Shown: positions 1 through 64,000 of the stretch, in pieces | Layout of the letters: every line of letters begins with the position of its first letter | Position numbering within the stretch: position 1 is the first letter of the stretch | DNA from: Octopus bimaculoides | Lineage: Eukaryota | Direction of reading: 5' to 3' | Length of the DNA: 64,000 bases | Assembly: GCF_001194135.2 (NCBI RefSeq) | Contig: NC_068991.1 | Span: 32,021,923 to 32,085,922, forward strand | Program-made: the position numbers and the translations under genes | Notes under the pieces: model-generated | The model's input: only the letters and a program-made list of their open reading frames with translations | What the model was told of the DNA's origin: nothing | Database searches by the model: none

Positions 1-967
1 TCATCGTTTAACGTCNNNNNNNNNNGCAGACCACTCTCTTGGTCTACCAATTTCTACTAATTCTTGAGTAATTGGTTCTTCATCAGTTTCAATGAACAGA
101 TCAGTTGTTTGATAACTGACTTGCTCATTAGCAAGTAAGTGATTGATTATTCCATATATACATGTCTTTAGTGTAATTCTCAAAGAGAATGAGTGTAACA
201 AGACCAGACCTTTGAATTACCAATACAATTGATCTGATGGGATTTCACATAGTTTTTGTCTTCACAAGACATGACTTGACCCAAGGAATTAAACCTGAGA
301 CTTTAAATTTGCTTCACAATCACAATTCTGCTATTTTCATCACTTTTGTGGTGCTCCTACAACCAACATGCTCACATTATTGTAGCATGCTGTCATTCAC
401 CTAACCTATTGTAAGAGTGCAACTATGTCTGATTGTATTGAAAGGTCTGTAGTTCAATTCTGCTACAAATATTTCTACGTGTTTGGACAATTATTGTTCA
501 CCAAGTTAAGAAGAACATTTACTTTTTCTATGAATGCCACTGAAATTAACTGGTTGCCTATCCTATAGGACTTATTTCTCATCTGTCTGTGGTCAATTAT
601 AGAAGTAGATATATACTACCTGGGATATGAGTTAAATTTACTTGTGGACTTTTTCTGCACAATCTCTGTTTTATATTGTTTATGTTGCTGTTGGGGGAGA
701 AATACCTGAGCAGTCTGGGAATGTTGTCCGACATCTTACCTTTTCTCTCTTCCACTTCACACTATGTAACTGGTCATAAACTCTCCTTCATCAGGAGGAG
801 ATTTATGAAATTCTTTCCACACTCTGAAATTAGATCCAACCCTCATTCAGGTATACTTGGCAATGTGTGTGTGTATGATCATCATTTAATGCCTGTCTCC
901 TCCCAAATTGGCAGAGTGTATGTATGTATGTATGTATGTATGTGTATATATATATACATATATATAT

Positions 968-1354
968 CAAACCTGTTGTGGCAACTGTACACAGAATTAT
1001 TCATGAAGATCTGAACATGTGCAAAATTTGTTCCTAGGGTACTCAGTAATGAACATTCTGGTAAACAACTATTTAACAGAGATGGACATCAAAACTGTCC
1101 CTCACTCTCTCTCTATAGTCTGGACCTTGCTCTCTGTGACTTTTAGTTCCCAAAGCTAAAGGAGAACCTCTGGGCCAGTCATTTGGAAGATGGAGATTGT
1201 GACAAGGGTCTTCTTTGGAGGACTGCCATGAGGCTTTCACTAAGTGGCCAGAGCGTTACAAGTGCATTGGCGGCAGAGGATCCTACTTTGAAGGAAATTA
1301 GGAGTTTTGTACTTCTTTGAAATTATTGTCTGCTGAAAACTTCTGGAAAGACCT
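968..1354 (+). mobile_element. Internally deleted mariner fragment
   Basis: Translates to VATVHRIIHEDL, YSLDLALCDF.FPKLK and KCIGGRGSYFEG; ends in a TIR-like sequence followed by TA. Confidence 0.75.
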
Positions 1355-2281
1355 TATATATAATATATATCTGTCCATTCTGCCCAATATATTGAGTTCT
1401 ATACCAGATAATGTGAAATATATTCATATACTTTGTTACATTTACATCTGCTGTGCATTCTGTCCAACTAATGCAAGCATAGAAAACTGGATGTTAAAAC
1501 AATGATAATGTGTGTATGCTATGCTAGCAGAAAAGTAGACATAAATATCTACTATAATAATACTCTTGTGTTTTTCTCCATCACAACACATGAATGAGAA
1601 AGAAAAGAAGGGGTGATGGATGAATAAGTAAGGAAGGAGTGATGGCAAACTGGTAGTGGGAGAGTTTCAACTGTGTGTGCACATGTGTGTATGTAAAAGG
1701 GAAGTATGTGAATGTGTGTGTAATGGAAGTGGGATGGTGAACATTCAACGCTGAAAAAAAAAATCAAACAGCGTTTCAACTGTGTGAGTGTATGTGTACA
1801 AGGGAAGTATGTGAACGTTTGTATGTGTGAATCAGCGTTCTTTCAGTAACAAACGATGATCGATGTCAGAAGACAACCACTGGATAACATTGACAAGTAT
1901 ATTAATTTGATTTACCATCCATATTTATATATAAAATACTACAATTAGCCATCATTTTTGATGGCATGGGGCCAGCTAGTGATGATATAAATATGCATTC
2001 ATATTCCTTGACTCAGTTTGAAGTCAAAACTATAGAGAAATCGTATTTTGAATGTTGTTAACCACTACCATTGTTTGGTGTATGAAACCTATAGAGTAAA
2101 ACAGTAAACATTATTCTAATTTTATGCACTAGTTTAACCCTAGCTTTAACCACAAAGAACTATAGTTGCCTTCACTTTCAAAAATGTGTGCCTATCCAAC
2201 AAAAATTAGTTATAGTGTATTTGCTATCTTTTTCTTGTTTTAAAACTTTCAGTGAAATCAGTTTTTTAATAATAATTGCAG

Positions 2282-2430
2282 AATGTGCAGCAACAACAGC
2301 AGAGGAAGACAAAGAAGAACCAGTAGTAGTGAATGTTGAAAGTAATCAAGTTGCAGCTAATGCAGAATCTTCACTTATCAGGGACACCAAGAAGGGTTCT
2401 GTCACCACCCAACAATCATATAAAGGATAG
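2282..2430 (+). CDS. Probable terminal coding exon of an unidentified convergent gene (ECAATTAEEDKEEPVVVNVESNQVAANAESSLIRDTKKGSVTTQQSYKG-stop)
   Basis: Acceptor ttgcag at 2280-2281 (alternative tttcag at 2251-2252); open acidic reading frame to TAG; transposon-free AT-rich tail with AATAAA at 3232-3237. Confidence 0.5.
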
Positions 2431-4320
2431 GGTGTGTGTCAAGAATAATGAAATTTAAGAAACACAATAACAACACTAATTAATTTGAAATATGGTAAAG
2501 CAGTCTTTGAGAAAATATTTGGGGTTGTTCAGCCATCATATTGGTGGTGGTGTTTTGGTGTGGCAGCATATATAAAATGAGTTACAATTTTGTTTGTTTG
2601 TTTATTGTTTTCTTAATGTATTTGTTTGCCTTTCAAATTTCGACATGAATTAACTGCATTACATTTACCTAAACCTCCTTGGGTGGAATGACCATTGGTT
2701 TTAATTTTATGTCTCTGCTGCTGATTCCTAAGTTACACTAGTTCATTAAATCAATAATAATGTCTTAACATAGGTGTGCGTAATCAGAGCAGACTCAGAG
2801 CTCAACAACACACATAGGTGGCCTTCTGCCACCAATGTGTTGTTGACTGAAACAAGGTGAATCAGTATCAAGAGCTAAGTATATCGACACAGACAATAGT
2901 CTTCTGACACTGATGTTTAAACAATTATTATATGCAGTAATATTTGTAAGGGGTCCACTACACTCAAGTGGATGTGATATATTGAACCCAGAGAGAGTTT
3001 AAAGTGGCTTCAAGATCATTACTAGATCAATTTCCGATCACATGTTTTTAAGTTGGGGCTTTACCTACCATGACTAACAAATGTTCACAGCAAGACACTG
3101 TGTTTACAAGTAATAATGTCACATGCTTGTGTGATAGGTTGTAATTAAATTTGATAACTTTTTGTCAAATATATAATTAATCTTGGAGGGATTTTATTTT
3201 GGGGTTTTCAGTTTATTTGGAATGAAATTTAAATAAAAATTAAAGATTAAAAGAAAAATATAAAATTTCATATTTGAGTTTTTTTACTTTGAAAATGTTT
3301 TCTTGTCTTTATAAATTTCTGTCTAGCTTGTCCATGCAAAAAAAGAAAAAAAGAAAAAGACATTAATATGAAGATCACATTGGCTTTTACAAAGTTATGA
3401 GATGAGTAATTTTTAAAGCAGCTGGGACATTGAAATACAAATATTAAAAACTAACTTTTAATGGGTATGTTAACCACAATGCCACTGGCTTTTACAGGGT
3501 CCCAACCCCTTCTTATCAAAACCAATAAGTGCTGTTAAGTAGAAGAAAGGTTTTGATTTCACGAATGTAGTTTGCTATCTATACTGGGTTCAAATCCATC
3601 AACAGACCATTTATAGTTGTCTTTAAGAAACTATTCCTTTATGAAAACTTTGTGAACAAATCCTAAAACGAGTAGCATCACTATGATTTCAAATTTCCTT
3701 GTCATGTGTTGCTAAGTAAGCCTCATCAGCCATTAAGTTGTTAGGGACAATGCTAAATACTTTTAGACAGTTTCAATAGTTTAAATCAGAAAAATTTAAC
3801 TGGTTAGAACTTGCTCACCAAGTTATATAAACAATGACATTTTTAAAAATTTCTATTTCTTTTATTTTACGTATAGTACAAAACACTTGCCAAAGTGTCT
3901 TCTACTATGTAGCACATAAGTATTCATGTGTGTAAACCCTTATCCTGACATGATGGGATGGTTTATTCACAACCATCCCATCATGAAGTGATGTCAATTT
4001 CCAGTCTTCCATAGAAAAATATGCCTGGCTTTGGGAAATATTACTTTGCTTGTAAAAGGTGAATTTTGGCAACAGGAAGGGCACCTGGCTGTAGAAAACC
4101 TGTCTCAACAGATACTAGTTTATCCAAGCAAGCATGGAACAGTGAACATGCAATGATTTGATGACTAATAATAAAGCTAGATAGCTGCCAGTGTTGGTTA
4201 TTTACTGCAAATATCAAGGAAGCTTTAGAGATGATGATCATGGTTAGAATGCCTTTATTTAAAATATGTTGATTGGATTATAGCTGATATTACAGCTATT
4301 TTATTAATACTAATGTGGTA

Positions 4321-4534
4321 AAGGCAATGAGTTGGCAGAACCATTAACAAGCTGGGCAAAACGCTTTGTGGCATTTCAGCCATTTTTACGTTCTGTGTTT
4401 AAATTCTGCTGAGGTCAACTTTGCCTTTCCTCTTTTTGGGGTCAATAAAATAAGTACCAGTTGGGCACTGGGGTTGATATAATTAACTTACCCCATCCCT
4501 TGAACTTGCTAGCCTTGAGCCAAGATTTGAAACC
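4321..4534 (+). mobile_element. SINE of the same family as 30313-30527 (further copies near 22370-22560, 23440-23560, 41290-41460, 41850-41990, 49255-49410, 62530-62650)
   Basis: Shared aggcaatgagttggcagaa head and ttgcctttc...gtcaataaaataagtaccag domain. Confidence 0.8.
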
Positions 4535-4869
4535 ATTACTGAGGTAGTGGTTTGGTAGCATTGTTACAGCATTGGACAAAATGCTTTGTGTCAGTTCTGT
4601 TTATTCTTTATGTTCTGAAGTGAAAGTACTGGGGGTGGACTTCATGGTATTAATACTATGCCAGAATCAGTGTTAGACAAAATGCACTGCAATATTTGTT
4701 CCAGTTCTTCATGGTCTCAGTTCAAATCTTGCTGAAGATAATTTTTGCCTGTCATCTCTTTGGGGCTAATAAAATACTAGCCACATACTGAGGTCAAGTT
4801 ATTCAGTTAACTTGTCCCTTGAATTTCTGGCCATGTACTTGACTAACAGAATCATTAGAATGTACAGCA

Positions 4870-5100
4870 ACTTGATCTTTGTATCTCCTTCACTGTGGAT
4901 TGAAGCAGATGGCAGACCATCTGCCATCAAGCTTGTGAAACCAGTGAGACAAGGCATTGTCAGTGGTTTAATGAGTGCTTAACAAGACTTGCTGCTGCTA
5001 CATCACCTCTAACGTCCAGCTCTTTGCTTCCCTGTCCAACCTGTGGAAGACTCTGCTGCTCAGCTTTTGGTCTCTATTCACCAAATGTGTTTGGCACCAA
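4870..5100 (+). mobile_element. Old RTE-like LINE C-terminal fragment
   Basis: LPCPTCGRLCCSAFGLYS resembles the terminal C2H2-like motif of RTE ORFs. Confidence 0.5.
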
Positions 5101-5619
5101 CTTGATGGAATGTCATCTTCCTTGGAGCCAAGGGACCTCCAAGAATGTACTGTGGAAGAAAGGTGAGAAGCTGTTTATGTTGGGTCACAACTGTATGAGA
5201 CAAGCTGCCAGGTCATACTTTTGAGAGACAACTAAGCTTTCACTCCTCACCAGCCAACACTCCACTCAATATCATCAGGAATATTTTCTTGGCAGTGGAC
5301 TTTCTATTTTTTGGTGTCTCTCACCATAACATTGACAATAGCTCCCATCAAACTATAAATTAACCCAGACTGGCAATTAAAATGTGACATTCACAACACC
5401 ATTAGTTCTATGGAACTACCATTATGTCATTTTGCAATCTCTCCATAGTTGCGTGACATGTAAAAATGCAAAATCAGCCAAATTTCCCTTGTTTCACACT
5501 ACATCATCTTAAGGAAATGGAGCATCAGATAATGTAGTTGCCTCTTAAAGAGAGGATTGATGATATTCATTGGAATTAAAGTGACACACTGAAAAAAAAC
5601 CCCAAAAAACAACAAAAGC

Positions 5620-8600
5620 ATCAGTCAAGTTTGGTTTAATTTCCTTTATTAGCAATATTCATTCTTTTACTCCAGCTTTAGCCATTGAATTCTTATGTGT
5701 GGAATTTCTAACGTTCAAAATGTAAAATTTTATCAATTTTTTTGTTTTAAATTATAAGTTTCTCTACACAAATTGACGACAACAGGCAATGCAATAACAA
5801 GGGTCTTCTTATCACCTCTGGCACTTAATTCCCACCCTTTTAAGATATTGTAATATTCATGATGTCCTTAATATAATACACAACTGAAATATATCAGTAA
5901 ATATATATATATATCTATTTATGTATGTATATATATATATATATATATATACACACAGTAAATATATGTATTTATATACACAACTACAACCCACTCCCAA
6001 CAAAATTTACTAACAGTTTTCAAACCCCATATTTTACCATAATGGAAATAATATTTCACAAGCCACAATTTTAAAATTGGAAAAAAAATTGTGATCCAAA
6101 GTGCAATTATTTATAACAGAAACAAATTGGGAGAGGGGTCAAAAAGGATAATTCTATAGTTGCAAATAAGGAATTTTCTGCTGATACCACTACATGAGAT
6201 AATTCCAACAGTGGTGGCCATTTGCAAAATGTATTGAAGATATACACATGACTGATGTTGTAGTAAAGGTTGAAAAAAGCCACAACAGGTGAGCAAACAA
6301 AGCTCATCTATTGACAAAATCAAAATAATATAATGTTGGCAATCATTATATAACAACCTGTTAGAAATAGATAAGCTGAAGACAACAAAATATTTGAACA
6401 ATATAGTTAATACACTTTACAATTGTCTTTGCAAGTCTAGTGACAGACATTGCAGCTTAAAAACAACAACAATACCACAGTACACTTAGCTGAAGCAGAA
6501 TGGAATAATAAACAAAACAAGCCATTATCATTTGGTGTTATTGATATTCATTTTTAACTGATGGCTATATTATATATATACATTGGTATAAAGAGTATGG
6601 CTAAATGCTGCTTTAAACTCACACTCTGCAATGTTTCAAAGTTGCCCAAACAATCACTAAGCATGTATATTTGAATAGTGACCAGAATCTCAGTTGAAAT
6701 ATGTATAAATAAACTCCATGCCATGTATTGGGTACTACCTTCCTTTTTTGTTTACAAACTGCAACATTGTGTGTGTGGCTAGGTTTATAGTCTCCTACAC
6801 ACACTGACTGACTGACCGACCAAGTGATAAAGAAATAAATGTGGTCACCATTACATAAATATATAAGTGTTATAGCTTAGAGTAGTTATAATAAAAATAA
6901 GATCTATTATATAATTTTTGATTTTCAAGGAAGAAATAAGACTCAACAATAACAAAACAATCAGTCAAATTCATGAAAGCTGTAGGGGGAGGGGGATTTT
7001 TTTTTTTTTTGCTTCTTGTCATAGGAAATTTAAATTTTGCAAATTATACAAATATAATCATAGTTTAAATAGTTTTTTTTTTTATTTATAGAATTTTATG
7101 TTTTTCACAAAAGGTAAACAGAAGTGTTGATTACAAAGGTTATTTTTAATCAAAAACATGCTAACGAATTTGTATGCGTGTATGTGAGTGTTCACACATT
7201 TGTACATATGTAAATGTTCAGTCAACCTAATATTAATAATATAGACTTATCACTATTATGGTGGTGGTGGTGATGTTGGCAGCGGTGGTGGCAGTAGTAA
7301 CAACTGTAATGAGCAGTCACTAGTAAAATTAGTATACCAAAGCAAGACCTGTGGCAAAAGTATATACATATATAAATAAATACACACACACACACACATA
7401 TATATATATACCATACTGTAAAAGACAGCAACATGACAAGTGTAGTATCATAAACTACACACAGGTAGATAATTTTTTTTTTGTTTTGGATTATATTCTT
7501 TGCATGATATTCATACAATGATTAAACTTGAGAGAGAAGTTGGATAAAATTAATGAGTTTTTTTTTAATATCTTGAGGATGTGTGCAATGTAACAGTATT
7601 TCTAATTATATAGTAGGTTTAATTACAAACTTAGTGTTACCTAGAAAACTATAAATGTTTATGAAAAAGAAAATGAAGAAATACTTGCAAGAAAGTGAGA
7701 GAGAGAGAGATGGGGGTAAAGAGGAGGAAAAAGAATTACCAAACATTTTTTACTGTGATTGCAAGAACACCATCATTGCAAAGAATTAGGATCAATTATT
7801 ATTTAGTTCCAGTGACTTAATAACAGTACACTTGGATATAACAAATTATATGTATAAAAAAAAGGGGGGGGGGCAGGTTAATTGAAGGGCCACAAAATTG
7901 AGAGCAAGATGTGAAGCCAAAGTGGAAAATAAATTAATACTATACAAATAAATAACAGTGTGAATATTTATATATANNNNNNNNNNNNNATATATATATA
8001 TATATAGTCACGTATATATGTATAAGATAAAATCTTTATTTTAAAAAAGGAACGAAACTTTAATCCACATTCTGTGCAGGGTGATATGAATATGAATAAA
8101 GGATTATAACCGTAAATTGTGATTTGTAAGAAACAGTTACAGAAAGGAAGATGGTGAAGGCATTAATGTCAAGTATTTATTCCAATTCTCTTTAATTGCT
8201 AGGATGTCTAACAAAAAAGTCTCTGCCTAGATATACAACATTTGGTGTTTGGGTTTTCAAAGTATTGTTATTCATAACCTAATTAATAATAATAATTATA
8301 GATAGGTGAGCCAAGTGACGAAACAGTTTATTTTGCACAGACAAGATTTCTGTCTAGGGGCACCACCAATTCTGATAATTCTTGAGAAAGAAAAAGTGAA
8401 AAAGTGAGAGAAAGAGAAAACTGGATTAAAATATTTTGAACAGAATCAACAACACAGTCTTGAGAAGAATTGTGTGTGTGTATGTATGTATGTATATATA
8501 TATATGTGTGTGTGTGTTTGTGTATGAGTGTAAAACGAGTAGTTTATTTTTTTCTCTTTTTTTGAAATGAGAAAAATGATAAAAAAAAAAATTTAAAAGA

Positions 8601-8778
8601 AAATTTAACAAGGATTTATTTTGACAGTTTTGTATTTCAATAATTCTTTGCTGCTGTTGTTGTTTAAAAGAAGAAAATTGTTGATGTTTTCTTGGCCAAA
8701 CACTCACATATTAGCATGGAACATAGAGTTGCTGAGATCTTCAACAGATTAACAGAAGCTTTAAGAAAAACAGTTGCT
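5620..8778 (-). other. Probable long RTN 3'UTR
   Basis: AT-rich and free of recognisable transposons from the stop codon to an AATAAA (minus strand, 5650-5645) followed by a U/GU-rich tract (about 5610-5590). The end point is inferred. Confidence 0.45.
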
Positions 8779-8827
8779 TTACTGAGCTTTGGCCTTCTTT
8801 TTCAGGAATGGCAACTTGGATTGGACC
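8779..8827 (-). CDS. RTN: Reticulon terminal coding exon: VQSKLPFLKKKAKAQ-stop (KxKxx ER-retrieval-type tail)
   Basis: tcttgcacag|G acceptor; phase matches the CA| of the previous exon; resembles the IQAKIPG.K.K terminus of reticulons; TAA at 8781-8779. Confidence 0.93.
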
Positions 8828-9734
8828 CTGTGCAAGATAAATGGTAAACAAAAACGTTGTATTTACAGATAACAAAATTGTATAGATGTGAAAATGTAGG
8901 CCAATCTAGTCAAAACTGAAAACCCTCTTAGCTATAACAATATACATTAATATTATCACACACACACATTAACTGCTATTTCTTACACAAGCGCAAGAAA
9001 TGAAAAGTGAGAATTTTCAAGCTCTCCTTTGGTCATTATGTGTTATAAAAACAACTGTTCCTTGACTACTCCCATGCAAATATATTGTATTCACACTGGG
9101 CATTTTTGTGTGGCTAAGAAGTTCATTTTCAACCATGTAGTTTCAAGTTCAGTTCTACTGCGAGGTATTGTGGGAAAATGCCCTCTACAGTGAATACAAC
9201 ATGGGCTTCTTTCAGTTTCTGTCTACTATATCCCTCACAAAACTTTGGTTGAACCAAGGTTATAGAAGGCACATGCCCAAGGTGTCATACAGTGGGGCTG
9301 AACCCAGAACAATGTGGTTGGGCAGCAAGCTTCTTACCATACAAACAAATCCACATGTTCATAAAGCTCCAGGTCAGCTGTGATTCAGTAAGAAACTAAC
9401 AATAGTCTACGCAGGCATAAAATAACATTTGTAAAATAAGCTAAGTTTAAACAAAGTGGAGGCTTGTGAGAGGGATCTCCTTAGAAAATAGTCAAAATCA
9501 AAACCTTCAAAGAAGAACCATGGCTAAAACATTAAAATTCTTGTCTTCCTGGACAAACTTATCTTATTTTACACACACACACACTCCCAGTAGTGTGGAT
9601 TGATCAGGTCTGCTATACAGCATCTTTTCATACATCTTAAGCCTACAGCATCTTAACTGAGATTCAACTTTCAAATGTTTGATCTAATAACATCTTTCAA
9701 AATTTTTAACTTCCTATACATCACCTACACTTTA

Positions 9735-10963
9735 TGAGGGGTGTTCATTAAAAATTTCCCCTGACTCACTTCGGTTATTGCAGGAAACAAAACTTGTACA
9801 GGTATATTCAAACATGTCTCTACATGTCATATGAATTGCAGCTTTCCACTAGTATCTGTTTGTCTTTTACGGCTGCTGAAGTGGACTAAGGTGTTATAAT
9901 GGAGGCAGTTGAATGCAGATCAGTGATCAGGTTCTTATTCTTGACAAGTTGTACACCAAAAGAGACTTTCAATGAGATGAAAGAAGTTTATGGTGACGAT
10001 GCGTCACCAACTCAAATGTGGTTGAACATCGGTGGAAACTGTTCCTATTCCACCACTGATAATGACACCATCCATAAAGTGGAAGTCGCTATTTTGGAGG
10101 ATCATTCGGCAACTATCCCAGGAAGTGAAGATAAGTGTAGGGTCCATAGAGAAAGTCATTCACGACCATTTGCGCATACAGAAGTTGGCTGTACGATGGA
10201 TTACCCAGATGCTCACACCTTTAGAGAAGCAGGAATGAGTCAATTACTCTTAGGCTCTTTAGGCGATGTGTCGAGAAAATGAGGAGAACTTTTTTGGCAG
10301 ACTTATCACACAGGATGAAACATGGGTCCATCACTACAATCCTGAGGCTAAAGTCCAACTGAAGCAATGGAAGCATGATAACTCACCACCTCCAAAGAAG
10401 GCTTATGTCCAACCCTCAGCAGGCAAGGTGATGCTCAGTCTTTTGGGGCTAGTGCAGAGTAGTGATGATGGATTTTCTGGCAAAGGGCAGCACACTTAAC
10501 AGAGCATATTATGCTTCTCTGCTGCAGAAATTGCGGGACACCATCAAAGCAGAGAGGCATGGCATGCTGTTCAAAGGAGTTCACCTCCTCCAAGACAACA
10601 TCCCAGTTTACAATGCGCATGTTGCCCAGATGAGAGCACACTCCTGCAACTATGAAATTTTTCTTCATCCCCTTCACTCTCCTGATTTCACACCATCTAA
10701 CTCCTACCTCTTTCCAGCCATGAAGTTGGTTTTGAAGGGGAAGCACTTTTCAGATGATGAACTGATTTCTGAGGTAAAGTCTTGACTCCAGATGCAACCT
10801 ACCAGCTTCTACAGACGAGGTCTTCACAGCTATATAAACTGATGGGAGAAGTGTGTCACCATTGGTGGTAGCTATGTAGAGAAGGACCAATAATTATGCC
10901 AAGTTTCGTTTATCCCAAACTTTGGGAAGTGGGTTAAGGGAAATCTTTAATGAACACTCCTCG
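9735..10963 (+). mobile_element. Near full-length mariner transposon, frameshifted (transposase remnant 9899 to about 10890)
   Basis: TIRs TGAGGGGTGTTCATTAAAAATTTCCC / revcomp CGAGGAGTGTTCATTAAAGATTTCCC flanked by TA; motifs ITQDETWVHHY, LLQDN and HSPDFTPSN (third catalytic D appears as N); several frameshifts. Confidence 0.95.
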
Positions 10964-12964
10964 TATTGCTCTTGTGAATTGTACATCATCTATGAGAACA
11001 TTATTTCATGCATTACTCCCTTTTAAATAAATACTTCACACAATAGTTAGTATACTTACCAAAACTCTAGAAAGAGAAATTGGTGTAAAAATTAATGTAG
11101 AATATAGGGGCATGTAGTATATTAATGGGGAACATAAGGACAAATAGAGTTAATGTTGAATAAAGGGACAAGTAGCATTAATATAGAATATAGGGATATG
11201 TACAGCAGTTAATGACACCACAGCCAACAAATCTTACAACAAATGTCAATTGTGAGGGAATAAAAACATTTTGAATTTGTTAACACTGAGAAGTTGTCTT
11301 GTGAAAGATGTTAATGTTGGTAATGAGAACATATGGTGGAGGAGAAGAACTATTGTTTCACTGTATAAAAAGTAATATATCTGAAGAAAGGATGGAGTTA
11401 GGAGTTGTGGGTCAATGTCGGTTGTACAGATATGATCAGACAGTTCAGTAATAATTATTCCTGTCTAGGACTACAATATTTATTTTGCTCTTTCCATTTT
11501 TAAGATGGTGGATGTAATCTTAGTGAGATTTAGTTGCTACTTGTAGCAGATCAAATGAACATACACAGGTTGGATTGTTTAGCCTTGGTCAAACTGAATT
11601 GAGAATATGTATCAGACACGCTTACTGTGACTATCCTATCTTGAGAGACAGAACAACTTATCTTCTTCAAGATAAAGAGGTGTGATTTAAAGGCGATTTG
11701 GCTGCTATTTCTAGCAGATTGAGTTACTTAAAGTAATGAACAAGATAACTAAGGTCACATGACAACTTTTAATGAATCTTCAGCCATTTGGAAACAAAAG
11801 GATTCCATGCAGAAGTGTGATGTTGAATGATAGGAAGCTGTATGATTGGTTGGAAGGAAGGAAGTTGAATATACTTGTTTGGTTGTGCAATATTAAATAA
11901 TTTAGTGGACAGAAAATAACAGAGGTAAAAAAAAAAAAAAAAAATGGAAGAGAAACATCAAGACAGGTTTGGGAAGAAATATTAAAACAATTATGAATCT
12001 TGATTATCTAAATTAATGAAAAATTGTTGATAAAATTATAATTTTTCTAACTTTAGAGATCAAGGGTGTTTTAATATTTACATTACAGTTCAATCAGTTT
12101 GATCTGATTGAAATGTAATGCAGATGAAAATACTGAAAAATCTTTCAATAGTCTTAAAAATTAACTTAGAATTTAACTTTTGTTAATAAACAATTTAAAG
12201 AAAAGAAAGAAATAACCCAGCCACCAACCACCTCCTCATGTACTTTTGCTTTTATTATAAAAGATTAAATAAAAAAAGAAGCAAACTAAATAGAAAGACC
12301 AATGAATAGAAGAACAAGGAAAAATTATGAAAATTATTGGTTTATGGTCATTGTTTGTGTTGGACAACATAAATTAAGACACTAATTACATTAGGTAATG
12401 AAGGATTCACAATCTAACTATTTTACATATACATGCTCATATTCTTAATTAACTCAATACAAGTCAGAAGAATAGAAAAGTGAAAGTTAATCTAACATTG
12501 CAGTTAGCTCTAGTTACAAAAGTAGGCTAAGAAAGTTTCAGTGACTTTCTGATTAAGGCCAACCCTGTCTTTTCTTATTGACAAATGACAGTAGTGCAGA
12601 GGAGTTTGTAGTCAAGAATTTGACTATGTCAAGTCTTTCAGGTTTATAGTAACACTTTGCCCTATTTCAGAAGCATGAAACAAGAATTCTTCAGGTTTAA
12701 ACAGAGCTCTATTACCATTTACTGGATTGTTAACAGGCATACATTGACTGAAACACAAATATGTTCACTCTTTTAAACTATGTTATATTGAAACAAGAGA
12801 GTCTAAATCATTAAAACTATGTAAAAATTCTAATAAAAGCAATTATGTAACAATCAATACTCCATAATCACTCAATAATTTTGGGAGTGAGTCAATAATG
12901 GAGTACCAAAGTGGTTGCTTAACCCGCTAGAAATAGCAGCTAAATCCCTTTCAAAGTATACACT

Positions 12965-13290
12965 CTCGACTCCGTCAGTCGTGATTGACTATGGGTGCAT
13001 CTAAGAGGTTCCTCTCCAAGGTACAAGTCTGAGTGGAAAATTGCCTCACCGGTGAACACAACCTTGGGTTGTTTTTATGGAAGACCAGCAGTTGCCCATG
13101 CATACCAACCACCCCTCTCCATGCCACTGATGTTATCCAAGGGAAAGGCAAAGGCCGATACAGCTTGGCACCAGTGACGTTGCAACTCATTTCTGTGGCT
13201 GAGTGAACAGGAGCAACGTGTCTTGTTCAAGAACACAACACACAGCCTGGTCCAGGAATCAAACTCACAACTTCACGATTGTAAGCTCAT
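12965..13290 (-). mobile_element. tRNA-derived SINE, different family
   Basis: Minus strand has a gagtttgattcc B-box-like motif, a ttgaacaagacac core-like segment and a LINE-like 3' part. Confidence 0.6.
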
Positions 13291-13549
13291 CTTTAAAAAA
13301 GAGGAATATATTAGATAAGTGAGTTTTCAACCATTTTTTACCTATGGACTCCTTTGATCATTATTTTATTCTGGTTGACCCCCATGGCCATTTTATGTTT
13401 AAAAACCATTTTATTGATACTTCTTTCAAAATTTCTATTTTGCTTTTCACCCATTCACTTGTGTTGGTTTGCAATAGCACCCACTGAAAGAACATGTTTC
13501 AGTGGTTGGAAACATGTTAAAATATGTAAAACATTAGAGAAAGAAACAT

Positions 13550-15658
13550 AGGCTTAGGGAAAGCCCCCGGCCCATCAGGAATCTCTGCAGAGATGCTCAA
13601 AATATCTGGCAGTGTCGGCTATAGCCTAGTCACCCGTATTGTTAACCAGGTGATACATGAAGGAGTCATACCCAATGACTGGTGTAGCAGCACCATAGTC
13701 AACTGCTACAAAGGTAAAGGTGACGCTTTAGATACAAATAATTACAGAGGTATCAAGTTGTTAGATCAGGTAATGAAAGTCACGGAGAGGGTCATAGCCC
13801 AACTAATTAGGGAGAGAGTCAATTTAGATGAGATGCAGTTTGGATTTGTGCCAGGGAAAAGCACCACTGATGCTATATTTCTGGTAAGACAGCTGCAGGA
13901 GAAANNNNNNNNNNNNNNNNNNNNNNNNNNNNNNNNNNNNNNNNNNNNNNNNNNNNNNNNNNNNNNNNNNNNNNNNNNNNNNNNNNNNNNNNNNNNNNNN
14001 NNNNNNNNNNNNNNNNNNNNNNNNNNNNNNNNNNNNNNNNNNNNNNNNNNNNNNNNNNNNNNNNNCCTCCTATTTATCATAGTCCTCCAGGCGATAACGG
14101 AGGAATTCAAGACAGGATGCCCCTGGGAGCTCCTCTATACTGATGACCTTGCGCTAATTGCTGAGTCACTATCAGAACTAGAGGAGAAGTTCAGGTGTGG
14201 GAGCAAGGACTAGAATCGAAGGGCCTTAGAGTCAACTTAGCTAAAACCAAAGTCCTAATAAGTAGGAAGGTAGACAAAACACAAACCCCTTCAGGTAGAT
14301 AGCCTTGCTTGATCTGGAGAAAAGGCGTAGGTAGAAACTCTATAAGATGTACCCAGTGCAAGCTATGGACACATAAGAAGTGCAGCATTATCAAAAGAAG
14401 GTTAACTAGGAAGTTAGTTTTTGAATGTGGCAGATGTTCAGGAGCAATAAACACTGAAAATGTGCAGAAAACAACTTTGGCCATATTCCATGGAGAAAAA
14501 CTAGATGTAGTTGATAACTTCCGCTATCTAGGAGACTAAGTTAATAGTGGGGGAGGGTGCGCTGAGAGTGTAGCTGCTAGAATAAGAATAGCCTGGGTAA
14601 CGTTCAGAGAGCTCTTACCTCTGCTGGTGACAAGGGGCCTCTCACTCAGAGTAAAAGGCAGACTGTATGACGCATGTGTAGGAACAACCATGTTTCATGG
14701 CAGTGAAACATGGGCCGTGACTGTGGAGGACATGCGTAGGCTCGCAAGGAATGAAGCCAGCATGCTCCGATGGATGTGTAATGTCAGTGTGCATACTAGA
14801 CAGAGTGTAAGTACTTTGAGAGAAAAGTTGAACCTAAGAAGCAAGCATCAGTTGTAGTGTGCAACAGAGATGATTGTGCTGGTATGATCATGTGGCGAGA
14901 ATGGATGAGAATAGCTGTGTGAAAAAGTGCCACACCCTAGAAGTTGAGGGAACCTGTGGAAGAGATCCTGGGATGAGGTGGTGAGGCACAACCTTCGAAC
15001 ATTGGGCCTCACCGAGGCGATGACTTCTGACCGAGACCTTTGGAAATATGCTGTGCGTGAAAAGACCCAGCAAGCCAAGTGAGACCTAAATCCAAGGCCT
15101 CTGCCAGGGGTGTAGCCAGCCCACTTATGCGTACCTTGCTTTATTGGACACTAAACTCCACTTGCGAAGACCTGTTGAGGCAAGTGAAATCGGAATCGAA
15201 CTAAATTCGATGACTAGCACCCATGCCAACGTTGTCTCCTTCATTGGACACGAAACTCGGCTTGCGAAGACCTGTTGGGGCAAGTGAAAGCAAAATCATG
15301 ATGGCACCTGTGCCCAGAGTCGCCTTCCTGGTACTTGTGCCGGTGGCACGTGTAAAGACATTTGAGTGAGATCGTCGCCAGTGCCGCTTGACTGGCTCGT
15401 GTGCAGGTGGCACGTAAAATACACCACTTTGAGCGTGGCTGTTGCCAGTACCACCTGACTGGCCTTCATGCCGGTAGCACATAAAAGCACCCACTACACT
15501 CGGAGTGGTTGGCCTTAGGAAGGGCATCTAGCTTTAGAAACACTGCCAAATCAGATTGGAGCCTGGTGTAACCATCTGGTTCACCAGTCCTCGGTCAAAT
15601 CGTCCAACCCATGCTAGCATGGAAAGCGGACGTTAAATGATGATGATGATGATGATGA
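13550..15658 (+). mobile_element. 5'-truncated RTE-clade LINE (RT domain, 3'UTR, (GAT)n tail), disrupted
   Basis: KAPGPSG, NYRGIKLL, QFGFVPGKSTTDAIF, LLYTDDLALIAE and LFHGSETW-like motifs; stops and frameshifts; (GAT)n tail. Confidence 0.95.
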
Positions 15659-17079
15659 AAGCAAAATTGTTTTCATAAACACTTAAAATTCTATTCTGGA
15701 TTCCCAATTTATTATTTTGCTGGTTTGGGCTCCATAAAATCTTATATGGACCCTGGTTGAGAACCGCTGAATTAGAATTTTTTCTGGGTGGGGGAAGAAA
15801 ACCCAAACAAAAAGCGACCTTTTAACTAAACTTGAGTAGTGTCTAAAGTGTCTTAAAATCACAACTGCTTAATGTTTGGTTAATTACTTTCTTTAATTTA
15901 ATGTTCACAATAAGATCTAATTTGTTTCCATCCAGAACATACAGTGTGATTTTTTCTGCATAATGTGTGAATAAGTAAGGCTGTGATGTTAAAATGTTCA
16001 CACAGCAATCACATGGTTCCAAAATTGATTCCACTGTATGGTACTATAGGCAAGTGTTTTTTACCCTAGCCTTGCATAGAACAGAAACTGTGTGAAAGCC
16101 ATGTTGATAGGCTAAACCACTTTTGGGATGGTTACACTTGCTTTTACCATCCAGCCATTAATGAAGTCTCTTCTGTGTGCTGTGAGATGTAACAGAACCA
16201 GCAGTTCCTCCTTCCACTCCCCACTCTCACAGGTACTTGCCATTTATCCCTTCACATCACATCCATCTCCTTCCTATTGACCTTTCAATATCCACTATGA
16301 AAACACAATGTTGACTATGAAAGCACAAACAATGACCACAGACGCAGAAATGGTACCTCAGAACCTTAAGAGCAAAAAATCAAGAATAAAAATTTGAAAT
16401 TGCTGAGGAAGCAAAAACTTACCAAGGACTGAAATATCAAATATGATAAAAGATTAAAAAATATAAACAAATAAATAAATAAATTGGTGAAAATAAAATC
16501 AAAATATTCTAATTTTTGTTTTTAAAGTTTAATCAGGAAGAAGGGACTGTGGCCTATGACCTCCAGAGGTCAATGTAGTTATGTTCACCTTGAATAAATC
16601 AAAGTTAGAGTTAAACACAGGTTGAGGATTGACAACACTGCAGATAAAAAGGATTGGGTTAATGTTGTACTTTGAGGCAGGGGAGAAGATTTGGGTGGTG
16701 GTAGTGAAGAGCAGAGACTATTTTAGTATCAGTGCAATAAGCACAGAGAGGAGACACAATGTGTCTATCAGATGTTGGTGAGTTGATGCTAGTCAGTAGC
16801 AGCACTGACCCTCCTATATGTGGTAGAGAAGTAATCCACAGTTTTTTGTGAATCTGAGATTGTCAGAAGAGATCATTAATCATGGTGAAGTGGCATGTGT
16901 GAGAGCAATTGTCTGTAATTTAATGGAAAAATACTCTGAAAGTAAAGTACCTCTGAAATGTGAATATAAATAGAATAAAACAAGTTTCGCGTAAATCACA
17001 TATGGGTTTTGTTTCCACAAATTTATGCAGTGGAAGCTGGAGTTATTGCCCTTTAACGTAAACACCTAGATAGTTTTGT

Positions 17080-18640
17080 TGGCATACTCCACTGACTTTG
17101 TTGCCTCATAACTTCCAGAAAAATGGATACTTTTTAACAAAATTTTCAACAAATACCACTGTGGACTCGGAATTTTTTGGGATTTATGGGAAAGAACTTT
17201 TCCGAGGGGTTGGGGAGAGGAGTTTCGGAAAATGGATTTCTTTTAATGAAATTTTATACAAATATCTTTATAATCGTAATCTATGCTGTTTGAAAGGTAT
17301 TTGTATAAAATTTCATTAAAAGATATCCGTTTTCCTGAAAGTTATGAGNNNNNNNNNNNNNNNNNNNNNNNNNNNNNNNNNNNNNNNNNNNNNNNNNNNN
17401 NNNNNNNNNNNNNNNNNNNNNNNNNNNNNNNNNNNNNNNNNNNNNNNNNNNNNNNNNNNNNNNNNNNNNNNNNNNNNNNNNNNNNNNNNNNNNNNNNNNN
17501 NNNNNNNNNNNNNNNNNNNNNNNNNNNNNNNNNNNNNNNNNNNNNNNNNNNNNNNNNNNNNNNNNNNNNNNNNNNNNNNNNNNNNNNNNNNNNNNNNNNN
17601 NNNNNNNNNNNNNNNNNNNNNNNNNNNNNNNNNNNNNNNNNNNNNNNNNNNNNNNNNNNNNNNNNNNNNNNNNNNNNNNNNNNNNNNNNNNNNNNNNNNN
17701 NNNNNNNNNNNNNNNNNNNNNNNNNNNNNNNNNNNNNNNNNNNNNNNNNNNNNNNNNNNNNNNNNNNNNNNNNNNNNNNNNNNNNNNNNNNNNNNNNNNN
17801 NNNNNNNNNNNNNNNNNNNNNNNNNNNNNNNNNNNNNNNNNNNNNNNNNNNNNNNNNNNNNNNNNNNNNNNNNNNNNNNNNNNNNNNNNNNNNNNNNNNN
17901 NNNNNNNNNNNNNNNNNNNNNNNNNNNNNNNNNNNNNNNNNNNNNNNNNNNNNNNNNNNNNNNNNNNNNNNNNNNNNNNNNNNNNNNNNNNNNNNNNNNN
18001 NNNNNNNNNNNNNNNNNNNNNNNNNNNNNNNNNNNNNNNNNNNNNNNNNNNNNNNNNNNNNNNNNNNNNNNNNNNNNNNNNNNNNNNNNNNNNNNNNNNN
18101 NNNNNNNNNNNNNNNNNNNNNNNNNNNNNNNNATTGGTCTGGAGTGGAATGATGAATGATGAAGGGGTTGTACAAAAAAATTTTTTAAACATTTTTTCAT
18201 AAAAAGATGTTCCCTGTCCACATCATTTCGAAGGCTGTGGTTAAAAAAAAATGGGAAAAATTCCCATCAACACGGAGTAGTTCCAACTTATATGGTCTTC
18301 CTGATCCGAAACTCCATTTTTAAAATTCCTCTTCCCACCTCCTTGGAAAAACTTTTACATACAAATATCTTTATAATCGTAATCTATGCTGTTTGAAAGG
18401 TATTTGTATAAAATTTCATTAAAAGATATCCGTTTTCCTGAAAGTTATGAGGATAAAAAGTTGGATTGTGTGAATTATCTGAAACTCCTCACCCTACACC
18501 CTCAAAAAAATTATTTCCCATAAATCCCTATTTACTCTGAATCCACAGTATCTAAGCAGTATTTGTTGAAAATTTTGTTAAAAAGCATCCAATTTTCTGG
18601 AAGTTATGAAGTAACAAAATCGGGTGAGTGGGGGTATACA
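17080..18640. mobile_element. Foldback/MITE-like element with long modular TIRs (centre in gap)
   Basis: About 17080-17233 is the reverse complement of about 18474-18640; internal sub-repeats of the TIR module; perfect 24-bp hairpin 17241-17264 / 17298-17321. Confidence 0.75.
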
Positions 18641-20850
18641 TCTATGTTTATACAGTATAGTATAAAACTATACTGATATATTCACTACATAGTAAAAAAA
18701 ACTGCTTAGATTATAATTTTATTAATATATAATTAGAATGTTCTTTTACCTCAATACTCCTTTATTAATACCAGTATATACCTATTAATCAATATTCACA
18801 GATACCATCTGATGAGTTAGTATTTAAGAGTACAATATGTATAAATATTAAACTATTTCTGAATAATTTCTTTTCCTCCCTCAATTGTGGTAAAAGTTTG
18901 GTATATACTCAAAAGTATCCATAAATTTCTATCCTTTTGTTAATATATTCTTCTTAATAACCCTCTGAATAGCCATAAACTTTATCTATATACAATATAG
19001 CAACATTGTTTGAAAACATTTAACTTTAGTACTACATGATAAGACTTCCCCTGTTTCATTATCAATGGTCTGCTAGTAGGAAACTCCCTTAGTGGTCAGC
19101 CAACATCTTGTTTTAAGTTTTCCTTTACCAAACCTCATGATTTTTATGACTATACCAACTATGATTTCTGTCTGCTCTCTCAGCCCTACCCCTAACAGAT
19201 AATGCCCATTATTCTTTCAGCCTTAGATATACAAGGTTTGATAAACTAGTCTATAAATTAAAACTGACTCCATATAAACAAATAAAATCAGTGACAGGCA
19301 GAGTCTTCTTGACAATTTATTTATTAACTTCTATGCTGTAGTAGAGGCAACATGTTCTATGTCTATCTCCTCAACTTCTTGGAGATTTTAGGTATAATTA
19401 TACTAATGTATCCATCTGTTCTAATTTAAATGAATTCTATGTTTCTGTGCAGCTGAGGATTGCTCTGCATTTTAAATTGATGCAATGATTGCATTGTTCA
19501 ACGATCATGAAATGATCGTACTGCATTACCTCTGGATATCCTTGTTGATTATTTTGATTTTAATCACCTTACTTTGAAATTGTATGGATAATACCATACT
19601 AAATTCTGGTGCCTCAACTTAAGTATCATATTCACCTGAATCTAAATTTTTGCTGAATTCATCTACCATACCCAAAGTATATATATATGTATGTATATAT
19701 ATATATATATTTCTATGTACACATGTATATATATATGTATATATACATGTATATGTGTTATTCTTTCTCTCTCTCTCATACACTCACACGCATGCGCGCA
19801 CATGCACACACAGGTATTTGAGAAATAATGTTTAAAAGTGAGATTAACCGGAAATAACCAAAGTATTATTTTACAAATTGTGAGCAGACGATAGCTGTGT
19901 ATATATATTTCTATATACGTGTGTGTGTACACAACACACACATGCTCACTCACTCACACACATGTATTTGACAAACATCATTTAAAAATGAGACTAACTG
20001 GAATTAACCAAAGTGTCATTTTACGAATTGTAAGCAGACGATAGCTTTTTAAAGCTACGCCAATGTTTTAGAATCATCTCACTTATGCTTGATAACTATT
20101 AATCTCCGAACTCTCCCAAATAAGACATCTAAAGTCAACATTAAGGTGAAGTACATTTCTAAATTCTTTGTTAGACCCTCCAGTGTTCACATTGTCAGTT
20201 ACCATTCTCTTCACGAAGAATCCATCTGAAGTTTAAGCTGGATGTACTAGAAATAGCAGCCAAATCCTTCCTGTGAGCGGACAATATATTCAATAACGAT
20301 AATAACTTAAATGGTATATATATATATATAACGATTGCTATGAAAGCAAACAATACAAATTCATTTAATTCCTAATAATATTTAATTATAAAAATATAAA
20401 AGGATTCTTAAAACATTGAATGAGGGTCCAGCAAAAGAGAATAGGAAAGGGGTCTATAAGCAAAAAAAGGGTTTGAGAACTACTGCTACTTCTATTATAG
20501 CCTTGGGCTGACCAAAGCCTTGTCTTTTTATTAAAATAGAAAAAAGATCCATACAAGAACAGCAAGTTTCCAAACTTACTGGATGGGAGAGACATTACTG
20601 AAGATGAAAGAGAAGGAGGGGGAGAGGTTTTTCTATTTATGGTGAAGTGTCTTCAAGATTGTGAAACATTTCTCATACATCATTTCTGTTTATAACAAAG
20701 ATGTGATGTTCTAAACTGTTCCAGTAAGATCATAATAAGATGTTGTTATGTGATCATAAGCACTGAAAGACATCGTAACATGGTCACACAACTGCTAGAA
20801 AGGTGCCACATAGCATGATCATAACTACAAGGAAGACATCATTACATATA

Positions 20851-21637
20851 TGTAGGATTTTCGAGCGAGATCGTTGCCAGTGCCCCTGGACTGGCTCTTG
20901 TGCGGGTGACACACGAAATACACCATTTTGAGCGTGGCCGTTGCCAGTACCGCCTGACTGGCCTTGTAGGATTTTCGAGCGAGATCGTTGCCAGTGCACC
21001 TGGACTGGCTCTTGTGCAGGTGGCACATAAAATACACCATTTTGAGCGTGGCCGTTGCCAGTACCGCCTGACTGGCCTTGTAGGATTTTCGAGCGAGATC
21101 GTTGCCAGTGCACCTGGACTNNNNNNNNNNNNNNNNNNNNNNNNNNNNNNNNNNNNNNNNNNNNNNNNNNNNNNNNNNNNNNNNNNNNNNNNNNNNNNNN
21201 NNNNNNNNNNNNNNNNNNCATATATGTAGGATTTTCGAGCGAGATCGTTGCCAGTGCCCCTGGACTGGCTCTTGTGCGGGTGACACACGAAATACACCAT
21301 TTTGAGCGTGGCCGTTGCCAGTACCGCCTGACTGGCCTTGTAGGATTTTCGAGCGAGATCGTTGCCAGTGCACCTGGACTGGCTCTTGTGCAGGTGGCAC
21401 ATAAAATACACCATTTTGAGCGTGGCCGTTGCCAGTACTGCCTGACTGGCCTCCGTGCGGGTGACACATAAAAGCACCCACTACACTCTCGGAGTGGTTG
21501 GCGTTAGGAAGGGCATCCAGCTGTAGAAACTCTGCCAAATCAGATTGGAGCCTGGTATAGCCATCTGGTTTCACCAGTCCTCAGTCAAATCGTTCAACCC
21601 ATGCTAGCATGGAAAGCGGACGTTAAACGATGATGAT
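20851..21637 (+). mobile_element. RTE 3' end with tandem 114-bp 3'UTR units
   Basis: Units start at 20851, 20965 and 21079 and resume after the gap; ends in the same ...ggaaagcggacgttaaacgatgatgat tail as 15480-15658. Confidence 0.9.
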
Positions 21638-21700
21638 GACTCCTTGCCATTGCCAGGTAATTATCAATTTGAACCAGTAACAGCAAAAACATATTTGTTA
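21637..21700 (-). pseudogene. Partial duplicate of the RTN 59-nt exon with dead acceptor
   Basis: GTTCAAATTGATAATTACCTGGCAATGGCAAGGAGTCA matches the first 38 nt of the exon with 2 synonymous differences; acceptor is ttactg instead of ttacag; truncated by the RTE tail. Confidence 0.9.
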
Positions 21701-21796
21701 TAAACAGAAATAATGTATGTGAAATGTTCCACAATCTTGAAGGCACTTCACCATAAATAAAAAAAAAAAAACCTCTCCCCCTTCTCTTTCATCATA

Positions 21797-21935
21797 AAAC
21801 ATGATCATAGCTACTAAGGAGATGTCATATGGCATGATGAAAACTACTATGGAGATTATATTACAAAGCATGGTCATAGCTACAATGGAGATGTTATAAA
21901 GCATGATCATGGTTAGTAGGGAGATATCATAAAGT
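21797..21935 (+). repeat. Degenerate ~33-bp minisatellite (related units at 20720-20845)
   Basis: Recurring aagcatgatcatagctacaatggagatgttat-like unit. Confidence 0.7.
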
Positions 21936-21953
21936 AAAAATGAAATATCTTAC

Positions 21954-22012
21954 TGCTGCAATATTTTATTGAATTGACTCCTCGCCATTGCCAAGTAATT
22001 ATCAATTTGAAC
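21954..22012 (-). CDS. RTN: Reticulon exon (59 nt): VQIDNYLAMARSQFNKILQ(Q), amphipathic helix region
   Basis: QID.YL motif; tttttgttgttacag| acceptor and CA|gtaaga donor; conserved 59-nt size; phase fits both neighbours. Confidence 0.95.
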
Positions 22013-23046
22013 CTGTAACAACAAAAACAGATGTTTAAAACAATATTTAATTAATCAGTTCCACTAATAATCAATATACTAGTAATCATATCATCAACAC
22101 ATTGTATTTTCTTCAGTAGTCAAATACAGGTGTTTTTGTGGAAGAATTGTACTTTCCATGGAGTCAGGATGTTGAATGCTTACATTATAGACAGACAACT
22201 AAATGGTGAAACTGACATTAGAGGGAACTGAACTGAAAAAAGTTAGTCACCAAACTAGATGCAGTAATGCCCCAAATTTGGAGTTTTACTGATTTTGATT
22301 CAAGCTAAATGCAAATATTTTCTTCTCAGACATTTAATATGTTTTGCATATTTAATAAAAATTCTTTCTACTATAGGCCTGAAATTTTGCAGGAGGAAGC
22401 AAGTCGGTTACATTGGCCCCAGTACTTAGTTGGCAATTATTTTATCAACTCTGAAAGGATGAAAGGCAAAGTTGATCTCAGCAGATTTGAACCTAGAATG
22501 TAACGAGCAAAGCGAAATACCATTTAGCATAATGTCCAGAGCGCTAATGACTCTGCTAGCCCAACAAAGAAGAATAGCAAGTGATGTCTTCCTCTGTATC
22601 AATATTAAAAAAAAAAAATATTTTACAACATGGTTTGAAGCAAAAGTTGTATTACTAATTAATCACAAAATAAACATGCTAGTATCAACACACTAAATAC
22701 TCTGAGAGATAGTGATCAAGAATGAGGGCAAAAACAGGTGTGCTGTTGTAAAGGAGATACATGGCTACCCACCCAGAGGGAAGAGCATAAAATTTAGTTA
22801 TGAGGGTTCACTAGAATCAAGGCACATCAACAGGTAGGATGCCAGAAATGGTTAGGTATGATAACATTAAGTTGACAATGTTGTAAACAACATTGAAGAC
22901 GAAGTGTTGGTAGGATATGTTAGACATAGAAGTTATCAAATCCAATTTAAACTGGAGATCCAACTCAGGGGCTGGCCCTTAGTGTGGCATAGGTATAAAC
23001 AGCAAACACATTTGTGTTTATTTTATAAATATACATATATACATAT

Positions 23047-23315
23047 TAAGAAATTAAAATGAGAAAGGAACAAGAAATTATGTCATGAACTTCATTAGCT
23101 TACAGCCATTTCTACAATAAGATGCAATGCATTCATAGTTGAATGCTTGTGTATAACACTAGTAAAACTGCACTTCATGTTTGAAGCTCCGATGAAGCTA
23201 TAAGGTGATACACAAGCATTCAACTATAAGTGCATTGCACCATATAGCAGTAACTGCTGCAAGCTAATGAAGTTCATGACATAATTTCTTGTTCCCTTGT
23301 CATTTTAATTTCTTA
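23047..23315. mobile_element. Inverted repeat (~115-bp arms), probable Penelope-like pseudo-LTR remnant with a decayed hammerhead
   Basis: Arms are near-identical at their outer ~60 bp. Right arm reads agct-CCGATGA-agctata...tatagca-GTAAC-tgct-GCA-agct; left arm (minus strand) reads GAAAT-ggct-GTA-agct. Confidence 0.6.
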
Positions 23316-23582
23316 TGATTGCTTGGTACTCGACTGACGCTTTGTTCTGAAGTATATGTATACTGAGTTCTAACACCGGGTTATTAGTAATGCTATGCCT
23401 AATAATAATAATAATAAAAATAATTATGGTTTCAAATTCTGGCACAAAGAGAGTAATTTCAGAGTTGAGGGTCAGTTGATTATGTCACCTTCAGTGCTCA
23501 ACTGGTATTTATTTTACCGACTCTGAAAGGATGAAAAGCAAAGTCAAGCTTAGCGTGCTAATTATGCTACCAGCTTGCCACC

Positions 23583-23624
<42 letters not shown>

Positions 23625-23628
23625 TACG

Positions 23629-23671
<43 letters not shown>

Positions 23672-24055
23672 NNNNNNNNNNNNNNNNNNNNNNNNNNNNN
23701 NNNNNNNNNNNNNNNNNNNNNNNNNNNNNNNNNNNNNNNNNNNNNNNNNNNNNNNNNNNNNNNNNNNNNNNNNNNNNNNNNNNNNNNNNNNNNNNNNNNN
23801 NNNNNNNNNNNNNNNNNNNNNNNNNNNNNNNNNNNNNNNNNNNNNNNNNNNNNNNNNNNNNNNNNNNNNNNNNNNNNNNNNNNNNNNNNNNNNNNNNNNN
23901 NNNNNNNNNNNNNNNNNNNNNNNNNNNNNNNNNNNNNNNNNNNNNNNNNNNNNNNNNNNNNNNNNNNNNNNNNNNNNNNNNNNNNNNNNNNNNNNNNNNN
24001 NNNNNNNNNNNNNNNNNNNNNNNNNNNNNNNNNNNNNNNNNNNNNATATATATAT

Positions 24056-24268
24056 TTGCCAGTACCGCCTGACTGGCCTTCGTGCCAGTGGCACGTATAA
24101 GCACCCACTACACTCTCTGAGTGGTTGGCGTTAGGAAGGGCATCCAGCTGTAGAAACTCTGCCAAATCAGATTGGAGCTGGTGTAGCCATCTGGTTCACC
24201 AGTCCTCAGTCAAATCGTCCAACCCATGCTAGCATGGAAAGCGGATGTTAAACGAAGATGATGATGAT
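24056..24268 (+). mobile_element. RTE 3'-end fragment
   Basis: High similarity to 15480-15658 including the (GAT)n tail. Confidence 0.9.
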
Positions 24269-25300
24269 TTATATTCCCGAGTGTTAAACTAATACACCTG
24301 CTTTCACCTGTCTTTGCCTTTTGTTTTCTGTAAATTTGAACTATATATATATATAAACATATATATACCTTTATATATGTATAGTTACAACCAGAACAAT
24401 GTACATGAGCGAAAGTGATTGGACTACCAAGTGAAAGGTCTGGAGTTCAAGTCCACTATAGGCAATTCTATGTGTGTTTAGACAAACACTTAACTCTTCC
24501 CACCTCAATTCATCAAACTGTGAAGAACATGTATTTGATGTTCTGTAATAACCTGGCAGCTTACCCTGAAGGATATCTCTCTCTCTCATTTGTGGTAGAT
24601 TATATAGGTAGAGGTGCGTTGATTGAGTGGCTAGAATAATGTATCACCTGGAACACTGCTTGTCAGGGGGACATCTTTATTTTACAGTGTGTTAATTTCT
24701 ATAGGGGTAAAGTGCAGTGTTCATGGCCTTTGTAAGCCCTCCCATACAAGTGAGATTAATGGAACTGATGCCTAGTAACAGACAGAACTCCATTAGAGGC
24801 ATCCAATACACAGGATGTGGTGTTAAAGAATAAGTGTGACATCAATCAGGGAATGTTATATGTATGTAATAGACTAGCAACTTATCCAGGAAGAGATTTA
24901 TTTCTCATCTACTTCATGTCAAAGACTGGCCTGGGGAGGATGCATTTATGCATAGAAAGAAATTTGGTGGTTTGAAATCATTTCTTTTCTTTTATATTTG
25001 TATTTTTGGATAATTTTCCAGATTGTATGGTTGCCTAATGTGTGAGAGTGATTATATATACACGTGCAGTGTTGTTTAGTAGATTAGACTGATAGCCTGT
25101 ATGCACAGCTGAAGAGAGAGCTTCTATCTTGCTACCAAAATTGAAAGCCTCATGCAACAAGATGCAACTAGTTACTTCACTACTAAAAGCAACCGGAATA
25201 CTCCTATGTAACTTCAGATAGTTATTACTATACAAGAAATTGAAAGGAATAAATTCCAGACGAAATTAGGATGGTGAAGCTGAGTTTCAAACCAACGTAC

Positions 25301-25347
25301 CTTGTATGTTTCATAAATCTTTGGGAGTGTGAAAATTATCACAACAC
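25301..25347 (-). CDS. RTN: Reticulon RHD exon (47 nt): (S)VVIIFTLPKIYETYK
   Basis: Pyrimidine tract ending ccctag| and AAG|gtacgt donor; conserved 47-nt size; F.LP.IYE motif. Confidence 0.95.
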
Positions 25348-26444
25348 CTAGGGAAAAAAGAGAAGAAAATGATGAACATATATAAATACACACAAACATC
25401 CATCACCTTATATACATATATACACTATTATACATACATACACACTCATAAGCCTCTCCCCACAATCACTGTCATTACAACCATATTCTTATTCCTTCTA
25501 TCCACCTATTCTGGCCCTTCTACTATCTTTCCTATTGCCCCTCCTAGGTCACAGTACCTTAAGCAAACATACACGTCTTAGGGCAACAAGTACTCTTTGC
25601 CTTTATAGTGTACAGGTAAAACCTCTTGTGCTGTTGCCATGTTGAAATGCAAGCACTGCATTCTCTAGAGTGACAGGCAAGTAAAGCATAAACTTGAGAG
25701 GTCATTTCAATCTTAAGAACTTCATATTAATTTGTCTATAGTGCTAGCAGCATGATAAATTGTATGGAGTGCACTTTTATCTGGTGATAAGAAGGGCATC
25801 GAGTCTTAGAAACCAAGCCAAACTGAAACGAGTGCCAGCCTGTGAGAGCAATGGCTCTTAATAAGAACTGACTCAGACTGTGACAATCTATCCAGTATGT
25901 CAGCATGGAAAGTGAATGTAAAACTGACGATGATTATGGTGCACACACACGAGTGAATAAAGAGAGGAGGGAGAGAGAAAGAGACAGATAGATAATATTT
26001 TTAGCACACATTTTCATGAGAAAAAGAGAAGACAATTTTATTTTAGTGAAAGCATGATAAAATGTTGTTGGTTTGGGCAGAATAAGTATGACAAGGCTGA
26101 ACCATTTGAATTACAGCTTCAATAAGTGTAACAAAGGCAGCCCATTTCAGTTACAGGTAGACTCTATGCAATAGGTTTTTGCACAATTTTCACTCACATG
26201 TTTTTAGGTTACCCTGAGGCTAGAGTGACTTACTGTACAATGAGATCCAGCCAAGGAACATATAACTGGGAAGTGAACTTCTTAACTATTCATTCATGTC
26301 TAGAACCCTTTTGTAATAGATATTAAATAAATACTTAATTATATGTTTATCATTATGATTATACTTTTAATCCTAAATGCCTCTTTCAGCCAAATTGAAC
26401 AAAATCACATAAGGAACTTCCCAAAAAATTATTATATTACTTAC

Positions 26445-26514
26445 TGTTAATAATTATTGTCATTCCATTAAACCAGGAACCAATGTAAGTCAAAACCCAC
26501 AGGAGGAGGCCAAA
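26445..26514 (-). CDS. RTN: Reticulon RHD exon (70 nt): FGLLLWVLTYIGSWFNGMTIIIN
   Basis: Matches the F...W..TY.G..FNG.T consensus; ttgcag| acceptor and |gtaagt donor; conserved 70-nt size. Confidence 0.96.
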
Positions 26515-26878
26515 CTGCAAAAGATGGAGAGTTAAAATATTATTATTATCTGCATGCTTATATTTGTGTATGTGTATACACACACTATGTAGACCCAACA
26601 AAGGCACTGGCTTTTGTGTATTATTAACTAGGCATAAGCCAAAATGTATGAAAAAGAAACCAGTGTTGTCAGTTTGCAAATTAATCAAGTTCCAACCAGA
26701 AATAAAAACTTGGCCAAAACCATATCAGGTAAAACTATTGCAATGGCAAAGTTAATGTTTCCACCAACAGAACCTGAAAAATATTTAAAATCACTGATAC
26801 TTTACATGTAACAGGTAAAGTCAATGGCATGGAGTTGGTAATTGCTTTATACAAAATGTCCTGATTTATATTGACCAT

Positions 26879-26915
<37 letters not shown>

Positions 26916-27387
26916 GGAGAGAGAGAGAGAGAGAAAGAGGGAGAGAGAGAGNNNNNNNNNNNNNNNNNNNNNNNNNNNNNNNNNNNNNNNNNNNNNNNNN
27001 NNNNNNNNNNNNNNNNNNNNNNNNNNNNNNNNNNNNNNNNNNNNNNNNNNNNNNNNNNNNNNNNNNNNNNNNNNNNNNNNNNNNNNNNNNNNNNNNNNNN
27101 NNNNNNNNNNNNNNNNNNNNNNNNNNNNNNNNNNNNNNNNNNNNGTCATAATGCTGCAAATACATCTGTACAGATCAATGGAGGTTTCTTCGATATTTTT
27201 ATAGCCACTTTAGACAGTCCAGAGGCATATATTTGTCATATTCCAAATATCAGCTTAATAATGGAAAAGTAATTTTATTAAACCCTTAAAATCCTGGATT
27301 ATTTTCGAAGTAAACTGAAACACATAACCAATATTCTTCATGGGAAATATGACTGTAAAACAGTTAAGAAATTTTCAAACTTATTTA

Positions 27388-28270
27388 TGTGGACTGATGA
27401 ATAAGTATCCAGACTGTTGCCACAGTAGTGAAGCTAAAGCATGCAGAGTAAAGCCGCTTGGCACAGATTGACCTTGAACTCAGCTGTGCATGTACAGTAA
27501 GATTTAATGTTCTAGCTCACTTCTGCTGTTTACAGCAGTGCTTAGAAGGAAGGTGTGTAGAATGTATTTGTTGCATTGACCATGATGGAGAAAGTTGAGT
27601 AGAGAATCTGCATCAAATTTTGCCAAAAGCTTGGTGATACTTGCTCAGAGGCCTACACAAAGTTTTCAAAAAGTTTTCATTGTTCTCAACATAATCACGG
27701 AGATCTTGTGTAACTGAAGCCCAAGTGTCTTTTTTGTCAGCTGAACACAGTTTTGGCACACATGCGTCTCATACCCAAATCTTTAGTGATAACAGACTGA
27801 ACTGAATTGTAACTAATCTACACATCCTCTGATGACTCATGGATGGTGATTCAACTATTTCCCCTCACAGCTGCATGCACATCTGTGATATTTTTCTCAG
27901 TTCTGCTGGTTGTGAGTCTCTCAGAATGTTCATCAATATCGACACTTTTTTGGCTATCTTGGAAATGTCTGAACCACTCGTACACTTGTGTGCAACTCAT
28001 ACACTCCTCTCCATACACTTTCTGCAACTTTGCATAGGCTTCTGAGCAGGTATTGCCATGACAACTTTCTCTGTCATGGTCAATGCGACGATCACATGCT
28101 ACATACCTTCCTTCCAAGCAGTGCTGTAAGCAGCAGAAGTGAACCAGAACATTAAAACTTAGTGCGCATGCACAGCAGAGTGAAGGTCAATCTATGTTAA
28201 GTGGCTTTACTTTGCATGCTTTAGCTACATTACTATGGCAACAGTCCAAATACCTATTGATTAGACCTCG
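27388..28270. mobile_element. Fold-back mariner derivative built from two 5' ends
   Basis: 27388-27672 is an inverted copy of about 27990-28270. The minus strand encodes a mariner N-terminus (AYAKLQKVYGEECMSCTQVYEWFRHF). TA at both ends. Confidence 0.85.
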
Positions 28271-28596
28271 TAAATTAGTATTCTTTTTAAGTTTAATGAA
28301 TTAATTAAAAATACATTCAACTCTATTGCTGAATAATTTAGACAGATGAGTAGAGAGGTTCATAGTTAAAACTTGTAGACTGGTGCAACAGCTGTTGATT
28401 TAGACAAACATCTGCTGATAAGATCTGTTTTGTGTAGTGTGAGAGGGTGGAAAGGAGAGAGGGGAGTGCAAAATTGTTGCCTTGACAACCATTCATTATA
28501 CATATCAAAAGAATTCAAAAGGTATTTTGTCTTGACACACACATTTCATTAAAAATATGTGAGAAATGAGAAAGAACAAAAATTCAATGGCTGCAA

Positions 28597-28828
28597 AGTT
28601 GTTTTAGTCATTGGACTGTGAACATGCTGGAGCACCACCTTGAAGGCTTTAGTCAAACAAATTGATTCCAATACTTAACATTTTTTAAAGCCTGGTACTT
28701 ATTCTATTGATCTCTTTTTGCTGAACTGCTAAGATACAAGGACATAAAAAAACCAGCACCAGTTGTCAAGTGGTAGTTGAGGACAAATACAAAGATGCAC
28801 ACACACACACACATATATATGTATGTAT

Positions 28829-28881
<53 letters not shown>

Positions 28882-29174
28882 ACAAAGGAAAAATTTTATG
28901 GTCACTAATTGTGACTGAGGGTGCCAAAGCACCTATATTGTAAGAAATAAGAGTTAAAAACTTAATACTGTATGAAGCACACAATATATATACACTGACA
29001 GGGGATAGACACAATGATTTTCTTTAGTTTCCATCTACCAAATCCACTTGCACAGCTTTGGTCAGCCCAAAGCTATAGTATAAGACACTTGCACAAGGTG
29101 TTACACAATGAGACTGAATCTGGAACCATGTGGTTGGGAAGCAAACCTTTTGCTACACAGTCATGCCTGTACCT
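28597..29174 (-). mobile_element. CORE-type long SINE with expanded (TA)n
   Basis: Same family, reverse orientation. Confidence 0.8.
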
Positions 29175-30312
29175 ATTTAATTACATTTAATAAGGTGCTC
29201 AGGCAAAAATCACATGTGCTTACAGTTCAAGAATTAATATGTTTGGAACAGAGATGTTAATGTTTGAAGAATTTATGAATTAGTTCCTTCTCTAAGCCAA
29301 AGCGCTATGATTTATTCTAGATTCCATAAAAGTTTAAACAGGTCAGTTTGGCACCACAAAATCAATTTGATTGGTTGAGTGTGTGAGTTGAGAAAGTGAT
29401 TGTACATCAAAGAGGACATTGGTTCAAACAGATTTGGGGGTGAAAAACATAGTTCTTGGGTTATTAGCAGGAAGTCGATAGAACCTGACAATATTCAGCT
29501 TTGCAGAAGAGATGGAACAAGATTGAGATGGTAAACAAGAAATTAGTCAACCTAAGGTAGTAGGAGAACAATATCTGTGGTGTGGTTGCAAAAACTATCT
29601 TTTAATTTGTCACCAACATCAACCTCACTCCCCTTAACCAATACTATATTGATATAGTATTAGAAAAAAAAGTCATGAACATGAAGGAATTCCCCAGAAA
29701 AAGACCAAGGTCTGGCTACCTATCAAAATAGATGTACAAAAGAAATAAACAAGTACCTATGATGCACAGACTTCTCATTAAATTCCTCAACAATCTGAGA
29801 GCAACAGCTGATATAGAAGTGCAGCAGATAATGTATATTTACAATACTGTTTTTTTTTTTGTAACTCAATATGTTAAGTTAAAATCCAGTTTAAGATAAA
29901 TTTGACTAAGTATGAAAAGAATGGGTAAGATTTATTGCTGTCTTTTCACAAGTCTGATAAAATAGATTATATTGGAACTAACAGGAGGAAGAGTGAGTCA
30001 GTGCCCACAGCCTCCCAGAATGGTGATGCTGATATAAATGATACCCAATCTGAAACTATACACATCATGATTCTAACCAAGCTCAACACTTAATGCCATG
30101 ATTTCATTTTACATTTAATTACAGACACAAATTACAGGACCCCTGTTATTAACTTTTATTATCTGAACTAATGAGTAATCTGTTTGAAGTTCCTTAATGT
30201 GCTAGAAATAGTAGCCAAAGTTTCATATTACAACTTGTTTTAAAACGAACTCACTAGGTTTGTAGTAGGGATAAATATATAAGCACTTTTTCTTCACAAC
30301 ATCTTCATAATC

Positions 30313-30527
30313 TTTTTCTATTCTAGGTACAAGGCCTGGAATTTTGTGGGAGGGGGCCAGTCAGTTAGATCGACCCCAGCACGCAACTGGTACTTAATTT
30401 ATCGACCCCTGAAAGTATGAAAGGCAAAGTCGACCTCAGCGGAATTTGAACTCAGAACGTAAAGACAGACGAAATACTGCTAAGCATTTTGCCCGGTGTG
30501 CTAACGTTTCTGCCAAATTACTGCCTT
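30313..30527 (-). mobile_element. tRNA-derived SINE (MetaSINE-like central domain) with 17-bp TSD
   Basis: TSD acaacatcttcataatc at 30296-30312 and 30528-30544; B-box-like GAGTTCAAATTCC; gcctttcat...ggtcgataaa..gtaccag domain. Confidence 0.88.
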
Positions 30528-30582
30528 ACAACATCTTCATAATCACTATAGAATTAATTACATCTCTAATAAATCTGAGAAT

Positions 30583-30647
30583 TAAAAAATATCTTTGCTT
30601 TGTGGTGAAAGATTAATTCTTTCACCACAAAGCAAAGATATTTTTTA
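30583..30647. repeat. Perfect 30-bp inverted repeat with 5-nt spacer
   Basis: taaaaaatatctttgctttgtggtgaaaga-ttaat-tctttcaccacaaagcaaagatatttttta. Confidence 0.95.
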
Positions 30648-31113
30648 TTACGGACTTCCACAGAATTTAGCTTCTTGATCAGCCTAAAGCTATTGTAGAA
30701 GACACTTTCTTTAAGTGTTTTATAGAGGGGTTGAACCTAAAACCAAGTGGTTGCCAAGCTAGTTATGTCATTATCTCATTCTGTATTTTCATTGTGCACT
30801 CACTATTAACATCGGGAAAAAGTTTTGTACAGTCAACAAGTGTACCCTTATGTGGTTGTTCAACCTGCTAGTAATAGCAGTCAAATCTCCCTCAAATCAA
30901 ACACTCTTGAAAAAAATAAAAAGGACACATAAAGTAAGGTAGCATATCTGAATAAAAGATGTTAAAAAAAAAAATGAAGCTCTGTTTGATCAGAGCTAAC
31001 CTGAGATTATTCTGTAACAAATACAACTAGTTTTCACCAAAATATAATATATTTATAGTTGACAAACACAAACATCTTTTTAGCATTCAACAACATTAAT
31101 AATTTTAACCAGT

Positions 31114-31157
<44 letters not shown>

Positions 31158-31326
31158 GCTAATAATACATTCAAATGGGTTTCTAAGTAGTTTCTCATCT
31201 AACCACCAATATTTTGCAGTTTATTACAATGAGATAGAATAGTTGTAGAGCTGGAGAAGCTCTTTGTTGTAAACAATAGATAATTCAATGTGGAATGAAA
31301 ACAGGAGAGGAAGCAACATTTCTCAC

Positions 31327-31465
31327 CTTAAGGGAGTCTACAAGATCCTCAATAAGAAAAAGTCGTCGCAGTTCTTGAACAGTAGCATTGGTATGCTTCA
31401 AGATGAGCTTGACAACCTTCTGTGTTTTCTGGTCATTTAACTCAATGTCACATTCCAGATATTCC
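31327..31465 (-). CDS. RTN: Reticulon RHD exon (139 nt): EYLECDIELNDQKTQKVVKLILKHTNATVQELRRLFLIEDLVDSLK
   Basis: Found by manual translation (too short for the ORF track); ELRRLFL.EDLVDSLK motif; tctag|G acceptor and AAG|gtgaga donor; frame joins exactly to the previous exon. Confidence 0.97.
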
Positions 31466-33657
31466 CTAGAAATTTAAGATTTTTTTTTTTTCAAATTTAA
31501 TGAAAAAACATTTACAACAGAGAAAAGAAAAAGCAAAGAAACAAAATTAAAGCAACTTTCTCCATCTCCAATCATTTCTCAAGCTTGTATAATCTGATTG
31601 GATCTTCTGACTCATTACATTTTGAATTCAAATCCTGTCATAAAAAAATCTCCTTCAATAAATTCTGATCGACCCATCCAAGCAAGGAAAAGTTATTTCA
31701 ATGCTAGAAATAACAGTCACATTTCCCTCAAATCATACCATACCATCTTAAAGTGTAAGGACACATTGAAAGGGATCGTCATAGCTGGAATATCTTTGTG
31801 TTCACTTGAGACTGTGTATCTGCTGAACCATGGCTGGTTGACTTAGGTCTAAACAACAACATATGTAGTCCATACTTGTGAATTAAGAGGAATGGGTCAC
31901 AATCTACAGTGACCATTGTTATGAAGTTTATTAGCTTTCAATTGGACTCTTAATATATTCTTCCAGTATAAATAAAATGATCTTTTATCAATCAATACAT
32001 TACCATGGAAACAGAGAAGTGTATGAAACGTAAGTAATTAGCTAGGTACAAAAATAGACAAAATCAAAATAATAATGATAAAAAAACTCCTTTGATTATG
32101 TAGATTAAAAAATATGAATAGTTGACTGTTGTTAATGAAGACAACAGATAAGTGTTCATATGTTAATGAGGGAATCTCAACAATTGAATATATTTGAACA
32201 TTTGGTCTGCAGAGTCAGAGTTGAGTTGCAGTTAACAAACATGCTCTCAACAAGCTGAAGGTTAACTGCTAAATATGGATTGTGTGATAGCAAATAATTA
32301 AGAAGTATAGAGAGTCTTGTCACCACATAGTTCCTCTCCAAATGGTAATTTCAGTGAACAATTATATTTGCTGTTATATGATTGGTGATAAAAACACTTC
32401 ATAAAAAGTGAATGGCTCAACACATTTCCAGTGTAACACTTTAGAATCCTTCTAGCTACCCAATAACACATCCATTATTATATTTTTCCACTCCATGAAT
32501 CCCAGAATTGATCAAAATTTAATCCTTCTCTAAACCTTGCAAGCATCTATAACATCTACAGCTTACTGGTAAACAAAAAATTAGCTTCCCTTTTTGCCAC
32601 TCCAAGAAGTTTGTATCATAGAACTAGGTGTGGTCTCAAGTGGGTGAGTACCAAAAGGGTAAAGTGACAGTTCCATGAAAGAGGTGCTTCAGTTTCAACA
32701 TTCAGTCTCAGATCAAGCCAATTCCTAGACAACTCCCAAATGAATAAAAACTGATTTTTACCAATCTTTTTCAATTTTATTATTCAGATGACCTCAGATA
32801 CAAAATCTACAGCCATCCTTCCATACTGGTATGAATTTCATTAGTCCATAATCAATAGCTTCTTACCAGCTCAAATTTTTAGTTTATCAACTCTTTTTAG
32901 GTAAAAACTAGGAGTTGATGGCTGTCTTGAGGTCTAATTCAACTCTTTCAGCCAGCCACATTTCCTAGAGTATAATATGATATACATGTAGTATCCATTT
33001 CAGTCCATGCTTTCTTTAATTAACTAGTGTTTATTATATTAACAACATCAGACACACAAGTACACATACATACACCAACATAATACATGTGAGAAATAAC
33101 AGGCAATTCATGATGTTTTCAAATGGAAGCATATACTGAAAAATATACTCCCAAGTGCACTATGAGAATAAAGCTGGATGGTCTTGGCTGGAATGCCTTT
33201 GATCATAGGTCTGCTCAGTCAGAGCTGATGTCCAACAACATTAAAAGGACAGGGCATGAATTAAACTGGAATGCCATTGATCATGGATGAGAATTGGATC
33301 AAAGTTATTAAACAACAACAACAGATGGATTAATTTGATTGTATAATATTTTAATTTCTTCCATCAGACCTACAGACAAACCACTTCCCAAATTAAAAAA
33401 GCAATAGTCAGTTAGCTCTCATGGAGCAAATTTATGGGCAAACTTATTTCAACCAATAATATACAGGGATAGTGTTTCTTTGTGGTGGTTGTTAGCCGTA
33501 GGACTGCTCTGAACATGTAGACCTCCAACCACGACCATCCTGCATTTGCAAGCGATAAAAATTGGCTACATCTATATAGAAGTTGCCTCTTTGATTATGT
33601 ATTTATGGTTCCACAGCTGTAGGTGGTAGTGCAGTAAGACAATAATGAGGAACTTAC

Positions 33658-33865
33658 TTGAAAGGATGTCCATCACCAGATTTTTGGACTGCTTGCATGA
33701 TGTTCTTGTAAACACGAAAACTGAGAGTGACCGCCAAAATTGCCAGGGACAGATAAGCAATAACAGTGAGTACTGAGTAAATTGCCAAGGAGAGGAGAAT
33801 AAAGAGCATGCTGCCAAAGACCACAGCTGTTTTCTTGACATCTCTCCAGTAGATGAGATCCAAGA
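33658..33865 (-). CDS. RTN: Reticulon, first RHD exon (208 nt, phase 1 in, phase 2 out): (V)[68 protein letters not shown](K)
   Basis: Hallmark RHD motifs LIYWRD and [12 protein letters not shown]; acceptor tttccttcag|TC and donor AA|gtaagt; 208 nt is the conserved size of this reticulon exon. Confidence 0.97.
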
Positions 33866-34145
33866 CTGAAGGAAATGAAAAAAGAAAAACAAAAAATAGT
33901 AAATTTGTTACAATTTTACTTAGAAATTTTTTAAGAAATGGATAAAGCAAATGATATAAAAATGGTTTTTTATGTTGTTGATACTAAATCACCAAAATAA
34001 CTGATTAGTGAAAAGACCTCAAACTCACTCAGAATTTAACTAAGAAGGAGAAAGTTTTTTTCTTGAGCAAGAGTATTATTAAAAGGTTCTATAGCTAACT
34101 CTCAAAACATTTTCAGAAATGGCATTAAACAGAAATATTGAAGAT

Positions 34146-34187
<42 letters not shown>

Positions 34188-35485
34188 AGAGAGAGAGAGG
34201 GGGGAGTGAGTGAGAGAGTGAGTGAGTGAGTGAGAGAGAGAGAGAGTGGACAAAGGTGTAGAAACAATGATGGACTTCAGAACTTCATTATTCCAAACAA
34301 ATTATAAAGAGCTCTAATGGAAATGAAAAAGAAAAAAAATATTAATATAAAGATAAAAACTAGACCAGTAGTGTATTTAAAAAATGTTTAAAATAGAAGC
34401 TGTGCACCAATGTGTGTATGCAGACATGGCTGTGAAGTTAAGAAACATGTTTAGAAGTAATGAAAGAATTTATAAACTATTTAAGGAAACTGCATAATGA
34501 AGAACTTCAATGACTTGCAGCAGATCAGTAAAACAGCATTAGATGAGAGTGGATCAGATGAAACACATTATATAAGATGATTCTTATATATTCATAAATC
34601 AATGCTCTAAAACAAACCAGTAAAAACCCAACCATATATCAAAAGATTTCATTTCTCTTAAAATCAGAAGATTTCTTTTTCATAATAAACGGAATTTTTT
34701 TATTCAATTTTTCATTTTAGTAGTTCCCACCCATCCTTAAACAATTGCAATTTTAAAGCACAAATATTAGTGTTAAGACAGCCTGACAAAACTAAACACA
34801 TGCATATATAAGAAAATTCTTTGGTTACAGCAATATTTCATATTCAAGTAAAACAGAGGAGTCAGTTTTGTCGGCAATTGTTAATACAAAAGTTTCAGAA
34901 AACGGAAACTACAGCTTCTATCATTTAAGCAACACAAATAATTAAGTATGTTGTATTGATGTTTTTATTACAGAATTGTTTCTATCGTATAATTTGAGTT
35001 TATTCTGCTTCTGCAATGCAACTGTAAACCAGTGGTTAGTTTATACACTATCTGCAGACACATCAGTCTTGTGATTTGAATTTGTTACTTTCAGGGAAAT
35101 ACCATTTCACCTAGCTCTGAAGTATATTGTGGTTTTTAACACTATACTCTTTAAGTGGATATTTCTGAAAGAAAGAAAATTTCTAGCTTTTGAGTATTTA
35201 AACAATACACATTAAGTATGTCATTGAGGTTGTATACACATATACAAACATATATTCATATGTATATATATACATACATACATACAGACACACATGTATA
35301 TACACATATACACAAATATACCCATGCACATATACACACACACACATACATACACATATATACAATATATATATATATACACATACACACACATATATAT
35401 ATATATATACACACATGTAGATATATACGCACACATTTATATATACACCCACACATGCATATACATGTATACCCTCCCCAACCAT

Positions 35486-35518
<33 letters not shown>

Positions 35519-36356
35519 ATATACATACATATATATATAATATACATATATATATATATACATATACATACATACATATACATACATACATATACATNNN
35601 NNNNNNNNNNNNNNNNNNNNNNNNNNNNNNNNNNNNNNNNNNNNNNNNNNNNNNNNNNNNNNNNNNNNNNNNNNNNNNNNNNNNNNNNNNNNNNNNNNNN
35701 NNNNNNNNNNNNNNNNNNNNNNNNNNNNNNNNNNNNNNNNNNNNNNNNNNNNNNNNNNNNNNNNNNNNNNNNNNNNNNNNNNNNNNNNNNNNNNNNNNNN
35801 NNNNNNNNNNNNNNNNNNNNNNNNNNNNNNNNNNNNNNNNNNNNNNNNNNNNNNNNNNNNNNNNNNNNNNNNNNNNNNNNNNNNNNNNNNNNNNNNNNNN
35901 NNNNNNNNNNNNNNNNNNNNNNNNNNNNNNNNNNNNNNNNNNNNNNNNNNNNNNNNNNNNNNNNNNNNNNNNNNNNNNNNNNNNNNNNNNNNNNNNNNNN
36001 NNNNNNNNNNNNNNNNNNNNNNNNNNNNNNNNNNNNNNNNNNNNNNNNNNNNNNNNNNNNNNNNNNNNNNNNNNNNNNNNNNNNNNNNNNNNNNNNNNNN
36101 NNNNNNNNNNNNNNNNNNNNNNNNNNNNNNNNNNNNNNNNNNNNNNNNNNNNNNNNNNNNNNNNNNNNNNNNNNNNNNNNNNNNNNNNNNNNNNNNNNNN
36201 NNNNNNNNNNNNNNNNNNNNNNNNNNNNNNNNNNNNNNNNNNNNNNNNNNNNNNNNNNNNNNNNNNNNNNNNNNNNNNNNNNNNNNNNNNNNNNNNNNNN
36301 NNNNNNNNNNNNNNNNNNNNNNNNNNNNNNNNNNNNNNNNNNNNNNNNNNNNNNNT

Positions 36357-37534
36357 AATGCATTAAAGAAAATCATTGAAGAAAATGGGTTTCTTCTCGA
36401 ACAGATTTTTAACATAGACAAAACTGGATTGTATTGGAAAAAACTGCCAGACTGTTCATTCATTTCCAAGGAGGAGAAAACTATTCTGGGCTACAAGGTC
36501 TCAAAAGAATGTGATCATTATGTTGGGAGGTAATTGTGCAGGAGATTTTCAGTTCAAGTCATTGCTTATGTATCATGCACACAACTCCGTGCCCTGAAGA
36601 ACATACCCAAGGCATCTCTCCCTGTTATATGGATGGCAAATTCAAAAGCATGGGTTATTGTTGTTGTTTTTAAAGATTGGTTCTTCAATCACTTTATTCC
36701 AGTAGCAGAGAAGTACTGTGAGGAGAAAGGGATTCCTTTCAAGGTTTTACTTATCTTAAATAATGCTCCTGGCCACCCGCAAAACATTGTAGATTTTGAT
36801 CCCAACGTTACCATTCTATACCTCCCTCCGAACACCACACCCCTTCTGCAGCCAATGGATCAGGGAATAATTGCTATCTTCAAGCATTACTATATGAAGC
36901 ATACGCTGCAGCAAGCAATAGCTACAACTGATCTTGATGAGTCCATCACACTTTGTTACTTTTGGAAGAGATATGATATCTACAAGGCAGAACATAGCAG
37001 TGGCATAGAATGATGTACAGTGCACAGCTATGAATGGTGTATGGAAGAAGCTATGCCCGCAATTCGTGAATGATTTTAAGGGGTTTGATAATGTTGGCAT
37101 CAACAAAATGTTGGTGACTACAAGCAAAGAACTGGAAATGGATTTGGAGGAGGAGGATTTCACAGATTTATTTGAAAAAGACAAGCAGCCCCTGACGAAT
37201 GAGGATTTGATGGAGCTTCACAAGCAGCAAAATAAAGAAGAGGAAGTCAAACCGGAGCCACATCACTTTACTGTTAAGAAAATGCAGCAAGCATTTGCAT
37301 ATTTCGAAAAAGGTCTTTCTATGTTTGAAGATATGGATCCAAAATGCTCAATGCTTTTCCAAGATTATGGGGGCTTGTTATGAAGCTTTTGCTCCTTATA
37401 ATGTAATCCTTGAGGAAAAGAAGAATACAGTTCAAGGAACTTTCAACCAGTTTTTTAAGCACACTGAACAACAAGAAAAGCCAGAGTCAGCTGTTGATGT
37501 TGATGATTCACAGCCATCTATATCTGCCATGTAA
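36357..37534 (+). mobile_element. Tigger/pogo-type DDE transposase pseudogene (5' part lost in gap)
   Basis: QIFNIDKTGLYWKKLP, VLLILNNAPGHP, YLPPNTTPLLQPMDQGII and VWKKLCP motifs; frameshifted. Confidence 0.92.
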
Positions 37535-39083
37535 ACTACCAAATTGTATGTCTGTATTGGTAAATTTAAAATAATTTAGTTTTTTTTTACTATTGCAAAA
37601 TAATAATAATTACTGAATTTGTTTTTTAAGCTTAAAAAAGACTTTTATTTTACCATGTCTTATTGCAAACCGCATTCATAAATAAAGCGTCTGTGATCTG
37701 CTTTTTTTTTTTACTGTATTGTATTAAAAAATAAAAATTATTTGTGTGTAAGCTTAAAATAGGATTTTATTAACCATGTATTATTGAAAATGCATTCATA
37801 AATAAAGTCCAGAACTGGGAATGGTTATTATCAGCTTAGCCTAGAGACAAGTTAATTTGACTTGAGTCGTGTCTCCTGGAACCAATTAATGATGTAGGGT
37901 GAAGTATATAGTTGGAGCAAGGAAGACATGTTCTTGTTTGTCTCCTGTCCTAGCTTGATTCACACATTCGCCACCACAACCTCGTTTAGGCTTAGCAGCC
38001 CGTGTTTGTTTTCACCTATTTTGACCCCCCACAAAATCTCAAATTTTATTTAATTTGCTTTACAGGAGCAACTGTTTTATTAAAAGCATATATTGTTGTT
38101 AAATGCTCAAAATACGAGACTAGAAAAACAGCCAACAACTGATGAAGGGTCATTCTTCATGTTGTTTGTTTTGTTTTCCATTTGTGTCTTTTGTTGTTCG
38201 AAAGAATAGTTCATGTTCTATGTACTCGTGCTTTGTCCTTTCTTTTGTTGTACACGTTGCATGACGTCCAGTGCCCACATATGCATATATATATATATAT
38301 ATATANNNNNNNNNNNNNNNNNNNNNNNNNNNNNNNNNNNNNNNNNNNNNNNNNNNNNNNNNNNNNNNNNNNNNNNNNNNNNNNNNNNNNNNNNNNNNNN
38401 NNNNNNNNNNNNNNNNNNNNNNNNNNNNNNNNNNNNNNNNNNNNNNNNNNNNNNNNNNNNNNNNNNNNNNNNNNNNNNNNNNNNNNNNNNNNNNNNNNNN
38501 NNNNNNNNNNNNNNNNNNNNNNNNNNNNNNNNNNNNNNNNNNNNNNNNNNNNNNNNNNNNNNNNNNNNNNNNNNNNNNNNNNNNNNNNNNNNNNNNNNNN
38601 NNNNNNNNNNNNNNNNNNNNNNNNNNNNNNNNNNNNNNNNNNNNNNNNNNNNNNNNNNNNNNNNNNNNNNNNNNNNNNNNNNNNNNNNNNNNNNNNNNNN
38701 NNNNNNNNNNNNNNNNNNNNNNNNNNNNNNNNNNNNNNNNNNNNNNNNNNNNNNNNNNNNNNNNNNNNNNNNNNNNNNNNNNNNNNNNNNNNNNNNNNNN
38801 NNNNNNNNNNNNNNNNNNNNNNNNNNNNNNNNNNNNNNNNNNNNNNNNNNNNNNNNNNNNNNNNNNNNNNNNNNNNNNNNNNNNNNNNNNNNNNNNNNNN
38901 NNNNNNNNNNNNNNNNNNNNNNNNNNNNNNNNNNNNNNNNNNNNNNNNNNNNNNNNNNNNTATATATATATACATACACACACACACACACACACACATC
39001 ACTAAAGTGACAAAAGTTAGTACCAGCATTGTTAGAAATAAGAGCCAAAACAACTCTTAGTCATGAGAACACACTTATCTTAT

Positions 39084-39117
39084 TGACTTCACATTTGATT
39101 AATGCTCGTCAGTGACT
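39084..39117 (-). pseudogene. Truncated hammerhead copy (CUGACGA intact, GAAG, stem III and cleavage site deleted)
   Basis: The ~55-bp deletion in unit 1 removes the 3' half of stem III, the NUH triplet and the 3' strand of stem I. Confidence 0.75.
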
Positions 39118-39408
39118 CTTACCCAGCAGCCTAGGGTTAAGCTCACTCACCTTGTCAGTTTATAAGAGTTACTGTGGAAATCTCACACTGATTTCATAAA
39201 TGGTAAAAGTGCAAATTATAAATAATAATGCTGGCTTATTCGAAACTTAACAACTGAAAGGCAGAACTATAGATGTTACTAAATTGACTAAGCGTACTAG
39301 TTAGCACCAGCATTGCTAGAAATATGGGTCAAAACAGCTCTTAGCCATGAGAACACACTTATCTTATGACTGACAAGGAAGACAGGCTCCCTACAACATC
39401 TGGAGCAT

Positions 39409-39456
39409 AGTCAGATCACCAGTGACTTTGCATTTGATTAATGCTTGTCAGTGGCC
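39409..39456 (-). pseudogene. Degenerate hammerhead copy (CUGACAA, AAAG)
   Basis: Collinear with 40011-40058, 7 of 48 positions differ; G8, G12 and A15.1 are altered. Confidence 0.8.
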
Positions 39457-39747
39457 CTTCCTCAGCAGCCTAGGGTTAAGCTTGCTCACCTTGTCAGTTT
39501 ATAAGAGTTACCACAGAACTCCCACGTTGATTTCATAAATGGTAAAAGTGAAAATTATAAATAATAAAGGTGGTTTATTTGCAATTTAACAACCGAAAGG
39601 CAGAACTATAGATGTCACTAAAGTAACTAAGAGAACTAGTTAGCACCAGCATTGCTAGAATTAAGAGTCAAAACAACTCTTAGCCATGAGAACGCACTTA
39701 TCTTATGACTGACAAGGGAGGCAGGTTCCCTACAACATCGAGTGCAT

Positions 39748-39795
39748 AACCATATCACCAATGAGTTCACACTTGATTAATGCTGATCAGTGGTT
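39748..39795 (-). pseudogene. Degenerate hammerhead copy (CUGAUCA, GAAC, AUA)
   Basis: Same 48-nt layout; stem I shows a compensatory change (AACCA/UGGUU); G8 and A15.1 are altered. Confidence 0.8.
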
Positions 39796-40010
39796 CTTAC
39801 CTGGCTGTCTAGCAATGCTGGTGCTAAGTAGTACCCTTAGTCACTTTAGTGACATCTATAGTTCTGCATTTTGGTTGTTAAATTGTGAATAAGACACTTT
39901 TATTATATATAATTTTCACTTTTACCATTTATGAAATCAGCACAGGATTTCTATGGTAACACTTATAAACTGACAAGATGAGCAAGCTTAACCCCAGGCT
40001 GCCGAATAAG

Positions 40011-40058
40011 AGCCACTGATGAGCATTAATCAAATGTGAAATCACTGGTGATCTGGCT
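40011..40058 (+). ncRNA. Type I hammerhead ribozyme, all core nucleotides intact
   Basis: AGCCA-CUGAUGA-GCAUU(AAUCA)AAUGU-GAAA-UCA(CUGG)UGA-UC-UGGCU: stems I, II and III all pair; AUC triplet with predicted cleavage after 40053. Confidence 0.88.
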
Positions 40059-40250
40059 ATGCCCCGGATGTTGTGGGGAGCCTGCTTCCCTTGTCAGTCA
40101 TAAGATAAGTACATTCTCATGGATAAGAGTTGTTTTGACTGTTATTTCTAGCAATACTAGTGCTAACTAGTACCCTTAGTCACTTTAGTGACATCTATAG
40201 TTCTGCCTTTCGGTTGTTAAATTGTGAATAAACTACCTTCATTACTTACA

Positions 40251-41244
40251 TCTACTACATATGTGGAAAATTCTGTCTATGGGTGTGTTTGTGGAGTTGT
40301 TAGCTAACTCCTCCTACATCGTTTTATTGATTTTAATGAAACTTGACACATGAGTAGAAGTCATGTCTGGAAACCTCATGGCATACTCAGATTGTTAAAA
40401 AAAAAATCGATAATAGGGCGCCTGGAAGGGATCCTTATATATATATATAAACAAATAGTAAATGAGTATATGCATATATACGTACAGGTATGTGCACACC
40501 GACATCCACCTGTATGTATAGGTGCATATCTGGGTACAGGACATTGCAAACCATATATATATATATATATATCTAATATATTTCATTTTAACAGCCAAGG
40601 GAAACAACCCATTCATTTTCCTAAATCATTTGGTAATAAATCAAATCAAGTATGCTTATTTCTTAGTATTTGAACTGTTAGAGTTATTTTCACAATTTAT
40701 CCAGTACAATCCTTAAACAAGTAAATAGTATTTTTCTAAACAATAGATCCACTTATTTTGGTTAGTCACTTGTTCACGAATATACCACGACTAGCGCTGC
40801 TGAGGGTAATATTCTCTGGGAACGCACAAAAGCCCTTTTCAGAGTTATTTACTTTGAATTGTTATTATCTCATCAGCCTGTTATTACGTAACAGGCTTCA
40901 CAATTTTAGTATACTTACCTTATTAGTATTTCCTCCTAAGTTCCATATACTATGGGAATGCATTAAAACCCTTTTCGGGGTTACTTTATTTGAATTTTTA
41001 CTATTGGGTAACTAATTTCATGTTATTACATAACTGAATTCACAATTTGGGTATTCATAACTTATTGGAAATTCCTAAAAACAAGATCCTGTGTAAGACA
41101 GTTTGGTATTCTCTGTAAATGCACAAAAACCGTTTAGAGGGCTACATACTTTGTATTGTTGTTATTGGATTAGTGAAACAATTATGAGAATGGAACCAAG
41201 GGATAAGCCCCGCTTTTCCGGGAATTGCCAGGTATGTCAGCTAG
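40251..41244 (+). mobile_element. Non-autonomous Helitron-like element
   Basis: A|TC 5' end, CTAG|T 3' end, subterminal GC-rich ccgggaattgccagg hairpin-like motif, 5' actcctcc...gattttaatgaaacttgacac motif and degenerate internal ~155-bp repeats. Confidence 0.7.
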
Positions 41245-42487
41245 TACATACATATGTACACATTCACTCTCTCTGCTGCAACTGGTGGCTAGACATTTAA
41301 AATTAGTGCTTAAACTGGTTTCCTTTCTTCTAAAAAATACCTCTACATTCAGAGGATTGACAGAATCAGTAGAGCAACAGACAAAATACCTTCTGTTATT
41401 TGGTCATATTCTTTTACATTCTGAGTTCATATCCTGTCCAGTTCTACTTTATCTTTCATCAGTATGAAGTGATACCCCAGTATAGCAACAGTTTGTGACT
41501 GCACCCTTTGCTACCATCAAAAAGAACTAAAACAAAGACAGTAAACGTTTCTATAAATTTTAGGAATTTGTGTTTTGAAAAGGACTTTTAATTAATGCAT
41601 TTTAAGTATGAATATTTCTTTTTGTTTTGATATTTTATAAAACTAAAGCTAAGTCATTGCCAGGTGTATCTGTGTAGTCACTGCTAATCCACCCAACATA
41701 TCTTCTAACTAATAGCCATATAACAAATGAAAGGAACTATTAATTCACAATTACATTATGATGATGATGATTCACAATGACATCAAAAACTACTTTTAAA
41801 CCACCATATGTTAAAGTTCTGTAAGGAAACTGAAATAAAAGTCAAGATTAAATCCCCAACTCCTATTTAACTGGTACTTTATCAAGCCTGAAAGGATGAA
41901 AAGCAAAGATGACTCCAGGACATGAAGGGATGTAACAAATTAACACAATGTATTTTGTCTGCTGTTGAAATAATTCAACCCACTGGCTGACTTGAACAAT
42001 GGAATTATGAAAAACCAAGAGTAATGTGCCTACTTGATAATTTAATAATACAGTCCAGGTGAGAAACATCATCTCATTAATAATAGATTAGGCTTTAATG
42101 AAAAGATAACAGAAAGAGGAAGAAGTAAAAAGAGAGAACCAATGAAGAAAGTATCTAATGTAAGGAAGCTCAGATTGCTTCCTAGATAGACATATCCACT
42201 ATACTGCTTCTAAGATAGAACAAATGCTAAAAATGCAGGGAGGAAATCTATAGACAATATTATTAGAATGAGGGAAATTCAGAGAACTTCAGAACTTTCT
42301 ATTCTGATGACATTATTTAAAATATATCGCAGTATTATTTGGTAGAATAATGAGTGAAGGTCATGGATGGAGGATATCATTATATGAAGGGCAACATTTT
42401 AATACTCACAGCTTGCATGGAAAGTGATTTTATAAAATGTCAAATGATACTACCCACCTCTTTAACTAAAGCAGTAAATTATCTGAA

Positions 42488-43150
42488 TTAGTTTGGAGAT
42501 ATTAGGCAGTAGATGATGGCGATAGTGGTGATATCAACTCCAACTTGACACCAGTTTCCCTCCAGGTGATTTGCCAACTCTGAGATGGTGCACAGTCTTG
42601 TGTCCCATATAAATTCACAAACATAAGTCATGCAGACCTGACCACCAGGGTTGAATATTCCCACTGGGTTATAGAAAAATAAAATGCAGTGACAGGGTGA
42701 TCTGTTCAACAAAAACAGCGGCTTGCAAATTTTAGACATCTTTGATAATCTGGATGATGAGTGTAAAGATCCATATAGTGACTTGTTTGATATATGGTTG
42801 ACATAAGAGATGTTAAAGGCCTTGTGCAGAAGTTGAGTGTATGTACCATAAAGCAGAACAGATTCTACTGGCATAGTTTTAGGTTGTGTGACAGTTGTGG
42901 TGCTTTCCAAATTGTCCATAGCTTGTCTGATGCAGACCATGTTATTGCTTTATGAATGTTAACATATGTGCTGGGTCAGCAAATACAAGAGGCCAGATAA
43001 CAGAAATTGACAGTTGACTCAATGGGCCCCAATGGAAGTGTAAGATAACACACAACAGCATTTTTACCAAAGATTGTGGTCTTTGTCTTCAAGTGGTTTA
43101 TGGAGAGACCAAATTCAATAACAGCTGACTCCAATCTCACCAATATTCCA
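42488..43150 (-). mobile_element. Decayed LINE 3' portion (RT C-terminal region, RTE/RTEX-like)
   Basis: SVLLYG, GTYTQLLHKAFNISYVNHISNKSLYG and AVIEFGLSINHLKTK resemble LINE RT C-terminal motifs. Confidence 0.65.
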
Positions 43151-44057
43151 ACTGATGAAATTACCTTTGATGAAATATCAACATAATGATGATGATGATA
43201 ATATTGATGGTGACAATAATGATGACATTAGGAATAGCTGTGGTAACAATATTGTTACCTCAACAAAAGGAATAAATAAATGTCTGTCTGTGTGTTACAT
43301 ACACTTTTGGATATTTGTAAACATGATAAACTTTGGAAATTCATTAAAAAAGAGAAATGATGTAAATTATTTGATATTTAGTAAAAAAGACATTCATAAA
43401 AGTCCCTCAACCTAGTAGAAATAGCAGCTAAATGTCCCTCAAAACATACCCTACTATCTAAGGAAATCCACATAATATAGTTGAGACATTGTGTTTGAGA
43501 ATAATAGAGACAGTTATGGCTGGGACAATTATGATCACAGATTGAGTGGGCAGAAGACACTTCCTGTCAGAGACTGACTAAAGTAACAAGAAGAATATTT
43601 TTATCTAGTTAGAGATGTGAAAATGTAGCAGAACAAGCAATTATTTTGCCCTCCAACCCAACTACTATGCAGGTTTTATGGGAAACAACAAAGCCCTCCA
43701 TATTTTTGTTTTCCTACACTTCGTCAATGTTAGGTTAATCAATTTTAATATGATCATCTGGACATTATTAACCACTTAATTGCAAAGTATGTGTGTCAGT
43801 GGAGCAGAATTCCTGTGGCCTATCAAAAGGTACAAAACCATGTGCTAGGATTTGAACTCATATCAAAAATCTTAACTCTTAACTTCAGCCTGCTGCCACA
43901 TAACTATGTGCTTTATACTGTCTGTCTGTCTCTCAAACATCCACCTCCCATAGGTGATATTTATACATTCACAAAACCACATAAATTCTGCATGGCTGAC
44001 AAACATCTCCAAATTAAAGCTGAAGGGCAATAACCCAATGTCTATATCTAATGAACA

Positions 44058-44456
44058 AGGTGCAGGTGTGGCTGTATGGTAAGAAGCTTGCTTCTCAACC
44101 ACATGGTTCTGGGTTCAGTTCCCCAGTGTGACACTTTGGACAAGTGTCTTCTACTGTAGCCTCGAGCTGACCAAAGCCTTGTGGTAGATGGAAACTGAAA
44201 GAAGCCTGTCATATATATATATGTATATATCTGTATGTCTGTCTTTGTGTCTGTGTTTGTCCCCCACCACTGCTTGACAACTGATGTTGATATGTTTATG
44301 TCCCTGTAACTTAGCAGTTTGGCAAAAGAGGCTGATAGAAAAAGTACTAGGCTTAAGAAAATTTTTAAAAGTCCTGGGGTCAATTTATTTGACTAAAGTT
44401 CTTCAAGGTGGTGCCCCAGCATGGCAGCAATCAAAATGACTGCAACAAGTAAAAGA
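44058..44456 (+). mobile_element. CORE-type long SINE
   Basis: Same head, core and tail as 57576-57940. Confidence 0.85.
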
Positions 44457-45846
44457 TAAACTTCTTTAGGTTTTTCTCTCTCTCTACTCCATCCTTTTCC
44501 TGAATGTTTGCAGTCCTCCATGGATCCTAACAACACAGTTACTAATCATCTAATAGCTTCAGTTGCAATTACATACCCCACCTCCTGGCACCATGGTAGC
44601 TACTCTTCCACCCCCACCTTACATCACGCCGACAACCTGAAAATACCAAGTAAGACCTCCCTCCTCCGGTAATGGAGATAACCTCGTACCTCTTTGTTTC
44701 CACAAGAAATTATTGATAAAATTACTTCTTGGTTTAGTGATAACAAAACTTTGTCTTAGAAAGTAATTTTGAATCAGAATTGATACAAGGTAAAAATGAG
44801 GGTCATTTTATCCCTGCCTCTAGTATGCATGGCATGATAAGGTGAACCCATATATGCTGTAAAGTGGTTGATGGTAGGAAGAACGTCAAGCTATAGAAAC
44901 CTTAGACACAAAACTAACACAACAACGATTGGAGCTTTTATCTGTTTTTGTTGTTGCATAACAGACACTGACAGAACACAAGAAGTAACGTGATAATGTG
45001 GGCTATATCTAGCATGGTAAAGTGGATGTTAAATGATGATGATAATGTATTTATAAACTCACACATTGTTATAATAAATAGATTGAAGGTGTTCAGTTAA
45101 TTAGTATTGTGATAATTAAAGACGATAATTAACATATCCACTTTGTTTCAGGAATGTTGGTAAATATTGTTGACCACACCTTGTCTGTTAAACTGTGTAG
45201 ACATATTTATAGTGAGTAGAAATTTTCAGACATTTGCAGATACACATTTCTAGGAAAGTTAATTTATCTAATTATATCTTTATAACCAAATATATGAAAA
45301 ATAAATGATAAAGCCTGTGGTAATATAAGGATAAATGATATCGATAGCAAACAATGAAATATGATAACAGAATTCAGGATCTTATTACAGACATCATTGC
45401 TATCAGTCACATCTAATTTCTCACTGAAGTGAGACAGGTTCTACTAGGTCACATTTAGAACAATGACAAATTGTCAATGCCAAGTAGTTTGTTTTGATTA
45501 GAAACTGTGTAGCAAAAACTTATGGATGTTCTAGAAACTTGTTTAGGCTCTCAGGCTACCTAGAAACGTGAGTAACATAAAACAGAAACTTAGCCAACAA
45601 TTAACCACCGGTTGATTGATTAAAAGCGTGCTCATTAAGAGCTACTAAAATCTATTGTTTACAATTGGTCTAAACTGTTTTACTAACTGAAATCCAAAAT
45701 ATTCATTATAGTTAAATAATGATACTGAAAATCAAACCCAATATAAAAGTACACCTTAATATTTAGCTTTGACTAACTCTCAAAATCAAACCCTTGATGA
45801 TGATCTTAAGCCATAACTAGTCTATAAATAATTCAGGAGTTATAAT

Positions 45847-45905
<59 letters not shown>

Positions 45906-47049
45906 CAATTGAGTTGTGGTCCTCCTTCCTAACTACTGAATGTGACAAACTTTTAACAGTGTTGGCAAAGACATTAAAGAAATACTCAATGCCAACTTAG
46001 TAAAATTATGTTTTCTCTTAACTGGCATAATGGGCATACAGAACACCATGTTAGCATCACTGATTCTATGAGCACTAACAAAAAGAACTACTCTAAACAA
46101 CAACAATGTAACAATCTCTCTCTCTGCTTCTCAGAATATTAAAGAGATACAAACTTTGACTAAAACTGCGACAAATACAATATGTATTTGTAGCTATCAT
46201 AAGTATTTATAAACTTTTGAGAGAACGTAGCATAATTCTTTTTTGGAATTGGATCTTGAAGTACAGATAAAGCTATAAACAATATTTATATTGAGTTTGA
46301 AAATCCTTTTGGATAGCTTTCTACTTGGAGATCCAATTTCAAAAAAGAATAATTCTGCAATATGTATAGTTAGAAGTTACATCATATAAATATCTATCAA
46401 TATATTTCATATCCATGTTAAATAAAACATTCTGTTTTTCTCTCTTAAACATAGGCACATCTGAAAATAAATATGAAAATGAAATTTGGAAAATGTTTAT
46501 GTAAAACAGTTCAAATATTTATTCTTCTGTAGGACATGGTAGGTTCTTGTTTTACTGCTAATTCTTCAAACCAAGAAAATGCTTCTCTTAAGAAACAAGG
46601 AAACAATGTAAATAAGAGTAAAAAGAAAACACACACACACACAGTTGTTTTTCCAATCCCATTGCAAGCCTTTTGGGGCAAGTAGCTTTTGCTCAAGACT
46701 TGCCTTAAGCAATGTCTTATAAATGGGGTTTCAGAGGTAGAAACTTGACGCATGTGTACGCGCGTGTATATGCATGTGTCTATTTACATTTGCCACTTTT
46801 AACTGGTGTGTCAAATTAAGTCTCTTTATGTCAAACAATAACAAAGCTATTTAATATAATGCGTCTGTGAGTGAATGGTGAGTGTTGTCATAGAAACATC
46901 TGCAAAATATGAGCAACACTCCATTGTGGATCACACCTAAGATGAAATATTTTCTGACTTTAAAGAAGAAAATTTAATATCTGGGATTCTATCATTCATG
47001 TGCAAAATAGGGGGCATATAGTGAAAAGGCCAAGGTTATTAAGTCCCCA

Positions 47050-47830
47050 GGGTGAAGTATCCACTATGTAATCTCTTTTGTATAGGATAATAAGGAAAAA
47101 CTGAAGGGTATGTATATGTCATTAAAGTATAGAAGGAGGGCCATCTTAGTCATACAGCAGGGCTGTTAGAATGTGGATGAAGGAGAGTCATGTGAAGGTA
47201 TGCTGTCACAGAGTAGTTTGACAGGAAACTTGTGTACCATGAACATAAGTGCTACTTTCTGAATCGTTTCAGTTTAGAGTTTGTAGGTAGAGGGATCTGT
47301 CTGCTATGTCAGTGGAAACCTTTTTGGTAAAGAAGTAGAAAGCCCAATTACAATATGGGAGGTGTAACAGCTTGCAGAGATGTGTAATATGTGAAACCAT
47401 GGACATATAGCAGATATGATGGTTAAATAACTCACAGAGTCCTTTACTTATGGTTTTCTAAATATGCAAGTCTTGGTAATGGACACAGCAATAAGGACGG
47501 TGTTGGTCTCAAATAAGTAAATGATGAAGCATATTTGGTGTTGCTAAGTGAGGTCAGAATAGAATCAGAGATAACTTTTGATTAATTAGCTTTCTCTAAG
47601 AAGCAGAGACTTGGAGAAAGGTTGTTGAAGTGACATGAGATGTGAAGTAGAGTACCTTGATTAGGTGCTATGGGGACATAAACAATGATAGCTGGATAAA
47701 GATGGTGTTTCAATGTGAGGAAGAACTCAAAAGTAATTGAAGAGTTGATGTGTTGGCCAGAGATAGGGACAGGGAAGGATTCTAACTGGTGCAGAGACAT
47801 TAAGCAAAGCCAGTGCGAGAGGAAAGAGGG
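47050..47830 (-). mobile_element. Highly decayed CR1/L2-like LINE 3' fragment
   Basis: Strand-biased composition and fragmentary RT C-terminal-like peptides; weak. Confidence 0.35.
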
Positions 47831-48339
47831 AAGAAAGAGAAGTTGTGTTCATTAAAATATCTGAACCTGTAACTACAGAGAGCGGGGAGTGAAGAGAAAT
47901 ATCTGTAATGGAGAATGGAAGTCAAGTAACATGCATTAGCTGGAGTTCAAAGAGATGAACTTAAAGAAATAGAAAAATGGTGTTAACGAGTGTGGTGTGG
48001 GGAGTGAATTCTATGAATGTACAGACAGAATTTGGAACGCAGAATGAACAGTAGAGATGGGAAATCAGTAGCCTCTAGTGAACCTCTTGCAATCCTGTAG
48101 CTATTAGACAATTATGTACCAGCTGCTGAAAAATTACATGTCACCTGTACTCCTCAATAGGACCATGTAACCCCAACAGACAACAACCACAAGTTATCTA
48201 TATTCTTGTAGAGTACCATCTAGCCTCAGCAAACAACAGCTACAAGTCATCTATACTTCCGCAGAGTACCAGCTAACCCCAAGAAATACACAACTAAAAC
48301 CATAAAAATCCCCTGATATCTTAACAGGCTTTTATGCAA

Positions 48340-48395
<56 letters not shown>

Positions 48396-50579
48396 AGGGG
48401 GGGGAGAATTTGCGCAGCTGGACTTTTCAAAGGGAAATTACAGATGTTACTACAATTAACAAAGAATAAGCAAATTCAAAGACAGTCTTCAGTGACATGA
48501 GCGTTAATACTTCTTACAACTTCTAAGTGCTTGAAGTTAAATATTGTATTTTAAGCTGATTAAATTAAACAATTACACCTGCCAATGGGAATGACAAGTC
48601 AAAGAGGGTACGTCAGCATGGTGACTAAAAATAGCAGCCAATTATGGCAAAAGTTACACCATATACCTTTAGAAAATAAAGACAAAATAACTAATGTAAT
48701 CTTAGGACTACTGTGTTTAAGAAAAAGATGAGCAGGTCACACCTGGAATGTCCTTGATTATGGTTCTCGACAAGGACTGATCTGGGACAAAACAATATTA
48801 AACAACCAATAAATATGTGAAAATATCAGCTGCAACTGAAAGTAAATGAAGGACTTCAAAGATTTTCTCATATTTATGACATCTTCCAAAGGTTTTAAGA
48901 CAATCCCACTGGAGAAGCCTAACCTTATTTACATAAAGAATAATTCTTTCTCTTCATCCTCTCCCACTAGCTGTAAATCATTTCAGACATTATCTGAGAA
49001 AAGAAAATTCACTATAAACCCATTATATGGTGATGATAAAGCATTATCCCTGTCACTAACAATAGAACACAAAGTAAACTGACAGGTCAGAGATAACAAC
49101 TAATCTATTAATAAAAGTGGGAGTATGATGGAAAAATAGAACATATTAAACAGAGAAAGCCAGGTTTAATTCCAGCTAGTTTTCTTCTACCTAAAAGATT
49201 CTTATGTGGCCCAGGCAACAGCTACCCTGCAATACAAATTTTAAAAGTAAATATTCTTTTCTACTCTAGGCAGAAGGCCTGAAATTTTGTGGGAGAGAGG
49301 CCAGTCAATTAGATGGACCCCAGTATGCAACTGGTATTTAATTTATCGACCTCAAAAGGATTAAAGGCAAAAGCAACCTCAGTGGAATTTAACTCAGAAC
49401 GTAAAGACAGACAAAAAATAAATATTAAACAAACTTGATTCAGCCACCCCAGCTCTGGATTTGTACACCAAATCCCTCTTTGTACTAACTATCAACCCTT
49501 CTTTCTAAAACTGTTTTACTTTATATCAAGCAAATTCATTTACAAAGTTATTGGTCAACCCACTGCACTTTTGGGTTGACCACACACTGGGATTGAACTG
49601 GGAACTACGTAGTTATGGGGCATCTTTCTCAACTACACTGCCATAACTGGACCCATTTCCTCAAAATTCCCTGTTTGGTCAAGTTTAGTTATCTATTTGA
49701 AACAAACTAAATACAAACCACACTAACTACCATCAGTGTCCTAAGCTCCACACTATAACAGACATTATGTTTTATTAATTATGGGGAAAAACATGAGTCT
49801 AAAACACACACAAAAAATAAACAAATAAAAAAGTTACTTTACCCCCACCTCAATCAGGCAGTATACCTCTAAATAAAATTACAATTCTTATTATCTGCCT
49901 TTCATCATTCCATGATCAATAAAATACCTGTCAATTACTGAATCAATTGATTCAACTAAAGCCACCACCCCACCATACCTAAGTTAGTAACAATAATTAT
50001 TATTTTGACAATAATCTAAGAATAATCACAATAGAATTATTTTTGTAGCCTCAGAAGATGAAATAGTTTGTTTTCTAATAACTGATTTATATTTAAATTA
50101 AACCACACACTGTGGGATGATAAAGTTGATGGTGTGCATAACAGAACAAAGTGAGTATTAATAATAAATCAATAATTTTATTCTGAAATGTGATTTAAAT
50201 GATTTACTTTCCCTCAGAAATACACACCCCAGGTTGGTATTCCCAGCCATTCAGAGATGATTTAGCTTTTCTCAATTCAAATCTCACAAAAAATAAAATT
50301 AAATTAAAAACATACCAAAGTCCAGAGGAACCAACATAAAAGTGTCTCACCCTGCTAGAAATAGTCTGCAAGTTCCTCTAATTTTATTATATCAAATTAA
50401 AAGATAAGTTGCATATCGAATAAAGGGGGTTGTTCATCATAAAAAATATATAAAAAAAAGAAAAAATGAACATAGTAGATTCATTATTGAATATTTTCCC
50501 ATGTACAATCTATATGTAATACAATCACTTCCAGATCCTTTGGTTGATACTAAACTGCTGGAGTTTCAGGTATGTATAC

Positions 50580-51030
50580 ATACATAGAGGTCAAAATGAA
50601 AGAGGATCAGGGAAAAATGGCACATGATGTGAAATTAACAAAACTCAACATAAAATATTTTCTATAGCTTCTTCACAATCTGTTGTAGTGGCTCACTTCA
50701 TAATATACTGATGCACATTAGACATTAGTGTGGGAAAAAATTGACTTGGAATTCAACAGAGAAAAGGATATTGATTGTTAAACACCAAAAATTATCCAGA
50801 TGTTTTATTAGCAACCTCAATCAAAATTGGGTCAAAACTGAGGCAAAATTTCTTGGAAAAATAGAACCAGTCACCTGAGTATTCTTCAAACTCTCTCAAC
50901 AACAACTATGCTGACCAATTTTTACTGCTAAAGATGACGCAACAGTACAAAATAATGATGCAATTTCAAACAGGTAGGGAGAAAATAATGAGAAATCAGA
51001 AGTTACTCATTCTGCCCCGACCTCTGATAC
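50580..51030 (+). mobile_element. Possible Tc1-like deletion derivative
   Basis: Imperfect terminal inverted similarity (tacatagaggtc / gacctctgata) and a decayed LGIQQR...LIVKH N-terminal-like peptide. Confidence 0.3.
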
Positions 51031-52029
51031 ATATATNNNNNNNNNNNNNNNNNNNNNNNNNNNNNNNNNNNNNNNNNNNNNNNNNNNNNNNNNNNNNNNN
51101 NNNNNNNNNNNNNNNNNNNNNNNNNNNNNNNNNNNNNNNNNNNNNNNNNNNNNNNNNNNNNNNNNNNNNNNNNNNNNNNNNNNNNNNNNNNNNNNNNNNN
51201 NNNNNNNNNNNNNNNNNNNNNNNNNNNNNNNNNNNNNNNNNNNNNNNNNNNNNNNNNNNNNNNNNNNNNNNNNNNNNNNNNNNNNNNNNNNNNNNNNNNN
51301 NNNNNNNNNNNNNNNNNNNNNNNNNNNNNNNNNNNNNNNNNNNNNNNNNNNNNNNNNNNNNNNNNNNNNNNNNNNNNNNNNNNNNNNNNNNNNNNNNNNN
51401 NNNNNNNNNNNNNNNNNNNNNNNNNNNNNNNNNNNNNNNNNNNNNNNNNNNNNNNNNNNNNNNNNNNNNNNNNNNNNNNNNNNNNNNNNNNNNNNNNNNN
51501 NNNNNNNNNNNNNNNNNNNNNNNNNNNNNNNNNNNNNNNNNNNNNNNNNNNNNNNNNNNNNNNNNNNNNNNNNNNNNNNNNNNNNNNNNNNNNNNNNNNN
51601 NNNNNNNNNNNNNNNNNNNNNNNNNNNNNNNNNNNNNNNNNNNNNNNNNNNNNNNNNNNNNNNNNNNNNNNNNNNNNNNNNNNNNNNNNNNNNNNNNNNN
51701 NNNNNNNNNNNNNNNNNNNNNNNNNNNNTAAGAAAAAACCCAAATTTTTTCCTGAACAAAATATAAGGGGTTTGTGGCATATTAGGTCAGATACTTGATT
51801 CCATGCTAAAATTCCAAGTTTTTTTTTTCTTAGTGAAAATATCGAAATTTACCAAATAAAATCAACGTTTTACTGTTTATACCTACCATTAATACCCGCA
51901 TAAAATACAAGATATATATCTAAGAGTGACAAACGGACTTGAGTGAAGTGGCAAATGTATAAAACATGTGCATGTGCAGTTACTCCAATATGTTTAAAGA
52001 GACTTCAATCTAACCCCACCTCTCAGGGA

Positions 52030-52445
52030 TCACTGCCAGAGCAGCTGTCTGGCTTCCTTGCCGGTGGCATGTAAAAGCCCCATTTGAGCGTGATCGTTAC
52101 CAGTGTCACCTTACTGGCACTTGTGCCAGTGGTACGTGAACAAAACATTTGAGCGAGGTTGTTGCCAGTGCCGCTGGACTGACTCCTGTGCAGGTTGCAT
52201 GTAAAAGATAGCATCTGAGCATGGCTGTTGCCAGTACCGCCAGACTGGCCCTTGTGCCGGTAACACGTAAAAGCACCCACTACACTCTTAGAGTGGTTGG
52301 CGTTAGGAAAGGCATCCAGCTGTACAAACTCTGCCAGATCAGATTGGAGCCTGGTGCAGCCATCTGGTTTGCCAGTCCTCGGTCAAATCGTTCAACCCAT
52401 GCTAGCATGGAAAGCTGATGTTAAACGATGATGATGATGATGATA
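52030..52445 (+). mobile_element. RTE 3'UTR fragment
   Basis: High similarity to 15300-15658 with the (GAT)n tail. Confidence 0.9.
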
Positions 52446-53907
52446 ATATATNNNNNNNNNNNNNNNNNNNNNNNNNNNNNNNNNNNNNNNNNNNNNNNNN
52501 NNNNNNNNNNNNNNNNNNNNNNNNNNNNNNNNNNNNNNNNNNNNNNNNNNNNNNNNNNNNNNNNNNNNNNNNNNNNNNNNNNNNNNNNNNNNNNNNNNNN
52601 NNNNNNNNNNNNNNNNNNNNNNNNNNNNNNNNNNNNNNNNNNNNNNNNNNNNNNNNNNNNNNNNNNNNNNNNNNNNNNNNNNNNNNNNNNNNNNNNNNNN
52701 NNNNNNNNNNNNNNNNNNNNNNNNNNNNNNNNNNNNNNNNNNNNNNNNNNNNNNNNNNNNNNNNNNNNNNNNNNNNNNNNNNNNNNNNNNNNNNNNNNNN
52801 NNNNNNNNNNNNNNNNNNNNNNNNNNNNNNNNNNNNNNNNNNNNNNNNNNNNNNNNNNNNNNNNNNNNNNNNNNNNNNNNNNNNNNNNNNNNNNNNNNNN
52901 NNNNNNNNNNNNNNNNNNNNNNNNNNNNNNNNNNNNNNNNNNNNNNNNNNNNNNNNNNNNNNNNNNNNNNNNNNNNNNNNNNNNNNNNNNNNNNNNNNNN
53001 NNNNNNNNNNNNNNNNNNNNNNNNNNNNNNNNNNNNNNNNNNNNNNNNNNNNNNNNATATATGTATATGACATCACGTGCATATACCCATATACATATTG
53101 AAAAATCAACCACAGTACTTATTTTTTAAGCCTGGTACTATCGGTTTCTAATAGCAAACTGCTAAGTTACAGGGATGACAACAAAAAAAAAACACTAGTT
53201 GTCTGAGGAGATGCAAACACAATCATATACACACACACAACAGGCTTTTTTCAGTTCTCCAGTCTAGGGCTATAGAAGACTTTGTTAGCACAGAGGAAAT
53301 GAATTCTGAACCATGTCACTTTTATGTACACACACACACACACACACACACACAGTGTCAGATGCAGATGGCAGTGGAACATCTGCAGTGGTTGTACAGG
53401 CTACATGGAGTAGCAGTCTTGCATGCAGTGACTGTAATTGAAGATGCTCACCATCGGCACTAGATATATGGATGGATGGACACACACACACACAAACAAA
53501 CAAACACACTAATGGACATAAATATATATTCTCTCTCTATCTTTTCCTTTCAATCCTTTCTGTTGAAGACTTTTACTTTCTTCCAGAGCGTCAAACTAAT
53601 ACACCTGCTTTTTGTTCCCTCACCTGTCTTCATCTTTTGTTTTCTGTGAATTTGAACTACACAGCTATATATATGTGCGTGTGCTTTTCAAAGTGACACA
53701 CAGTCACTGATCTCATAAGTAGAAAAATTATTATATACAAATATTCACACACAAACATAGATACATGCTAAAGCATGAAACTCTCTCCCCTTGAGTCACT
53801 GTTGCTTTTACTCTGTGTGTGTGTGTGTGCATATACACACACACTCTCTCATGTTTTTGAGTTCTATTTTTCCTGTTTGCATCACCAAACCTATATATCT
53901 GTTTTCC

Positions 53908-53981
<74 letters not shown>

Positions 53982-55229
53982 ATGTTTTTGCATTTAGTTT
54001 GCAAGATTCTTTATGACTCTTCCCAAACACTAAAGGAATGCTAAATGGATGGCGACTGTGGAACATACAGAGTTCTCTTCAGTACACACCCTTCAATCTA
54101 ACATATACACTCACTCCAATAATTATATAAGCTTATGAAGGGGGGACTAGAGAAAGAAAAATGCAAGATTGTGAGATTTATAAAATCTGGTTATTACTGA
54201 GTCTGAGAAGATTTAGATTACGGTATAATTGTGAAACACTTTTAAAATAGGTGTAAGGGTATTGGTTGTTTGGTCTCAGCTCAATCCTGATTAAGAAGAC
54301 CCATAATCAATGACATTCCAGCTACGACAATCTCGTCCAAGTCTTTTGTTTTCTCGTAGACAGTGATTTGTGGGAGATTTACCTGCTATTTCTAGCAGAT
54401 CCTGTAATCACATAGAGATTAGTTTGTTGTTGATGCAGGAAATAAACGAGAAATTGTTGCAGAGCTGAAGCGGGGTGGGTGTTTCAGTGAAATAAAAGAT
54501 ATTTTATTTTCTTGTTTAGTGAAGCACCTTGTTGAATGGTGAGGGGATATTTCAAGCGGTCCGGTAAAATTCGTAAATTATATTTATAAATTCCACCCCC
54601 ACCCGCAACACACATACGCGCGCGTACGTATGTGCTTGTGTATTGATGTGTGTATTTTTTTTATAGAAGACCTAAGATTTGTGAGAATTACAACTACGAC
54701 TTAAGTTACATAAAATAATCGAACAATTTGCTCCCAAAATATAAATTATATTATTATTTAAAGTGAGCCATTACAGTTCCCAGAGAGACAGTACATAAAT
54801 AGCTTCAGAACCAAGTAAAACGGCAAGTGTATATTTCAACATACTTGCATACGGTATATCAGTATATTATATGTTTGTGTAGAGAAAGAGCGATACAGAT
54901 ATTTAGATATATACACACATACATTTGTGAGTACATTATATCATATGTCTGTATTATACGTGTGTGCGCGCTGTGATCGCACATTAATGAAATCCGACGA
55001 AAAAAAGAAAGAATGGCCAGCGAGGTTGTGAGAAGGGAGAACAATATTTCAATGAAGCGACAAAAGACGGAAGCCAGCAGTTGCTGCCACAATCCGCCGG
55101 AATGGTGAAGAAACAGGAGTAAAAAAGACAATGTTGTAGAGTTAAAAAACAGAAGCAACAAGTCAACATTGTAGTATCCTTTCAACGTCTTTAAAGTATG
55201 ATTAAATGCAGAAAGAAATGGATTTTTAC

Positions 55230-55243
55230 CTGTGGACATGTTT
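55230..55243 (-). CDS. Candidate RTN start exon or microexon (AAAC ATG TCC ACA G; MST, giving [12 protein letters not shown] when spliced to 33865)
   Basis: ATG at 55239, phase-1 donor CAG|gtaaaa compatible with the RHD exon, polypyrimidine-AG immediately upstream, locally CpG-enriched region. No transcript evidence. Confidence 0.3.
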
Positions 55244-55980
55244 CTAAATAAATAAAAAAATAAACAAAAGGTTTAACTGGAATGAAATAAATCCTGTTTG
55301 GAGTTGAATGTCTGAACAGGGTTCAGATTCAGTCCTTCTCCTGTAGTTTCAGTACTACAACTACTATTACATTAATGTCTACATCTACCGCTGCTCTGTA
55401 CCCCTCTCTCTTATGAACCGCCCCCTTTCTTCAATAAATATACCTTTTGTCTCTCCATTCATTCTTTTCATTCAAATCCTGATTTGTCACAAACTCTCTC
55501 ATGCAACTCTGCCTGGCATGTCCTTTCTCTCTATGCCTTGTCTGTCAAAACAATTATAATTAAATATAATAATGGACAAATAATAATGTGCTCATCGAAA
55601 ACAGAGAGACACTTTCCTCTTTTAGACTTTGTCATTGTTTGTATAATAGTTCAGTTTATTTATTAGTGACAATTAAAGGTTAGATTCTGGCTATCTAGGA
55701 ATAGACATAATCTTTTATTTAGTTTTGCTAATATTAGCGATTGAAAGAGAAAACAGAACGTTACACTCCAACATCGCCTTTATAAAACAAATTTACAGGT
55801 TGATGTCATGAGAAGCAATGGGGAAATGTTTTGGGCAAAGCGTTTCATATACAGAAATAAACAAACTTTAGATCATTCAAATATGTCCGAAATACGTTTG
55901 AGACATTTGAACCTGCAAACACTGTATGTGTACACACACACACATGCGTATATATTTATTTGTATGCGTGTTTACGTGTT

Positions 55981-56024
<44 letters not shown>

Positions 56025-57177
56025 NNNNNNNNNNNNNNNNNNNNNNNNNNNNNNNNNNNNNNNNNNNNNNNNNNNNNNNNNNNNNNNNNNNNNNNNNNNN
56101 NNNNNAAAACTCAATTAAATTCAATTTATCAAAAATTAAAATTAAATTAAGTTACACAGTATAAGATATATAAATATATAATTTAGAGAAAAGAACCAAA
56201 GTTCATGAACTTATCCATGAAAATCCGCAGTCACATATAGAAAAAATACACGATAAATAAGTATAATAAAATACAAAGTAAAAATCATAAAATAATAATA
56301 ATAATAATAATGATAATAATATATAGATAGATAGATATATACACACACATACATAGAGAGAGAGAGAGAGAGATACACATTTTATACACACATACATGTA
56401 TATAGGATGTCCTAAAAGCATTGTTTAATGCTTGTAATCCACTCTGCCCCACATATCACATATCATTTCCCTTCTCCACTTTCTTTGCAATACCAGGTAC
56501 CTCCTTCTCTTGGATCCACTTCTATCCCTTATCCTCCTTGTCTCATACTATTTTTGCCAGATCACCTCTTTCCGGTGCCTTCAGTTATCTCTTTCCTCTA
56601 CCATACTCCATTTTAACACCTCACATATCTGCTGTCATTCTCAACACCCTCTCGTATCTGGCGTCACATTCCACTAAAACCACATTTATGTACAACAACT
56701 CCTTCCTCACTTACTCTTGCACATCACCCCTCTTCCTTCTGGTCTATCCTCCTTCCTGAGCTACTTCTCTCACCCTCTTTCTCTCTCTCTCTCTCACTTA
56801 ACCCACTCTCTATACTGGTATTTCACATCAACTGCTCCTCCACTCTTGTTCATCACTCTCTACATTCACCTTCACTCCCATTTCTAACCATCTGTTACAC
56901 TCTTCTTGTATTCTTATAAAACTACACCCAACCCGCTCACTCACCCATCCACAGTCCATATCCTCTCCTATGCTCACCTTGTGAATTTGCTTAACTCCAT
57001 CACTACAATCTTTATCTCCTTCCTAACAACTCCCACCCAAATTTTATGTAATGTGAAGCCATATATCTTTTCTATGTTTGTCTCTTCTATTATATATATC
57101 CCATGCCTGCATGGAAAATGATGTTGATAACACTGATGATTATGCACATGTTATCTAAGTACATCTTATCTTTAATA

Positions 57178-57557
57178 TTTTACTTGTTTCAGTCATTAAA
57201 CTGTGGCCATGCTGGAGCACTCCTTTCAAGGGACTGTTGAAACAAATGGAATCCAGTACTTTATAAGCCTAATACTTATTGTAAGGGCCTCTTTTACTGA
57301 ACTGTCAAGCTACGGGGATATAAACAAATCAATACTGGTAGTCAAGTAGTGTTGGAGACAATCACAACACACATGTACATACATACATATACATAATGGA
57401 TTTCTTTCAGTTTCTGTTTACCATATCCACTCACAAGGCTTTGATTGACCTACAGCTTATAGTACAAGACACTTGCCTAAGGTAATGTGTGCTAGCACTG
57501 AAATCAAAATCACATGGTTAGGAAGCAAGCTTCTTAAACACAGCAATGTCTGCACCT
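57178..57557 (-). mobile_element. CORE-type long SINE, older copy
   Basis: Diverged reverse-oriented member of the same family. Confidence 0.75.
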
Positions 57558-57575
57558 ATGTATGTATGTATGTAT

Positions 57576-57940
57576 AGGCACAGGAGTGGCTACCAACCAC
57601 ATGGTTCCAGGTTCAGTCCCACTGTGTGGCACCTTGGGCAAGTGTCTTCTACTATAGCGTCGGGCCGACCAAAACCTTGTGAGTGGATTTGGTAGACAGA
57701 AACTGAAAGAAGCCTGTTGTATATATGTATATATATATGTGTGTGCGTGTATGTTTGTCCCCCTAGCATTGCTTGACAACTGATGCTGGTGTGTTTACGT
57801 CCCCGTCACTTAGCGGTTTGGCAAAAGAGACCGATAGAATAAGTACTAGGCTTACAAAGAATAAGTCCCGGGCTCGATTTGCTCGAATAAAGGCGGTGCT
57901 CCAGCATGGCCGCAGTCAAATGACTGAAACAAGTAAAAGA
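57576..57940 (+). mobile_element. CORE-type long SINE (~370 bp with internal microsatellite)
   Basis: ggttcagtcccactgtgtggcaccttgggcaagtgtc core and ...gactgaaacaagtaaaaga tail; same family as 44058-44456. Confidence 0.85.
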
Positions 57941-58462
57941 GTATGCGTATGCATATACACACACACACATAAGATTCTTAAATACTTAAATTGAGACACC
58001 TTGTTAGGTCGGTATAATCCACATACTCAAACAATATTAATTGAATATTGAATATCAAGACTCCATGCAGGGGTGTTTGTACCTGATATTCCTGCCATGT
58101 GCAGGCAATGCAACCCAGCTAAGTGAAGATATCTTGGTCTTAGTAATTCAGACATGTACTTTTTATAAAGGTACTTTCTATAGTATTTCTGAAGTGCAGA
58201 TTCCAAGCTGAATAGAATATTCACCTAGCTTGTTTATAAGCTTTAAACTTATAAAATATTATTATTATCATTTAGATATGTATATAAAATACCAACATCC
58301 TATACCGCGTGACCTTTCTCGACCAGTAGTAAACATTGACTCTCTTCAATTGAACTCTCATTCAGACCCCAATGGCCGAAGATTAGCCACATGCTTGAAA
58401 CCGTTTGATCTATACATGTAACTCCCAATAAATGTGTTGAGTGCTCTTCTTTTGTTTGTCCA

Positions 58463-58526
<64 letters not shown>

Positions 58527-58900
58527 CTTTTACTTGTTTCAGTCATTTTGACTGCGGCCATGCTGGAGCGCCACCTTTAGTCGAACAAATCGACTCCTGG
58601 ACTTATTCTTTGTAAGCCTAGTACTTATTCTATTGGTCTCTTTTGCCAAACCGCTAAGTTACGAGGAAGTCAACTTACCAACATTGGTTGTCAAGCGATG
58701 GTGGAGGGACAAACTCAGATACACAAATACAAACATATATACGATGGGCTTCTTTTAGTTTCCGTCTACCAAATGCATTCACAAGGCTTTGGTTGGCCTG
58801 CAGCTACAGTAGAAGACACTTACTTGTCCAAGGTGCCACGCAGTGGAACTGAACCTGGAATCATATGGTTTGGAAGCAAGCTTCTTACCACACAGCCACA
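58527..58900 (-). mobile_element. CORE-type long SINE
   Basis: Reverse complement of the 57576-57940 family. Confidence 0.85.
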
Positions 58901-61319
58901 GTAATCCCTGGACTGTTGTGGGTGTTACACTCCCCCCTCCCCGCGACAGGTGAACCACGATATGGTGAAGGATTACTGTATACACACACACACACGTGTG
59001 CATGTATATACACACACAGACTCACACACATATATATAATGAGGAATTAATAGTGAGAACATTTGATTCAACAAGTTGATGGTAAAAGCTGTTGAGTTTC
59101 TGCTTCAATGAAGAAACGAAAGAAGCAACAAGTGGCTGGCAACTTGAATGAGATGACAGCCTGCTGCCATGGCTCCTTTCTTCTTTGCCAGATAAGAAGA
59201 TTAAAATACAATGATTATGTTGTGGATGATGAAAGTAATGATGATTATGGTAAGAGGTTGAACAGAGCTCTATACCATAACTTCAATAAATTCATTAATT
59301 TCACAATTAATTCTATTGACAGAAGTACAAGGAAGGAGAAAGAGAGAGAAAGAATAATATAATAAAAAATGTATACATAGATATATACAGTATGTGTATG
59401 TATCTGTCAGATATTTATATATACACACAAGTATGCGTGAGCATCTATCTTTCTGTGAGTGTGAATATGCATACATATATATATATCATGCATGTTTGTA
59501 TATATATATATATATAATCATCCTATATACTCTCATCAACAGACTATGCTGGCATAGATTGGACAAGTCATCACAGTCCAAGTCAGTTCTTATCTAGAGT
59601 TACTACTCTCCCTGATGGGCCATGTTTGCACATGATGTGAACAGAAGAACCAAAAATGAAAGCAAGTGGGAGACTGATGGGAGCAGCAGAGTGGTTGGGA
59701 TATGATGGTGATGAGAAGAATCAGAATGATGGGTAATGGTTAGAATAGATGATGAATGTCAATACCATGTGCGAATAAAACTGGAGGGTATGGCGAACAT
59801 GCAGATCTGATCTGATTCTTCAAGATGGGCAAGAAAGCTAAAGGAAGAAAGAGTGGAGAGGGAGGTGTTGAGGGTTGAAAAGGTGAGGAAGTCAGATAAG
59901 TCTGGTGATATCTCTAGTTAAACTGGAAGTGTGATCTAGTAGGGAGGAGAAAACCACTACCATCCGCAGTTATACTGACAGTACAGTATGAGAGTTAGTT
60001 CAATTATTTGGTCATGGTTTTATGTCAGTCTTTCTGTGTTTGCAGTTTCCTGACTCTAATAAGTGATCTCTTAAAGAGATCACTTATTCAAAAGGACTTT
60101 GAAGTGTGCAAAGAATTTGCATTCATTTTCCATGCTGACATAGGTAGGACAATATGACAAGTGTGTGTGTGCATAATTATCTATATGTTTCTGTAGGTGT
60201 ATGTGTGCATATATGTGTTTGTATTTATAGGTCGGTTCAGAATAACTAAATGGTTAAAAAAATTCACTTGGCAACTATGTGATCCTGGGTACAGTATTTG
60301 GGAACATGTCATTTTCTATAGCCTTGGATCAACCTATACCTTCTGAATGAAACTGCTTAGAATCCTGTTGGGTGAATTTTGCTTGTAACTGAAGAGGTTT
60401 GGCCTTGTCACACACACTCTCATGCTGATTCTGCCTGAGAATTATGTTATAGATTCAAACATCTGTGGAATATTCAGCTATTGACATGTTAATTCAGGAG
60501 CAGAAAATTCAGCTGATTAAATAATTGAATTATTATCATCAAAGGATAGAGATCCACAACTACAGAAGATGGGATAAGCAGAGAGAGAGAGGGGGGCAGG
60601 GAGACAGAGAGTTAGGGTGAAGCTTTATTTCTTTGACTTTATTTTTTTATATAAACCTAGGGACAGTAGAGTCACATCTTGATACACAACAGTAGCTGCT
60701 ATGGAAACCACAGTGATATTTTTTGTTTTATTTCTTCATTATTCATCCTCCACCCAGACTCCTGAGAAGAAAAATATGACCAGACAGAAAGTGTATGAGT
60801 ATGGATAGTTGGGGTGGGGTGGGGTTGTACAGTGTACAGAGAGAAAGAGTGTGTGTGTGTGTGTTTGTGTGTGTACAGGAAGGTACATAACAAGTATATT
60901 TGAAAGAGTGAGCAACAGTATGTCTGCCAGGGTTAAAATGAGAAATACAAAAGTCATTTCTATGAAAATGCATCCAAAGCTGTGTACGTGCGAGCACGCG
61001 CACGCACACACACACACAAGGGATGTGAGCTAGTTCATCATTCTAAACTGTTGCAGCCCAACAAACAGAGGTTGACTGTTTGAAATTGTGACCTCTGTTG
61101 TGATGCCCATGCCTTCATAACATCAAGGACAGAGAATAAGATAAAAATGAAAATAATCAAAGGAGACTGAAAAACAGAGTTGATAAAGGAAAGATATTTA
61201 GATAGGGGAAATGACGTAGTGGCATTAAGGAAAAAAAATCACATGACTGTAAATAATGAATGGTTTCATATTTAGTCATAGTGAAAAAACAAATAAGAAC
61301 TATATAAAGCTGTCTCCTT

Positions 61320-61470
61320 CTCTCTCTCTCTGTAGACTAGGAGATCCTGCTGTAAGAACAATAAGGTTCCTTCCCATCCTCTTTCTGTAAAACGGGAGAT
61401 CCTTCTGCAAGAGCTATAAAGTTGCATCCCACCCCCCTCTCTCTCTTAAACTAGGAGATCCATTTCTGTG
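61320..61470 (+). repeat. Degenerate ~56-bp tandem repeat
   Basis: ggagatcc recurs three times at near-constant spacing with similar flanks. Confidence 0.6.
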
Positions 61471-61743
61471 TGTTTTGACAATACAGGATTGAGGAAACCT
61501 GTGCTATGTTTCAGGAAACTCACTGAGTGAGCCTTTCTGTGGTCAATCAACCATAGCAGTTAAATCTTTCTCAAATCACACTTTACCTACTGTCCTAGAT
61601 TAAGGAAGATATATTGGACAATGTGATCACTAATGTGTAAAAAAGATGTGATGATCATAACTGGAAAGCTTTTGATTATAACTCTGGTCTGTCAAAGACT
61701 CAACAACAACACAGTGAATGGGCCTGTAACACAAGAAGGAAGG

Positions 61744-61748
<5 letters not shown>

Positions 61749-61830
<82 letters not shown>
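61749..61830 (+). repeat. (GA)n microsatellite, representative of many others: (TA)n 53908-53978, (TG)n 45850-45902 and 48343-48388, mixed TA/CA 35230-35597
   Basis: Directly visible. Confidence 0.98.
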
Positions 61831-61834
<4 letters not shown>

Positions 61835-63683
61835 ATATAGAGCAAAGGAGAATAGAGTAGATTCAATATATTCAAGGGTATACTGGAAAAGAATTTCAAT
61901 GGATGCAGAGAGTATGAGTCAACTAACTGATGGGTAGATATAGCAAAATACAAAAACTGAGAAAAATGGACAGAGTAACTGACTTAATTTTATAAAACTA
62001 TTGTATGATTGATAAATTTAATTGATCAATGAATTGAAGAGGAAGAGAGATCAACTAGATCAATGATCAATGAATGAACAGAAAAGGGAATTTACATTTC
62101 CAAGATGAGTCAGCTAGATTATATATATATATTATGAGGATGGTGTTGGAGGAATGAGTCAATGTATGGTTGCTAGAGAGATGGGAGATTCAACACATAG
62201 AAACCACAACTAGATGGATTTATTAGTGAATGGATCTGGAATAATATCCTGGTGGATGGATGGATGAATGGATAGTTAAAGATATGAGAAAGAGGAAGAT
62301 GGAGAGAAGGGGGTAAATGCTGAGTCACTAAATATTAAAAAAGGAAAGGAGTTAAAACTATTACACAAGCTTCTTGTTGCCTGGAAGACGATGATGTTAA
62401 GATATTTATATCTAGAATCATCTACCAGTCCATAGAACAACAATACATCCAAATGCAATACACCTGTAGAGTTTATGTATGCATGTGTACACACTTACAC
62501 ATGCACAATACATGACAAGGCAATAAAATGGTAGAGTGTGTGTGTGTGTCTTGTGATGTATATTCTACTCTGTGCTCTGAGTCCAAATGCTATAGAAGCC
62601 AACTTTACTTTTCATCCTTTCAGGGTTGATAAATAAATACAGTCCAGTATTGGAGTGGGGGGAGGGGCAGTTCTCTCCCTCTCTCCAGGAATCAGCTGTG
62701 TCCAGACCTGGATTGCCAGTGCCAGGTTTTAAAAGAGTAAGGGTAAACTGTATGTGACAATGACTATAACTCCATCAGGAGTTGAGAACTGAAGGAAGGA
62801 TACCACAAAGTTAGAACTAACTCTAACCCAACAATACAGACGTTATTTTTTTCTTTTTTTAGTGGATTTCATCCTTATTGTATTTGAGGTAGCACTTTTG
62901 ATAATTGATAATATGATCTACACTTACTGACTACAGAAGGATGAAAGTTAAATTGGATCTTGATGAGGTTTTAACTAAAAAAAAATGAAAGAACGTAGTT
63001 GAATAGTGCAAACTGTATTATCTGATGCTCTACTGATTCTGCTAAAGAAGCAATATATGAAGTAAAGAAGTAAATATGAATAACTGAAGCTCTTTCATAG
63101 TTGAGGTTTATTAAGCTAAGCAGAACACAGTGATGCCAATGTTAAAATATCTGTAGTGATTCTGCATATCTTTGCCCATGTGATGTGGAATAGGTGGTAG
63201 TAGTAGGTCATGTTACACAAGTCATTTCATTGGTATTCTAGATTATTAAGGCTATGGGAGTCCACCAGAATAAAATAGTAATGAAAGGGTCCATACATAA
63301 AAAATGGTTGAGAACTCCTCTATGTGGCCGTTTAGTTTGCTAGAAATAATAGAAAATCTTTATGCTCCCCCACCACTAAATCACAGTCTGCCATCTTAGA
63401 AAAGGACACATTAGCAAATGTGGTCCTGGATTCCCAGCACAAAAGATGTGGTCTAGGGTTGGAATAACTTTGCTCATAGGTCTGCTTGACATTGAACAAA
63501 CAATCTCACTTTGTTGAGGTACATGGATAAACAGGAGTAAGAGTGAGAGGGATACCATAGATTGTATAAATAGACATGTACACACACACTTTCATTTCCA
63601 TTGTGGAGTCACTCCAGTCTCTTGTGCAGATATTTACCCAAATTGATATAGCAACATTCAATTGATACAATGTGAACAGAATT

Positions 63684-64000
63684 AGACAGGCTTGGAGAAG
63701 AAGGGTGTGGAAGCTTAAAGACCCTGCAAACGGACAGAGACTTAGAGACAAGTTACTTGAAGCATTTAACGAAATAGAAGGGGATATAGCATCATACAAC
63801 GTGGAAGACAATTGGAGATTTCTGCGGGACAACCTGTTGAAAGCCACCGACCAGATTTGTGGGTGGTGTAAGGTCCCCTCTCAACCCAGAGTAACGTGGT
63901 GGTGGAACAAGGAGGTAGACAGGGCTATTAGACAAAAGAAACAAGCTTGGAAGGACTGGAAGAACGGTGGTAGCAGGGAATTGTACCAATGTGCCAGAAG
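63684..64000 (+). mobile_element. RTE LINE ORF fragment (linker upstream of RT), running off the window
   Basis: WKLKDP...VEDNWRFLRDNLLKATDQICGWCK...TWWWNKEVDRAIRQKKQAWKDWK is typical of RTE ORFs. Confidence 0.85.

What the first reader, a model, noticed from the sequence alone, without database searches (positions are those of the whole stretch)
39001..40240. Hammerhead-ribozyme repeat array (retrozyme / satellite-2-like system) upstream of the first RHD exon, probably in a reticulon intron
Seen: a 339-bp unit repeated about 2.5 times forward and about 1.3 times inverted, with a 48-nt hammerhead layout (stem I, CUGANGA, stem II, GAAA, stem III, NUH) at the same position in four units and compensatory stem I changes (AGCCA/UGGCU versus AACCA/UGGUU). 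Established: tandem 170-400-bp units each carrying a type I hammerhead define newt satellite 2, Schistosoma SMalpha, cave-cricket pDo500 and metazoan non-LTR retrozymes; these self-cleave to monomers that can circularise and are thought to be mobilised by Penelope-like RTs. Inference: this is an octopus family of the same kind. I do not know of a cephalopod description but could not search.
Basis: partly seen in the sequence, partly recalled or inferred. Interest (0 to 1): 0.92.

Follow-up and report, generated by a model that had tools for sequence, protein, structure and literature searches.

The report
Decayed hammerhead-ribozyme repeat in octopus DNA
A 339-base repeat, present as 2.6 forward and 1.3 inverted copies upstream of a reticulon exon, is most likely the decayed remnant of a hammerhead-ribozyme retroelement of a kind already known in other molluscs, with only one of its four ribozyme positions still intact.

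Summary
The repeat is real. It has a 339-nt unit, with about 2.56 units at 38999-39811 and about 1.31 inverted units at 39808-40250, joined head-to-head at a CTAG. A complete type I hammerhead layout (helices of 5, 5 and 4 bp) exists only at 40011-40058(+); none of 2000 shuffles of the window gave one. The other three homologous positions are defective: G8C plus A15.1C; G8A plus G12A plus A15.1G; and a 55-nt deletion that removes helix III and the cleavage site.

Most core changes are CpG decay, so the ancestral core can be read as CUGACGA...GC-GAAR. Position 15.1, which must be A, cannot be reconstructed. Helix I shows two compensatory double changes. Rfam gives nothing at curated thresholds, but it also misses a second, stronger hammerhead layout found in an Octopus sinensis locus.

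The tandem plus inverted architecture, the microsatellite flank, 39-41% G+C and a self-paired monomer all fit a non-LTR retrozyme or Penelope-type insertion. No other genomic copy could be retrieved, so family status, copy number and activity are untested.

Verdict: probably a fossil member of a known class, plausibly undescribed in cephalopods.

The parts
38999..39811 (-). Left arm: about 2.56 units of the 339-nt repeat, with the hammerhead-sense strand on the minus strand. Sub-units in hammerhead sense are L0 39812-39753 (a partial unit at the 5' end of the arm), L1 39752-39414 (a full 339-nt monomer), L2 39413-39084 (330 nt) and L3 39083-38999 (partial).
39808..40250 (+). Right arm: about 1.31 inverted units, with the hammerhead-sense strand on the plus strand. 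R0 is 39808-40053 and R1 is 40054 to about 40250. The outer boundary is fuzzy (40244-40256) because it falls in the unit's own AT-rich stretch.
39808..39811 (.). Head-to-head junction of the two arms at a palindromic CTAG that both arms share (4-5 nt of microhomology).
   Evidence: read directly from the sequence
40011..40058 (+). The only sequence-intact type I hammerhead layout: AGCCA CUGAUGA GCAUU-AAUCA-AAUGU GAAA UCAC-UG-GUGA U C|UGGCU. The predicted cleavage is between C17 (40053) and U1.1 (40054). The 10.1-11.1 pair is G.U.
39748..39795 (-). Degenerate hammerhead at the L0/L1 junction: AACCA CUGAUcA ... GAAc UCAU-UG-GUGA U A|UGGUU. All three helices are kept (5/5/4 bp). The core is broken at G8 (C) and 15.1 (C). 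Helix I carries the compensated G-C to A-U change.
39409..39456 (-). Degenerate hammerhead at the L1/L2 junction: GGCCA CUGACaA GCAUU..AAUGC aAAg UCAC-UG-GUGA U C|UGaCU. It has G8A and G12A (both CpG to CpA), A15.1G, and an A x C mismatch in helix I. It keeps the canonical G10.1-C11.1 pair.
39084..39117 (-). Truncated hammerhead at the L2/L3 junction: AGuCA CUGACGA GCAUU..AAUGU GAAg UCA, then a 55-nt deletion flanked by AGTCA microhomology. The deletion removes helix III, the cleavage site and the first 46 nt of the next unit.
   Evidence: (spacing 284 versus 339)
38961..38998 (.). (TA)n(CA)n microsatellite abutting the 3' end (in hammerhead sense) of the left arm. The assembly gap 38306-38960 lies inside or beside it.

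Best explanation
The locus is a fossil insertion of a short, hammerhead-bearing tandem-repeat retroelement, of the metazoan non-LTR retrozyme or Penelope-dependent kind.

INFERRED LIFE CYCLE OF THE LIVE ELEMENT. Multimeric transcripts self-cleave at AUC|U between units. They probably do this as double hammerheads, because helix III is unstable alone but self-complementary. The 339-nt monomers are circularised by a host RNA ligase. The self-paired circle or multimer is then reverse-transcribed at a nicked microsatellite target by a Penelope-like RT/GIY-YIG enzyme.

INFERRED ORIGIN OF THIS LOCUS. Two cDNAs, primed from the two sides of the target, gave two 5'-truncated arms of 2.56 and 1.31 units. 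They joined head-to-head at a CTAG microhomology. The copy has since decayed by about 7% per unit, largely at CpGs.

SHOWN:
- the repeat anatomy;
- the single intact core and the three broken ones;
- helix I covariation;
- the CpG-type pattern of the core changes;
- the microsatellite flank;
- the self-paired monomer.

INFERRED: transcription, cleavage, circularisation, the mobilising enzyme and the twin-priming origin.

Today the locus cannot release monomers. The plus-strand arm has one cleavage site only, and the minus-strand arm has none.
For: 1. A full hammerhead layout with helices of 5/5/4 bp is unique in the window. It was absent from 2000 shuffles and, with one core mismatch allowed, present in 1 of 300.
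2. It sits at the same unit position in all four copies.
3. The core changes fit CpG decay. N7-G8 reads CG, TG, TC and CA across copies; 11.1-12 reads TG, TG, TG and CA. The ancestor is therefore read as CUGACGA and C11.1-G12, which restores the canonical G10.1-C11.1 pair and G8/G12.
4. Helix I has three variants, all paired: UGGCU/AGCCA, UGGUU/AACCA and UGACU/AGUCA.
5. The helix III strand AUCACUGGUGAU has no stable hairpin (0.0 kcal/mol) but forms a 12-bp self-duplex of -14.4 kcal/mol. This is the dimeric design described for metazoan type I hammerheads (PMC4209133).
6. The unit is 339 nt with 39-41% G+C. The circular consensus monomer folds with z = -3.7, against -2.6 and -0.75 for individual copies. 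Seven pairs change on both sides, against 3.6 +/- 1.3 in shuffles (8 of 500 reach it) and 0-4 in slid controls. This matches the retrozyme description (PMC7229834).
7. Tandem plus inverted 5'-truncated copies and a microsatellite target are the stated hallmarks of Penelope-type integration (PMC8557442). Penelope-like elements are present in Octopus (PMC13282606).
8. An unrelated hammerhead layout (helices 7/7/3 bp) occurs twice, head-to-head and next to (TA)n, in O. sinensis locus L051. Such elements therefore exist in octopus genomes. Rfam misses those too.
9. The two arms are only 86% complementary, so the inversion is not an assembly artefact.
Against: - Only 1 of 4 cores is intact.
- Position 15.1 is A, C, G and G in the four copies. 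Under a star-like history of the units, G is several-fold more likely than A in the array's founder. That founder would not have been a canonical hammerhead, and the intact copy would owe its A to a later chance change.
- N7 and 15.1 covary (U-A versus C-G). This maintains a competing extended hairpin, not the hammerhead.
- That hairpin is the minimum-free-energy fold: -14.6 kcal/mol against -6.8 for the hammerhead fold.
- Rfam hammerhead models score only about 16 bits.
- No second locus of the family was found in about 168 kb of octopod DNA.
- A protein-database search with a spurious ORF from the unit found nothing.
- No RT or GIY-YIG ORF lies near the array.
- Covariation rests on three or four related sequences.
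Confidence: 0.66

Rival explanations
1. The hammerhead is real, but the array is a DNA-level product. A single hammerhead-bearing fragment, for example the terminal repeat (pLTR) of a Penelope-like element, was amplified in place by unequal crossing-over or replication slippage. It was then partly inverted by template switching at the CTAG. Under this reading it is not a retrozyme that moved as a circular RNA.
For: - The units are 80-87% identical and star-like, which fits one old local amplification.
- The junction sits at a palindromic microhomology.
- The internal deletion is also microhomology-mediated.
- No other copy was found in about 168 kb of octopod DNA.
- Retrozymes and pLTRs are reported to be related sequences anyway (bioRxiv 10.64898/2026.07.22.740005).
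Against: - Compensatory changes occur within monomers in helix I and in long-range helices. These are not expected from neutral decay in place.
- The head-to-head arrangement with a microsatellite flank mirrors the pattern described for retrotransposition (PMC8557442) and the one seen in L051.
- The two outer ends fall at different unit positions, as expected for a template without a fixed 3' end.
Confidence: 0.2
2. There is no ribozyme ancestry. A locus-specific tandem and inverted duplication contains an imperfect hairpin that happens to lie one or two substitutions from a hammerhead. One copy drifted into the full motif.
For: - Three of four copies fail the core, and 15.1 is not A in three of them.
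- The N7-15.1 covariation and the minimum-free-energy fold favour a plain extended hairpin.
- Rfam is negative at curated thresholds.
- My extrapolation from the looser descriptor (6 of 300 shuffles at helices 4/3/2) gives roughly 2e-4 chance motifs per 64-kb window. That would be a handful per 2.7-Gb genome.
Against: - The motif was absent from 2000 shuffles, and appeared in only 1 of 300 with one mismatch allowed.
- The motif would also have to fall inside the 2% of the window that is a 339-nt tandem repeat of retrozyme-like size and composition.
- CpG-aware reconstruction restores G8, G12 and G10.1-C11.1.
- The changes in the helix I strand that lies 3' of the cleavage site are explained by hammerhead helix I, not by the alternative hairpin.
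- Helix III is self-complementary, as in known dimeric hammerheads.
Confidence: 0.1
3. The structure is a foldback-type or other DNA transposon whose long terminal inverted repeats are built of sub-repeats. The hammerhead-like segment would be incidental.
For: The inverted arms are 441 nt long with a 148-nt spacer. A Tigger/pogo transposase remnant lies about 1.6 kb away, at 36356-37697.
Against: - The arms are unequal (2.56 versus 1.31 units) and meet head-to-head. The 148-nt spacer reported between the best-matching arms is itself repeat sequence, so there is no internal non-repeat segment.
- No terminal inverted repeat or target-site duplication signature is present.
- The Tigger copies in L047-L051 carry no such repeat.
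- No tRNA-like sequence is present.
Confidence: 0.03

Closest known systems
Metazoan non-LTR retrozymes (Cervera & de la Pena 2020, PMC7229834), in particular the Mytilus galloprovincialis repeats of about 350-390 bp
   Same: Short tandem units (339 nt here), G+C below 45%, a type I hammerhead spanning the unit boundary, a predicted self-paired monomer, a mollusc host, and co-existence with Penelope-like elements in the host genus.
   Different: Here only one of four cores is intact, and the array is tiny and partly inverted. Copy number, expression and circular RNAs are unknown. No sequence comparison with the mussel elements was possible.
   Same: The unit length is close to the newt and schistosome repeats. 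There is one hammerhead per unit. Helix III is too weak to fold alone but can form an extended helix III in a dimer, as described for most metazoan type I hammerheads (PMC4209133).
   Different: Helix III here has 4 bp with a near-palindromic 10-mer, not the 1-2 bp reported as usual. Helix II is 5 bp with a 5-nt loop. There is no evidence of satellite-scale abundance.
Hammerheads in the pseudo-LTRs of Penelope-like elements, and the insertion architecture of those elements (PMC4209133, PMC8557442)
   Same: Partial tandems plus an inverted 5'-truncated copy placed head-to-head. Insertion next to a (TA)n or (CA)n microsatellite. Paired hammerheads a few hundred bases apart on opposite strands (here 39748-39795 on the minus strand and 40011-40058 on the plus strand).
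   Different: No RT or GIY-YIG ORF is present. The unit repeats with a strict 339-nt period. The hammerhead is closer to the 'canonical' than to the 'minimal' Penelope type. It belongs to a different sequence family from the motif in O. sinensis locus L051, which has CUGAAGA and a 7-bp helix II.
Intronic hammerheads of amniotes (Rfam Hammerhead_HH9 and HH10)
   Same: HH9 is the best-scoring clan-level Rfam hammerhead alignment, and it is in the correct register. The location may be intronic.
   Different: The score is 15.9 bits against a cut-off of 52. The element is repeat-borne, not a conserved single-copy element. The intact copy is antisense to the host gene.

Membership tests
Hammerhead ribozyme, type I | Conserved core: C3 U4 G5 A6 N7 G8 A9, G12 A13 A14, the A15.1-U16.1 pair, and H17 (not G) at the cleavage site | tested here: inconclusive
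   Met at 40011-40058(+). Not met at the three other homologous positions: G8C plus A15.1C; G8A plus G12A plus A15.1G; A15.1G plus deletion of the cleavage site. A CpG-aware reading restores G8 and G12 in the ancestor, but 15.1 stays ambiguous (A, C, G, G).
Hammerhead ribozyme, type I | Three helices around the core, with helix I open-ended | tested here: met
   Helices of 5, 5 and 4 bp in the R copy and in L0/L1. None of 2000 shuffles gave such a layout.
Hammerhead ribozyme, type I | Covariation that supports the helices | tested here: inconclusive
   Helix I has three pair variants with two double compensations. Helix II does not vary except G.U versus G-C at 10.1-11.1. Helix III has one one-sided change. 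N7-15.1 covaries in favour of a competing hairpin. Only four copies are available.
Hammerhead ribozyme, type I | Score at or above the curated threshold of an Rfam hammerhead model | tested here: not met
   No match. HH9 scores 15.9 bits against 52 and RAGATH-1-hammerhead 16.2 against 56.3. Control: a helix 7/7/3 hammerhead layout in O. sinensis locus L051 is also missed.
Hammerhead ribozyme, type I | Site-specific self-cleavage in Mg2+ | not testable with these tools
   Needs in vitro transcription. The thermodynamic model puts the monomeric hammerhead fold at -6.8 kcal/mol and the alternative hairpin at -14.6.
Metazoan non-LTR retrozyme | Tandem units of about 170-400 bp, from dimers to multimers | tested here: met
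   339-nt period, with 2.56 plus 1.31 units.
Metazoan non-LTR retrozyme | G+C below 45% | tested here: met
   39-41%.
Metazoan non-LTR retrozyme | A functional type I hammerhead in each unit | tested here: not met
   At this locus one core is intact and three are broken. Whether the family consensus has a functional core is unknown.
Metazoan non-LTR retrozyme | A highly self-paired monomer RNA | tested here: met
   The circular fold of the consensus has z = -3.7 with 64% of bases paired. The alignment-based fold is rod-like or branched and is closed by helix I. The antisense strand scores alike, so strand is not resolved.
Metazoan non-LTR retrozyme | A dispersed multi-copy family in the genome | tested here: inconclusive
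   No further copy in the other ~62.7 kb of the window or in 105.7 kb of O. bimaculoides and O. sinensis DNA. No whole-genome search was possible.
Metazoan non-LTR retrozyme | Expression as linear and circular RNAs of unit length | not testable with these tools
   No RNA data were on hand.
Penelope-like element (autonomous copy or its pLTR) | An ORF with a telomerase-like RT and a GIY-YIG endonuclease | tested here: not met
   ORFs of at least 110 aa were listed and nine of them were scanned against Pfam. These gave only a LINE-type RVT_1 fragment at 13.6 kb, a Tigger DDE_1 and a mariner HTH. None of them adjoins the array. The nominal 655-nt gap is too small to hide an element of more than 3 kb, unless the gap is mis-sized.
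Penelope-like element (autonomous copy or its pLTR) | Partial tandem plus inverted 5'-truncated copies, and a microsatellite target | tested here: met
   Head-to-head arms. (TA)n(CA)n lies at the outer end of the left arm. The literature description is in PMC8557442.

The most novel reading that the evidence does not exclude
This would be the first trace of a cephalopod retrozyme family that is still active elsewhere in the genome and yields ~339-nt circular RNAs through double-hammerhead cleavage. At this locus the decay would be orientation-dependent. The three copies that lie in the sense of the reticulon transcript are all catalytically dead, while the only intact core is antisense. That pattern would be expected if a self-cleaving motif inside a pre-mRNA is selected against. 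It agrees with the reported depletion of retrozymes from introns (bioRxiv 10.64898/2026.07.22.740005).
Probability: 0.12. Interest if true: 0.55.

Novelty: new member of a known kind. Interest (0 to 1): 0.3.

Why it matters
If a genome-wide search confirms it, the distribution of hammerhead retrozymes would extend to cephalopods. It would also give octopus researchers, who already study unusual RNA biology and transposon activity in neural tissue, a candidate source of abundant small circular RNAs and a marker of Penelope-type retrotransposition.

The locus is a clean small example of three things. First, such elements insert as tandem plus inverted arms joined by microhomology at a microsatellite. 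Second, they decay through CpG loss at two core dinucleotides. Third, curated Rfam thresholds miss short metazoan hammerheads.

None of this changes what is known about how the class works.

Tried and rejected
1. Fetching other genomic copies.
- The 54-aa antisense ORF that spans the hammerhead, given as an alignment of three copies, shared no words with any protein in the 5.8-billion-protein index.
- A 20-mer conserved in three units gave 37 metagenome hits. All were chance matches of 20-24 nt.
- Window ORFs are not on record in the contig collection.
- The RHD exon finds only proteins of 83% identity or less, from distant species with about 70% nt identity and no repeat.
- Five octopus loci fetched through Tigger proteins (105.7 kb) hold no copy.

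2. Rfam at gathering thresholds and at E<=10 found no hammerhead or any other ribozyme class on either strand.

3. A search of the paper library for the hammerhead sequence strings found nothing.

4. A tRNA or SINE origin was rejected. ARAGORN finds nothing.

5. An assembly artefact was rejected as the cause of the inversion. The arms are 86% complementary, not about 100%, and no N lies at the junction. The perfect 'inverted repeats' I2-I6 are N-run artefacts.

6. Pfam did not confirm my by-eye reading of a GIY-YIG-like motif in L051 ORF 3616-4047(-). The Penelope association of that second hammerhead is therefore not established.
Full report
1. THE OBSERVATION

The region 38999-40250 holds a 339-nt repeat. 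Tandem Repeats Finder reports period 339 with 85% matches. The repeat finder reports direct copies spaced 339 nt apart and inverted arms of 441 nt that are 86% complementary.

I read both arms on the strand that carries the hammerhead-like segment.
- The left arm is 39811 down to 38999 on the minus strand. It holds 2.56 units: L0 partial, L1 full (39752-39414), L2 (39413-39084) and L3 partial.
- The right arm is 39808 to about 40250 on the plus strand. It holds 1.31 units: R0 and R1.
- The arms meet 5'-end to 5'-end at a palindromic CTAG (39808-39811) that both share.
- One unit boundary (L2/L3) has a 55-nt deletion flanked by AGTCA on both sides.
- The outer end of the left arm abuts a (TA)n(CA)n microsatellite (38961-38998), followed by an assembly gap (38306-38960).

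Units are 80-87% identical in all pairings, with no clear sister pairs. No other copy exists in the window. Because the arms differ by 14% and no N lies at the junction, the inversion is not an assembly artefact.

2. THE FOUR HAMMERHEAD POSITIONS

- R, 40011-40058(+): AGCCA CUGAUGA GCAUU-AAUCA-AAUGU GAAA UCAC-UG-GUGA U C|UGGCU
- L0/L1, 39795-39748(-): AACCA CUGAUcA GCAUU-AAUCA-AgUGU GAAc UCAu-UG-GUGA U A|UGGUU
- L1/L2, 39456-39409(-): GGCCA CUGACaA GCAUU-AAUCA-AAUGC aAAg UCAC-UG-GUGA U C|UGaCU
- L2/L3, 39117-39084(-): AGuCA CUGACGA GCAUU-AAUCA-AAUGU GAAg UCA[55 nt deleted]

Only R meets the hammerhead core. G8 is lost in two copies and G12 in one. A15.1 is lost in three. The cleavage site is lost in one.

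3. CHANCE

I wrote a descriptor: CUGANGA, a helix II hairpin, GAAA, a helix III hairpin closed by A15.1-U16.1, H17, then helix I.
- It finds one hit in the real window.
- With the observed helix lengths (5/5/4 bp) it finds none in 2000 dinucleotide shuffles.
- With one core mismatch allowed it finds a hit in 1 of 300 shuffles.
- With loose helices (4/3/2 bp) it finds hits in 6 of 300.

Extrapolating from the loose setting gives about 2e-4 per 64-kb window, which would be a handful of chance motifs per octopus-sized genome. A chance motif would also have to fall inside a retrozyme-sized tandem repeat that covers 2% of the window.

4. RFAM

- Nothing reaches gathering thresholds in the window.
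- No ribozyme family appears at E<=10 over 38960-40400.
- On 86 nt alone, Hammerhead_HH9 (15.9 bits, cut-off 52) and RAGATH-1-hammerhead (16.2 bits, cut-off 56.3) align in the right register.

As a control, two copies of a different and stronger hammerhead layout that I found in an O. sinensis locus are not detected either. They are missed at gathering thresholds and at E<=10 on 86 nt. The Rfam negative therefore lowers the formal membership claim but is weak evidence against ribozyme ancestry.

5. WHAT THE SUBSTITUTIONS SAY

At N7-G8 the four copies read TG, TC, CA and CG. At 11.1-12 they read TG, TG, CA and TG. A mix of TG and CA at one dinucleotide is the classical signature of an ancestral CpG. 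I therefore read the founder as CUGACGA and ...AAUGC GAA... This restores G8, G12 and the canonical G10.1-C11.1 pair. It is an inference.

Position 15.1 is A (R), C (L0), G (L1) and G (L2). Under a star-like history G is several-fold likelier than A in the founder. If L1 and L2 are sisters, the two states are about equal. The founder of this array may therefore already have been inactive, with R regaining A by chance.

N7 and 15.1 covary (U-A in R, C-G in L1 and L2). This extends helix II into a long hairpin in which CCACUGAU pairs with AUCACUGG. That hairpin is the minimum-free-energy fold: -14.6 kcal/mol against -6.8 for the hammerhead fold. With CpGs restored the values are -13.8 against -9.1 for 15.1=A, and -18.0 against -9.4 for 15.1=G. 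Stable inactive folds that hide the hammerhead are usual in viroid-like and retrozyme RNAs, so this does not refute the ribozyme reading. It does mean a monomeric R transcript would probably cleave poorly.

6. EVIDENCE FOR RNA-LEVEL SELECTION IN THE FAMILY

Helix I occurs in three fully paired versions.
- UGGCU/AGCCA in R.
- UGGUU/AACCA in L0/L1.
- UGACU/AGUCA, formed by the two ends of monomer L2.

That makes two independent double compensations. The changes in the strand 3' of the cleavage site are not explained by the competing hairpin.

The helix III strand AUCACUGGUGAU has no stable hairpin of its own but forms a 12-bp self-duplex of -14.4 kcal/mol. This is the double-hammerhead design described for most metazoan type I motifs (PMC4209133).

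The circular consensus monomer is more structured than its shuffles (z = -3.7) and more structured than individual copies (z = -2.6 and -0.75). An alignment fold of three monomers gives a rod-like or branched structure closed by helix I. Seven of its pairs change on both sides, against 3.6 +/- 1.3 in column shuffles (8 of 500 reach that) and 0-4 in slid controls. With three or four related sequences these signals are suggestive, not proof.

7. ARCHITECTURE AND MECHANISM

Craig et al. (PMC8557442) describe Penelope-type insertions as follows:
- partial tandems;
- an inverted 5'-truncated copy at the 5' end;
- a bias for (TA)n or (CA)n microsatellites.

Cervera & de la Pena 2014 note paired hammerheads 100-700 bp apart on opposite strands. 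This locus shows all of these features.

The two outer (3') ends fall at different unit positions, about 137 and about 197. Each falls where the unit resembles the microsatellite. This fits priming on a template without a fixed 3' end, such as a circle or a multimer.

I infer two cDNAs primed from the two sides of the target, joined at CTAG. The class itself is documented in molluscs: non-LTR retrozymes with units of about 300 bp, G+C below 45% and type I hammerheads, expressed as 170-400-nt circular RNAs (mussel units of about 350-390 bp; PMC7229834). A 2026 preprint derives these elements from Penelope pLTRs. Octopus genomes hold Penelope-like elements (PMC13282606).

8. HOST AND CONTEXT

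The Tigger ORF at 36534-37013 has its best hits in O. bimaculoides and O. sinensis, at 79-81% aa identity. The window shares transposable elements at 86-96% nt with loci of those genomes. The window is therefore octopod, but the species was not identified.

Reticulon RHD exons lie on the minus strand at 33869-33657, 31473 to about 31330, 26499-26440, 25345-25295 and 22015-21953. The array is 5.1-6.4 kb upstream in gene sense. Whether it is intronic was not tested.

The three dead copies are in the sense of the gene, and the intact one is antisense. With n=4 this is only a lead.

9. A SECOND OCTOPUS HAMMERHEAD

O. sinensis locus L051 holds two inverted copies of AAUGUGC CUGAAGA AUAUGUU...AACAUAU GAAA CUAUUAGU A GCACAUU.
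- The plus-strand copy is at 4011-4069, with helices of 7/7/3 bp.
- The minus-strand copy is at 2440-2493, with helices of 4/7/3 bp.
- They lie in ~90-100-nt inverted arms, 1.5 kb apart and head-to-head.
- The 3' end of the minus-strand copy runs into (TA)n.

About 0.03 such motifs would be expected by chance in 105.7 kb at my loose setting. Hammerhead-bearing inverted insertions therefore exist in octopus genomes, which raises the prior for the main reading. An ORF between the two copies looks GIY-YIG-like by eye, but Pfam does not confirm it.

10. LIMITS

I could not retrieve any other copy of the 339-nt unit. Copy number, the family consensus (especially 15.1), expression and activity therefore remain open. 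I found no paper describing cephalopod retrozymes or hammerhead satellites in the searchable library.

11. VERDICT

The most likely reading is a decayed, non-functional insertion of a hammerhead-bearing tandem-repeat retroelement (confidence 0.66). It would be a new, cephalopod member of a known kind. Interest is 0.3.

Noticed in passing
L051 2404-2493(-) and 4011-4102(+) (O. sinensis GCA_006345805.1, CM016878.1:26939576-26960505): Two mutually inverted copies of a different hammerhead layout (CUGAAGA, 7-bp helix II, helix I of 7 or 4 bp). They are head-to-head and 1.5 kb apart. One 3' end runs into (TA)n. An ORF between them (3616-4047, minus strand) looks GIY-YIG-like by eye, but Pfam finds nothing. 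Rfam misses both motifs.
   Followed up: partly
window 33869-33657, 31473-~31330, 26499-26440, 25345-25295, 22015-21953 (minus strand): Five exons of a reticulon homology domain, found by tblastn with ORFs from a distant relative's contig (L038). The first exon is 83% identical in protein to the best database hit. No hit of 100% identity exists in the protein collection, so the source species' reticulon is not represented there.
   Followed up: partly
window 36356-37697 (+): A Tigger/pogo transposase remnant (DDE_1, E = 1e-25). It is 86-88% nt identical to copies in O. bimaculoides and O. sinensis. It lies just left of the assembly gap that borders the array.
   Followed up: partly
window 13593-14213 (+) and 9899-10282 (+): A LINE-type reverse transcriptase fragment (a weak RVT_1 hit, interrupted by an N gap) and a mariner-like HTH_48 fragment.
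   Followed up: partly
window 15441-15658, 21426-21637, 24056-24268: A ~215-nt dispersed repeat present three times in the window. It is 90-94% identical to two places in O. bimaculoides locus L049. It is probably a SINE-like element. The overlapping ORFs at 20784-21574 show repeated peptide blocks.
   Followed up: no
window 40810-41165: A separate short tandem repeat with a period of about 136-161 nt (three copies, 78-79% identical), about 560 nt to the right of the array. It is unrelated in sequence to the 339-nt unit.
   Followed up: no
window 38282-38978: The perfect 'inverted repeats' I2-I6 reported by the repeat finder are runs of N from the assembly gap (38306-38960), not sequence.
   Followed up: yes
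window 40011-40058 and the homologous positions: Hammerhead positions N7 and 15.1 covary (U-A versus C-G). This preserves an alternative extended hairpin that sequesters the core. It may be a conformational switch of the kind known in viroids, or simply shared ancestry of two units.
   Followed up: partly
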